A stretch of DNA of 64,000 nucleotides from Tubiluchus corallicola. Taxonomy: Eukaryota > Animalia > Priapulida. This document shows positions 1 through 64,000 of the stretch, piece by piece (positions within the stretch are counted from its first letter, which is position 1; the number at the start of each line of letters is the position of its first letter). The DNA is taken from the NCBI GenBank assembly GCA_030141605.1, contig JAQGDQ010000725.1, forward strand, positions 22,115 through 86,114, written 5' to 3'. A program made the position numbers and the translations under genes. The notes beneath the pieces were generated by a model. The model did not search any database. It saw nothing but the letters and a program-made list of their open reading frames with translations, and was not told where the DNA came from.

Positions 1-533
1 ACTAAGGACGGCTTGTGAGAACAACTAAGGTCGGCTTGTGAGAACAACTAAGGACGGTTGTAAGAACAACTAAGGATGGCTTGTGAGAACAACTAAGGAC
101 GGCTTGTAAGACAACTACGGACGGCTTGTAAGAACAACGTAGGACGGCTTGTAAGAACAACTAAGGATGGCTTGTGAGAACAACTAAGGACGGCTTATGA
201 GAACAACTAAGGACGGCTTGTAAGACAACTAAGGACGGCTTGTAAGAACAACTAAGAATGGCTTGTGAGAACAACTAAGAATGGCTTGTGAGAACAACTA
301 AGGACGGCTTGTGAGAACAACTAAGGTCGGCTTGTGAGAACAACTAAGGACGGCTTGTAAGAACAACTAAGGACGGCTTGTGAGAACAACTAAGGACGGC
401 TTGTAAGAACAACTAAGGACGGCTTGTAAGAACAACTAAGGACGGCTTGTAAGACAACTAAGGACGGCTTGTAAGACAACTAAAGACGGCTTGTAAGAAC
501 AACTAAGGACGGCTTGTGAGAACAACTAAGGAC
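1..533. repeat. 23-bp minisatellite (ACTAAGGACGGCTTGTRAGAACA), ~23 copies, runs off the window start
   Basis: Direct head-to-tail units with a 23-bp period (occasionally 22) and no unique spacers. Confidence 0.95.
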
Positions 534-636
534 AGTTTGGATAACAGTTCGCGTGCACCTTCCCACTTACTGCATGCGTAGATTAGATGCTCTCTTTTTC
601 TCTCTGTCTGCAATTTTTCTGCACGTTGATTATTTA

Positions 637-1193
637 AAGCAAAGTTCAAGCCTTCTGGGAAGTTAGCCTTACATCAGTGTTTATGAAAAATGTTAGAATG
701 ATCTAGTTATAAAAGAACGATAAACGCTTCGTGTAATTAGTAAAATCACTTTAAAGTCTCAATCATTTCGTGCTTGCACGCTCCCATTTGAACACCCATT
801 CGCCCATTCTTCCACCAGTGACGTCATTCGTCGGCTGAAGAAAAGCATCTCAATGTAAATTTATGTCAAAGTATAATAAGTTTGTATAAAAAATTAGACA
901 GCTAATTGTGTGATGTTTTTCATTGAAAACTTGAATTAGTTTAAGCTGAACGCATTTACCGAGAGCCACGATGGGCTTACGAAAAGTCACGAAGTCCACC
1001 CGTTACGTCATAATTTTCAAATTCTTTGTGACCACCACGGAGCTTGAAACTGTCTATACAGCGATAGGGTAAATTAGTTTTACTATTTACAGACATCTTT
1101 TTGCAAATTTCTTTGTTACATTTTTCTACGTTTGAGGGATAACAGCAAAATAAACCCATAATTTTTTTTTGCTAAGTGAGAAGTCCTTTTCTT
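637..1193. mobile_element. TTAA-flanked MITE-like element (family C, Kolobok-like)
   Basis: Begins TTAA|AGCAAAGTTCAA (same start at ~39200) and ends TTTTCT|TTAA; 3' part (TTTGCAAATTTCTTTGTTA...GATAACAG..AAATAAACCCA) recurs at ~40860-41090. Confidence 0.5.
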
Positions 1194-1229
1194 TAATTTA
1201 ACAGAGTAAAAATTTCCTCTGTATGAAGA

Positions 1230-3972
1230 ACTGACTAAGTGAACCGCCTCCTCTCGTGGCAGTCAACACACACAGAGATGCACCCCAACAACCCTTTCAC
1301 CATGTTCTACTGACTAAGTGAACCGCCTCCTCTCGTGGCGGTCGACACACACAGAGATGCACCCCAACAACCCTTCCACCATGTTCTACTGACTAAGTGA
1401 ACCGCCTCCTCTCGTGGCGGTCAACACACACAGAGATGCACCCCAACAACCCTTCCACCATGTTCTACTGACTAAGTGAACCGCCTCCTCTCGTGGCGGT
1501 CAACACACACAGAGATGCACCCCAACAACCCTTCCACCATGTTCTACAGACTAAGTGAACCGCCCCCTCTCGTGGCAGTCGACACACACAGAGATGCACC
1601 CCAACAGCCCTTCCACCATGTTCTACTGACTAAGTGAACCGCCATCTCTCGTGGCGGTCGACACACACAGAGATGCACCCCAACAGCCCTTCCACCATGT
1701 TCTACTGACTAAGTGAACCGCCACCTCTCGTGGCGGTAGACACACACAGAGATGCACCCCAACAACCCTTTCACCATGTTCTACTGACTAAGTGAGCCGC
1801 CACCTCTCGTGGCGGTAGACACACACAGAGATGCACCCCAACAACCCTTTCACCATGTTCTACTGACTAAGTGAACCGCCCCCTCTCGTGGCGGTCGACA
1901 CACACAGAGATGCACCCCAACAACCCTTCCACCATGTTCTACTGACTAAGTGAACCGCCTCCTCTCGTGGCGGTCGACACACACAGAGATGCACCCCAAC
2001 AACCCTTCCACCATGTTCTACTGACTAAGTGAACCGCCTCCTCTCGTGGCGGTCGACACACACAGAGATGCACCCGAACAACCCTTCCACCATGTTCTAC
2101 TGACTAAGTGAACAGCCACCTCTCGTGGCGGTCGACACACACAGAGATGCACCCAACAGTCCTTCCACCTTGTTCTACTAACTAAGTGAACTGACTCCTC
2201 TCGTGGCGGTCGACACACACAGAGATGTACCCCAACTGCCCTTCCACCATGTGCTACTGACTAAGTGAACCGCCACCTCTCGTGGCGGTAGACACACACA
2301 GAGATGCACCCCAACAACCCTTCCACCATGTTCTACTGACTAAGTGAACCGCCTCCTCTCGTGGCGGTCAACACACACAGAGATGCACCCCAACAACCAT
2401 TCCACCATGTTCTACTGACTAAGTGAACCGCCCCCTCTCGTGGCAGTCGACACACACAGAGATGCACCCCAACAACCCTTCCACCATGTTCTACTGACTA
2501 AGTGAACCGCCACCTCTCGTGGCGGTAGACACACACAGAGATGCACCCCAACAACCCTTCCACCATGTTCTACTGACTAAGTGAACCGCCTCCTCTCGTG
2601 GCGCTCGACACACACAGAGATGCACCCCAACAACCCTTCCACCATGTTCTACTGACTAACTGAACCGCCTCTTCTCGTGGCGGTCGACACACACAGAGAT
2701 GCACCCCAACAACCCTTCCACCATGTTCTACTGACTAAGTGAACCGCCCCCTCTCGTGGCGGTCGACACACACAGATATGCACCCCAACAACCCTTTCAC
2801 CATGTTCTACTGACTAAGTGAGCCGCCACCTCTCGTGGCGGTAGACACACACAGAGATGTACCCCAACAGCCCTTCCACCATGTTCTACTGACTAAGTGA
2901 ACCGCCCCCTCTCGTGGCGGTAGACACACACAGAGATGCACCCCAACAACCCTTCCACAATGTTCTACTGACTAAGTGAGCCGCCACCTCTCGTGGCGGT
3001 AGACACACACAGAGATGTACCCCAGCAGCCCTTCCACCATGTTCTACTGACTAAGTGAACCGCCCCCTCTCGTGACGGTAGACACACACAGAGATGCACC
3101 CCAACAACCCTTCCACAATGTTCTACTGACTAAGTGAACCGCCCCCTCTCGTGGCGGTCAACACACACAGAGATGCACCCCAACAACCCTTCCACCATGT
3201 TCTACTGACTAAGTGAACCGCCCCCTCTCGTGGCAGTCGACACACACAGAGATGCACCCCAACAACCCTTCCACCATGTTCTACTGACTAAGTGAGCCGC
3301 CACCTCTCGTGGCAGTCGACACACACAGAGATGCACCCCAACAACCCTTTCACCATGTTCTACTGACTAAGTGAGCCGCCACCTCTCGTGGCGGTAGACA
3401 CACACAGAGATGCATCCCAACAACCCTTCCACCATGTTCTACTGACTAAATGAACCGCCTCCTCTCGTGGCGCTCGACACACACAGAGATGCACCCCAAC
3501 AACCCGTCCACCATGTTCTACTGACTAACTGAACCGCCTCTTCTCGTGGCGGTCGACACACACAGAGATGCACCCCAACAACCCTTCCACCATGTTCTAC
3601 TGACTAAGTGAACCGCCCCCTCTCGTGGCGGTCGACACACACAGAGATGCACCCCAACAACCCTTCCACCATGTTCTACTGACCAAGTGAACCGCCACCT
3701 CTCGTGGCGGTCGACACACACAGATATGCACCCCAACAACCCTTTCACCATGTTCTACTGACTAAGTGAGCCGCCACCTCTCGTGGCGGTAGACACACAC
3801 AGAGATGTACCCCAACAGCCCTTCCACCATGTTCTACTGACTAAGTGAACCGCCCCCTCTCGTGGCGGTAGACACACACAGAGATGCACCCCAACAACCC
3901 TTCCACAATGTTCTACTGACTAAGTGAACCGCCCCCTCTCGTGGCGGTCGACACACACAGAGATGCACCCCA
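1230..3972. repeat. 79-bp GC-rich tandem satellite, ~35 copies
   Basis: Unit CTGACTAAGTGAACCGCCHCCTCTCGTGGCGGTCGACACACACAGAGATGCACCCCAACAACCCTTCCACCATGTTCTA starts at 1231, 1310 and so on. Confidence 0.97.
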
Positions 3973-4705
3973 AAGCAAAGTGCATGTCTGTAAAAACTCT
4001 TGCACCAGTTTTTAGTCATCCAGTTACATTCTGGGACGCATCAAATCCTCTGCGTCTGTCATCTCCGTGGGTTGGGAATTCACTGTGTGTTTGACTCGCA
4101 CGTCATCGCCCCATACTCCTATCTACGGTGGCGCAAAAGCGCCGACTCGTGTTTATAACAGATGTTTTCTGTTCTGTCTGCCTCTTTCTGACTAAGGACC
4201 ACAAGAGTAGCAACAATCAACAGCCTCCCAGTGAAAAACCCGAGAAGATGGTGTGAATTGAGGATCGCGCATCTGCCGTCCGTGGAGGATCTAGAACGGA
4301 TTTCTTCCCCTTTTTTACTCTTCACAGTTTCAGGATGTATCCAGAAGTGGCTATCCACAAATGCATATGCAGCTCATAAATTACAGACAAATAATTTGAT
4401 TATAACGGAATTTAATTTCTTAATTTGGCAAGGGTATCGTTTGTAACGGCTTTGCATTTTGTACGTAGTTGGGATGAGTTTTTGTAGTGCTGACTGCCGA
4501 CGTTGTAACATCAGTTTCAAAAACATTCCAAAGTCGAATCAAAGTTAGAACAAACTTAAAAAAACGGGAAAGTTGTCGGACGTGAATTTGTGGTTGAACT
4601 CCCAAATTCGATCGATGTATTTATTGATCAGATACTTTTCCCCATGAGCATTCTAGGCAAACGGAATACGAAGGTCTCATATTTTATAAGTGTAAGTCCG
4701 TTTAA

Positions 4706-4795
4706 TAATCAACCTAGCCACTGGGGGGGGGGGGGGTAAGCCAGCCCAACTCAGTGCCGGTCCCTCCCAAGCCCGGATAAATAGGGAGGGTTAGG
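4706..4795 (+). ncRNA. Twister-ribozyme-like sequence (type P1)
   Basis: Maps onto the twister core N|AA-P2-GC-P3-CCGG-UCCC-AAGC-CCGG-AUAAA-P2'-GAGGG: P2 CCUA 4713-16/UAGG 4782-85, P3 CACUG 4719-23/CAGUG 4752-56, P4 CCGG 4757-60/4773-76; extra UCCC in L4 and a weak P1. Confidence 0.75.
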
Positions 4796-5209
4796 GTCAA
4801 GAAGGGCATCTGCGTGTAAAAACTGCGCCAAAACCGATGAACGAGTCGGTGAGACTTAAAGGGAAAGTCCACAAAGAAGTGGTCAGACCCGCTCTAATCT
4901 GTGGAATGGAAGCAGCTTCTCCAAAGAAGACCGAAGAGAAGAAAATGGGTGTGGTGGAGATGAGGATGTTGAGATGGATGGTGGAAATAACAAGAAGAGA
5001 TAAATTAGAAATAATAATATCAGAGGAACAGTAAAAGTAGTGGAAGCCTCGTAAGATTGCGATGGTATGGACACCTGAAAAGAAGAGTTGGTGAAGATCA
5101 TGCGGGAAGGGAAGACATAAATGAAGAGATGGTCAACAACAGGAATGTGTAGAGAAAACTCATTCACAACGACGACCCCGCATAGGGAAAAGCTGGGAAG
5201 AAGAAGAAG
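4711..5209 (+). mobile_element. Non-autonomous, internally deleted RTE-clade retroelement (5' UTR fused to ORF C-terminus and (GAA)n tail)
   Basis: TSD AAGTCCGTTTARTAATC at 4694-4710 and 5210-5226; degenerate RTE RT C-terminal peptide LKGKVHKEVVRPAL...VEMRMLRWM; 3' end CGACCCC...GGGAAGAAGAAGAAG typical of RTE. Confidence 0.85.
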
Positions 5210-5617
5210 AAGTCCGTTTAGTAATCAGACACTGAACGTAGCTACGCAAACATTCGAGTGATGAGTAATCCTTTTTAGTGTAAGCAGGTATATTATGTCA
5301 TTCGATTGTTTCCAACGTTTTCTCTATATCTTACCTTAAGATTTTCTTTTAGGTATAGATTATCTTATCTATATCTAAAACAATTAAGCAGTAATTAATG
5401 GCGTTTCCTAAACTTTTGCTAATCATTATTCTTATTGCTGAAACGTCAACATTTTAATTTAAACTTTATTTATTTATAGTGAAATTACAAAACAGACTGC
5501 GTCTGATACAGGTATCTCCACGGTGCAAGTGCTAAGTACAAAGTGTTAATACAAGAATGTACAACCAATATAACACTTCGTTAGATCAAACAGATACATA
5601 ATATTACAATCAATTAA

Positions 5618-6264
5618 AGAAAGACAGCATGATTTTTCGTAAAGTACCACGTTCACAAGTCCGATAAAAAGTATACATTTTAACACTTAATACTACTGCA
5701 AAAGCATTTCTGATAATTAAATAATAGATTAAAAAATTAATGGCAGGCGAGCCCAATTATTGATGGCATCACAAACAAACATAATTTTCAACAACAAAAA
5801 CATTCCACGTGCGTGTTGCACGTGTTTGCGAAAGTGAAGTGCTGTGATACTCTAAGATATTCAGTGTGTTGTACTAAAACGCCTTCCTGTATTTCGGAAA
5901 CGCATTACACAAAAAATAACTGCTAGACCTCTCAATTCAGATGTGTTAGTTTATGACGTACGGCACACATTCGACAACTCATGCGTGACCACAGCGGTAA
6001 ACTTAAAATTTTAATTTCTATGTTGAAACTTGCCTATTTTCAGCAGTTGCTGTGCAATGCGTTTCCAAAATAAAGGCGCTGGTGCCCGTCTAACATGCGA
6101 ATGGTGAAATGCACGTAACAGGGAAGAACTAGTGACGCGAATTGTGTTTGTTTGGTAATAATTCTTTGGCGTAAGTCATTTTTGAAAAAATTGTATGTTT
6201 TCTTTCAATATCTTAAAGAGTAGATTGTATTGAACTACAGTTTAAGATTGGGTCCGGTTTTGCT
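5618..6264 (+). mobile_element. MITE family A (Kolobok-like, TTAA TSD, AG...CT termini)
   Basis: TTAA at 5614-17 and 6265-68; homologous to six other copies in the window. Confidence 0.75.
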
Positions 6265-6733
6265 TTAAAACAAAAGAGTGAAGCAAACTTGAAAAAAATT
6301 AATATCTTTTTAATAAATAAGGTTTTCGTTAGAAATTTTTTTTTGAGCAACTGAAAAAGAAATGGTCTTAATCCTAATGTAACAAAACCAGTTAGAAAAG
6401 CTTTCAAAAATTTGCACTACAGAAGATGTTTAAATCCAAATATTTTTCTTAGATGATGATTAATATGAACTGTGGCATTTTCATTTTCAAGAAATATTAT
6501 TCTAGCGAAAGGGGGGGTGGGGTAAAAAGGGTACCCAAAGTAGGTTTAAGAAAAATCGCTTTAAAAATTATGTTGCTTTATAGCAATTTTGTGCGTATAT
6601 CGTACTCGCGTTGAAATAATTTTTTGTCTGTTTTAGTTTTAAATTTTTGCTATGTACACAAGCAAACTTAACCGCTAAGAAAACATGGATAAATATAGAA
6701 ACCATGGAAATCTTGTGAAAAAATTTGTTTTAA

Positions 6734-7827
6734 CGGCCAAGAAAATGGGTACCTGAAGTAGATTTCAGAAAAACGTCTTAAAAAATTATATTACTTTATA
6801 GCATTTTATGCGTACATCGCATTTTAAATCTCCCGCAATACTGTTCCGACGGCGCCATTACATGACGTCATGTACGTACAACGTAAATCAGGGGAAGAAA
6901 AGACAATGTTAAATTATGTCCCAAAGAACTTTCCGTGCAAAGTTATGTTACTTATCATTTCGATTACATGCTTGAAAGACATATGTAACTAGAAAAGAAA
7001 ATTATCAATTATTTAAAGTCTTTTCACCAGTTGGTAAAATGTCGATGACTCACCTCCAGGGTGCACCACACACTAACCAAAAAACGCATTTTTAATCTTA
7101 TTGACAAGATACAGTAATTTAAAATCTTACTGAGTTAGTGACGTGTGCGCTACGAATGCTCTGATTATGATTTCAAACTTCACTCAACTTTATCGAAACT
7201 TGTTTCAAATGACCTGTCGCCAAAATGGCTACGCCTAACGGTCATCTCGGGAGATTAAATTTACGTGTTTTATACAGCGTTACTGCCGACGCAAGCTCTG
7301 TTTGCAAAAAGGCAATATGTAAGTGGCATAACATGTCAAAACGAATTTTAATCTTTATGTAAATCGGACAATATTGGAGCATCATCGGAGAAGCTTCACA
7401 AGAATGCGTCTTCAGTCACATAGGCTGGGGATAGAAACGGGTAGATGGGCGAGACAGCCAAGGAAAATTAGGTTATGTCCTTGTGGGGACATTCAAACTG
7501 ACAAACACGTTATACAGGCACGCCCCCTAACATCAAATATTAGAAACTGCTACGACAATGTAAACTTTGCTGATTTAACTCACTTCTTTGAGCACACTAA
7601 TTGTCATATAGTATCTTATGAAACTGTTATGCAACTTTTATGCTAATGTACCTTGTATGCATAACACTGTTTTTAATGCTATAACCTTGAGTAGGAAATG
7701 TACGTAAAGTGACATTTGGACTAAAATCACTAATGTATCGATTGTGACATTTACCTCGTTCCTCGTGTATACATGTAACTTGTTTTAGTCAATAAACTAC
7801 ATACATAAATGGAGAGCTTCTTGTGCT
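6734..7827 (-). mobile_element. MITE family B (Kolobok-like) interrupted by a LINE fragment
   Basis: TTAA at both ends with GGNCAAGAAAA / TTCTTGTGCT termini; reverse-complement homology to 18210-18878; a partial extra terminus lies at ~6520-6600. Confidence 0.7.
7365..7810 (+). mobile_element. 3' fragment of a non-LTR retrotransposon (ORF2 C-terminal zinc-knuckle region)
   Basis: Peptide FTRMRLQSHRLGIETGRW...RLCPCGDIQTDKHVI resembles LINE ORF2 C-termini; AATAAA near the 3' end; MITE B sequence resumes after it. Confidence 0.7.
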
Positions 7828-8134
7828 TTAAGCGGCTGTAACGCTATTTTATGAAATAGAATTCTAGTGGTGAATGCAGTAACGATGCACTAATGCTAAA
7901 GACTTCGTAGTAATGCCAAAAACAATAATGGCGCTTACTGCTCATCAACTGGTGTTGTTGATGCGCATAAATCAAGGGTCTCGGCTCAAGAGAACATCTC
8001 TGAAACCTCTTGGGCAGAGACGGCATATGCATGGCAATAAATTACAAGAGCTGTAATGGATTCTTAATGCAAGGACTTGGACTTGGACCTACTTATAGGA
8101 ATCCCAGAATGCACCTGCTGTGTGCGATACTTAA

Positions 8135-8851
8135 TGTAAAAAAGACGATTTTTCATGCCCTGTCCCGTTTTGAAGTACGGTAAAATGTACACATTTAAGA
8201 TATATAACAATGCCTAAGCATTTCTGATAATTTAATAACAGGTTAAAAAGTTAATTAGTTGTGGGCGAACCGGACGTCACAAACGAACACAATTTTCAAG
8301 AGCACAAACTATTCCATGAACGCTTTGAAACCGCTTGCCAGAGCGAAAATTGAAGCACAGCGCTACTGTACAAATACCAGTGTAATATACAAAAACTCGG
8401 CAAGTTTTAAGATAAAAATTTAAAATTTCTAATTTACCGCTATGCTCACGCATGAGCCGTCGAACGTTTGTATTACGTCATAAACGCAGAGCTCTGAACT
8501 GAAAGGTACAGCACCTGTTTTCATGTAATGCGTTTCCGAAATGCAGGTGCTAGTGCCTGTCTAACTAGCGAATGGTGAAATGCATGTAACAGCTAAGAAC
8601 TAGCCACGGGAACACGAAATGACTTTTGTGTGGTAATAATTCTTTCACGTAAGTCATTCTTATATATATATATAATAATCTTTATTCGCCATTAAAATAC
8701 ATTGGTAATCACTGATAAAAACTTTACAGAGATGATCAATCAGTGTTAGTTAATAAAAACTTACACGGCTAAAGAACTAGTATGTTTCCTTCCAATATTT
8801 TAAAGAGTAGATTATTTTGACCTACAATTTAGGATTTGGTCCGGGTTTCCT
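8135..8851 (+). mobile_element. MITE family A copy with a ~110-bp internal insertion
   Basis: Colinear with 5618-6264. Confidence 0.7.
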
Positions 8852-8872
8852 TTACGCCTACATCACGAGTAC

Positions 8873-9480
8873 AGGACCGGCTCTACCATTAGGCAAACTA
8901 GGCAGTTGCCTAAGGCGCCAAGTTTTGGAAGTAGTTCTTTAATTTTAAGGATCAGCATAAGTAATAACCCATATGTATAATTTTCCAGTGCTTTAAAAGA
9001 AGTAAACTGCTTGAACTATTTTATTGTTAAAATGTATGATAAGTATGTTTAAGTTTAGTATAAGTAATAACATATTCTTCAGTGAACAACACTTTAAATG
9101 AAATGAATTACTTGCGTTTTTTTCTGTCAAAATGTACGATTCACGTCAGTGTCTTCCGGTTCCGGTTCCGGGTCCGATACTTTCTACTTTTGCTTTACCA
9201 GGCTTCCTAAGAATATGTCGTTTCATTTAGATATTATTGACGAGTTACGTTGATTTTACCCACAGTTTATATTGTACGCGTAGAACTAAATGAATAAAAG
9301 AATATAAAAATGGTTCCTGGCTTTGGCTTTTATTTAATTATGACAGATGAACCTATGAGAATCGATGCCGTCAGACGAGAAATGAATGGTAAAATGTTGG
9401 CGAACATTGAAAACAGCAAAAAGATTTGCTAATGAAGTGTTTGCAACCAGAGCAGAGTGACGGTTGTGAAGATGATGAAG
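8873..9480 (+). mobile_element. hAT-like DNA transposon 5' remnant
   Basis: Starts CAGGACCGGCTCTACCATTAGGCAAACTAGGCAGTTGCCTAAGGCGCC; a related start lies at 24678; no matching right TIR found. Confidence 0.45.
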
Positions 9481-9486
9481 CTAGTG

Positions 9487-9956
9487 AGATGTGTGTACGA
9501 CTGTACGTGAAATGTGTGTACGACTGTACGTGACGTGAAATGTGCGTACGACAGTACGTGAAATGTGTGTACGACTGTACGTGAAATGTGCGTATGACTG
9601 TACGTGAAATGTGTGTACGTCTGTACGTGAAATGTGCGTACGACTGTACGTGACGTGAAATGTGTGTACGACTGTACGTGAAATGTGCGTACGACTGTAC
9701 GTGAAATGTGCGTACGACTGTACGTGAAATGTGTGTACGACAGTACGTGAAATGTGTACGACAGTACGCGAAATGTGTGTACGACTGTACGTGAAATGTG
9801 TGTACGACAGCACGCGAAATGTGTGTACGACTGTACGTGAAATGTTTGTACGACTGTACGCGAAATGTCGGGACGACAGTACGCGAAATGTGCGTACGAC
9901 AGTACGCGAAATGTGTGTATGACTGCACGCGAAATGTGTGTATAACTGTACGTGAA
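9487..9956. repeat. 23-bp minisatellite (GTGTGTACGACTGTACGTGAAAT), ~20 copies
   Basis: Direct repeats starting at 9491, 9514 and so on. Confidence 0.95.
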
Positions 9957-10574
9957 AAAGAGGAGTTTGGGTCTTGGATGAAAATTCTAAAGGCTGGGGG
10001 GGGGGTAATATAAAAGTTTGCAGCAGAAATTGCAGAAATTTTGATTGCCCCTAAAGACCCAGGTTGCACAATGAGGTCGTAAATCAATTTCTACCTGCCT
10101 AACTACCTGCATGCCTATATATAACAACGTATTTAAATACTGATACTTGCGCATGCGTACTTAGCAACTACTTACACACTCACGTAACAATATTTCTACC
10201 TAATTACCCATTTGCCTACTTCACCGAAAGAAACCCTAGAGCTCTAGCATCATTTATTTTCCCTAGAGTTACCTTTGCATTGTCCAGTGATAATCTCGAC
10301 GCCCGCGACGTGCCAGTGAATGGGGAACAAGAATTCGGTTAGTCTGTTGGTCGGTTGGTACCGAATGTCGCCTGATCTCGACGACTCGGGATAATTACTT
10401 GAAACGAGGTATGAGGCCCACACACCTCCTATGGACGACCTTATCTACCTTAATCCATCTTTATACAACATACATGTGGGAAATTAACAACAAGCCTTTC
10501 CGCACTTGAAGTGTGTTTATTAAATTCCGTTATAGGCAATTGTTAGAGGACATTGTAGAAGAAATAATGATTCT

Positions 10575-10656
10575 AGCAGTAGCAGTAGCAGTAGCAGCAG
10601 TAGTAGTAGTGGTGGTGGTCGTAGTAGTAGTAGTGGTGGTGGTGGTGGTGGTGGTG

Positions 10657-10750
<94 letters not shown>

Positions 10751-10924
10751 TAGTAGTAGCAGCAGCAACAGCAACAGCAGCAACAACAGTAGTAGTAGTA
10801 GTAGCAGCAACACCAGCAGCAGCAGCAGCTGCAGTAGTAGTAGTAGTAGTAGTAGCTGCAGTAGTAGTAGTAGTAGTAGTAGCAGCAGCAGCAACGGGAG
10901 CAACAACAGCAGCACCAGTAGTAG

Positions 10925-10987
<63 letters not shown>

Positions 10988-11036
10988 TACTAGTAGTAGC
11001 TGCAGTACTAGTAGTAGTAGCAGCAGCAACAGCAAC

Positions 11037-11083
<47 letters not shown>

Positions 11084-11097
11084 TAGTAGTTAGTAGT
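10575..11097. repeat. Compound trinucleotide microsatellite (GTA/GCA/GTG/GTC)
   Basis: Directly visible. Confidence 0.97.
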
Positions 11098-11780
11098 AAA
11101 ACGTTTCACTTGACATATAAAATACCAATGCTAGTTAATAACAATAAACATAATTAAAAATTAGTCAGTGTCATTAAAATATCCACTGTCAAAGTCAAAT
11201 TAAATCGTCTACTGGAACTGTGTACGCGAAGTGTATTAATAGAGTTTGAGCTACATGTGTTCTGTGTTCTAATCTGTTTTATATTGTAAGTTCTTGAATT
11301 TTTTCGTGTTGGAAGAAATGGAAGTAAATTGCATTTCAAAAGAACATTAATAGTGCTAACGTCTCCCAAGGTAAGTCGTTCTCCGTGAACCTGAGCTCCG
11401 TGAACACTCATAAACCTACCGAGAGCTTCACCAACCCTCTCACATTAGATGTCTTCATCATTGGACAGGTAAAACTTCTGGCTTCGTACGAGGGAGCAAG
11501 AATCCTGATCGAGATGTAATTTGGACACAGACAGGACAATGCACTAGGCAGCCGTTGTGATTAATTGTAATTATGGAATAAATTGTAAGAGCTTGTAGTG
11601 TAGAACTATGCCACCATTTTCACGCTCGAAGAGCCTTAAGTAAGTTGACTGATAAGGCAAAAACGGCCTTCCTGGACAGGACACTTCCAGCAGGCATTTT
11701 TCTTGGAGGAAAAATAGTTTGAAAAACAGTAGCAATCGAGAACAATGCCCTAGACACATGTTTGATAATCTCTGCATTGC

Positions 11781-12199
11781 AAGTTGGTTTCCCTTTACTC
11801 CGATAAGTTGGCTTCCCTTTACTCCGACAAGTTGGCTTCCATTTACTCCGATAAGTGGCTTCCCTTTACTCCGATAAGTTGGCTTCCCTTTATTCCGATA
11901 AGTTGGCTTCCCTTTACTCCGATAAGTTGGCTTCCCTTTACTCCGATAAGTTGGCTTCCATTTACTCCGATAAGTTGGCTTCCCTTTACTCCGATAAGTT
12001 GGCTTCCCTTTACTCCGATAAGTTGGCTTCCATTTACTCCGATAAGTTGGCTTCCCTTTACTCCGATAAGTTGGCTTCCCTTTACTCTGATAAGTTGGCT
12101 TCCCTTTTCTCCGATAAGTTGGCTTCCCTTTACTCCGATAAGTTGGCTTCCCTTTACTCCGATAAGTTGGCTTCCATTTACTCCGATAAGTTGGCTTCC
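11781..12199. repeat. 24-bp minisatellite (AAGTTGGCTTCCCTTTACTCCGAT), ~17 copies
   Basis: Highly homogeneous direct repeats. Confidence 0.97.
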
Positions 12200-12390
12200 A
12201 GGTTGGCTGCAGGAGCTGGCGGAGTCAGTGAGCATGCTGCACTGGTCCGCCTTCGGGGCTCCACTCCTGATTTGGAAGGTTTACTCCTCTACACATGGCC
12301 GTTGGGTCACTTGACCACCTCCGCCTTCTAGCCGTTGGCTGCTTGTGCAACTCCTCCGCCTAGTGTCGAGATACAGTGTGGGCATCCCGC

Positions 12391-12499
12391 AAGCCTACAG
12401 CACCTGGTATTTCTAGGCAGTCATCCATCCAAGTACTAACCGAGCTCTACATTGCTTAATTTCGGTGATCATTCGGTGAACCGTGATTTGGCCGTAGTC
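12391..12499 (-). pseudogene. 5S rRNA-derived sequence (pseudogene or SINE3-type head)
   Basis: Minus strand reads GACTACGGCCA...GATCACCGAAATTAAGCA...GGTTAGTACTTGGATGGATGACTGCCTAGAAATACCAGGTGCTGTAGGCTT, matching metazoan 5S with an internal deletion; no oligo-T terminator follows. Confidence 0.9.
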
Positions 12500-13154
12500 C
12501 GTCCAGAGCCCTCTGGAACTAATGGCTACAATACAACGAGAGCCAGTTTCTGACATCACTACAGCAATGTAGTTAGGATTAACTAACATGCACTCCTGTA
12601 AGCACAGAAAATAAGATTAACCTTAATTATGTAAACAAATAAAACGATAATACATGAAATTAAAGCTTTCCAAACCCCATCGGTTTAATTTCAAGTAAAT
12701 TTGTGCTAAATTTCGTGTGATATCAAACCGGATGACACAATGCCTTCTATCAAGTACGAAAGTAAATAAATGAAAATTGAATGTAAACTGAGCAAAAATT
12801 CATTCTGTACGTTAATTACCGATGTTTCTTTTTCCTAAACAAAATCCGTACGGGCTAATCAATACCATACAGTAAAATTTTAGGTAAAATTTAATTAAAT
12901 TAAAAGTAAGTTTTAAATACGCGAGTTTTTTGTGGTTACTATTGCAACTGAAACAGTTCAGTTTAGTTTAGTTCAGTTTAGTTTATTTGTCTCATCCCAT
13001 ATGCATACATACTATTTAATTACATACATTTCATTATAATTGCATTAAGGCGTGGTGGTGAAAGACCATATTGATCATCTTGCAGCTGCCTCTATTTATA
13101 AAACATTACTATCGTATTTAGTTAACTTAGTAGCGCTATCAGCAGGTTGTGAGA

Positions 13155-13460
13155 GACTTGCGTTATACAGATATTATATATAATATATAATATATTATAT
13201 AATAAAGTCATGTTAGTAGTTAAAAATCAATATATTTTTTACTTTAATAACATCTTACTTTTGTTAGCATCTAATATATCTATATGCGTACGATACGTGA
13301 ATGATACGTGATACTTACGTTATACAGACATCATATATCATATAAAATATATATATTATATAATATATTATATAATAAAGTCATGTTAGTAATTAAAAAT
13401 CAATATATTTTTGACTTTAATAACATCTTACTTTTGTTACTATCTCATATATCTATATGA
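13155..13460. repeat. Local tandem duplication of a ~150-bp AT-rich unit
   Basis: CGTTATACAGA...AAAGTCATGTTAGTA...CATCTTACTTTTGTTA occurs twice. Confidence 0.85.
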
Positions 13461-14059
13461 GATATTTTATTAGTATAAATCTTTACTTTGATCACATAAA
13501 CATATACATATACACATGCGCCCTCTATTTGCAGGGCTATAACAGTTAATAGTATTTACATTTCATATTTAACAACTTACAATAGCTATGCTAGCATTGT
13601 ATTATCATTACCATCCTAACTGACATTCGTAACAATGTTCTAAAATTAATTAATCTTGTTAGGTTAGTGACAAAATAAAGTTATCTTACGAAATATTAGC
13701 AAAGTTAATTAAAATCAGATTATCACGACAAGTTAACAGATAATTGACATCTTGGTGCTGTAAAACGCGTAGAAAGTTTTCTATTTTAATGCGACTTACG
13801 AATTTACATTGAACAACAGATGATGTGGGGGATTGCCTACTCTCTTTGTTTAACAAAGTTTCACTTACACACTGAGTTGCCCAGCTAACACCACGTTGGT
13901 TCCGCTTCCGGTTAAAGTTGAGGAGCCTCCAACAGTGATATCCCTTTACACATTGTATTGTTGTCTATTTCCTGAGTTGTTCCTGATCTGATCTTCAACC
14001 CGATGTCATACCCGATCGCCCGTTACCGGAAGCCGTGGCCCTCTCGCGAATTCTAAATA

Positions 14060-14415
<356 letters not shown>

Positions 14416-14735
14416 GCGAAATTAATATTTAGAATTTACAACTCCTGTACAATAGAGCAAAAGGTTATAGCATAGCAGAAGATCAGATTCTAGCATTACA
14501 TGCAAGCATGTAACTATATTTACCTTTTCAACTTTTTCTCCAATCCACTGCTTGATATGTATGCTATAGTTTTTCAAATGCTGATAAATAAATTCAATAT
14601 TGTGCTAAAATAAACGTTAATGTTTCATTTTTACAAAAAAGAACAATTTTGTTACTGTATTATGATTAAAATTTCACTAATTTCAGTGAACTGTTTTATT
14701 TCCATTCGTTTTGTACAAATGTGAAAAATATGCTA

Positions 14736-15402
14736 TTATTATTATTAGGGGGGCAGTGGTGTCGGGGAGATTGTATAGGATGGAGAAATCCCACCCCCCG
14801 ACACTTTGCTGAGGCCTTCAACAGGCCCATTGCAATTATTCACTGCTATACGTCTATTGGTCGTACTCGGCAAGCCTTCCAGCTTGCTTCAGATACGCCG
14901 CTAGTTTTTTCAGGTTTAAATTCTCTACAACTGCTCTAAGTGTTGTATTTTTATTTCCCAGACATTTGATACGAGCACCCTGGTAGGCGGTGCATCGTCC
15001 CACGTGATGGTCCGGTGTTTCGTCTTCCTGACCACATTTCGGGCAAATCGCGGATTGTGCTCGACAAGTGTTTTTTTTATGTTTTTGGAGATTACAGTGT
15101 CCGGTTAGGACCTGTATAACCATGTTGAGTTGAGTTCTACTGAGACTCAGGAGCCTATTGCAGACTCGGGCCGAGGCCCAGCCCACATGTTCCTTTGTTC
15201 TCTTGCAGTCCTCACGATTATTCCACGACGTTTCCCATCGTTTTAGACTCCATCCCTTAATCGCGTAGACACAGCTAGCGTAAGGGACGAGATAGGGTTC
15301 TGGTCCCTCCGGAGAGAGCTCAGATCCCTTTTTAGCAAGTTTGTCCGCCTCTTCGTTACCATGTACTCCTTCGTGTCCAGGAATCCATGTAACCTGGATC
15401 CA
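14736..15402 (-). mobile_element. 5'-truncated RNase H-containing LINE (I/LOA/R1-like group)
   Basis: Open frame WIPGHEGVHGNEEADKLAKKG (RNase H C-terminus) ... LTGHC ... CPKCGQEDETPDHHVGRC (zinc knuckle); (TAA)n tail; exact 14-bp TSD TGAAAAATATGCTA at 14722-35 and 15403-16. Confidence 0.92.
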
Positions 15403-15489
15403 TGAAAAATATGCTAACAACGGCCTTATTTTCAGGTGAAGCTCTGGCCTCAAATGCTGAAAGATTTGTAATATGATTACATTTGAAAT

Positions 15490-15995
15490 TTGAATTTTTA
15501 TCTTAAACTGTAGGTCGAAACAATCTACTATTTAAAGTATTGAAAGGAAACCACTATTTTTTCAATTGCGTGATATACTCTTTAAAACGTGAACAAAAAT
15601 GATCTACTCTTTAAAATAACTATTTTTTAAATGTTAGTTTGTGACGAACTGCACACATTCAATAGCTCATGCGTGAGCACAGGTAAATTTGAAATTGGAA
15701 TTTTTATCTTAAAACTTGCCTAGTTTTAGTACAGCACACTGAAAATCTTACAGTAACACTGTACTTCATTTTTCACTTTCGCAAACACGTTCAACACGCC
15801 CGTGGAAAATTTCTGCTGTTGAAAGTTATGCTAGTTTGTGATGTCATTAGTAATTGGGCTCGCCCGCCGTTAACTAAAATTTCAGTCTATTATTTAATTA
15901 TCAGAAGTATTTTTGCAGTATTAATTGGGTTAAAATATATGCTTTTTATGGGACTTGAAAATGGAGTAGTATATGGAAAATCATCCTGTTTTTTT
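15490..15995 (-). mobile_element. MITE family A copy (deleted)
   Basis: Reverse-complement homology to 5618-6264. Confidence 0.7.
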
Positions 15996-16447
15996 TAATA
16001 AGGGTATTTGCAATGTCAAATTGCTTACGAAAATGTGAAATTGTTACAATTGAATACGAGCCAATCAAAGTATGATATCTACAGAAAGAGAAATGCAGTA
16101 AGTTTATGAACAACTTAGATATGCGGAATAGATATTTAATTTCTGTTAACATTTTAGAACTTTTAATCTTTTAGCTCTTTACAAAAAGGGGAAAGCCAAT
16201 TATTGGGCGACTGAAAACCCTGGCGTTTTAAAGTTCAAATTTGCATTCCGCCAGGTGCAAATATATGATTAGAATAAAGTTTATTAATATCGAAATTCTG
16301 AGTAGTGATGCCGTTTACGGAAAAGAAGAATGGTAAATTTAAAATATGAGCTTAGCTATATTAACGTTACACGAACATTTAACAAGTGATATTTACAATG
16401 GTTATAAGGAAAAAAACGATTACATGATAATGGCGATGCGAATAAAT

Positions 16448-17402
16448 GCAGCTAAATGCTACGTTTTAAGCAGAGAAAAAATAGAGCTACATTCTACGTT
16501 TTAAGCAGAGAAGAAATAGAGCTAAATGCTACGTGCGTTTTAAGCAGAGAAAAAATAGAGCTAAATGCTACGTTTTAGGTAGAGAAAAAACAGAGCTAAA
16601 TGATACGTTTTAGGTAGAGAAAAAATAGAGCTAAATGCTACGTTTTAGGTAGAAAAAAAATAGAGCTAAACGCTACGTTTTAGGTAGAGAAAAAACAGAG
16701 CTAAATGATACGTTTTAGGCAGAGAAAAAATACAGCTAAATGATACGTTTTAGGCAGAGAAAAAATAGAGCTAAATGCTACGTTTTAGGTAGAAAAAAAA
16801 TAGAGCTAAATGCTACGTTTTAGGTAGAAAAAAATAGAGCTAAATGCTACGTTTTAGGTAGAGAAAAAACAGAGCTAAATGATACGTTTTAGGTAGAGAA
16901 AAAATAGAGCTAAATGCTACGTTTTAGGTAGAAAAAAATAGAGCTAAACGCTACGTTTTAGGTAGAGAAAAAACAGAGCTAAATGATACGTTTTAGGCAG
17001 AGAAAAAATACAGCTAAATGATACGTTTTAGGCAGAGAAAAAATAGAGCTAAATGCTACGTTTTAGGTAGAGAAAAAATAGAGCTAAATGCTACGTTTTA
17101 GGTAGAAAAAAATAGAGCTAAATGCTACGTTTTAGGTAGAGAAAAAACAGAGCTAAATGCTAGGTTTTAGGTAGAGAAAAAATAGAGCTAAATGCTACGT
17201 TTTAGGTAGAGAAAAAATAGAGCTAAATGCTACGTCTTAAGCAGAGAAAAAATAGAGCTAAATGCTACGTTTTAGACAGAGAAAAAATAGAGCTAAATGC
17301 TACGTTTTAGGCAGAGATAAAATAGAGCTAAATGCTACGTTTTAGACAGAGAAAAAATAGAGCTAAATGCTACGTTTTAAGTAGAGAAAAAATAGAGCTA
17401 AA
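16448..17402. repeat. 35-bp minisatellite (AGAGCTAAATGCTACGTTTTAGGTAGAGAAAAAAT), ~27 copies
   Basis: Direct repeats. Confidence 0.96.
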
Positions 17403-18209
17403 GTCTATGTATGAGCCATTAGCTAGATTAAGTTAGCGACTACATCAAAATGAGCATGAGTGAAACAATTTACATAAACACTACAAAACACAAATGTAAT
17501 GACTACATACCGAGAATTGTTTACGGATTATCCTCGATAATGAGGAGGTGGAGTGCCGTAATCGGATGGTATGTCACCCCAAGCTAGCTAGAAAAACTTT
17601 GGCAAGATTACAACTATATACACCTGTGAAGGAAGCCTATATTCTAGTGATTTAACGGCTAATTGGGAATGAATCCAAAACTAGTTTACATAGAGGTAAA
17701 TGTATACTATGAAACAGGTTTGCAAGGGCGGATCCATGCAAACATGAATGAACACTTTTACTCTAGAAGCGCCATACTGGCGTAGTTCATGCCTGGCACA
17801 CACGATGTCGTATATTGTAATCGTTTTTAATCACTTTTTTAGATTTTTCTAAGCTTCTCTAGGCGTTTGTGGGAACATTGCATTAGCACGGACGTGTTTA
17901 TCTTAAACAATATTAATATAACTCTTTTTTTTTCTAATTACTCATTAATCATTTTAATAAATTAGACTGATTATTATTTGCAAATTTTGTCCTGTATTTT
18001 TATAGAAAATTTCAAACTCGTAATTATATAAAATAATTGATATATTAGAATTAGATATGGCATATTAAATAGAATTGATGTAAATAAATACATATTTTCA
18101 TGTATTACATGTATTATAATGTGTAAGTATTGCATTGTTGATTTATTAATCATTTGTTTATTTAAATCAGTTTTAAGTAATTTTTGGCTTCGTATTAACA
18201 TTATTTTAA

Positions 18210-18878
18210 GCACAAGAAAACACTCTACTTACGTAAATGTTAAAAAAATCGTCTTGAAATTTTACACCACTTACATACGGACCCTTTGTATATAGGGCTT
18301 GCGTATATATATAGGCAGTAACGCTGTATAAAACTTGTAAATTTAAACTCCCGCGATGATCGTTGGACGCAGCCATTTTGATGGTAGGTCGTTTGAAACA
18401 AGTTTAGATAATATTGAGTAAAGGTTGAACAAATAATCACAGCATTCGTCACTAACTAAGTAAAATTTTAAATTACTATATCTTGTCAATGAGATTGGAA
18501 ATACGTTTTTGGTTAGTGAGTGGTGCACCCTGGAGGTGAGTCAACGACATTTTACCAATTGGTGAAAACATTTTAAATAATTAATATTTTTTTTCTAGTT
18601 ACACAAGTCTTTCCATCAGGTAGAAGAAATGGCAAGTAATACAGCTTTGCATGTAAATTTTTTCGGGACACAGTTCAACATTTCCTTTTCTTCCCCTTAC
18701 TTACGTTGTCCGTATATGACGTCATGTAATGGCGCGTTAGAAACAGTATTGCGGGAGATTTAAAATGAAAACAAACAAAAAATCCAAGTACGATATATGC
18801 ATAAAAATACTGTAAAGTAATATAATTTTTCAAGACGATTTTTGTGAACTTTACTTCGGGTACCTCTTTTCTTGTCCT
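18210..18878 (+). mobile_element. MITE family B (Kolobok-like)
   Basis: TTAA|GCACAAGAAAA ... TTTTCTTGTCCT|TTAA. Confidence 0.75.
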
Positions 18879-18882
18879 TTAA

Positions 18883-19339
18883 CCCTTTCATAATCGTTGT
18901 ATCCCGTGGGATACGAGAATATTTTCCGCCTTTAAAATTAATAAAATTTTAAAACTGACAGTTATTTGATCTGTTAATAGTTATTTTGATTTAAGCCAAT
19001 AACAATAGACTAAAAATGGTGATAAAATGGCAAACTAGAAAATCTACATAGCATAAAAAACTGTGCAAGGAACAGTACTTTAGAGACGACTTTGTACAGA
19101 TCAGCATAGCATGCATACTAAATGTCTTAAACACTTAAAAAATTATCAGCAGTTGCAAAATGAAGCACATTTTACGCTTCCATTCAATCCCAATGTATCC
19201 CGTGGGATACAGGCTATATTTAGCACACGGATACAGGTAGAAAAAATTATTATTATGTGTAAACAAGATAGACATACTGAACAAAAGTACCAAGCCAAAA
19301 AATTTTTTCTTATTAAAAAATAATTTGAGACTGAAAGGG
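18883..19339 (+). mobile_element. piggyBac-like MITE
   Basis: TTAA|CCCTTTCA ... TGAAAGGG|TTAA; near-identical inverted copy at 36899-37357. Confidence 0.88.
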
Positions 19340-20199
19340 TTAAAGCTAAATTCTTTTTCGTTTTCCGTCGTTTCTATGTTTATCCGTGTTTTCCTAGCGG
19401 CTAAGTTTGCTTGTGTTCATAGATAAATACGTTAACACGTTGTTGAGATGTCTATCAGCTACTACACGGTGTCATGTGTGTTGAAGAGCTACTTAGGAAG
19501 ATTTGTGGAAATGTATGGAATAGCTGTGCAAATGCGAGCCTAATGCGCCGTCGGTAAACCGGCTAGAATCCGGGAAAATCGTCGAGAGGTGAAACCTGGG
19601 CGGTTATCGACGGTGATAAATGATCGTATTCCGTTTCAGTCGGTTTGATTTAATCTCGCGGCTCGTTTTATCTGCACTAGTGTAGTCCAAGCAGCTTCCT
19701 GCTCACTGGTTACTAGCGTTCTGCCTTCTGATTAATTTATTTTCTTGCCAAGACGAGATTCGTCAAATGACAACTATATAGGCCTGTAGGAGAGATTGAG
19801 GGTTCTAACTAAGCTCCGGATCTCGGCGGAGAGTTTTTTCTATTTCCATGGCTTCGCGCGGCGGCCATGTTATTCACGAGGCGAAGCCATTTCTGTAAGA
19901 TTGCATCGGCAAAGAGGCATCGTGGTGGGATTACGTGGACTCAGCCGCAATGGGAGATTTTTAATCTGAAGAGATACAAGTTTTACGGTTTTTAAGTCAT
20001 CAGGAATTAGGAGGCGATACATGCGAAGCCAAGAAGATGAGAAAATTGAGAACGGGTATTCCAAACTTATTCATGGCTTCAGTAAAGCGTTCGCAGCGAA
20101 GTTACGTGACAGAAAACTATTATTGTTTTGCTTTTTTCGATAACTGAGACACGTAAAAATGACGAAAACCAATTAACTTTCTAAAATTAGCTTGTATTT

Positions 20200-20972
<773 letters not shown>

Positions 20973-21539
20973 TTTATTGCCAGTAAAATTAATATTTACC
21001 ATCGTTAGCAGGGTTAACGGAATTGGAAGGTTTCATAGTCCAAAATTTTCTAATTTTCAGAAAATAGCAACATTATACAAAAGTTAAAAAAGTTCACGAA
21101 AATAAAATTGTAACACTTCATTACAGTGCTTGCAAAAATTAGAAAATTATTGTGTTTTTTTTCATAAGATTTTAAAATGTTGAAACAGATCTCAAATACA
21201 AAATTGCTGTTCATAATTGACGTTAAGTATGTAAAAATCTACATTGTTGAATCTTCTAGTTTCAGCTGTTAAATGACAGTCTATCAAAGCGTTTGGATTT
21301 CTCCTCAATTCCAGAATTGCAAATACATATTCATATGCCGAATTTATAATTTTCAGGAATAATTGTAATGAATTATACCGAAATTTTGTATTCAATATAA
21401 ACATCGGATTTCGAATTAATTTTGTAATTAAATTTTTGATACACAGTTATTGTACTCGGTTCAGTTAAAATGATGCATGAAGCCAGGGATCAGAAGTTTA
21501 TGAAGATGATTTAATTAATTAAGTAACATAAGCTTACTA

Positions 21540-21971
21540 GTTTTAGTTTAAACATAATTTATTATAGGATTGGATCAGACAGTTTGAACAACATGATTTA
21601 GGATCCTCACCTCAACAGACTTTATAGACTATTTACAAAAACATTTACAGTAATAATAGACTATAACTACACAAGCTGACAAGTTTTACTACAAGATTAC
21701 ATTAGATATTAGTAGAAAATGACGGTTAGAAAGTATTAATGTACGAATATTTAAGACTGATGCATTTTATATCAGATAGAAACTACTGGAAGCGTTTAGT
21801 ACGTAATATAAAGTCATGTATGCATTGGAATATTTTACAGTTAGCAACATAGTTAAATTCATCTTTTCCGAATAATAACAACTTCAACAGATCATTAGTT
21901 CCTAAGGCAGCTATATTAAGGTTTTCAGGCAGAAGTATTTCATTCAGTTTATAAACAATGATATCCAATGG
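21540..21971 (-). mobile_element. 5'-truncated CR1/L2-group LINE 3' end
   Basis: Peptide LLLFGKDEFNYVANCKIFQCIHDFILRTKRF; near-identical to 54290-54692; 11-bp TSD TAAGCTTACTA at 21529-39 and 21972-82. Confidence 0.8.
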
Positions 21972-22099
21972 TAAGCTTACTAAACGTCATGTAAGCAACT
22001 AAATTCCCACAAGACTTGATATACAGGCCAATATGCAGCTAACATCCAATGATCCACAGAAGTATCGTATCTTACCAGACCCATATTGTCCACAACACA

Positions 22100-22298
22100 C
22101 ATATTTTGGCAAGTGCTTATATGGTGACCTTGACACATTCTGGCAAGCGCTTATATGTGACCTTGACATATTTTGGCAAGCGCTTATATGGTGACCTTGA
22201 CATATTTTGACAAGCGCTTATATGGTGACCTTGACACATTTTGGCAAGCGCTTATATGGTGACCTTGACATATTTTAGCAAGCCCTTATATGTTGACT
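22100..22298. repeat. 32-34-bp minisatellite (ATTTTGGCAAGCGCTTATATGGTGACCTTGACAC), ~6 copies
   Basis: Direct repeats. Confidence 0.9.
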
Positions 22299-22899
22299 TC
22301 GAGTGTGAAAATGAGAAATCGTTTGATTGCAACAAAAGATGGTTTACAGGAGAAGGCTAAACAGTCCCATAAGTTTCATAACTCTTCGGTTTTATAAGAA
22401 ATAATAAAACTAGTAAATTTATAATTTTTTTAACAATCTGCAATCATTTTCCAAGTTCAAAGAAATTCATGTTTGTCGGTTGACGCATCAAGAACACTTG
22501 CAGTCGCGATAAAATATGACAATTTGTTATTGTGAACTTTTTTAACCTTTCTGGAAACTAGAAATTTTTGGATTATGATATGTTTCAATTCTGCTTTCCC
22601 TGTCAAAAATTGTAAATGTTAATTTTTTTGGTCAATAAACCACTACTACTTACAATATAGGCCTAATCAATATCATATACAATTTTAAATAAGCAAATCT
22701 AAAAATGCCCTGAATGTGACCTCCGTTTCTTGCTGTTATATCTTCCTTAGTAATCAGTTGGTTGAAATATAAATTTTCTGCAAATTATATAATTAATCAA
22801 TACTCTGTTTCTTCAGAGTGGAATTTTCTAAATTTCAATTAAAAACATGTGAGAAACACAGAAAGCATAATTTAATTTTTCTTACACAAAAAATAATGT

Positions 22900-23262
<363 letters not shown>

Positions 23263-23339
23263 CTTTAAATTTGAAGTCGGCTTTTAGATTAACAATTAAC
23301 ATAACTCAAAGAGCTTTTAGGCCAACTGTAAACAGCAAT

Positions 23340-23502
23340 CCAGTCACTAATAATAGAGACTATTATTACCCCACTTTTACCCTAAATACAATGCGCCAGG
23401 TAGGGCAACAGCAGGAACCATATTTTTAAAGTGTTTAGTACTGTATCGAACTCACGATTTCCAAAACCGAAAGCAAATTGCGATACCACTAGACTAAACC
23501 GT
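23340..23502 (-). mobile_element. tRNA-derived SINE (degenerate)
   Basis: Minus strand has A-box-like TAGTCTAGTGG and B-box-like GAGTTCGATAC, followed by ACTTTAAAAATATGGTTCCTGCTGTTGCCCTACCTGGCGC. Confidence 0.55.
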
Positions 23503-23744
23503 TTGATCAAATTTTTAACACTTTGGCATAAGCGAAATCTTGTTTCCTTTTTTGTACTGAGGTTGTTGAAATAGTCGGTTGTAGCCAATCGTTTTTTTAC
23601 ATTAAACAATCCTGAATAAAAAATGAAAATATTTTTAATAGTTTTTTTAGCGAGATCTTGCAAACATTACTTGTATTTTCATTAAACATTTAAAATCATC
23701 TAGGTAACTACATAAAATATGTAAATTGTGATACAATATACAAA

Positions 23745-23955
23745 ACTGGGTGGTATAGCTTGCTGTCGGAAGGTCAAGGGTTCAACTCCCGACTGAGTCG
23801 TACCAAAAAATTGTAGCGCTGGTTTTTCGACCAAGCACGGGCGGGTTTATCGAAGTAATAGGTGCGGGGTAATAATAATCGGGACCACCTTGGAAATAAG
23901 TTTTGAGTTACTTAAGGTGTCATCCTCGGACTATGTCCTAAACAAAATTAATACA
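23745..23955 (+). mobile_element. tRNA-derived SINE-like element (degenerate)
   Basis: B-box GGTTCAACTCC at ~23779; shares GGGGTAATAAT with the SINE at 23340-23502. Confidence 0.45.
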
Positions 23956-24677
23956 TTATTAGGGTGAAGTTTACGATTTTCCCACGCAAGAAATTAGTTC
24001 GTAAAGCGGATTAGGATTAAGGTGTTAGGGTTTTTAAAATTGTATGTGGAATTGCAAACTCCTTCCAATTACTATAACTTATATTATTATTAGTTTAGTT
24101 GTATTTGAGTAAATGTAAATTTTTATTAGTAGTAATATTATTTATTAGGCCTTTTTAAAACATTGATCGTCATAATCCAAGATTTAAAGATAAAAAATTA
24201 AAGATAAACAATTAGTGTTACAATTGCGCGCAACTGCCTGCGCAGGCATGCAACTTTTAGTTGCACAAATGAGAAATTTTGAATTTTGCAACTAAAAACT
24301 GTAGTCAGCGTCATCGCGGGACCTTATTGTCACGCACTTTCTGATTTTCTTAGAAGAATTTATAACGAAATGTAGGTTAGTTACTTTCAATCAAAATTCA
24401 AAAACAAAAACAGATATCCGAGTAGAAATTTGAAAAACCTACTTTTGTGTACAAAAGTGTGAAATGTAGGCTATAAAAACTCTACGTACATCAGAGAAAC
24501 TAAGCAAAACGATTTGAACGATTCTCAGTGGTACATAAATCAGGTCTTCACAGGTTCTGGCTTTAAACAGTTTGTTGTAAATAGTGGAAATACGAAAATT
24601 TGTAAAAAAAATTCAATTATCTACCTACGGTATGACCGAAAGCTGTAAAAACTGTGAAAACTTTGATAATATCTACA

Positions 24678-24860
24678 CAGGGCCTTAAGCATAGGCAAAC
24701 TAGGCAACCGCCTAGGGCCTCACCCTCCAGGGGGGCCTCACGCCAAGGTAACATACATTATAGTTTTTAATAAATTGCGTAATTTTATTTTTTCCGTATT
24801 TATTTTTTATTTTTCTATTTCATTTGGGCCACCAAATTCACTTCGCCTAGGGCCTCCAAC
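24678..24860 (+). mobile_element. hAT-like MITE remnant
   Basis: CAGGGCC start and repeated CGCCTAGGGCCTC subterminal motifs, related to 8873. Confidence 0.5.
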
Positions 24861-25692
24861 TTTTGAAAAATAACAATAATTGTCTTAAAATTTACTATAA
24901 ATACTTAAAGGGATCCAAAGATCTGATGACGTCAAAACCGTTTAGTTCTCCTAATGCAATTAAAAATTTATAGTTAACATCAAAATTAAAATCATTACTT
25001 CCACATAGATGCACGACAACAGCTCAATGCAATGTTACGGTCTAACATTCATAATGTTTCTGAAGAAGCCATGTTTTTGCTTATAATATACGGGGGAATT
25101 TTGAAATCGCACATCTTAAAAAACTGATTGTGTTTCAAGCGTTTTACTTTCATTCGTGTTACAAATCACGTGACTTAATTTAACCTGTTTTAAATTAAAA
25201 CGTTGTTTAATAACCGTTTTTTTAAAATCACCAGACATTAAACATTGTTTGAAAAATTTAAAAGTATTTTAAGCCTGTAAAGTTATTTTCTCTACAAGCT
25301 TGTTTGAATTTTCCATTTAATGTCGCATATTAGTGTTAATAAAACTAAAAATTAAGCTATTTTTAAGCTATAAACAATTGAAATATTTTATACAACTGAA
25401 GGTTTTAAGCCTTTGTATAATAATACTGTACATGTAACATGTCAGTGATAAAGTAGTGTTGCTATTGAACGATAACAATAACACGTCCTAAACAAACGTT
25501 TTGAAGAAAAAACGAACTTTGCTTCTGATTTTTTCAAGCGGAATTTATGTAAGTAATTGTATGTGACTTTTTAAAGTTATAGAAAACAGGATGTTAAACG
25601 ATTTCTGTAAAATAGTTTCCGCTTCTTAAACCTCGAGATAAATGTCCATAATTATTCTCACTTGTTAAAGTGTTATCCAGTTTAAACAAAGC

Positions 25693-25727
<35 letters not shown>

Positions 25728-26300
25728 CTTGAAGCATAAATGTAGGTTACATATAAATCTGCACATTCGAGAAAAAACTGAAATATTAAAAACGCAATAA
25801 TAAGTAGAGATAAATGAAAAAAAAACAAAAATTTTACCTATTTGGCTGTTAATTTACATGAATTGAAGCAAGTGAAAGGGAAGTAAAACACATTATGGGG
25901 AAGAGTCAGTTATTACTCCAGCAAAGTGGATTACGTACATTCACGTTCGTACAGCTGATTAAAATATGCAAGTAGTTTTAAAATCACAGCGAATTGGCAA
26001 AAAAGTAGGCTGAATTGAAATCTTCATAAAAAGCACAATGTCGCTTCCGTCACAACAAACGAATTTCATTTAAATTCCACACGATTACATATATCAAGTC
26101 TTTAAGTTATGAAAGACAAAAAGACATGATTTAGAATACTTAGTTTATAAATTAAAGTTATCATAGCTTACACATGCTGTATTTTTATAACTTATACACA
26201 TAACTCGTAACTCAGCAAAAAACTCATATATCCAAAATATGAGAATAACCACCTACTTTTGAAAAATGTTTAAAATAAGCAAGTCACGACCTCTTTCAAA

Positions 26301-26699
26301 TTACCTTGTTTATTGAGGGATGATCTTTTGGCTACTATAGCCATCAACTACAAATCTAGCCAAAAAGAAGAATAAATAATACATTAATGATACAAAGGCA
26401 CAAACTGGAACAACAAAACAACAGATTAGAATTTAACTTATCAAATCAAACGAGGTTGTAATGGAATTAATTGCCGAGAAATGTACAAAATTTTTACCTA
26501 ACGCATGAGAACCGGAAAAGAACATAACATATACTTCTAATCTGTTGTTTTGTAGTTTCAGTTAATGTATCATTAATGTGTCATTGATGCATTATCTTTG
26601 TATCATTAATGTATTATTTATTCTTCTTCTTTGATTTGATTTAAAGTTTGGTCATGGCTTCAGTAGCTGAAACGATCATCACTGAATAAACAGGGTGAG
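26301..26699. repeat. Imperfect inverted repeat (~135-160-bp arms)
   Basis: 26301-26435 is the reverse complement of 26535-26699 (e.g. AATACATTAATGATACAAAG / CTTTGTATCATTAATGTATT). Confidence 0.8.
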
Positions 26700-27261
26700 T
26701 CCTAGAAGCTGACTATTTCATGCGTCATTCAAATTAACACATAATTATATTCACGTAACTTCTTTCATAATAATTAATACTTGTTTGACATGTTTCTTTT
26801 TGTTCTTATAAGTCGCAATTTTTTTATTTTGTTTTGCAAAATTTCGTCATCTCCAGAACGTGAGAAAAACACTCGAGATGGTCACTTGTTTTTCTCAAAT
26901 ATCAAGCTCCCAAAATACCAAAAAAAACCTAGTCCACTTTCAAACATCCTCTGTTTAATTTGGGAGTGTGAAGTTTTGCTAAAATTATCTATTAGATTTT
27001 TTAGTAATCTATTAGTATTACTAGTATTAGTAGAAGTATTAGTAGAATTACTAGTAATCATAGTTTGCCAATGTTAGTTCTAATTCACACAACTGCAGTA
27101 ATATGATAACATTTAAGATATTAAACTTAAGCTAAGTATGTTGTTAAAAGCAGTTTAATAGCTTCCTCACTACTGTCATTAAGCGTAAAATATTACTTCA
27201 ATTAAAACCAATTTTTGCATTTCGTAGAAAATTTTAATTTGGCCTAGGTTTTTGGCAGATC

Positions 27262-28580
27262 AGATAGATTAGATTATAAACTTTGTTTTTGTTTTAGTTG
27301 TAAATCAAAGGTCTATATTTTCCTTACGCTCGTTACAGCCACACACAAGTATACAATCAGACCTTTCTTTCAATTTTTATTGTTTGGTCGCAAATTTCTC
27401 GTTTATCTGTTCTATATTCACGTCTTGTAGACTGAATTCTTAATAAGATGCCTTTTATTGATAGGAAAAATTTTATTGTGTGCTAGAAATCAAATGAAAA
27501 CTAAGATATTTTTCATGTCCAAAAAGATTCTCACAAACTAAACTATTCCCCCCTCTCCACAGACTAAACGTTGCAACACTAGACATACCACAAAGTTTAA
27601 TTACCTCTACTCAAAATTGAACCGATAAAATTTAATACTTTTATTAAACAAACAAAACGTTTCGTTATATGATCACATATACATTTCGTTTTCAGTATAT
27701 GAAAACTATTCCCCCCTCTCCACAGACTAAACGTTGCAACACCAGATATACCACCAAGTTTAAATTACCTGTTCTCAAAACTGAACTGATAAAATTTAAT
27801 ACTCTTATTAAACAAACAAAACGATTCGTTATATGATCACATATACATTTCGTTTTCAGTATATGTTCATACCAATTGTTGAAGATTTTGACTTACAGTT
27901 GGTTAAAAGTGACAATGCTGGAAGCACCTCACGAAATGTTTTGTTCAAACCTGAACTAGAAAAAAATATTAATTCAATACTGTATATTTAGCTGTCAATG
28001 ATTCCTTATTCGCAGCTTTTTTGTCCAGATTTTGTTCAAATCTTTGTTCAAAATCAGTTTAATAAACTTTAAACGGCATGTTAGCAAATTTAAATGTGTG
28101 TTTTGCCAATTTTTCATGCTGTACTAGAGTAATTTGTATTAACCTTGTTTTGAATAACTTTATTTAATAAACTATTATATATAAATATATATAAGTTTAA
28201 TAAAAGTATTAAATTCTATCAGTTCAATTTTGAGTACAGGGAATTAAACTTTGTGGTACGTCTAGTGTTGCAACGTTTAATCTGTGGAGAGGGGGAATAG
28301 TTTAGTTTGTGTGAATCTTTTTGGACATGAAAAATATCTTACTTTTCATTTGATTTCTAGCACACAATAAAACTTTTCCTATCAATAAAAGGCATCTAAT
28401 TAAGAATTCAGTCTACAAGACGTGAATATAGAACGATAAATGAGAAATTTGCGACCAAAACGATAGAAATTGAAAGAAATGTCTGATTGTATATTCGTGT
28501 GTGGCTGTAACGAGCGGAATGAACATATAGACCTTTGATTTAAAAGTAAATAAAAACAAAGTTTATAATCTAATCTATCT
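27262..28580. mobile_element. Foldback-like structure with ~390-bp inverted arms and an internal ~165-bp tandem duplication
   Basis: 27262-27649 is the reverse complement of 28195-28580; 27540-27700 is repeated at 27704-27864. Confidence 0.8.
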
Positions 28581-28588
28581 AATATACA

Positions 28589-28589
<1 letters not shown>

Positions 28590-28650
<61 letters not shown>

Positions 28651-28699
28651 ACTATCTATCTATCTATCTATCTATATATATATATATATATATATATAT
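28590..28699. repeat. (TATC)n + (TA)n microsatellite
   Basis: Directly visible. Confidence 0.95.
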
Positions 28700-29660
28700 G
28701 ACCGTTTATAATTTATAATTTTCTTCATCGAGGAATGCAATTTTAACAAATTTATTACGTAAATGTTGCTCATCCATCGCATACAGTTGCAATATTAATG
28801 CACGCACCATCATAAGACATGGTAACTCTTTGCCACTAATTTGCTCTGTATTTGCAATTTTAGTTCAAAGCGTCGCTAAATGTAAGCCAAGAAAAGACGC
28901 CGTAATATAACAAATGTAACTTTAAATTTCACCTTGTAAATAAATCTTAATCTAATTTTAAAAAATTAAAGTTTAATTAAATTCAAAATTTTGTAAAAAC
29001 ACTACCTATTTCACAGAGACAACAGGAATAGAATCATTAACGATTATATAAAAGTTAAAAGAAAGCATAGGTTCTGAAAAAATTACAATTTTTTTCTGCT
29101 GTTATGTATGGCTCCATTGCAACATACATATATAATATTATATTTTTAGAATGCAAGTGTCATAATAAACAAAAGTAATTTTATTTTACACACTAAACGT
29201 GCAAATTTATATATACCTTTACTTTTAATGGGCTGAACATAATTTATAGATATATTTATATACGTCCATAATTATATTTACATATATTGTTCTAGGGGTA
29301 TCTACGAAAACCCACTAAAGGCATTAATTCATTCCACACAAAACGTACGAATTAAACAAACATATTATAACCAAATAGTACAATATTACCAAATTATGTC
29401 ACTGTTACAATTGTACATAATAATTTAGAAAATTTAGAGAAATGTCTTTTAATTTTTTAAAAACAGTTGTTAATTAGAATAGAAATGGTTCTAAGGCAGA
29501 CAGGTGTAAAATATTTCTGTTATGGTAGGGTAAATATAAAAAAATGAAAATTTAAAATAACTAATATCGAAAAATATCCACAGCATTCCAAAATTCAGAA
29601 AAGTGTCAGTTAATTTCTCACATCTGTTATAACTCACTAACACTTACCCTAGATTTTTTC

Positions 29661-29939
29661 AAAAAATCTTTAGAAACAACAGCTACGACTACAAAACAAT
29701 GATAGTAGCATCACATTGTTTTTTTTATAATTGCAATAATTGTTTCTGAAGAGCTGTAAGTGAAACTACAGTAACAACTGGTACTGTGTACTTTTGGTTT
29801 AAGATGAAACAACATAGTAACAATTGTTACTGTAGTTTCACTTGCAGCACATCATAAACAATTATTGCAACTGTAAGAAAACAATGTGACGCTTCTATCA
29901 TTGTTTTATAGTCGTAGCTGTTGTTTCTAGAGATTTTTT
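29661..29939. repeat. Near-palindrome, ~130-bp arms with a ~20-nt loop
   Basis: TAGAAACAACAGCTACGACTA / TAGTCGTAGCTGTTGTTTCTA and AAGTGAAACTACAGTAACAA / TTGTTACTGTAGTTTCACTT. Confidence 0.85.
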
Positions 29940-31159
29940 CAAAACTCTTTATTGAACTGATAATCCAAATACTGATTAGTGTAAGAAACGACACAAATGA
30001 CAAACAGACACACATTCTATTTTGGTACAAAAACAGTTAGTAGAGAAGATTTGTTCATATACCTCGATCACACCAAGATGGTATGCATAAATTAAGTTGA
30101 CGTTAACACTTTGTCCAAACCGCTAGTTAAAGTAGTTATTTTTTCAGCATTTTTCGTGATAACCTTGTAAGGTCGGTGCTTCTCCTACTGCACATAAAAA
30201 CTTTGACGGCTTACCAGGGCCTGCGATGATATTTAATACGTACCTAAGTACAATAGGTGAAATCTTTATACCAATTAGCTGGCGTGAGCACAGGCTAGGT
30301 TTTATACGTAATAAATGATTGCGGATTCTCTGTACGTAATCACAATGCGGTCGGCGAATATCAAAGTTGCACACTACACGCCAAAGCTCGCATCGCTGCC
30401 TGGAATCATTAATACTTGTCAGATCTCCCATCCAATATCTGAGGGAACCGATTTGAAAAATTATCTAAAAGTACCAGCTGGTAAATTAGTTATCGGTCTG
30501 TGAATGGCCGTGTCCTAACTAGTATCGCGATGAGAAGGTGAGAATTGGGCGAATGATGTATAGGCTGGTTAGGGCAAAATAAAGGACTGCGCTTTTACAT
30601 CTTAACCGCCTTGTATAACAAATAAATGACTCTGTCAAAAGCGCGAGGGCTGCCCTTTTTCTGCACTGTGTGGTCGATGCCTGGTGAACAAAGTTGCCGA
30701 AATTTATATACCCGCTAGCTCTGTAAGCGCTGATGAGGCGGGCAGGTTTCACGTCCTACGTGTGTGCTTGTAACATGCTCCGACAAGTGATGAACGAGTG
30801 ACCCCGGGCGACATTCGGACGGACCGAAATAAACTCTAACGACGTTTTAATGTCAGTGGTGTCTTTCAAACTGACTTTAGAACTCTAAGGAATCATTGAA
30901 CTGCGTGACACGTAAATTGCTTTTGTTGTTTTTAAGCCTGTAGATCTTTGCCACCCATGTTGTAGCTTGCAGTCAACAGTCACAGAAATTACCTACCTGG
31001 AAATTATTCTATGACTGATAAAAATTTTGCCTGAAAAGGTCTTCACTACACTGACTGTAGCATCTTAACACACAGTAACTCATTGTAGTCGGTCCACACA
31101 TATTACTGTAATCTGATCGTCATTTTGTGAAAAGGCAAGCACGTTAAAATTGTAATCGT

Positions 31160-31530
31160 TAAAGCAAAAGTAAGCACTCTTCATAAATCAGCTTACAAAA
31201 TTTGTCTTGAAATTTTATATCACTTACATGCTTATAGATGACTTACTGCATATAGATAACTTTAGATAACACTGCATAAGGTTTGAAAGAAATAATCAGA
31301 GCACTCGTAACGTACTCCACCAACTAAGCAACAGTTCAAATTACTATCAATAAGATCAATTACGTGTTTTGGTGTATCGGTGGTGCACACTGGGATAGTG
31401 AAACAGTAATGTTTTACTAGGTGGCGCGAATATTTTCTTCTCCCGTTACATAAGTCTTTCAGCAGGTAAGTAATACAACTTATAAAGAACGTTCTTTTGG
31501 AACATAGTTTTAAAATTGCTTTTTCTTCCC
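31160..31530 (+). mobile_element. MITE family B-related degenerate copy
   Basis: Shares GTCTTGAAATTTTA...AATAATCAGAGCA...GGTGCACACTGG blocks with other B copies. Confidence 0.55.
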
Positions 31531-33399
31531 GTTCAAACTTTATTCAGTCTAAGGTGGATATATTACCTCAATCACTGAATGCAGTCAGCAAAATTTCTTT
31601 GACGGGCACATATCTTTAGCATATTAAGCTGTCAGATGAAATGTAGTAATTTTATCCGTCATTCTAATTTTCCCGCAAAATATATTTTTATATATAGCGG
31701 TAGCACTTTCTGAGAAACAGTCATCCAGTACTAATACAGGGTTTAGTAATGTACTAATCTCACTAATTGCTCTAAGTTCATCACATCTTCGCATCCTATC
31801 TAGACCTTCTAGGCCTTATTGTTTATTGTTTATTTATCTCACATCGACACAAAAACACGATTAATACATTAAAAGAAACAAAAAGTTATCAATAATTCAA
31901 TGAATAACAAACAATAAGATACATAATAAGAAGCAAAATTTGGAAAAAATGATTTAAACTGTCTTTAGACGTAGGTCAACCTATGGTAAACAAAGATAGT
32001 GGTATCGCTACTTCCTTTAATACTGGTGTCTAAACAACGTTATGTACAGCATCATTACAAATATACTAACTTGACTCTCAAAACACTGTGGGGTTGAAAG
32101 ATAAACAAGAGAATTATCGCTGTTGTATGTTGCTTAGTAAATTCGTATACAGTTTAGTTTGAGCACATAACTAGTTTAGATATACCACAGTTTAGGTTTG
32201 CTATACATACAAATGTAAATGTGTTGCGGGCAATCAAAAAGCAGGGTTTGTTAGATTGCCCCACACTGTGAAAGAAAAAAAGTAATGAAAATAATCTGAA
32301 AATTTAGCATTATCCTAGAACATTATACACTTTTCACAGAGGTTTTGCACCATTTTCTGCTAGTCCATTGATTCGTGAGTTCCACACGCGGTTTCTTTGC
32401 TAAATACAACTTAGGGTTAGAGGTCGCTTGCTATAATCAGTGTTTTAACGAAATAAAAATAATCGTAAAAAAGCATCTCTTTTAAACCAGATATCAACGT
32501 AAGTAAAATTATAACTAGCGATAAAAATGGGAAGACGAGTCTACCAGTGGCTCAAGCCTACTCTATTGTTAAAGGAAAATTCCTGTTAGCAGATGAAACG
32601 ACCTTAGTTTGTCCTTGGCTGATCAGTTGGTTTCTCCTGGAATAGCAACAGAACATTGTACAACTTGGACTCTATCCAGCAGGCGATCAATAAAATAGTG
32701 TGTACGATCACGCACGTGTAAGCCAGACTAAGTTATTCGATAGGCTAAGTTGGAGTGCCTGAAAAGGGCGTGTTCTTCGAAGTTTTATCCAATTAAATCA
32801 CTCGTAAATGCTTAAAAAAATTGCATGATTAGATAGCCGAGATTATTCTGAATAGAACAGTACCTAATTTGTAATCATTTAATTGTGTCTGTACTCATAC
32901 AGTAGCAGAGACGTCGTAGACCTTATTAGTCGTTATTTTGAGTGGCGCAGTCCTGAAGGCGTTAAACCTGACATCAACGAAAAGTGCTGGAAACAATGGG
33001 AAAATAATGGCCCAGACAACACAGATCCCATCTACCCTGTTGAAGTACCAATAAAGTATGCTTGCTAGACCAATAAGGAGAAAGGCATCTATTTATCTTT
33101 ATTGACTATAAATCTAGGACGAATTGGACAGGCTATGATGTAAATAAGTCGCGAGTCGCATTAATATTGACAATAGAAATCAAAAATAGCATTTTTTAAA
33201 ATGCTAAAAAAAGTTAAAATGTATTTTTGGTATTTTAACGGTATTATAATTATTTCGGTTTAATCGGACGCTTTCTTTAATTGCAAGATGACAGGGAAAT
33301 TGTTGTGAACTATCTCTAGTGATAATTATTAGCATACGAAGAGGTCTACCTACTAGTGCAGGTACAGTCATTATGCCTCATTATACCTGGTTTTGTCGT

Positions 33400-33690
33400 A
33401 AAACTTGCCTTGTTAAGATAGAGTACAACACGCTGAATATCTTACAGTAACACTGTACTTCAATTTTCTCTTTCACAAATACGTGCAACACCGCTCGTTG
33501 AATATTTTTGCTTTTGAAAATTATGTTAGTTTGTGATGTCATCAATAGTTGGGCTTACCCGCTGTGTAATTATGTTTTTAATCTATTATTTAATTATCAG
33601 AAACGCTTTTGCTGCAGTATTGGCACTAAAATGTATACTTCTTATCGGATTTGAAAATGGTGCAGTATGTGAAAAATCATCCCGTCTTCC
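33400..33690 (-). mobile_element. MITE family A partial copy
   Basis: Homologous to 49800-50073. Confidence 0.7.
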
Positions 33691-34324
33691 TTGACTTTAA
33701 AATGGAAAATCAAAATGGGAAAATTTTGAATCGTTAAATTCATAACAATAACGACACATTCTACTCATCCTTAAACAACTTTAACAGGTTGAGCGTTTTC
33801 TAAGCCTAAGGGAACGTCGTTCGTAACGCCAGTGCTGTAAAATCACGATTAGGGGGCTGTTAACACGATATTTTACTGCAGTTCGGCTAATAATGATTCT
33901 CAGACTGTAACTGTACACATTACGTTGCAGAAATCGTTTCTAGAGCACGAATTTGCGGTGCAACAAAGCTAATAGAAAATTTTATCAACATTTTGGGTGT
34001 TCTCTAGGCGCATTGTGCGTACGTCTGTAATGACAGGTAATCATGAAAAGCGGAAAAAATTACTAAGTGAAATTCGAGTTCATAGTGCAAAATGTTAACT
34101 GACAAGGCAATTAATTGAATTTCTTAACTATTTTTACGCAGTTTCTTTACGAACGCTGTCAAATATTTTACTACACTGAAGTTCCTTACTAGAAAAGTTA
34201 ATTATTTGAAAATTTCAATAGGCGTAGAACGAAAAACCTGTTTTGTGATACAAACATTTAACAATTTTACCAAAACGTTTAAAAATATCGCAACAAAGAA
34301 ATGTAAAAGACACGGCATTTCATT

Positions 34325-34642
<318 letters not shown>

Positions 34643-35330
34643 AATTTCCTATTAGCAAACAAAGTCTTATAGTTCACTTACATGCTCATCTGGAACACAT
34701 TATGGAGCTGTTCAATAGCTAGCGCCGTATCACATTCTACACATTGACAAAATTTTCACAGTTGTTACTCACCCACTGTTACACCGATGCACCAATTTGA
34801 CCAAGTGTACATTTCTAGGTAAAAAAATGATTTGACTGCTTAATTGAATTTGCTGAAATCTGTCCCAGGCATTTGATATGGTTTTGCATAGCCGGTTTTT
34901 TCGCTATTCTGTCTTTGAATACTTTGAATCTGAAGACTTTCTCCTTTATGCCTGAATTAAAGCAAACTTTTTGCAGTGTTTTTGGATGATTCTTGTTCTT
35001 AGCTTTTTTTTAATTTTGACTACAAAAGGTCTCATTTCTCTTTGACTCAATTTAAAATTTAGTTTTGAAGTCAAGGACAGAACTGATTTATTTTCTACCT
35101 CATCCATAATTGCGGATTTTTTAAAAGTATATAGAAAATTCTTACTTTTTGTGTATCTTTCTTTTAATATATATTTGGAAACCAAATATATTTGGAAACC
35201 AAACCACTTTTACTAACACAAAAAAACCTAATGGTATAATCGACGAAAAATTAAAAGAACGATTATATCAATTTATGGAAAACGGAACTCTTTAGCCATG
35301 ATAGAAAAATCGGGCAAACCCTTATTATAA

Positions 35331-35894
35331 CGCTTATAGGGTCACCGGGGGTAAAAATTACCCCCAGACCCGGTTTTTTGTATTTCACCCTTTTACCATA
35401 CACATCCCAGTAAACCTTTTCTTTTTCTAAATATGTTTTGTGCACAAAATACTTTCAGTTGTTTATTTTAGGCGCATTGTCTCACCACAAAATAAAAGTG
35501 AAAATGCAATATGTCGATTTTTTGGTGGCAAGTTGTGCTGAAAATAGACAGTTAATCAAATTACTCCACCTAAAAGAAGAAAGTAGTAGACAATAAATTC
35601 AAAATAACGATGATTTTTGCACACGCGCTAGCAATGTCGGTTGTCTACACTTATTCTAGCATAGATAAGGGAACGTAACTAAGTGAATTTAAATTTCGTA
35701 TTACTAGTAAGTCACGTGTCTTTGATCAGAGATAAAGTGTATCCTATAGTGGTCAGCATAACCACAAATTAAACCGCCACACAGTAATGAAACATGGCGG
35801 TTTATCGAAAGTAATTTACGAATTATGGTGGGGGTAATTTTTTACCCCCCCCCGTTACCAAAATCGGTTGTAAAAAATCGTGACCCTATCAGGG
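35331..35894. mobile_element. piggyBac-like MITE (second family)
   Basis: Left ATAA|CGCTTATAGGGTCAC, right GTGACCCTATCAGGG|TTAA; subterminal GGGGTAAAAATTACCCC / GGGGTAATTTTTTACCCC. Confidence 0.7.
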
Positions 35895-36898
35895 TTAAGA
35901 ACCTAAAGAACTTTTAACCCAATATAAAATGTGAAACTACTTGTTGTTCTGAAGTTACCAAAAAGTTAATAAGAAAATTCACTAAACTTAAAAAAGCTCT
36001 CATAAATTGTAAATTAAAACAGGTCGTTATCAAAACCTAAACAAATTCTAACCGAAAATCGCATATGTTAGTATTACCAAAATCGGAAGTAGAGATCGAA
36101 CTTCATTTCAATTTTACATTCTACTTTACATATGACGACTTGAGATTTAACTTATACAAAAAAAAACTGAAACACTTTGTACCTATTTTTGCTGTTATGC
36201 CTGAATGAGAGAAATTTAGATTTTTATTAGGTTAGAGTCATTTAGGTATTCTTAAAATTATAATCAACTGATAGCAATATAATTGAGAGCATTAGAATAT
36301 AATATAATTATATTGCAACTGAATTACGTGCGAGTAATGATATTTAAATCTCACATTCGTGCCTAATATATAATTAGTAGGTTGTTAAAATATTAATGCT
36401 TTTTAATACTAACTTATCTGACTTTTAAACGGTTTGAATGCACCTAAATTGATGTTTCTTATTTAGAGAAACTTCTATGTGTTCTATAGTAATGTTATGT
36501 GTTTCTTGTTGGCCATATTTTTATGTAACTGTTTGGTTGCTGTGATAAATACATAAACTGAGATTTTCCTCTGTGATTTGCCTGGTTTAGTTCCATCTTG
36601 GTGAAATAGGTGGTGATTTGAAATCTTAGAAAACACATCAATAACATAGAAATTTTAAAATATGAAAGTAATTACAAAAAGGCTGATCGTACTTTTGGTT
36701 TTTTGATAATAATTAGTAACCAATTTTTCCTCTATTAATTGCCTTTAATAAAACCTGTTAATGCAGATGACGGGATTTCTCATCACACTAAAATATTAGG
36801 AAATTTTTAGCAGTTTTATAATTAATTTAATGTTAATTCTAATTATATATTTTTCGTCTTCTGTATAATATGATAAAATCTTTCGTGGAGATCTTTAA

Positions 36899-37357
36899 CC
36901 CTTTCAGTCCCAAATTATTTTTTAATAAGAAAACATTTTTTGGCTTAGTACTTTTGTTCAATATGTCCATCTTGTTTACACATAATAATAATTTTTTTCT
37001 ACCTGTATCCGTGTGCTAAATATAGCCTGTATCCCACAGGATACATTGGGATTGAATGGAAGCGTAAAATGTGCTTCATTTTGCAACTGCTGATAATTTT
37101 TTAAAGTGTTTAAGACATTTAGTATGCATGCTATGCTGATCTGTACAAAGTCATCTCTAAAGTACTGTTCCTTGCACAGTTTTTTATGCTATGTAGATTT
37201 TCTAGTTTGCCATTTTATCACCATTTTTAGTCTATTGTTATTGGCTTAAATCAAAATAACTATTAACAGATCAAACAACTGTCAGTTTTAAAATTTTATT
37301 AATTTTAAAGGCAGAAAATATTCTTGTATCCCACGGGATACAATGGGTATGAAAGGG
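36899..37357 (-). mobile_element. piggyBac-like MITE, inverted copy of 18883-19339
   Basis: TTAA|CCCTTTCA ... TGAAAGGG|CTAA; very few mismatches to the first copy. Confidence 0.88.
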
Positions 37358-37559
37358 CTAAGGGAACACATTGCAAAAAGTTCCGTTGGCCTGATTTCAC
37401 GTGCTCAACATGGTAAAAACAGTTTGGCTAACATTTGCCTTTGCAATATTGATGACATTTCGTGCTTCTAATCTTGTGGTTTTTCTGTACTGAATGTTCC
37501 ATTAGGAAAACTTTGGACTCTTCCAAGAATGGGGACCAAGTGGTCAATCCTACAGTTGA

Positions 37560-38140
37560 GGCTGCAAAAAATATAACATAGATGCTAATAAAGAAAGGGT
37601 GAAGATCATGAAAAAGTCTGAATGGAAGCAAGAAATAAAGAATAAGATTGAATATTGTATAAAGAATGTTGTATAATGAATTTACAGAAAAATGCAGGAG
37701 CAGCACTAAATTAAGATTTTTAAGGCATACCGAGTGGAAACGACAAAATTACATAGACACATGCGAGCCAGAAGAGGTTAAAGATATATTGAAAATAAGA
37801 CTGAATACGATTAAAGTTAAAGGGAACTACAAGAATGAGTTTAAGGATCAGTTATTATGCCCAGTGTGTGAGGAAGATGATGACACTACTGAACATATGC
37901 TTAGATGTTACAGATATGGAGAATGGACAAAAATTTGAACTCAGATGTATTAATGAAAAGTGAAAAGGAAGGATTGCTAGAAATTAGAAATCTAGTGAAC
38001 GAATGTATGGAATACAGGATAAAGACAAATAAAGACATTAAACTTGGAAAAGACAACTAAAAATCAGCGTTAACGATAGACTTTGCACCCTATAAAGGTG
38101 CCCGCCTCTGATAGGTGGAGAGAGTCTAGTATCGCAATCG
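37560..38140 (+). mobile_element. Degenerate LINE ORF2 3' fragment
   Basis: Peptide ILKIRLNTIKVKGNYKN...CPVCEEDDDTTEHMLRC (CxxC-H-C knuckle). Confidence 0.65.
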
Positions 38141-38683
38141 CAAATCCTCGTTGTTGGCGACAAGGACCACAATGATGTTCGACTGGCTGTAGAACTTTCC
38201 TCAGGAATGGGTCCACGGCTTCAAGCTAGATGGATTTGTATTGACTAATGCTAAAAATGAGCATTCGTTGAGTTCTGAGCATTTCTTTTTCATTGTGAGA
38301 TATTTTATTAGCGTAATTTCTTATAATTAAAAGCTTAAATTGTGATAACGTACGTGAAATGAGTTCTTGAGCTATTTTCGTTTGACGGTTAGCTTGAAAT
38401 GAACTTCTGATGAAGCTTTTCATTCATATTTTTATCCTTACTGTTCTTTATTGGCTTTACTGCCATTTCAAATTCATTCAGTACAAAAATTGCTTTCTTT
38501 CACACATTTTTAAGTGCCCAAAGATTTATTAACATTTTTTATTGATGTATTGTAAGCTTATTAGTAGATGTTTTTTTTTAAATTGAAATTGTGTAAATCA
38601 GCTTGTTAAGCTTGTTAAATAGTGGTTCATTTGTAAAGTAGCCATGGAGAATGTAAGCTTTTTATGAAAGTGAAAGACATTTT

Positions 38684-38965
38684 TTACTTACTTACTTACT
38701 TACTGCTTGCTTGCTTACTTGCAAACTTATATACATACATACATACATACATACATACATACATGCATGCATGCATGCATGCATACATGCATGCATGCAT
38801 ACATACATACATACATACATACATACATACATACATACATACATACATACATACATACATACATACATACATACATACATACATGCATACATACATACAT
38901 ACTTACCTTCTTTCTTTCTTACTTAATTACTTACTTAGTCACTTTCTTACTTACTTTCTTATTTT

Positions 38966-39057
<92 letters not shown>
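38684..39057. repeat. Compound tetranucleotide microsatellite (TACA/CATG/TTAC)
   Basis: Directly visible. Confidence 0.96.
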
Positions 39058-39791
39058 AAATAATTAATTACGTATACTTACTTACTAAGTTACTGACAAA
39101 ATCCTGGCGGTTACTCTATCTACCGTTTCCTTGCGGTTAAGGCTATTATCTGGGCCAGATGCCCTATAAAGAAAAACGATCGCAAAATTCAGCGATTGTT
39201 TAAAGCAAAGTTCAACAAACGCACACCCTAGCTTGTCATCGCTTAAGGTGTTTTTTTACTCAACTCAATAACACATCTTATGCACGAATTCAAAACGTGT
39301 TTAGAAAAAAAGCACGTGTGACGTCACCGCCTTCCATTTTCTCACACGTGCTGAGTTAAACCGAGTTTACGCTAACATTTTACAAGCATAAACTTAAACG
39401 ACTCGCAGGAGTAAATACATGACCTATCTAACAGCCTTGTTGGGTCTGCTTCGCCTCAACAGTAAACATACATTTGCGTAAACAAACGTTATCATTATGC
39501 GGCGTAAGTAGTGGCAAAAACAAGGATGTTCTTGTGTTTAAACCGCTGCTATCATCAGCTCCTGTATCCATCTCACTACGGTCGGTAGTTCTCAATTGAA
39601 TCTCTAAGAGAGTCAGGCTCACATCATTTACTTGGTGGAGATCTTGTTTATCTGATGGCATCTGCAGCTGCTGCCAACACGTGCAAGTGCAGAATGCCAG
39701 AAACTTGAAAATCGTTGAACAAAAAGAAGCCATTTTGCACATTAATCGTCTCGCCTGGTACCTTTATTTCTTTGGCCTACATGCAATTAAC

Positions 39792-40222
39792 GTCTACAAT
39801 TTGCATTTTGTAGTTTAAAGGAAAACGGCCTGATTTTTCGTATATTACCACATTTTGAAATAAGTTATTATTCGTACTTTGTAGTTTAAAGGAAAACAGC
39901 ATAATTTTTCATATATTACACCGTTTTGAAGTAAGTCTATTATTTTCATTTTGTAGTTTAAAGGAAAACGGCATGATTTTTTATATATTACACCGTTTTG
40001 AAGTAAGTCTACAATTTGCGTTTTGTAATTTAAAGGAAAACAGCATGAGTTTTCATATATTACCCCATTTTGAAGTAAGTCTATTATTTGCATTTTGTAG
40101 TTTAAAGGAAAACGGCATGATTTTTCATACATTACCACATTCTGAAGTAAGTCTATAATTCCCACTTTGTAATTTAAAGTAAAACATCATGATTTTTTCA
40201 TATCCTACCCCATTTTGAAGTA
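39792..40222. repeat. 72-bp tandem repeat built from a MITE A terminus plus flank, ~6 copies
   Basis: Each unit contains TTTAAAGGAAAACRGCATGATTTTTC; the last unit continues into the MITE A body, which ends TTTTCCT|TTAA at ~40555. Confidence 0.85.
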
Positions 40223-40889
40223 CAGTGGGTAAAAAGTATACATTTCAACACCTGTAATAATACCAAAGCCTTTCTAATAATCAAATAATGGATTAAGAAC
40301 TTAATTAACTACAGAGGAGCCCAGCTGATGACGACATCACAAATGAACATAATTTTCAACAGCCCAAGCATTCTACGAGCGGATTGGACGTGTTTGCAAA
40401 ACCGAAAAATGAAGTACAGTGCTACTGTATAAAATTTTGTGTGATATACAATTACCGTTATGTTTTAATAATTGTTTTATGTAAAAATAGTGTGTTCCTT
40501 TAATATAGGGTAGATTGTTCTGAGCTGTAGTTTAAAATTGGGTCCAGTTTTCCTTTAATGATTCATCGAAGAAGTCGAACTACGAACATCTGCGGTTCTG
40601 TCAATCATTACATAATTAATACTTGTTCAAAACGGAGACGTTTAAAGGTGATTCTATAATCTTGCATTTAGTTTTTGATATCGTGACTTGTAACTCTTTT
40701 AAACAGAAGAAGCCATTGTGCCGATTTCCCAATTTTGTTACATAACCATTAGGATGTGACGAGACAATGAGCTCGTTCAAGTGCATGGCGGCAACTGCCA
40801 CGCCTGAAAATTTCTATTCAGAGGTAGTATATTTTATATTTATGCTTTATAGACAGTTCTTTGCAAATTTCTTTGTTATATTTTTTTAA

Positions 40890-41090
40890 GTTTAAGTGAT
40901 AACAGTAAAATGAACCAAGAATGTTGACTGACTTGTTCCTTCCTTTAGCACACCACAAACAGTTTAAGTGATAACAGTAAAATAAACCCAACATACTGAG
41001 TGATTTGTTCTTTCATTTAGCACACCACAAACAGTTTAAGTGATAACAGTAAAATAAACCCAACATTGAGTGATTTGTTCTTTCCTTTAA
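40890..41090. repeat. 72-bp tandem triplication of a family C MITE terminus
   Basis: GTTTAAGTGATAACAGTAAAAT at 40890, 40962 and 41034. Confidence 0.85.
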
Positions 41091-41567
41091 TATGTAAATT
41101 ACACATTTCAAATTGCCAAATTGTTGCAATGTAGATCTATCTTATACAAACAATGTTAACAGCGCTCAGGTATTTGTACTCGTGTGTACTTGCGTAGAGT
41201 GTCGGTACACATATCTTTCCGTTTTTTTATTAGTCGATACGCGATTGACACGTTAATCGAAGAATCAATGTCGGCACGCCGCTATAAAGTAAAGTGTTAC
41301 GTTTTGAGTTCACACTGGATAAGTTATATCAGCAAAAGCTAATCACCAATCCACCTGACGGCTTCAGCTTTCAAAATTATGATTAGATTAAAGGTGCCGC
41401 TTTGACGAGAGTACACAGGTGAGTACTGTACATTGATTTTCATTAAACACAAGCCTTATTTGCACCTGCATGTGTGAGCCGTGTTTTAACTGATAATGAA
41501 AAACAGTAAATTGGCCATCAGACTGTAACAGTTGCAGTTTCATAAAGCGAGATTTATAACCGTTCAT

Positions 41568-41591
41568 GTTATTATTATTATTATTATAATG

Positions 41592-41643
<52 letters not shown>

Positions 41644-41781
41644 GTAATAATGATAATAATAACAATAACAATAACAACAACAACAATAATAACAACAACA
41701 ACAACAACAACAACCACAATAACAACAACAACAACAATAGTAATAATAATAATAATAATAATAATTATTATTATTATTATA
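41568..41781. repeat. (AAT/AAC)n microsatellite
   Basis: Directly visible. Confidence 0.95.
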
Positions 41782-42308
41782 AAAATCAGTTTAAGTTGTT
41801 ATAGCAATTTTCAGTTTTTAGCTGTTATCACAAATCGGTATTTTATTTACGTATTTAATTATCAATGAAATTATCAGAATTTGTCAACTTTTTTAAATGG
41901 AACTAACTGGGTTGCAATTTTTCGTTTTGTACTACAAACACCTTCCACTGTTAATATTTACATGTTAAATTTACTGTTAAAATAGACACACAGTGGTCAG
42001 TCATATTTATTTCATTTATTTTTTGTGACTAGTAATTCTAAATCTTTCAGTGTGTCGATATAAAGTTTACCCACGTGTACAAGTGCAATTGCTCAGTTTA
42101 TATCGGCCTATATGCATATTTGAAGACTTACTTAACTGAAACCTTCCACAATTTTACTAAAATGAAACTTCGCTTGTGTAATAGCACCTTTGTCTTTCTA
42201 AGACAGTTAGCATCTAAGCCTGTATATTCATTGACTAAAATGCCCATCAAATGTTATTAAATTTGATAATTTTATCAAATCAAATTAATTTAATTTGGCA
42301 AGTTGTTT

Positions 42309-42695
42309 TATAGGTTTTACACGTCAAATATAGACCTGTGTTAACTCAAATGTAGACTTCGGTAGTTCAAATGTGTTAACAATGGTTTTCAACAAATCTT
42401 AAGCGCTTTTTGTAAGTCAAATTTAAACACATGTCAAGTCAAATGTGATATATAAAAATTGATGCTGCCGATAGCACCATGACCATAAAATATAATTTTA
42501 ACTTGGTTTATCTTTTTTGTAATTTGAGCTTAAATAAGCTAATTACCGATTTATTCAAAGTAATGCATCTACATTTTCTTTCCTAATTCACATTTGAGTT
42601 ACCAAAACACATTCGAAATTCTCCTGTCTACATTTGACTTACCTAAGTCACATTTGAACTTTCTTGTGTCTAAATTTGATGTGTAAAAGCTATAG
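42309..42695. mobile_element. Old MITE-like element with degenerate ~65-bp TIRs
   Basis: TATAGGTTTTACACGTCAAATATAGAC / GTCTAAATTTGATGTGTAAAAGCTATA, with repeated TCAAATGT / ACATTTGA motifs. Confidence 0.55.
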
Positions 42696-45600
42696 CTACT
42701 TTTTATATGCAACAAACAAATGAGTAACAATGGAGTCTCCACTTCAAACAATGCGTACAACAATGTAGTAACAGTAATACGTAGACGTTTATTAAATAAG
42801 ATTTACACGAATTGCACATCGTTATTGTACATACACACACACGAGAAAAAAAACTAGAATTTTTAGTCAGATGTGCTGACTTGGCTTTACTGCTGTTTCT
42901 CCATTATGAAGTACATCATTTACACAACGGAAGTACTATAATATAATCCCTGTTACAGTTAATAATAATAACAACATATCTGTCTGCTCTGAGTTACGGT
43001 AACTAGAACAGAAACAGTAGATGACACAAGTCTTTTTATAGTTGATTGTTTAGTTTCTAAACTATTCCTGAAGAAATTATTTTAAACCAAAATGGGGACA
43101 TTATAATCAAAATAACTTCAAATGAAATCAAATGCATTAATCTTTTAATTCACGCTGCTATATAATCGTAATCTCTTTGATATTTTACTCTTCAAAATAA
43201 GTTTCCATTTTGTATTTGACGTTTATCTTATGTTCGAAATAATTATTTAGATAAAATTTATGAAGCCTATTAAGTAGTTCGATAATCACTGCAAGTGAAA
43301 TTTTACTATACAGTTTCATTTCACAAGGTTGTGCAGTTTTTATTAATTAATTAATTAAAATGTTTGGAGAAACATTCATGTGTATGGAGAAAAAGGTGAA
43401 ATTTAATAAACAGGTAAAAAATTTCTGTTCCAAATTATGAGTTCAGCGTTTTTGTTGCCACTGTAAATAACATTTAAATAATATTAAAATACGGTTAAAC
43501 GAAACATTTCAAAGCGTTCCACAAACACAAAATTTACAACATCATAGACAATCTTCCACTTTGATATCCTGGTTTCTTCGCTGAGTATTCCTATATTAAT
43601 TACCGTTTTTCTACATTTGCTAATAACCTCTTATTCATTAAACTATTATTATAGTGAGTAATCGCGCCATTTATATACAAGAACAAAACATTATTTTACA
43701 AACGCATTTCAAACAATGTTACACAATATTCATGAACAATTATAATTGTTACCTAAAAGTCACAAAAACTGTTTACTGTACACGTGGTATTATTATGCAT
43801 TTTCGTAGCTAACACTGTTCATTTACACGGTAATAATAATATTTGTTCATTTTCGTTTGATTGAAGCTCACGCTGTCTTTAAACACGCTTGTCACTCGGC
43901 AAGAACGAAATTACATAATAACGTATATATATATATATATATAATCAATTTTACAAATGTTATTATGCTTATTGTAATGTGCTCTGAGAACGTTAAAAAA
44001 TACATATGGGGGTTTTTAAACTTATTTTGAACAACACAGTTTATCAAAGCTAGCAGAGTTTGGTAAAATTTTCCAAATTCTATAAGCTCAATTTTTTATA
44101 ATGCTATTTAAAATTACCTAGAACGATTTGAATGTCTACTACAAACGAAATAGACGTAATCAAACAGTGGTTAAAATTAACCGAAAAAGCTTAAAATTCT
44201 TTTTAGTGGCAAAAAAGGAAAATCAGTAACACACTGCGATAGGGATAACTTTTTAAAGTTAGATAAATTTATGGTACGCATGTACAGGTACAAAAGAATT
44301 CATCTAGAAAAGAATTTATCTAGAAAAGAATTTATCTATCTTTTGTACAGATACAAAAAAATTTATCAGAAATATTCTCAGAAAAACGCAAAAACCAGAC
44401 GTGCTGAACCGATCAAGACGATTTCACCCTCAGTGGTAGTAATACCATATGCTTGCTGTAGTGAAAACGTCTTACCAGTCATCATGCCACTGGCTTGACT
44501 GGTTAAAAATACCTGGTTTTATACTTTTGCTTTGTTCTATTTTTACCGAAAAGCTGCTTCAGTTGTGATCTTTGATAAGCTGCTTATTCATTTAAAATTT
44601 AAACTTAACAAACCGAGTGATTGCTGGTTTACATATGCGTTAGTGACCTTGTTCGGATTTTCAGAACGCTGAAGTGATGCAAAATACTACAACACTTAGG
44701 AAAAAACTAATTGAATTGAACTTGCATTTTTAAAACCCAATATATGCCCACGTGATCATTCGAAAAATCATTTACAAATAATTATAGCTTTATAACAAAT
44801 TTTAATTTAAAAAATGAACAATAATTAAACTATTTCTTCGTCATTTGAAACACAGAAAGCTTACAAACAGTTATTTGTGCAGCCACAAACCCACAAGGTC
44901 TTACATTGTATTGAAATAAATCCCATATTTTGATGAAAATATTAAAGGATAAGCACGCGGGTCTTTTTATAATCACGGAATGCAATTTTCGCGGGATTAC
45001 GACTAATGGATTGTTTGAATTGACAACATTACTCATTGAAGCTTTGGAATTTCTCAGTAGTTGCTAGATTATCAATATAGTAGTCACCGTTTCAACACAA
45101 AAGTGAAGGTATTGAGCCTGTTAATTCACGTGTACCACTATTCTGAAATATATAAGCTTGCTAAAAACAAATAAGTACGTAAGTTCTTTAATTAAATTGC
45201 TGTAAAGATCTTTCAGCCTGTCAGACAAAATGAGCTCCATTTTATCTCTAAAACTCGGTGATGGAAAATAAAGCAAACAAGAAGCCATAGATATCTCATC
45301 ACTATGATTAACTATAACCATAGATACGTCGAAATTTACCAAGAGGATTTGATATAATTTACCTTAAATCGTTACACAACCTCATCGATGTGTGCAATTT
45401 AAAAAAGGCAAAAATTGCTTAAAAAATTGGGTATGAAAATCTGACCATTTTTGGCCCCGTTATTTAATTTATTTTTATCGAGTTTTGAAATGGTAAATTT
45501 CAAAAATGAATTCATGATAATTCATTAGTAATTAATCATAATATGCAGTATCATTTCTGGCTCCAAATATGTGAGAATAGCAGCGTTTTAGTTTCTGTGT

Positions 45601-46447
45601 TTAAGCAGGCTTTAACATTAGACGAAAGGTCTGTAAATCACAAACTATATTCAACTAATGAAAAAAGCTATCCAAAAATTTCCTTTTTTCTGTCAAGCTA
45701 TATTTTGGATAATTTTTACCTGAGTTAACAGTCTGTGTCACCTTTTCAACTACTGTTTTATTGTGTCATCATCGTTATCTTTATGACTCTGCACATCTGC
45801 CGCTTCTGAACACAGGTAACAGAAACTGACTTTCGGGTAGCAGAAGCTGACCATTCATGTAGCAGAAACTGACCGCTCAGATAGCAGAAACTGACCATTC
45901 TGGGTTACCATCGTCTCGGCAACAGAAAGTAATAACTTTGCGGTAATTGCAGTACATCTTCCGTTTGCTACAAGTAGGATCGTGTCCACGTAAGATGGAT
46001 GACATAGACAATGTGCTATAATCCCCAAGTTGTACAGGAAGGTAGCCAACACGGTACGACACGAAGATAACACTAGCACGCGTCGTCTATCTCAATTACC
46101 CATAAATGATTATATTCATTTGTCGCCAACACTGACACACTGGTTTTAATTTACAACATCGAATCGGACGATAAGTCTAGCACAGTGACACATCTACTGC
46201 ACGAGCAGTGTCCGAATCAGGCCCTATATTTACAGGAAAGTCAGCCAAGCTGGATGTACCATCACATCCAATCAAAACTGGTAATAAATAAATAAACTTA
46301 CGTTTACATACATGAAATAAGTACAGATATACACATCATTTTAATCACAAGTTGATTTAAACTCAATATGTACACGAATCGACGATTGAGCAAGAATAAA
46401 CGACACTGCATTCTGGGATAGACAAGTGCATTGTGTGATACAATGGT

Positions 46448-46815
46448 CTAAGTCAATATGGCGTACTCGGGAGAGTTTTGATCGCTGACCGTCGGGCCTA
46501 TGTGATTGTTTATTTGTTTACTTGACTGGGGTGAGATATTTGTTTGTTGGTTTGACGAGGAACCCCCACTCGCAATGTTCCGATTGCTCACGTTTTTCGT
46601 GTTGGGAAGTTTGTTGTCCTTTTTCCACTTCATTCGTCGATTTTGAAACCAGATTTTGATTTGTCGCTCAGACAAGCATAGCGAGTGGGCGATCTCTATT
46701 CGTCTCCTTCTAGTCAAGTACCGGTTAAAGTGAAATTCTTTTTCCAGTTCCAGCACCTGGTGTCGGGTATAGGCAGTTCTGGCTCGTTTCGTCTCTCCTC
46801 CGTATCCTGCCGGAG
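46448..46815 (-). CDS. Hox4: Hox paralogy group 4 (Deformed-like) homeobox, terminal coding exon
   Basis: [65 protein letters not shown] followed by the PG4-diagnostic KLPNTK; polypyrimidine tract plus CAG acceptor at 46816-46840 (phase 1); TAG stop at 46448-50. Confidence 0.95.
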
Positions 46816-47311
46816 CTGAAAGAGAAAAAAATTGAAAAATCAAGTTTCCTGTTTCACCAATTTAGCTTTCCTTTGTTACGATGCAAGCAGATCTTCGTCT
46901 AGTGAACTTTAGGAACCTTTTAATAGAAAAAAGGCGTTTAGAGACCTTGGACTTTCCTCTAATACTGGACCGAAATATTGGAATTCTTTGCATCAAAACC
47001 TTAGAATTGTTTCTACAGTATAACTTTTGAAAAATGTTTGAAGATACGTCTCTTTAAAAACTGTTATGATCAATTTTAACTGTTCTAGACATCAATAACG
47101 ACCTATTTCTTTACTATAATTTCTTTGCTGTACGTGATTAACTTGTATGTCTTGTACAAAATTTTTAAATAATTTTATTAGTCTTATATTTTCTTAATTG
47201 TGCTACTGTCACTATGATGTATTACTGTGCAGCGCCATTGAAATCACCCTCCAGTTTGTGTACTTCTTTGTCATTTATGGTAAAGCTTGAAGCTTATTCC
47301 TCTATGTAAGA

Positions 47312-47589
47312 TGTATGTATGTTAGTGTGTGTGTATGTATGTACGTATGTGTGTATGTGTGTATGTATGTATGTATGTATGTATGTATGTATGTATGTGT
47401 GTGTGTATGTATGTATGTATGTATGTATGTATGTATGTATGTATGTATGTATGTATGTATGTATGTATGTATGTATGTATGTATGTATGTATGTATGTAT
47501 GTATGTATGTATGTATGTATGTATGTATGTATGTATGTATGTATGTATGTATGGTTGTATGTATGTGTGCGTGCGTGCGTGGTGCGTGA

Positions 47590-47620
<31 letters not shown>
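47312..47620. repeat. (TATG)n/(TG)n microsatellite in the Hox4 intron
   Basis: Directly visible. Confidence 0.97.
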
Positions 47621-47621
<1 letters not shown>

Positions 47622-47974
47622 TAATTTGTATATTATTCTCCCGTGCTTGTAATAGTTGGCATGTATAACTTCGAATTACTCCGTGTACATAGATAACACA
47701 AGCACTAGGCATAGGTACACTGTAATAATTTACCCCCATGTTTATATTACTAATTTATTATTCTCGCACGCGTGTGCGTGGCCATTTGTACAATAATTAT
47801 GTTGTCCAGCGAGACGCGGAAAGACTAATTGTTTAAACGCGATTTACGACCAAGCGTAGCAACAGAACAAGTCGACACCTTTTCTGTCCATATCACACAT
47901 ACCGGGCGATACCTCATTACTAAGGAGGGGCAGGCAGTACGATTACAATTTGCGCCACGTTCATAAAGCACAAG

Positions 47975-48444
47975 AAAACCCTCCACTTACATAAACCTTG
48001 AAAAATTCGTTTTGAAATTTTATACCACTTATATAATGCCTTTTTGCAAACAGGGCTTGCGTCAGCAGTAACGCCGTATAAAAGTGGTAAATTTAAGCTA
48101 CCGCGATGACCGTCAGGCGCAGTCATTTTAATGGCAGGTCGTTTGAAACAGGTTTAGATAACACTGCGTTTGAAAAAAAAAATAATCAGAGCATTCGTAG
48201 CACACATGTTTCTAACTAAATAAAATTGTAAGTTGCTGTATCTTGTCAATAAGTTTAAAAATACGATTTTGTTAGTGAGTGGCGCACTCTGACTGGTGAC
48301 CCAGCGATAAGTTATATAGATTTCCATGGAAAGTTTTTGGGACATAATTTTACATTTCCTTTTCTGCATGAAATTGCTATAAAGTAATTGAATTTTTAAG
48401 ACGATTTTTCTGAAAGCTACTTCGGGTACCCCTTTTCTTCTCCT
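47975..48444 (+). mobile_element. MITE family B copy
   Basis: AAGCACAAGAAAA ... TTTTCTTCTCCT|TTAA; colinear with 18210-18878 apart from a deletion. Confidence 0.75.
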
Positions 48445-49485
48445 TTAAATACGACTGATTGTAAGGACAGTCTAAAATTCTGTTAGCCAAGTTTGGGTGG
48501 GATGTTTAAAATTCATGTAAATTTATAAGCCTTAAACAACTTACATATTTGTTTTGTTGACTAACTTATTTGCTAGTGTGATCGTTTGTGTGTTTGTTTG
48601 TCTGTATGTATGCGTGTATGTTTGTTTGCATGTTTGTCTATCTGTGTGTTTGCTGGTCTGTCTCTTTGTTTGTTTGCTTGTTTGTACGTATGTTTGTTTG
48701 TGTCTGTTTGTTCGTTTTTGTCAATTTGTTTGTTTTTTGACTTATTTCATGTAACCTAAGCAATGATACAAATGCACAATGAGTGAAATGGTTAAAACGT
48801 TTGCAACATAATTAATTTAATTTATTATTTAATACGAACTCAGACGGCGCACAATACGCATTAGTAAACGGATACAGTGTGAACGTAGAAAATAACATGT
48901 ACAGATGCAGTACATTGCAAGCGCAAATTTTGGGTGACAATGAGAAGATTACAAACATATAACAATTACACAATTGCACAATAATACAATTATTCAAACA
49001 CAAGCAAATAGTTTAACTGCAAGTAAGTAACCTTCGAACTCCTCATGCTATAATTAATAAATTATAATTACAAAATACGTACAACATATTACATAAACAA
49101 ATTAGTACGGAAAAACGAGTTGTCTATAGACATAGAACATTTATTTTCTCCAATACTGTTTCACAGCAAAGTTTGTTAAATATAAAATAATTGTAATCAT
49201 GGAGCAGGACAGGGAGAGGTACCAAAGGGACATCTAGTCTCCTGCCCTTTCTAATACATAGATTGGTGTACGGTGATGCTGCAGATAACAAACACAGAGG
49301 TAGTAAAAAGGCAATTATAACTGTAATAGATGAGACATAATTTGAGACCAGTGGTTAAAATGCAATGAAGTTAAATGTATACAGAGCCTAAGCACAATGA
49401 AAAATAACAATAAAGTGACTGAATAACAATAAAGTGACTGAATAACAATGAAGTGACTGAATAATAAGGAGTGAGTTTTGCTTAA

Positions 49486-50073
49486 AGCAAAGCCAAACCC
49501 AATCTTAAACTGCAGGCCAAAACAGCCAGTTTTTTGAACTATTGAAAGGAAACATACTATTTTTCAAGAATGACTTACGTGAAAGAATTATTACCACACA
49601 AACACAATTTCACGTTCGCGTCGCTAGTTCTTTGCCGTTACGTGCATTCGCCATTCGCTAGTTACTAGCGCCTGCAGTTCGGAAAAGCAAAAAAAACAGG
49701 CACTGTACCTCTCAGTTCAGATGTGTTTGTTTGTGACGAATTACGCACGTTCGATAGCTCATGCGTGAGTATAGCGGTAAATTTAAAATTTGAATTTTTA
49801 TCTTAAAACTTACCTAGTTTTTGCTACTGAATATCTTACTGTACTTCAATTTTCGCTTTCGCAAACACCTGCAACACGCTGATGGAATATTTTTGCTGTT
49901 GAAAATTATGCTAATTTGTGACGTCATCAATAGTTGGCTCACCGCCGTTAATTAAGATCTTAATCTATTATTTAATTATCAGAAACGCTTTTGTAGTATT
50001 AATTGTGTTAAAATGTATACTTTTTACCGAACTTGAAAATGGGATAGTATATGAAAAATCATCCTGTCTTCCT
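49486..50073 (-). mobile_element. MITE family A copy
   Basis: TTAA at 49482-85 and 50074-77; reverse-complement homology to 5618-6264. Confidence 0.8.
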
Positions 50074-50454
50074 TTAATAGTTTCCCAACATCATCCCAAA
50101 ACTGCTAGATGCATTTAGGGGCAAGCAACAGCTTTACGAAATTAGGGTTTTGCGATACTCGAAAAAAGCTAAACTCAAAAACTAATAATCTATCTCGAAG
50201 ATCATTACAGAGTTCACACGAATAACCTTTGATTGCTCAAAATTGGTCGTGGAGTGGAGAACATATACATACATTTTGCCAAGACAAAACTGGCATTGCT
50301 ATAAAAAGCGCAGTTTTACAGCAAATTAATTTAATTAACCGAAGAAGTGATTAGCTTGATACTCGTGTATTTAAAACGAGAAACTGGCAAATTTAAATAG
50401 AGTAAATTTAAATAATGTAATATTTGCAAAGAATCTATATATTAATATTCTTTG

Positions 50455-50730
50455 TATATTTATATATATATTTATATATATATATATATATATATAAGAT
50501 TCGAGGCTACAGCCCAGACGACGGCACCATTTGCGGCGATCTATACATCAAGCGAAAGGTCTCGATCTAGTGTCGTGCCATTGGGGGTTTATTTTTCGAA
50601 TGGGGCCCAACGGGAGGAACGGGGGGGGGCGAAAATCCTCCAGAAATGGCCATTTTTCGGCCGTTTTTTGCAAAACTTATACCTCTTATTTCTGAAGAAC
50701 TGGAACGGGCCATAGGTGGTGCTGGTAAAG
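50455..50730 (+). mobile_element. Second copy of the (TA)n-associated repeat at 14060-14415
   Basis: Shared GAAAGGTCT..AT.T.GTGTCGT..CATTGGG and CTTATACCTCTTATTTCTGAAGAAC. Confidence 0.55.
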
Positions 50731-50735
50731 GAATT

Positions 50736-51771
50736 AATTGAGGTATACACGAGTAAACAATCGAGGTATACACGAATGAACAATCGAGGTATACACGAGT
50801 AAACATTTGAGGTATACACGAGTAAACAATCGAGGTATACACGAGTAAACAATCGAGGTATACATGAGTAAACAATTGATGTACACACGAGTAAACAATT
50901 GATGTACACACGAGTAAACAATCGAGGTATACACGAGTAAACAATCGAGGCATACTCAAGTAAACAATCGAGGTATACACGAGTAAACAATCGAGGTATA
51001 CACGAGTAAACAATCGAGGTATACACGAGTAAACAATTGATGTACACATGAGTAAGCAATCGAGGTATACACGAGTAAACAATCGAGGTATACATAGTAA
51101 ACAATCGAGGTATACACGAGTAAACAATTGAGGTATACACGAGTAAATAATCGAGGTATGCACAAGTAAACAATTGAGGTATACACGAGTAAACAATTGA
51201 GGTATACACGAGTAAACAATTGAGGTATACACGAGTAAACAATTGAGGTATACACGAGTAAACAACTGGGGTATACACGAGTAAACAATTGAGGTACACA
51301 CGAGTAAACAATTGATGTACACACGAGTAAACAATTGACGTATACGAGTAAACAATTGAGGTATACACGAGTAAACAATTGATGAACACACGAGTAAACA
51401 ATCGAGGTATACACGAGTAAACAATCGAGGTATACACGAGTAAACATTTGAGGTATACACGAGTAAACAATTGATGTACACACGAGTAAACAATCGAGGT
51501 ATACACGAGTAAACAATCGAGGTATACACGAGTAAACAATCGAGGTATACACGAGTAAACAATTGAGGTATACACGAGTAAATAATCGAGGTATACACAA
51601 GTAAACAATTGAGGTATACACGAGTAAACAATTGAGGTATACACGAGTAAACAATTGAGGTATATACGAGTAAACAATTGAGGTATACACGAGTAAACAA
51701 TTGAGGTACACACGAGTAAACAATTGATGTACACACGAGTAAACAATCGAGGTATACACGAGTAAACAATT
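50736..51771. repeat. 23-bp minisatellite (AATYGAGGTATACACGAGTAAAC), ~45 copies
   Basis: Direct repeats. Confidence 0.97.
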
Positions 51772-51889
51772 AATTAAAGCACTATGAACACAAATGGCTG
51801 CCAAAAAGGGAATTGATCTAATCTTGAATTTTTACAGGATTGCAGCAATTAGTATGGATTATAGGCATAACGTATTCAATGTAAACTTG

Positions 51890-52522
51890 AAGAAAGACAG
51901 GATGATTTTCACATACTACCCCATTACCAAGTACGATAAAAAGTATACGTTTTAACACAGTTAATACTGTAAAAGCGTTTCTGATAATTAAATAATAGAT
52001 TACAATTTTAATTAACGGCGAGCGAGTCCAACTATTGATGACATCACAAACTAACATAATTTTCAACAGCAAAAATATTCCACGAGCGTGTTGAACATGT
52101 TTGTGAAAGTGAATATTGAAGTACAGCGCTACTGTAAGATATTCAGTGTGTCGTACTAAAGCTAGGCAAGTTTTAAGATAAAAACTCAAATTTCAAATTT
52201 ACAGCTGTGGTCACGCATGAGCTTGCAAACGTGTACAGTTCGTTACAACTGAATTATCGTTGCATTACAAAGTAACACATTTGAACTGAGAGGTACAGCA
52301 CTTGTTTTTGTGCAGTGCGTTTCCGAAATGCAGGCGCCAGTCTAACCAGCGAATTGCAAAATGCATGTAACAGCGAGGAACTAGTGGCACGAACGTGAAA
52401 TTGTGTTTGTGTGGTAACAATTCTTTCACGTAAGTCATTTTTTAAAAAATAGTATGTTTCCTTTCAACATTTTAAAGAGCAGATTGTTTAATCTACAGTT
52501 TAAGATTGGTTCGGTTTACTTC
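51890..52522 (+). mobile_element. MITE family A copy
   Basis: Colinear with 5618-6264. Confidence 0.78.
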
Positions 52523-53118
52523 TCTCCCTCTCTTTCTCCTAAAATATTTATTTATTTATTTGTTTTTTTATTAGCGTAAAAGTATTTTAATTAAATTCAA
52601 ATTATGCAATTACAACGTTTCCTGTTTTGCCCAATTTTTTCCCGGACCCCGAAGCTGCTTATAGCGACGCCATGTGTTTTTAATATTTTTGCTGAGATTT
52701 CATCTTCTGCTTTACTGACGTATATCAACTTGTTGGATAATTCATTTTACTGCCGTTTTTAAGTTATTTCCTTTCATAGACTTGCAAACAAGTTGTCAGT
52801 AAGTCTGACGTCGTAAATATTTTAAAGACCTTGTGTTTTAAAGAAGACTAATGTCGCAGGTTCCCAACAGTTTTTCTTTATAAATGGATCAAACATTTCT
52901 TGCTCAACTTGCGTGTCGTTTGTCTTGCTGTTCATTTTTTTATCGTGTGGAACAATGTGTGCGAGCCTTGAGTTGGACTTGTGGGCCCCAGGGCTTGAAG
53001 GAAAGTGAACAGCTACGTTATTAATTGCTACTGAGCGCTGTGACGATTGTTTCTTTGTTTGACAAAGTTATTAACCAAGTTGGTGGTATTATATACTGAA
53101 GGAAACGGTGAACACATT

Positions 53119-53470
<352 letters not shown>

Positions 53471-53649
53471 TGATAGTGCAGGAGAAAAGAGAACGAGAAG
53501 AGGGAAGTACAGAAAGACAAAAGTGGTTTAATGTCTTTGTGTCACCTATTGCCTAGTGTTTGTGTTGCAAAAACAGTCTGTAATTACGTTTCGCAACCAC
53601 GAAATATCAAGATTACCTACGAAAGGCTTGCTAAATAAACAAATTACAC

Positions 53650-54810
53650 CTGAGGGAAAAAACATGTTCATAAGTAAAGCTTAAAAAATTCGTTCTGAAG
53701 TTTTGTACCTCTTATATGCTGTCTTATTGTATACAGAGCTTATGTTAGCAGTAGTATTGTATAAAACTTGTAAATTTAAATTCCAGCGATGACCGTCAGG
53801 CACAGCCATTTTAACGGTAAATCCTTTGAAACAACTTTGGATAACAATGCGTCAAGTTTGAGAAAATAATCAGAGTATTCGTAGCGCACGTGTTACTAAC
53901 TAAGCAAAAGCGTAAATTACCTATTTACCTTGCCAGAAAGATCAATAATATTATGTTCTTGGTATTGTTAAAATATTATATTGTTAATAAAGTCAACAAT
54001 GTGTTTTTTGGTGAAAAGTGGTGCACACTGGGATAGCGATGCAGTGACCTTTTCCAGCAATAAGCTGGTGATGCTGGCTTGTACCAGGTGATATTAAGAA
54101 TATAATAAATATATGATAAAATATTAAGAATTTTCTTTTCTCTGTGACCTTTTCTCTAAAGGCTGTAAAGATAATAACGGTCATCCAATATTGCCGAATT
54201 GTAACTGTGGATTTCGATTTGAGTCTGTTGAACACTTTTCGTTGCACTGCCCATTGTATCAACAAACTGGGGTTGTTGTGTTTGATAAATTAAATGAAAT
54301 ACTTCTGCCCGAAAACCTTAATATAGCTGCCTTAGGAACTAATGATCTGTTGAAGTTATTATTATTCGGAAAAGATGAATTTAACTATGTTGCTAACTGT
54401 AAAATATTACAATGCATACATGACTTTATATTACGTACTAAACGCTTCCAATAGTTTCTATCTGATATAAAATGCATCAGTCTTAAATATTCGTACATTA
54501 ATATTTTCTAACCGTCATTTTCTACTAATGTCTAATGTAATCATGCAGTAAAACTTGTCAGCTTGTGTAGTTATAGTCTGTTCTTACTGTAAATGTTTTT
54601 GTAAATAGTGTATAAAGTCTGTTGTGGTGAGGATCCTAAATCATGTTGTTCAAACTGTCTGATCCAATCCTATAATAAATTATGTTTAAACTGAATTTTC
54701 TTTTCCAATTACATGAATCTTTAAAACAGATAAGTACAATGCTAGGCAATATTACTTTGTATGGAAAGTTCTTTGGGATACGCTTTAAAAATCCGCTTTC
54801 TTCTCCTTTA
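53650..54810 (+). mobile_element. MITE family B-related copy hosting a LINE insertion
   Basis: B blocks (AAAACTTGTAAATTTAAA, GCGATGACCGTCAGGC, GGTGCACACTGG) before the insertion and GGAAAGTTCTTTGGGA after it. Confidence 0.6.
54141..54692 (+). mobile_element. 5'-truncated CR1/L2-group LINE 3' end
   Basis: PNCNCGFRFESVEHFSLHCPLY...LLLFG...FILRTKRF; exact 13-bp TSD GAATTTTCTTTTC at 54128-40 and 54693-705. Confidence 0.88.
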
Positions 54811-55299
54811 ATTTTTTAAATAGATTTCAAATCTTAAAGCCATTTTACGATTATTTTTAAGTATTGTCAAAGTATTGACATTTTCTATGAATTTCAAAAA
54901 TATGGACACATGGTACATTTTGAAAATTTAACATCAAAAGGGGAAAGAGGGACTGGGGCAGGTATACAATTTCCCATTTCTATTATATTTAAGCTTTGGG
55001 ACAGGGACGGCGTCACTAATTTTTGACGTGCGCACCTCATGACTCATAAACGTAGGATGCGTGAAGTCCCAGTGATCCCACGGGTCTCGTCAGGGTCCCA
55101 GAGTAAACGTCGTCCCATATTTACCAGTGTTCAATGTTTAGCAACGATTACTTTTAATTTAGCTGATGTACATGACGAAATAGAACTCGAACGTAACAAA
55201 GGATTGTCATCATAAGATGAGACACCATGATAGGGTAAAATATAGAATGCATCGATTTCTAAACATGGCAAGTAGTGAGAGGAATTCTGTTTGATGACC

Positions 55300-56310
55300 T
55301 ACAAACAGTACTACAACCAGATGAAATGCACATTATTACAATTCTAGTAAAGGATGTTAAATTTACGTAAAAGTTGGGAACACCTTAGGAAGAAGTTTTA
55401 GCACGAATATTGGAGTCCCCCAGGGGGACTGTCTTAGTCCAATACTTTTCTACCTAGCAAATGCACTTAAAATCCAAACTCCTCCAAATGATCATCATGA
55501 TTACGATACCAGTGTTTGTGATAACCTTCCTCAACATATTCTGGATCATTCCTATCCTGTTTTGGAATCCTATGAACCATAACTTATTGATCAGCAATAC
55601 GCAGACGATATTAGATGGATTAGTGTATCAAATTTTCAAATTAACATAATAAAAAGGGATTTTTCAAAAAAAGCTAGAGAAAAGAAATCTTCAACCAGTC
55701 AAAGCAGAAGAATATTTTATTGCAAGAGATGGTAATCAGTCTTGGAAAAAGTGCAAGTATATTCTAAACACTGAAGAAGATATTAAAAGCAGAAAGCAAC
55801 AAGCAATGCATGCTTTTCTTCAGCACAAGAATGTATTAACTAGCAAGAAATTAAGTCTTAACGTAAGACTTCAATTATTTAATGCATACGTTACCAGCAT
55901 ATTTATGCACAACAGTGAAACTTGGTGTTTAACGATTACTCAAGAAAAGCGGATTGACACATCTCACACAAGCCTTCTAAGCAAAGTTTTAAAGATAAGA
56001 TGGCCATACATAATCAAAAATGAAGATTCATACACCAGAACAAAAGAAATTTATTGGAGTTCAAAAGTCAAGATCCGAAGATTAAGATGGCTAGGACATC
56101 TTCTACGATTACCAAATGAAGCGCCAGTAAAAATCACCTTAAAGGAAGCCTTAAAACTTTGCAAAAAACCACCTGGCAACCCAAAAAACACCTTGGATAG
56201 CTAAGATAAATAAATATATTCAACAACTTTAGCCAAATCTATCTTTAGGAGTAGAAGACTTACGCTGTTAGCTGCAGATAGGAGTGAGTGGAATGCGCTA
56301 ACAAATTTTA
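55300..56310 (+). pseudogene. Degenerate RTE-group reverse transcriptase fragment
   Basis: GVPQGDCLSPILF (~55410), QYADDI (~55595), NSETW and RRLRWLGHLLRL motifs with frameshifts. Confidence 0.85.
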
Positions 56311-57420
56311 ATTGCTCAATATCTACAACAAATGGAATGAAATTCAAGAAAGACTCCTAAATAACACCTACGAATGTTTATCATTGCGTTAAAATCGGTT
56401 GTAATTATAAACAGGTTTTTTCTTAATTTCTGTTACGATCCAAAGCCTAACTTCGCAAGCCTTGCTGTATAAACAAAAATTCACCATTAGGCCAATACAG
56501 TATCGCAGCACTGATTAAATTTAGTGGAAATTAGATTATTATTTCTGGACGCCGTGGCATATATTAACCTAATTATTTAAATGACGTTAATTGAAAATAG
56601 TAAGATTATAAAGACCGATCATTGCTGTTAATAGACAGTGATAAAATAACTTTATGTACAGACACGAGATGAACATATGGGCTATCAGGAATACTATGAA
56701 AATACCATACGTATGGTTTAAAAATATTATAGTAAATAAGAAAATTTAAAAGACACAAAGTTCGTGATACAGTCCGAGGGTACAAGATGATACTTCTTCA
56801 GTTAAATACACGTTATCTTATACATTACTAATTTTACAAAAATACCTACACGACAAACACTAACATTCTGTGATACGAAAAGGGTAAAAAAGTTGTAAAT
56901 AAACTTACGGTAAAGGTAATTAAATCTATTAAAACGTAGGTATTAAAATTTATACTGAACATAACTTGTGTGTTTTGTACAGACACTAAAGATGGAGCTT
57001 GACAATCTAGGGAGAATCTTTAAAATAAAATTAAGTTATCATTAAGCTTTTTCGTACTTCCAGTGATTAATGATGATCGTGAAAAGGTCAAAGGTTAAGT
57101 GTACCAGACAACGCTTTTGTGTACACTTGACAACGCCTCACACCCCATGTTGGTCTTGGTGTTGTTGCTTCAATTATATATACTATACAATTACTTACTA
57201 TACTCTTAGTTAGCACACTATTTAATTTTACGTGAATTTTTACTATTTTTGGATAAGAATAACATGTTAGTTTAAAACTAACAGCATTACTTAAACGATG
57301 CAATGTTTTTTACTTAGTTATATGTTTACTTAGTTACGCGCGTGTGAACAACGAAAGTGTGAAAAGGCTTGTTACTTTTATAATAGCCAAATAAGGATTT
57401 CGTCTCTATTATTAAAGCAG

Positions 57421-57454
<34 letters not shown>

Positions 57455-57860
57455 GTAATTTCTGGTTAGAACTTCTGGTAAGATCTTATTGAATTTAAGC
57501 TTGAAAATAAGATGTCTGGGCTGTCTGACTGTACACCACAAGTAGTTACTTACTCTAAATATTTATAAAGTCAATGAGGGAAATATATTTGGTTATCTTT
57601 CAAGATCCTAGCTATATCTAATGAAAGTCAGGTATGTTTGTCGGTTTAATTTTTATTTTTTCTTTATTAGTAATTTTATTTTTTGTTTTAATTTAGTTCT
57701 TAATGCAGTCTCTTCATGTTGTTGTAACATCTAATTTTTTATTATTGTGTATTCCGGTGTAGTTGAAATAGTCCAAGAGACCGAAAGCTCCTGAAAAAGT
57801 AAAGAATTTTTGAGATTTATGGGCATTTGACTTCTTCTGAATTTAAGCTGTTCGAAATAA

Positions 57861-58345
57861 ATGCATAGCCAGTATGTGAATCAATATTTCGTGTTTATGA
57901 ATCCGACTTTCCAACGTGTCAAGTGTGTTTCATTTTTTTGCAAATATATACTTTATATTTATCATTTACATCTTTTGAAGTATATGTAAAAAGCATGCCT
58001 AAAACATGTATAAAACATGTGTAAAGTATATACATACATGCATAGCCAGTATGTAAATCAAAATTTCGTGTTCATGAACCCGACTTTCCAACGTGTTAAG
58101 TGTGTTTCATTTTTTCAATAATATTTACTTTATATTTGTCATTTACATCTTTTGAAGTATATGTACAAAGCATGCCTAAAACATGTATAAAACATGTATA
58201 AAGTATATACATACATGCATAGCCAGTGTGTAAAACAAAATTTCGTGTTCATGAACCCGAACTTCCAACGTGTTAAGTGTGTTTCGTTTTTTTAATAATA
58301 TATACTTTATATTTATCATTTACATGTTTTGAAGTATATGTATAG
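57861..58345. repeat. ~177-bp tandem repeat, ~2.7 copies
   Basis: ATGCATAGCCAGT at 57861, 58038 and 58216. Confidence 0.9.
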
Positions 58346-58694
58346 AGCTTTTTCCGTTAGAGTATTAGAGCATTATGCTTGCATGCATTGCATTTCGCCC
58401 TGCTTGGAATGATGAACGTCTTCTCTGCTTCCTGATGAAGATGGACGAGAGATTAGTGTCCCTTCTATATTCTGCGTGATACAAATGACTCTTGTATATA
58501 GACCACACGCTGTAAATTGTCGCTGTATGAAATGGCCGTTAGCTAGTCTAGTTCCGAAAAATCCTGATCTGTTTTTGTAATGGAGCAAACAAACAATCGT
58601 TGCAAAACAGTAAAACGTTATCCGAATTCTTAGTTCGTGCATTATTTTGCATCTTTTCTATTGTTTTTGTTTGAAAGATTTCTTTGTCGAGAAC

Positions 58695-60400
58695 AAGACA
58701 AAATTCTGCACAGTGCTTTCGGCACTAAAGACTAAATTCCGTACAGTGTTTTCGGCACTAAAGACTAAATTATGCACAATGCTTTCAGCACTAAAGACTA
58801 AATTCAACACAGTGCTTTCAACACTAAAGACTAAATTCTGTACAGTGCTTTCGGCACCAAATACTAAATTCTGCACAGTGCTTTCTGCACTAAAGACTAA
58901 ATTCTGCACAGTACTTTCGGCACAAAAGACTAAATTCTGTACAGTGTTTTCGGCAGTAAAGACTAAATTCTGCACAGTGCTTTCGGCACTAAAGACTAAA
59001 TTCTGTACAGTGTTTTCGGCACTAAAGACTAAATTCTGTACAGTGTTTTCGGCACTAAAGACTAAATTCTGCACAGTGCTTTCGGCACTAAAGACTAAAT
59101 TCTGCACAGTGCTTTCGGCACTAAAGATTAAATTCTGTACAGTGTTTTCGGCACTAAAGACTAAATTCTGCATTAAAGGCTAAATTCTGTACAGTGCTTT
59201 CGGCACTAAAGATTAAATTCTGTACAGTGTTTTCGGCACTAAAGACTAAATTCTGCACAGTGTTTTCGACACTAAAGACTAAATTCTGTACAGTGTTTTC
59301 GGCACTAAAGACTAAATTCTGTACAGTGTTTTCGGCACTAAAGACTAAATTCTGCACAGTGCTTTCGGCACTAAAGACTAAATTCTGCACAGTGCTTTCG
59401 GCACTAAAGATTAAATTCTGTACAGTGTTTTCGGCACTAAAGACTAAATTCTGCACTAAAGGCTAAATTCTGTACAGTGCTTTCGGCACTAAAGATTGAA
59501 TTCTGTACAGTGTTTTCGACACTAAAGACTAAATTCTGCACAGTGCTTTCGGCACTAAAGACTAAATTCTGTACAGTGTTTTCGGCACTAAAGATTAAAT
59601 TCTGAACAGTGCTTTCGGCACTAAAGACTAAATTCTGTACAGTGTTTTCGGCAGTAAAGACTAAATTCTGCACAGTGCTTTCGGCACTAAAGACTAAATT
59701 CTGTACAGTGTTTTCGGCACTAAAGACTAAATTCTGTACTAAAGGCTAAATTCTGTACAGTGCTTTCGGCACTAAAGATTGAATTCTGTACAGTGTTTTC
59801 GGCACTAAAGACTAAATTCTGCACAGTGCTTTCGGCACTAAAGACTAAATTCTGTACAGTGTTTTCGGCACTAAAGACTAAATTCTGAACAGTGTTTTCG
59901 GCACTAAAGACTAAATTCTGCACAGTGCTTTCGGCACTAAAGATTAAATTCTGTACAGTGTTTTCGGCACTAAAGACTAAATTCTGCACTAAAGGCTAAA
60001 TTCTGTACAGTGCTTTCGGACTAAAGATTGAATTCTGTACAGTGTTTTCGGCACTAAAGACTAAATTCTGCACAGTGCTTTCGGCACTAAAGACTAAATT
60101 CTGTACAGTGTTTTCGGCACTAAAGATTAAATTCTGAACAGCGTTTTCGGCACTAAAGACTAAATTCTGCACAGTGCTTTCGGCACTAAATACTAAATTC
60201 TGCACACTGCTTTTGGCACTAAATACTAAATTCTGTACAGTGCTTTCGGCACTAAAGACTAAATTCTGTACAGTGCTTTAGGCATTAAAGACTAAACTCT
60301 GTACAGTGCTTTCGGCACTAAAGACTAAATTCTGTACAGTGCTTTCGGCATTAAAGACTAAATTCTGTACAATGCTTTAGGCACTAAAGACTAAATTCTA
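58695..60400. repeat. 33-bp minisatellite (CTAAATTCTGYACAGTGYTTTCGGCACTAAAGA), ~52 units with periodic 19-bp truncated units
   Basis: Direct repeats; short units CTAAATTCTGCAYTAAAGG near 59161, 59444, 59727 and 59977. Confidence 0.97.
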
Positions 60401-60548
60401 TTATCACGTCGAAAACTTGAATTTAAGTTTTGATTCGTTTGTTTATTTTCTGCTCAGATAGGAAGGGAGAGACATTGTATCAAATTAAATTTATCTAAAA
60501 AGTTCTTCTCGAAAAGATTTATGATTAATATTTGGTGATTTGGTGATT

Positions 60549-60871
<323 letters not shown>

Positions 60872-61787
60872 TTTATTTAAAATTTGAAATTATACACATG
60901 TACAAATATTTACATAATGTACATACAGTGACCGTCCATTTGCAGGTATGGTTAAAAAAAACTTTTGTAAATAAAAATAGCTGTTACATTCATAAGACTT
61001 TTATATACCAATAAATCACGGATTTCGTACCTCAAAATAATATAAGAACAACTAAAATCAAATAGCACTGTTTACACAAAACGACCTGTATAATCTAAAA
61101 GTGACTAGAAACAGAAAAATTAGATGTCTACGGATTTGTTCTGTTACGCAAAGTTCAATATTTTATACTAAAGTTTGTAAAAACGAATCACAAACTAACT
61201 CAGTGAAAGCATCTAGCAGGTCTTTGTCACGAGCGGTATAAATTTTACTAATGTTTTGAGATTGTAGGATATTTGCGAGCGCTAATCTTTTATTTTCATC
61301 GACCAGAGTACAATTAAAAAGCAAATGTTAAACTGTTTGTGCTTCCTCTGAACATATACAGGCATTTTCATGCATGTATCCAATTTTACAAAGAAAATCT
61401 TTAAAGTTGCCTTGTCCTAGTAAAATACTACAAGATAGTTTTTCTAACCTTCTGCTACCTGTATGAAAAGGAAGGTCTAGTGGAGTTAAAAATACATTTT
61501 CAGGAAGAATAGATAACTCCTGGCATTGGTAGCGAGTACGGCATCTATTTTTCCATAGGTGTAATATAAACTGCTCAATATATGGTATAGGAACATGTAT
61601 ATTAATTATAACACATCTTCAGCTTGTCATCCTTAGTTTAGATAACCTTCTCTGCTCCATAAATATAACTTGGCAGGTACTTTTGCCTGCAGATTTAAAG
61701 GTAAAAAGAGAATTTTAATGCATGTCCCCAAAAATTTAAACACAAGGTTATATTACGTAGTGTTACACTTAGCTGTCTGAAAGACTT

Positions 61788-64000
61788 ATGTTACTAGCAG
61801 AAAGAAATTTCTTAGCAATTTAAAATGTTCGTGCATTCTGGTAAAATGCCACTGTGTCACCTTCCCAGTGTGCACCACTGACACACCAAAAAGATATAAT
61901 TAATCATATAATTAATCTTATAGACAAGATAAGGCAATTTGTACTTTTTTCGCTAGTGAAGAGTGTGCTGCGAATGCCCTGATGATTTTTTAAACCTTAC
62001 GTTGCATCTAACGGTCGTCGCCGGCGTTTAAATTTACAAGTTTTAATCAGCGTTACTGCTAGTGCAAGCTCTGTATGCAATAAGATAGCACGCAAGTGAT
62101 ACAAAATTTCAGGACGATTTTTTTAGGTTTAGGTAAATAAATATTGTTCTTGTCCTTCACTATTTCTATTGAATTGATGGTAGCTAAAATTACTGCATAA
62201 TTTTACAATACAACAACGTAAAACACAACATGCAAAAAAACAAATTACCAAACACAGCGAATTAAACAATTTACGTTATAAATAAATAAATAAACAATCA
62301 CGCATTAATTATAGCAACATCAGATCTTTAAAAAGCCAAATTCATATGGGTTAATCTCTTATGCTCTAAGTTTTGTAAATCATTTTTAAATATCCCTAAA
62401 GTAGAGAAAATTATGCACTAATTATATATTTACAAAAAAGTCAAAGTAATGAATAAACGGACTAGTAGAAAAGAAATAGATACAGTAATAGATAGCTAAG
62501 TGTTTGAAAATAAAGTTAATGGAATTGAACTATCTTGCACATTAAGAGAAGGCTTAGTAGGCTAATATGAATATTACTTTCGAACTGTAATCATTTACTT
62601 TGAACTATGCGATTTATACAAAAGATGATTAGATTTAAACATGGATGACTATGGCTTCAGATTTCAGACAATTTATGCGCAAGTCCGTTATGTATAACGA
62701 AACGTTGTAGGCTTACAAAAACTTCTAGTTTCCTATCAGAGGCTTGAATGTATTAGTATTATCGATTTTTGTATAACATTTTGTATAGTGTATTTATTAC
62801 CATTAATTCTATTATCGATTTTACATAAAATTCGTCAGTTGACCTTGCTTTTTGACTGTATATTTTGAAGTGATTTCTTGTATAACTCCAAATACATATT
62901 ATAATATACTAATATATATATAATATATTACTATTACAATGTTTTTAATATATATTACAATGTACACCAGGCACTTTCTTAAAACACTCTTCATGGATAA
63001 GTCTTTAAAAACTTATTATTTTATGTCACTTATAAGCTATCTTATTGCATACAGAGCTTGTGTTGGCAGTAGTATTATATGAAACTTGTAAATTTAAACT
63101 CCAGCGATTAAGTGCAGCCATTTTATCAGTAAGTCGAACGGGTTTAGATAACAATGAGTAAATTTTGAAAAAACTAATCAGAGAATTCGTAGCACATTCT
63201 TCACTAGCTATGCAAAAGTATAAATTAGTGTATCTTGTCAGTGAGATTAAAATAAGGTTTTTAGTGAGCCAGTGATGCACACTGGGGAGGTGAGTCAGAG
63301 ACCTTTTACCAGTTATGTATAACAATGAACTGAAGTAGCGTGAATTTGTCTTTATTTTGAAAAAAAGTGCATTGATAAAATTGCTCTATTTAGGATATTT
63401 AAAAATGATTTACAAAACTTAGAGCATAAGAGATTAACCCATATGAATTTGGCTTTTTAAAGATCTGATGTTGCTATAATTAATGCGTGATTGTTTATTT
63501 ATTTATTTATAACGTAAATTGTTTAATTCGCTGTGTTTGGTAATTTGTTTTTTTGCATGTTGTGTTTTACGTTGTTGTATTGTAAAATTATGCAGTAATT
63601 TTAGCTACCATCAATTCAATAGAAATAGTGAAGGACAAGAACAATATTTATTTACCTAAACCTAAAAAAATCGTCCTGAAATTTTGTATCACTTGCGTGC
63701 TATCTTATTGCATACAGAGCTTGCACTAGCAGTAACGCTGATTAAAACTTGTAAATTTAAACGCCGGCGACGACCGTTAGATGCAACGTAAGGTTTAAAA
63801 AATCATCAGGGCATTCGCAGCACACTCTTCACTAGCGAAAAAAGTACAAATTGCCTTATCTTGTCTATAAGATTAATTATATGATTAATTATATCTTTTT
63901 GGTGTGTCAGTGGTGCACACTGGGAAGGTGACACAGTGGCATTTTACCAGAATGCACGAACATTTTAAATTGCTAAGAAATTTCTTTCTGCTAGTAACAT
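61788..64000. repeat. Long inverted duplication: arms 61788-62395 and 63393-64000 (truncated by the window), ~1-kb spacer
   Basis: Arms read as exact reverse complements; coordinate sums match at both ends (125788), so there is no net indel; each arm includes a MITE B-related copy. Confidence 0.92.
62975..63310 (+). mobile_element. MITE family B-related copy in the inverted-repeat spacer
   Basis: Shares GCATACAGAGCTTG, AAACTTGTAAATTTAAACTCC and GCAGCCATTTT blocks. Confidence 0.6.

What the first reader, a model, noticed from the sequence alone, without database searches (positions are those of the whole stretch)
4694..5226. Twister-ribozyme-headed, ~500-bp non-autonomous RTE retroelement whose 5' boundary coincides with the ribozyme cleavage site
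Seen: a 17-bp TSD (one mismatch) brackets 4711-5209. The element is bipartite, with ~125 nt of 5' UTR joined directly to the RT C-terminal coding remnant and a (GAA)n tail, and I see no tRNA or 5S head. Its first 80 nt align element by element with the twister core (P2, GC pseudoknot, P3, P4, UCCC/GAGGG pseudoknot), and the predicted cut C4710|A4711 falls exactly at the TSD/element junction. Known: twister ribozymes occur at the 5' ends of RTE-clade LINEs such as Schistosoma Perere-3. Inference: this is a promoter-less, SINE-like parasite that is released from host read-through transcripts by self-cleavage, borrows its 5' P1 strand from the target site and is mobilised in trans by an RTE. If active it would also cut plus-strand (antisense to Hox4) transcripts crossing this locus. 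This copy has a UCCC duplication in L4, a 14-G run in P3 and only a weak P1, so it may be inactive.
Basis: partly seen in the sequence, partly recalled or inferred. Interest (0 to 1): 0.85.

Follow-up and report, generated by a model that had tools for sequence, protein, structure and literature searches.

The report
Abundant twister-headed mini-RTE retroposon family
This is one worn copy of an abundant 500-base jumping element whose copies begin at the base where a self-cutting "twister" RNA fold is predicted to cut, so it likely frees itself from host transcripts and borrows the enzyme of a longer RTE retrotransposon, a trick so far shown for full-length elements of a blood fluke.

Summary
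Observation confirmed, with small corrections. A 17-bp target-site duplication (one mismatch) brackets 4711-5209. Rfam twister-P1 gives only 24.1 bits. A model built from nine relatives, without this copy, hits 4711-4792 at 57.7 bits, and the twister helices covary (9 of 24 pairs). Genomic contigs show a high-copy family (roughly 10^3). 25 contigs in one run and 44 in another begin at 4711, the predicted cut, with unrelated flanks, and other copies share the head-to-RT junction. The junction lies near 4846-4848, just after the old start codon, and two more deletions sit in the RT remnant. The same head precedes full-length endonuclease-RT genes and other short elements elsewhere. P1 is not conserved. 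This copy's 4-nt duplication probably misfolds it. Cleavage, read-through transcription and an active master element were not shown, and the Hox4 link is unsupported (41 kb away). It is a twister version of known ribozyme-headed, internally deleted LINE derivatives (R2 SIDEs, bipartite RTEs). The scan noted the same kind of element before in two other genomes.

The parts
4694..4710 (+). Left target-site duplication (17 bp; 18 if A4711 is counted)
4711..4792 (+). Type-P1 twister core without a stable P1; predicted cut C4710|A4711; family 5' end
   Evidence: loose ends at 4711 in 25 (X1) and 44 (X3) contigs
4723..4736 (+). 14-G run in P3; shorter in other copies
   Evidence: table 4
4761..4764 (+). 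4-nt duplication in L4, absent from 34/20/51/12 contigs of the four runs; creates a predicted 7-bp helix with 4784-4790
4793..4847 (+). Rest of the RTE-type 5' UTR (GGGCATC motif, A-run) and the old start-codon region; ATG 4837-4839 is in frame with the RT remnant
   Evidence: alignment to L004, L006, L011
4846..4848 (+). Main internal-deletion junction (about 2.5 kb of endonuclease-RT gene missing, judged from L011)
   Evidence: RT similarity starts at 4849; bridged by other copies (record 12, record 7)
4849..5185 (+). Remnant of the RT protein's C-terminal region with a frameshift near 5001-5004, deletions near 5051-5057 and 5113/5114, stop at 5183-5185
   Evidence: 74% identity to P0002 over 53 aa
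5186..5209 (+). 11-nt 3' UTR and (GAA)n tail from 5197
   Evidence: sequence; loose ends at 5207/5212 in 7, 27 and 19 contigs
5210..5226 (+). Right target-site duplication

Best explanation
This is a decayed copy of a high-copy, 500-bp internally deleted derivative of an RTE-type LINE whose copies begin at the predicted cut site of a twister ribozyme, which likely releases the RNA from host read-through transcripts so that an intact RTE enzyme would copy it into new sites. Steps: (1) a host transcript runs through a copy (inferred). (2) The twister folds and cuts just 5' of A1, giving every template the same 5' end (structure and shared 5' end shown; cutting inferred). (3) An RTE protein made elsewhere binds the retained 3' end and primes reverse transcription at a nick, helped by the GAA tail pairing with the target (TSD and tail shown; partner inferred). 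(4) The new copy gets a new upstream flank, which supplies base -1 and any weak P1 by chance. This particular copy is probably inactive.
For: Family: depth 8.4 in the flank against 15,700-75,000 inside (X1), and 166 against 398,000-796,000 (X3) (a rough measure). 5' end: 25 contigs (X1) and 44 (X3) run off at 4711 into unrelated flanks (agreement 0.44 and 0.43). 3' end: 27 (X2) and 19 (X3) contigs run off at 5212. Junction: 14 X3 contigs clipped at 4835 continue into the same RT remnant (agreement 0.97), and X2 record 12 (4806-4962) and X3 record 7 (4803-4898), both differing from this copy, bridge it. Ribozyme: 10 of 11 relatives scanned match Rfam twister-P1 (28.5-61.3 bits). 89% of cells are paired and 9 of 24 pairs have compensatory changes, with 0 of 500 shuffles as high. 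Model R1, built without this copy, gives one hit in 64 kb, 4711-4792, 57.7 bits. Origin: the same head precedes a single 998-aa endonuclease-RT ORF in L011 and endonuclease ORF starts in L004 and L006. L002, a 284-bp element, has a perfect 13-bp TSD ending exactly before A1. Liu et al. 2021 (PMC8501958) showed cleavage for Perere-3 twisters with altered P1, whichever base lies 5' of the cut.
Against: No cleavage or RNA data. Every twister match is below Rfam's gathering score. P1 is not conserved. No intact master with this head was seen in this genome; only undeleted RT-end sequence appears in a few contigs (1 at 4851; 4, 7 and 5 at 5115). Only 1 of the 4 other short elements with both ends in view (L002, L005, L008, L010) showed a TSD, and L011 showed none at its ends. 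The 3' half of the relatives was selected by my pattern and five of ten belong to one family, which inflates conservation. X1, X3 and X4 are one sample, possibly the source of the window. RTE-clade membership rests on architecture, not on a tree with named RTEs.
Confidence: 0.8

Rival explanations
1. The head holds an internal promoter that starts transcription at 4711, and the twister is an inherited relic or only trims a minority of transcripts.
For: Kojima 2018 (PMC5786205) expects bipartite LINEs to be transcribed by Pol II from their 5' ends. The P3 loop motif AAGCCA is conserved among distant heads, which could be a DNA signal. No cleavage was tested.
Against: The start falls on the exact catalytic register of the twister in this family and in L002. 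The helices keep compensatory changes, and the core bases GAGGG and CAAGCCCGG are intact in most copies.
Confidence: 0.1
2. The short form is not a self-propagating unit: it is debris of a full-length RTE (recurrent deletion or DNA-level duplication of one deleted copy).
For: Undeleted RT sequence exists in the same runs, and depth is higher in the 3' part than in the head.
Against: The same main junction and the 30-codon deletion are bridged by several differing contigs (records 4, 12, 29, 31; record 7). Flanks at 4711 are unrelated, which excludes segmental duplication. No head-to-endonuclease continuation was among the listed loose ends (51 rows not shown).
Confidence: 0.06
3. This insertion was kept as a cis-acting cleavage element that limits plus-strand (antisense) transcription in the Hox cluster.
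For: It lies in a window with a Hox4 gene on the opposite strand. The insertion is present in two samples, with no empty-site joint among the 15 of 16 joints listed.
Against: It is 41 kb from the Hox4 homeobox exon, in repeat-rich DNA (22% tandem repeats). This copy carries more damage in the ribozyme than its family does.
Confidence: 0.03

Closest known systems
Twister 'T-variant' ribozymes at the 5' end of Perere-3 (RTE clade), Schistosoma mansoni (Liu et al. 2021, PMC8501958; read: parts 2-4 of 9 of the text and passages; supplements not seen)
   Same: Type-P1 twister core; element starts at the AA after the cut; TSD abuts the cut and supplies the 5' side of P1; short tandem-repeat tail.
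   Different: Perere-3 is full-length and codes for its own enzyme, and cleavage was shown. Here the element is a 500-bp non-autonomous family in another animal, cleavage untested. 18.6% of their T-variants had no conserved domain downstream, so short forms may lie unrecognised in their supplements.
R2 SIDEs and R2/R1 hybrid SIDEs (Eickbush and Eickbush 2012, PMC3414825; abstract read)
   Same: 5' ribozyme joined to a LINE 3' end, no promoter head, mobilised in trans.
   Different: SIDEs use an HDV-like ribozyme (PMC6765202 passages), sit in rDNA at a fixed site and are rare. This family uses a twister, inserts at unrelated AT-rich sites and is abundant.
Bipartite non-autonomous RTEs: RTESINE1/2, WALLSI3, MAR4_MD, Bov-A (Kojima 2018, PMC5786205; passages, section 23, one supplement searched)
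   Same: 5' end plus 3' end of an RTE, no tRNA or 5S head; the paper already links this to 5' ribozymes as an open question.
   Different: The ribozymes cited there are HDV-like, and the two twister/UTR motifs I searched were absent from its supplement. Here the 3' part keeps about 330 nt of RT coding remnant.
RIME and NARTc of trypanosomes (as cited in PMC5786205 and PMC6765202 passages)
   Same: Short internally deleted LINE derivatives that keep the parent's 5' end, with dispersed insertion.
   Different: Ingi clade with an HDV-like ribozyme, not RTE with a twister.

Membership tests
Twister ribozyme, type P1 (RF03160) | P2, P3 and P4 helices and two pseudoknots in the right order | tested here: met
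   All present in this copy; covariation in P2 and P3 across 10 sequences
Twister ribozyme, type P1 (RF03160) | Conserved catalytic bases: A after the cut, G and A of GAGGG, L4 motif | tested here: met
   A4711, G4786, A4787 present; L4 has a 4-nt duplication in this copy only or in a minority
Twister ribozyme, type P1 (RF03160) | Score at or above the Rfam gathering threshold (67.2 bits) | tested here: not met
   24.1 bits for this copy, 28.5-61.3 for relatives; the model expects P1 and a short P3
Twister ribozyme, type P1 (RF03160) | Closing P1 helix | tested here: not met
   35% of cells paired, not above shuffles; fits the P1-altered T-variant type
Twister ribozyme, type P1 (RF03160) | Self-cleavage | not testable with these tools
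   Needs an in vitro assay or 5'-OH end mapping
Bipartite non-autonomous LINE / SIDE-like element | Only the 5' and 3' parts of a LINE, no coding capacity for EN or RT | tested here: met
   Head matches full-length L004/L006/L011 heads; 3' part matches RT C-terminus
Bipartite non-autonomous LINE / SIDE-like element | Many dispersed copies with the same junction | tested here: met
Bipartite non-autonomous LINE / SIDE-like element | Each copy has its own TSD | tested here: inconclusive
   Shown for this copy; other copies have unrelated flanks at both ends, but contigs do not span whole copies
Bipartite non-autonomous LINE / SIDE-like element | Autonomous partner sharing both ends in the same genome | tested here: inconclusive
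   Undeleted RT-end sequence in a few contigs; no full-length copy seen; no assembly held
RTE clade | Single ORF of about 1000 aa with AP endonuclease and RT, about 3-3.9 kb (PMC1291365 passages) | tested here: met
   For relatives with the same head: L011, 998 aa, Exo_endo_phos plus RVT_1; not applicable to the remnant itself
RTE clade | Very short 3' UTR ending in short tandem repeats | tested here: met
   11 nt plus (GAA)n after the stop at 5183-5185
RTE clade | RT phylogeny with named RTE elements | not tested
   No named RTE sequence came from any tool; nearest proteins are unnamed shrimp and catfish gene models
Classical SINE (tRNA, 5S or 7SL head) | Pol III small-RNA head | tested here: not met
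   No tRNA, no Rfam small-RNA head at the element

The most novel reading that the evidence does not exclude
The twister plus RTE 5' UTR is a portable substitute for a promoter that has repeatedly founded abundant, headless SINE-like families across animals. This family, the 284-bp L002 family and L012 (a different breakpoint) would be independent origins. That would account for a large share of eukaryotic twisters and make thousands of genomic copies potential cut sites in host transcripts. The conserved AAGCCA loop in P3 may be a second signal, for example a binding site for the RTE protein.
Probability: 0.5. Interest if true: 0.65.

Novelty: new variant of a known kind. Interest (0 to 1): 0.45.

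Why it matters
Twister ribozymes are common in eukaryotes, but a biological role has been shown mainly for one flatworm LINE. A family with on the order of a thousand copies, a sharp 5' end at the predicted cut and a different upstream flank at each copy is a natural mutagenesis series for how the flank and P1 tune cleavage. It also makes testable Kojima's open question of why RTE, Ingi and R2, all ribozyme-bearing, are the clades that spawn headless derivatives. The locus itself is probably an inert insertion.

Tried and rejected
No whole genome is held, so no genome-wide BLAST was possible; read contigs were used instead. No second copy lies in the window. Rfam at gathering level finds no twister in the window. 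The twister-UTR pattern found nothing in viral contigs. No RNA holder was listed, and run X6 (RNA by guess) laid 0 contigs; neither says anything about expression. The first TSD control (1289 hits of up to 20000) was confounded by tandem repeats and was replaced. Minimum-energy folding cannot show pseudoknots and did not recover P2 or P4 for this copy or for the variant without the duplication (P2 at most 0.015, P4 at most 0.08), nor the native nested fold for L004 and L006. It therefore supports only the existence of the competing helix, not the native fold. Pfam finds no domain in the remnant and the PDB has no match for it. The sigma-70 scan is not relevant to an animal. Left out of the covariation count: L007 (near-duplicate of L005), L009 (misaligned, long P3) and L012 (degenerate 5' half). 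The scan's own index had no look-alike by sequence and no twister note in this genome.

Full report
Observation. 4694-4710 and 5210-5226 agree at 16 of 17 bases, and the match extends to A4711/A5227, so this copy alone fixes the boundary to within one base. The repeat is not chance: 0 of 20000 shuffles, and one of only 6 clusters of such repeats among 48,259 unmasked 17-mers in the window. The element has no tRNA or 5S head and no second copy in the window.

The ribozyme. Rfam twister-P1 gives a weak hit (4733-4794, 24.1 bits, E 0.048, gathering 67.2) and picks the wrong 5' strand because of the long P3 and the L4 duplication. I scanned public metagenome contigs with a pattern covering the twister 3' half and the GGGCATC motif behind it, and got 12 loci. 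10 of the 11 scanned match twister-P1 at 28.5-61.3 bits, all below gathering. On an alignment of this copy and nine loci, the named structure has 89% of cells paired, and 9 of 24 pairs change on both sides (3 in P2, 6 in P3 and its inner stem). 0 of 500 shuffles reach these values and slid controls reach at most 50%. P1 is not conserved (35%). A model built from the nine loci without this copy finds a single hit in the window, 4711-4792, 57.7 bits. Caveats: the 3' half was selected by my pattern, I set the model's start at A1, five loci are one family, and three loci were left out.

The family. Four runs (two samples, two studies; X1, X3 and X4 are one sample and may be the window's source) were laid on 4300-5600, then X3 and X6 on 4681-4920. 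Depth rises from 8.4 in the flank to 15,700-75,000 inside the element in X1, and from 166 to 398,000-796,000 in X3. Summed contig depth is not a copy number, but it points to the order of a thousand copies. 25 contigs in X1 and 44 in X3 leave the alignment at 4711 into mutually unrelated AT-rich flanks (agreement 0.44, 0.43); 499 loose-end rows were not shown, so other starts are not excluded. At the other end 27 (X2) and 19 (X3) contigs leave at 5212. The head-to-RT junction is shared: 14 X3 contigs clipped at a small indel at 4835 continue into the same RT remnant, and contigs that differ from this copy bridge it (X2 4806-4962, X3 4803-4898). The 30-codon deletion at 5113/5114 is also bridged by differing contigs (records 4, 29, 31). 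A few contigs carry undeleted RT sequence at 4851 and 5115 (my translation by eye of the loose ends), so longer relatives exist in the genome. No contig continuing from this head into an endonuclease gene was among the rows shown. No empty-site joint was listed.

Anatomy. Alignment with L004, L006 and L011 shows the 5' part to be a complete RTE-type 5' UTR running a few bases past the old start-codon region. Similarity to RT proteins begins at 4849 (74% over 53 residues to P0002) and ends at the stop 5183-5185, followed by 11 nt and the GAA tail. L011 carries the same kind of head before one 998-residue ORF with endonuclease and RT domains, the layout given for the RTE clade in PMC1291365 (passages). 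I had no named RTE sequence for a tree. The right TSD begins with bases that continue the tail, in line with the tail-to-TSD correlation in PMC6007223 (abstract and section 16).

This copy. The 4-nt duplication in L4 is missing from 34, 20, 51 and 12 contigs of the four runs, at least half the depth there, and the G run is shorter in other copies. The duplication allows a 7-bp helix with 4784-4790 (predicted probability 0.77) that would tie up the catalytic G and part of P2. The family head therefore looks intact while this copy probably is not. Locus-specific contigs stop at 4736, so the duplication at this locus rests on the assembly alone.

Mechanism. A pile-up of 5' ends at one base means the RNA templates ended there, either by transcription start or by cleavage. 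That the base is the twister's A1, here and in L002 (perfect 13-bp TSD ending just before A1), favours cleavage. Liu et al. (PMC8501958; parts 2-4 of 9 and passages) showed that such P1-altered twisters of Perere-3 cut whichever base precedes the site. Read-through transcription and mobilisation in trans are inferred. The Hox4 homeobox exon is about 41 kb away and nothing ties the element to it.

Novelty. Each ingredient is published: twister at an RTE 5' end (Perere-3), ribozyme-headed deleted LINEs (R2 SIDEs, PMC3414825 abstract; review PMC6765202 passages), and bipartite non-autonomous RTEs with a suggested ribozyme link (PMC5786205). Six full-text searches listed no paper describing a twister-headed non-autonomous RTE. 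The library lacks most subscription papers and Repbase, and I did not see Liu's supplements, which may list such elements. Two earlier notes of this scan describe the same kind of element in other genomes; they are unchecked and not counted as support. Verdict: a real, abundant family and a new variant of a known kind, interest 0.45.

Noticed in passing
L002:3991-4274 (also L001, L003, L008, L010): A 284-bp non-coding element with the same twister and UTR head, a (TG)n tail and a perfect 13-bp TSD ending just before A1. The family has a U-C mismatch in P4 in all five loci.
   Followed up: partly
L012:830-1332: Twister plus UTR joined directly to a decayed RT fragment at a different, earlier breakpoint: an independent bipartite element. 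Its P3 is very short and P2 is degenerate; the contig ends before the 3' end.
   Followed up: partly
L006:740-800: The twister head follows the (GAA)n 3' end of another RT-coding copy after a 20-nt spacer: a tandem RTE array or a collapsed repeat assembly.
   Followed up: partly
window 4738-4743; L001, L003, L006, L008, L011: The apical loop of P3 (AAGCCA) is conserved among distant heads although the stem varies; it echoes the L4 motif. Function unexplained.
   Followed up: no
window 4837-4839: An ATG in frame with the RT remnant; most copies have an extra A near 5001 that keeps the frame, so the family could encode a short peptide. May be chance.
   Followed up: no
window 4711-5212, run X2: Depth rises about 30-fold from head to tail in X2, against about 2-5-fold in X1 and X3; the library type is unknown.
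   Followed up: no
window 5453-5558: A second short dispersed repeat of about 106 bp with sharp ends and unrelated flanks (19, 23 and 14 contigs start at 5453).
   Followed up: no
window 12392-12499 (-): 5S rRNA match (48 bits) next to a tandem repeat: possibly a 5S pseudogene or a 5S-headed SINE.
   Followed up: no
window 1230-3973 and 1-546: Long tandem arrays; the first has a 79-bp period at about 94% identity.
   Followed up: no
window 5613-6268: A dispersed repeat with copies at about 8.1-8.9, 15.5-16.0, 33.4-33.7, 40.2-40.5, 49.5-50.1 and 51.9-52.5 kb.
   Followed up: no
window 55653-56204 (+): Another non-LTR RT C-terminal remnant (weak DUF6451 match).
   Followed up: no
window 46448-46861 (-): Homeobox exon of Hox4/Deformed type (Pfam Homeodomain 6.8e-24; type judged from recalled motifs); the only homeobox found by motif scan in the window.
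   Followed up: partly
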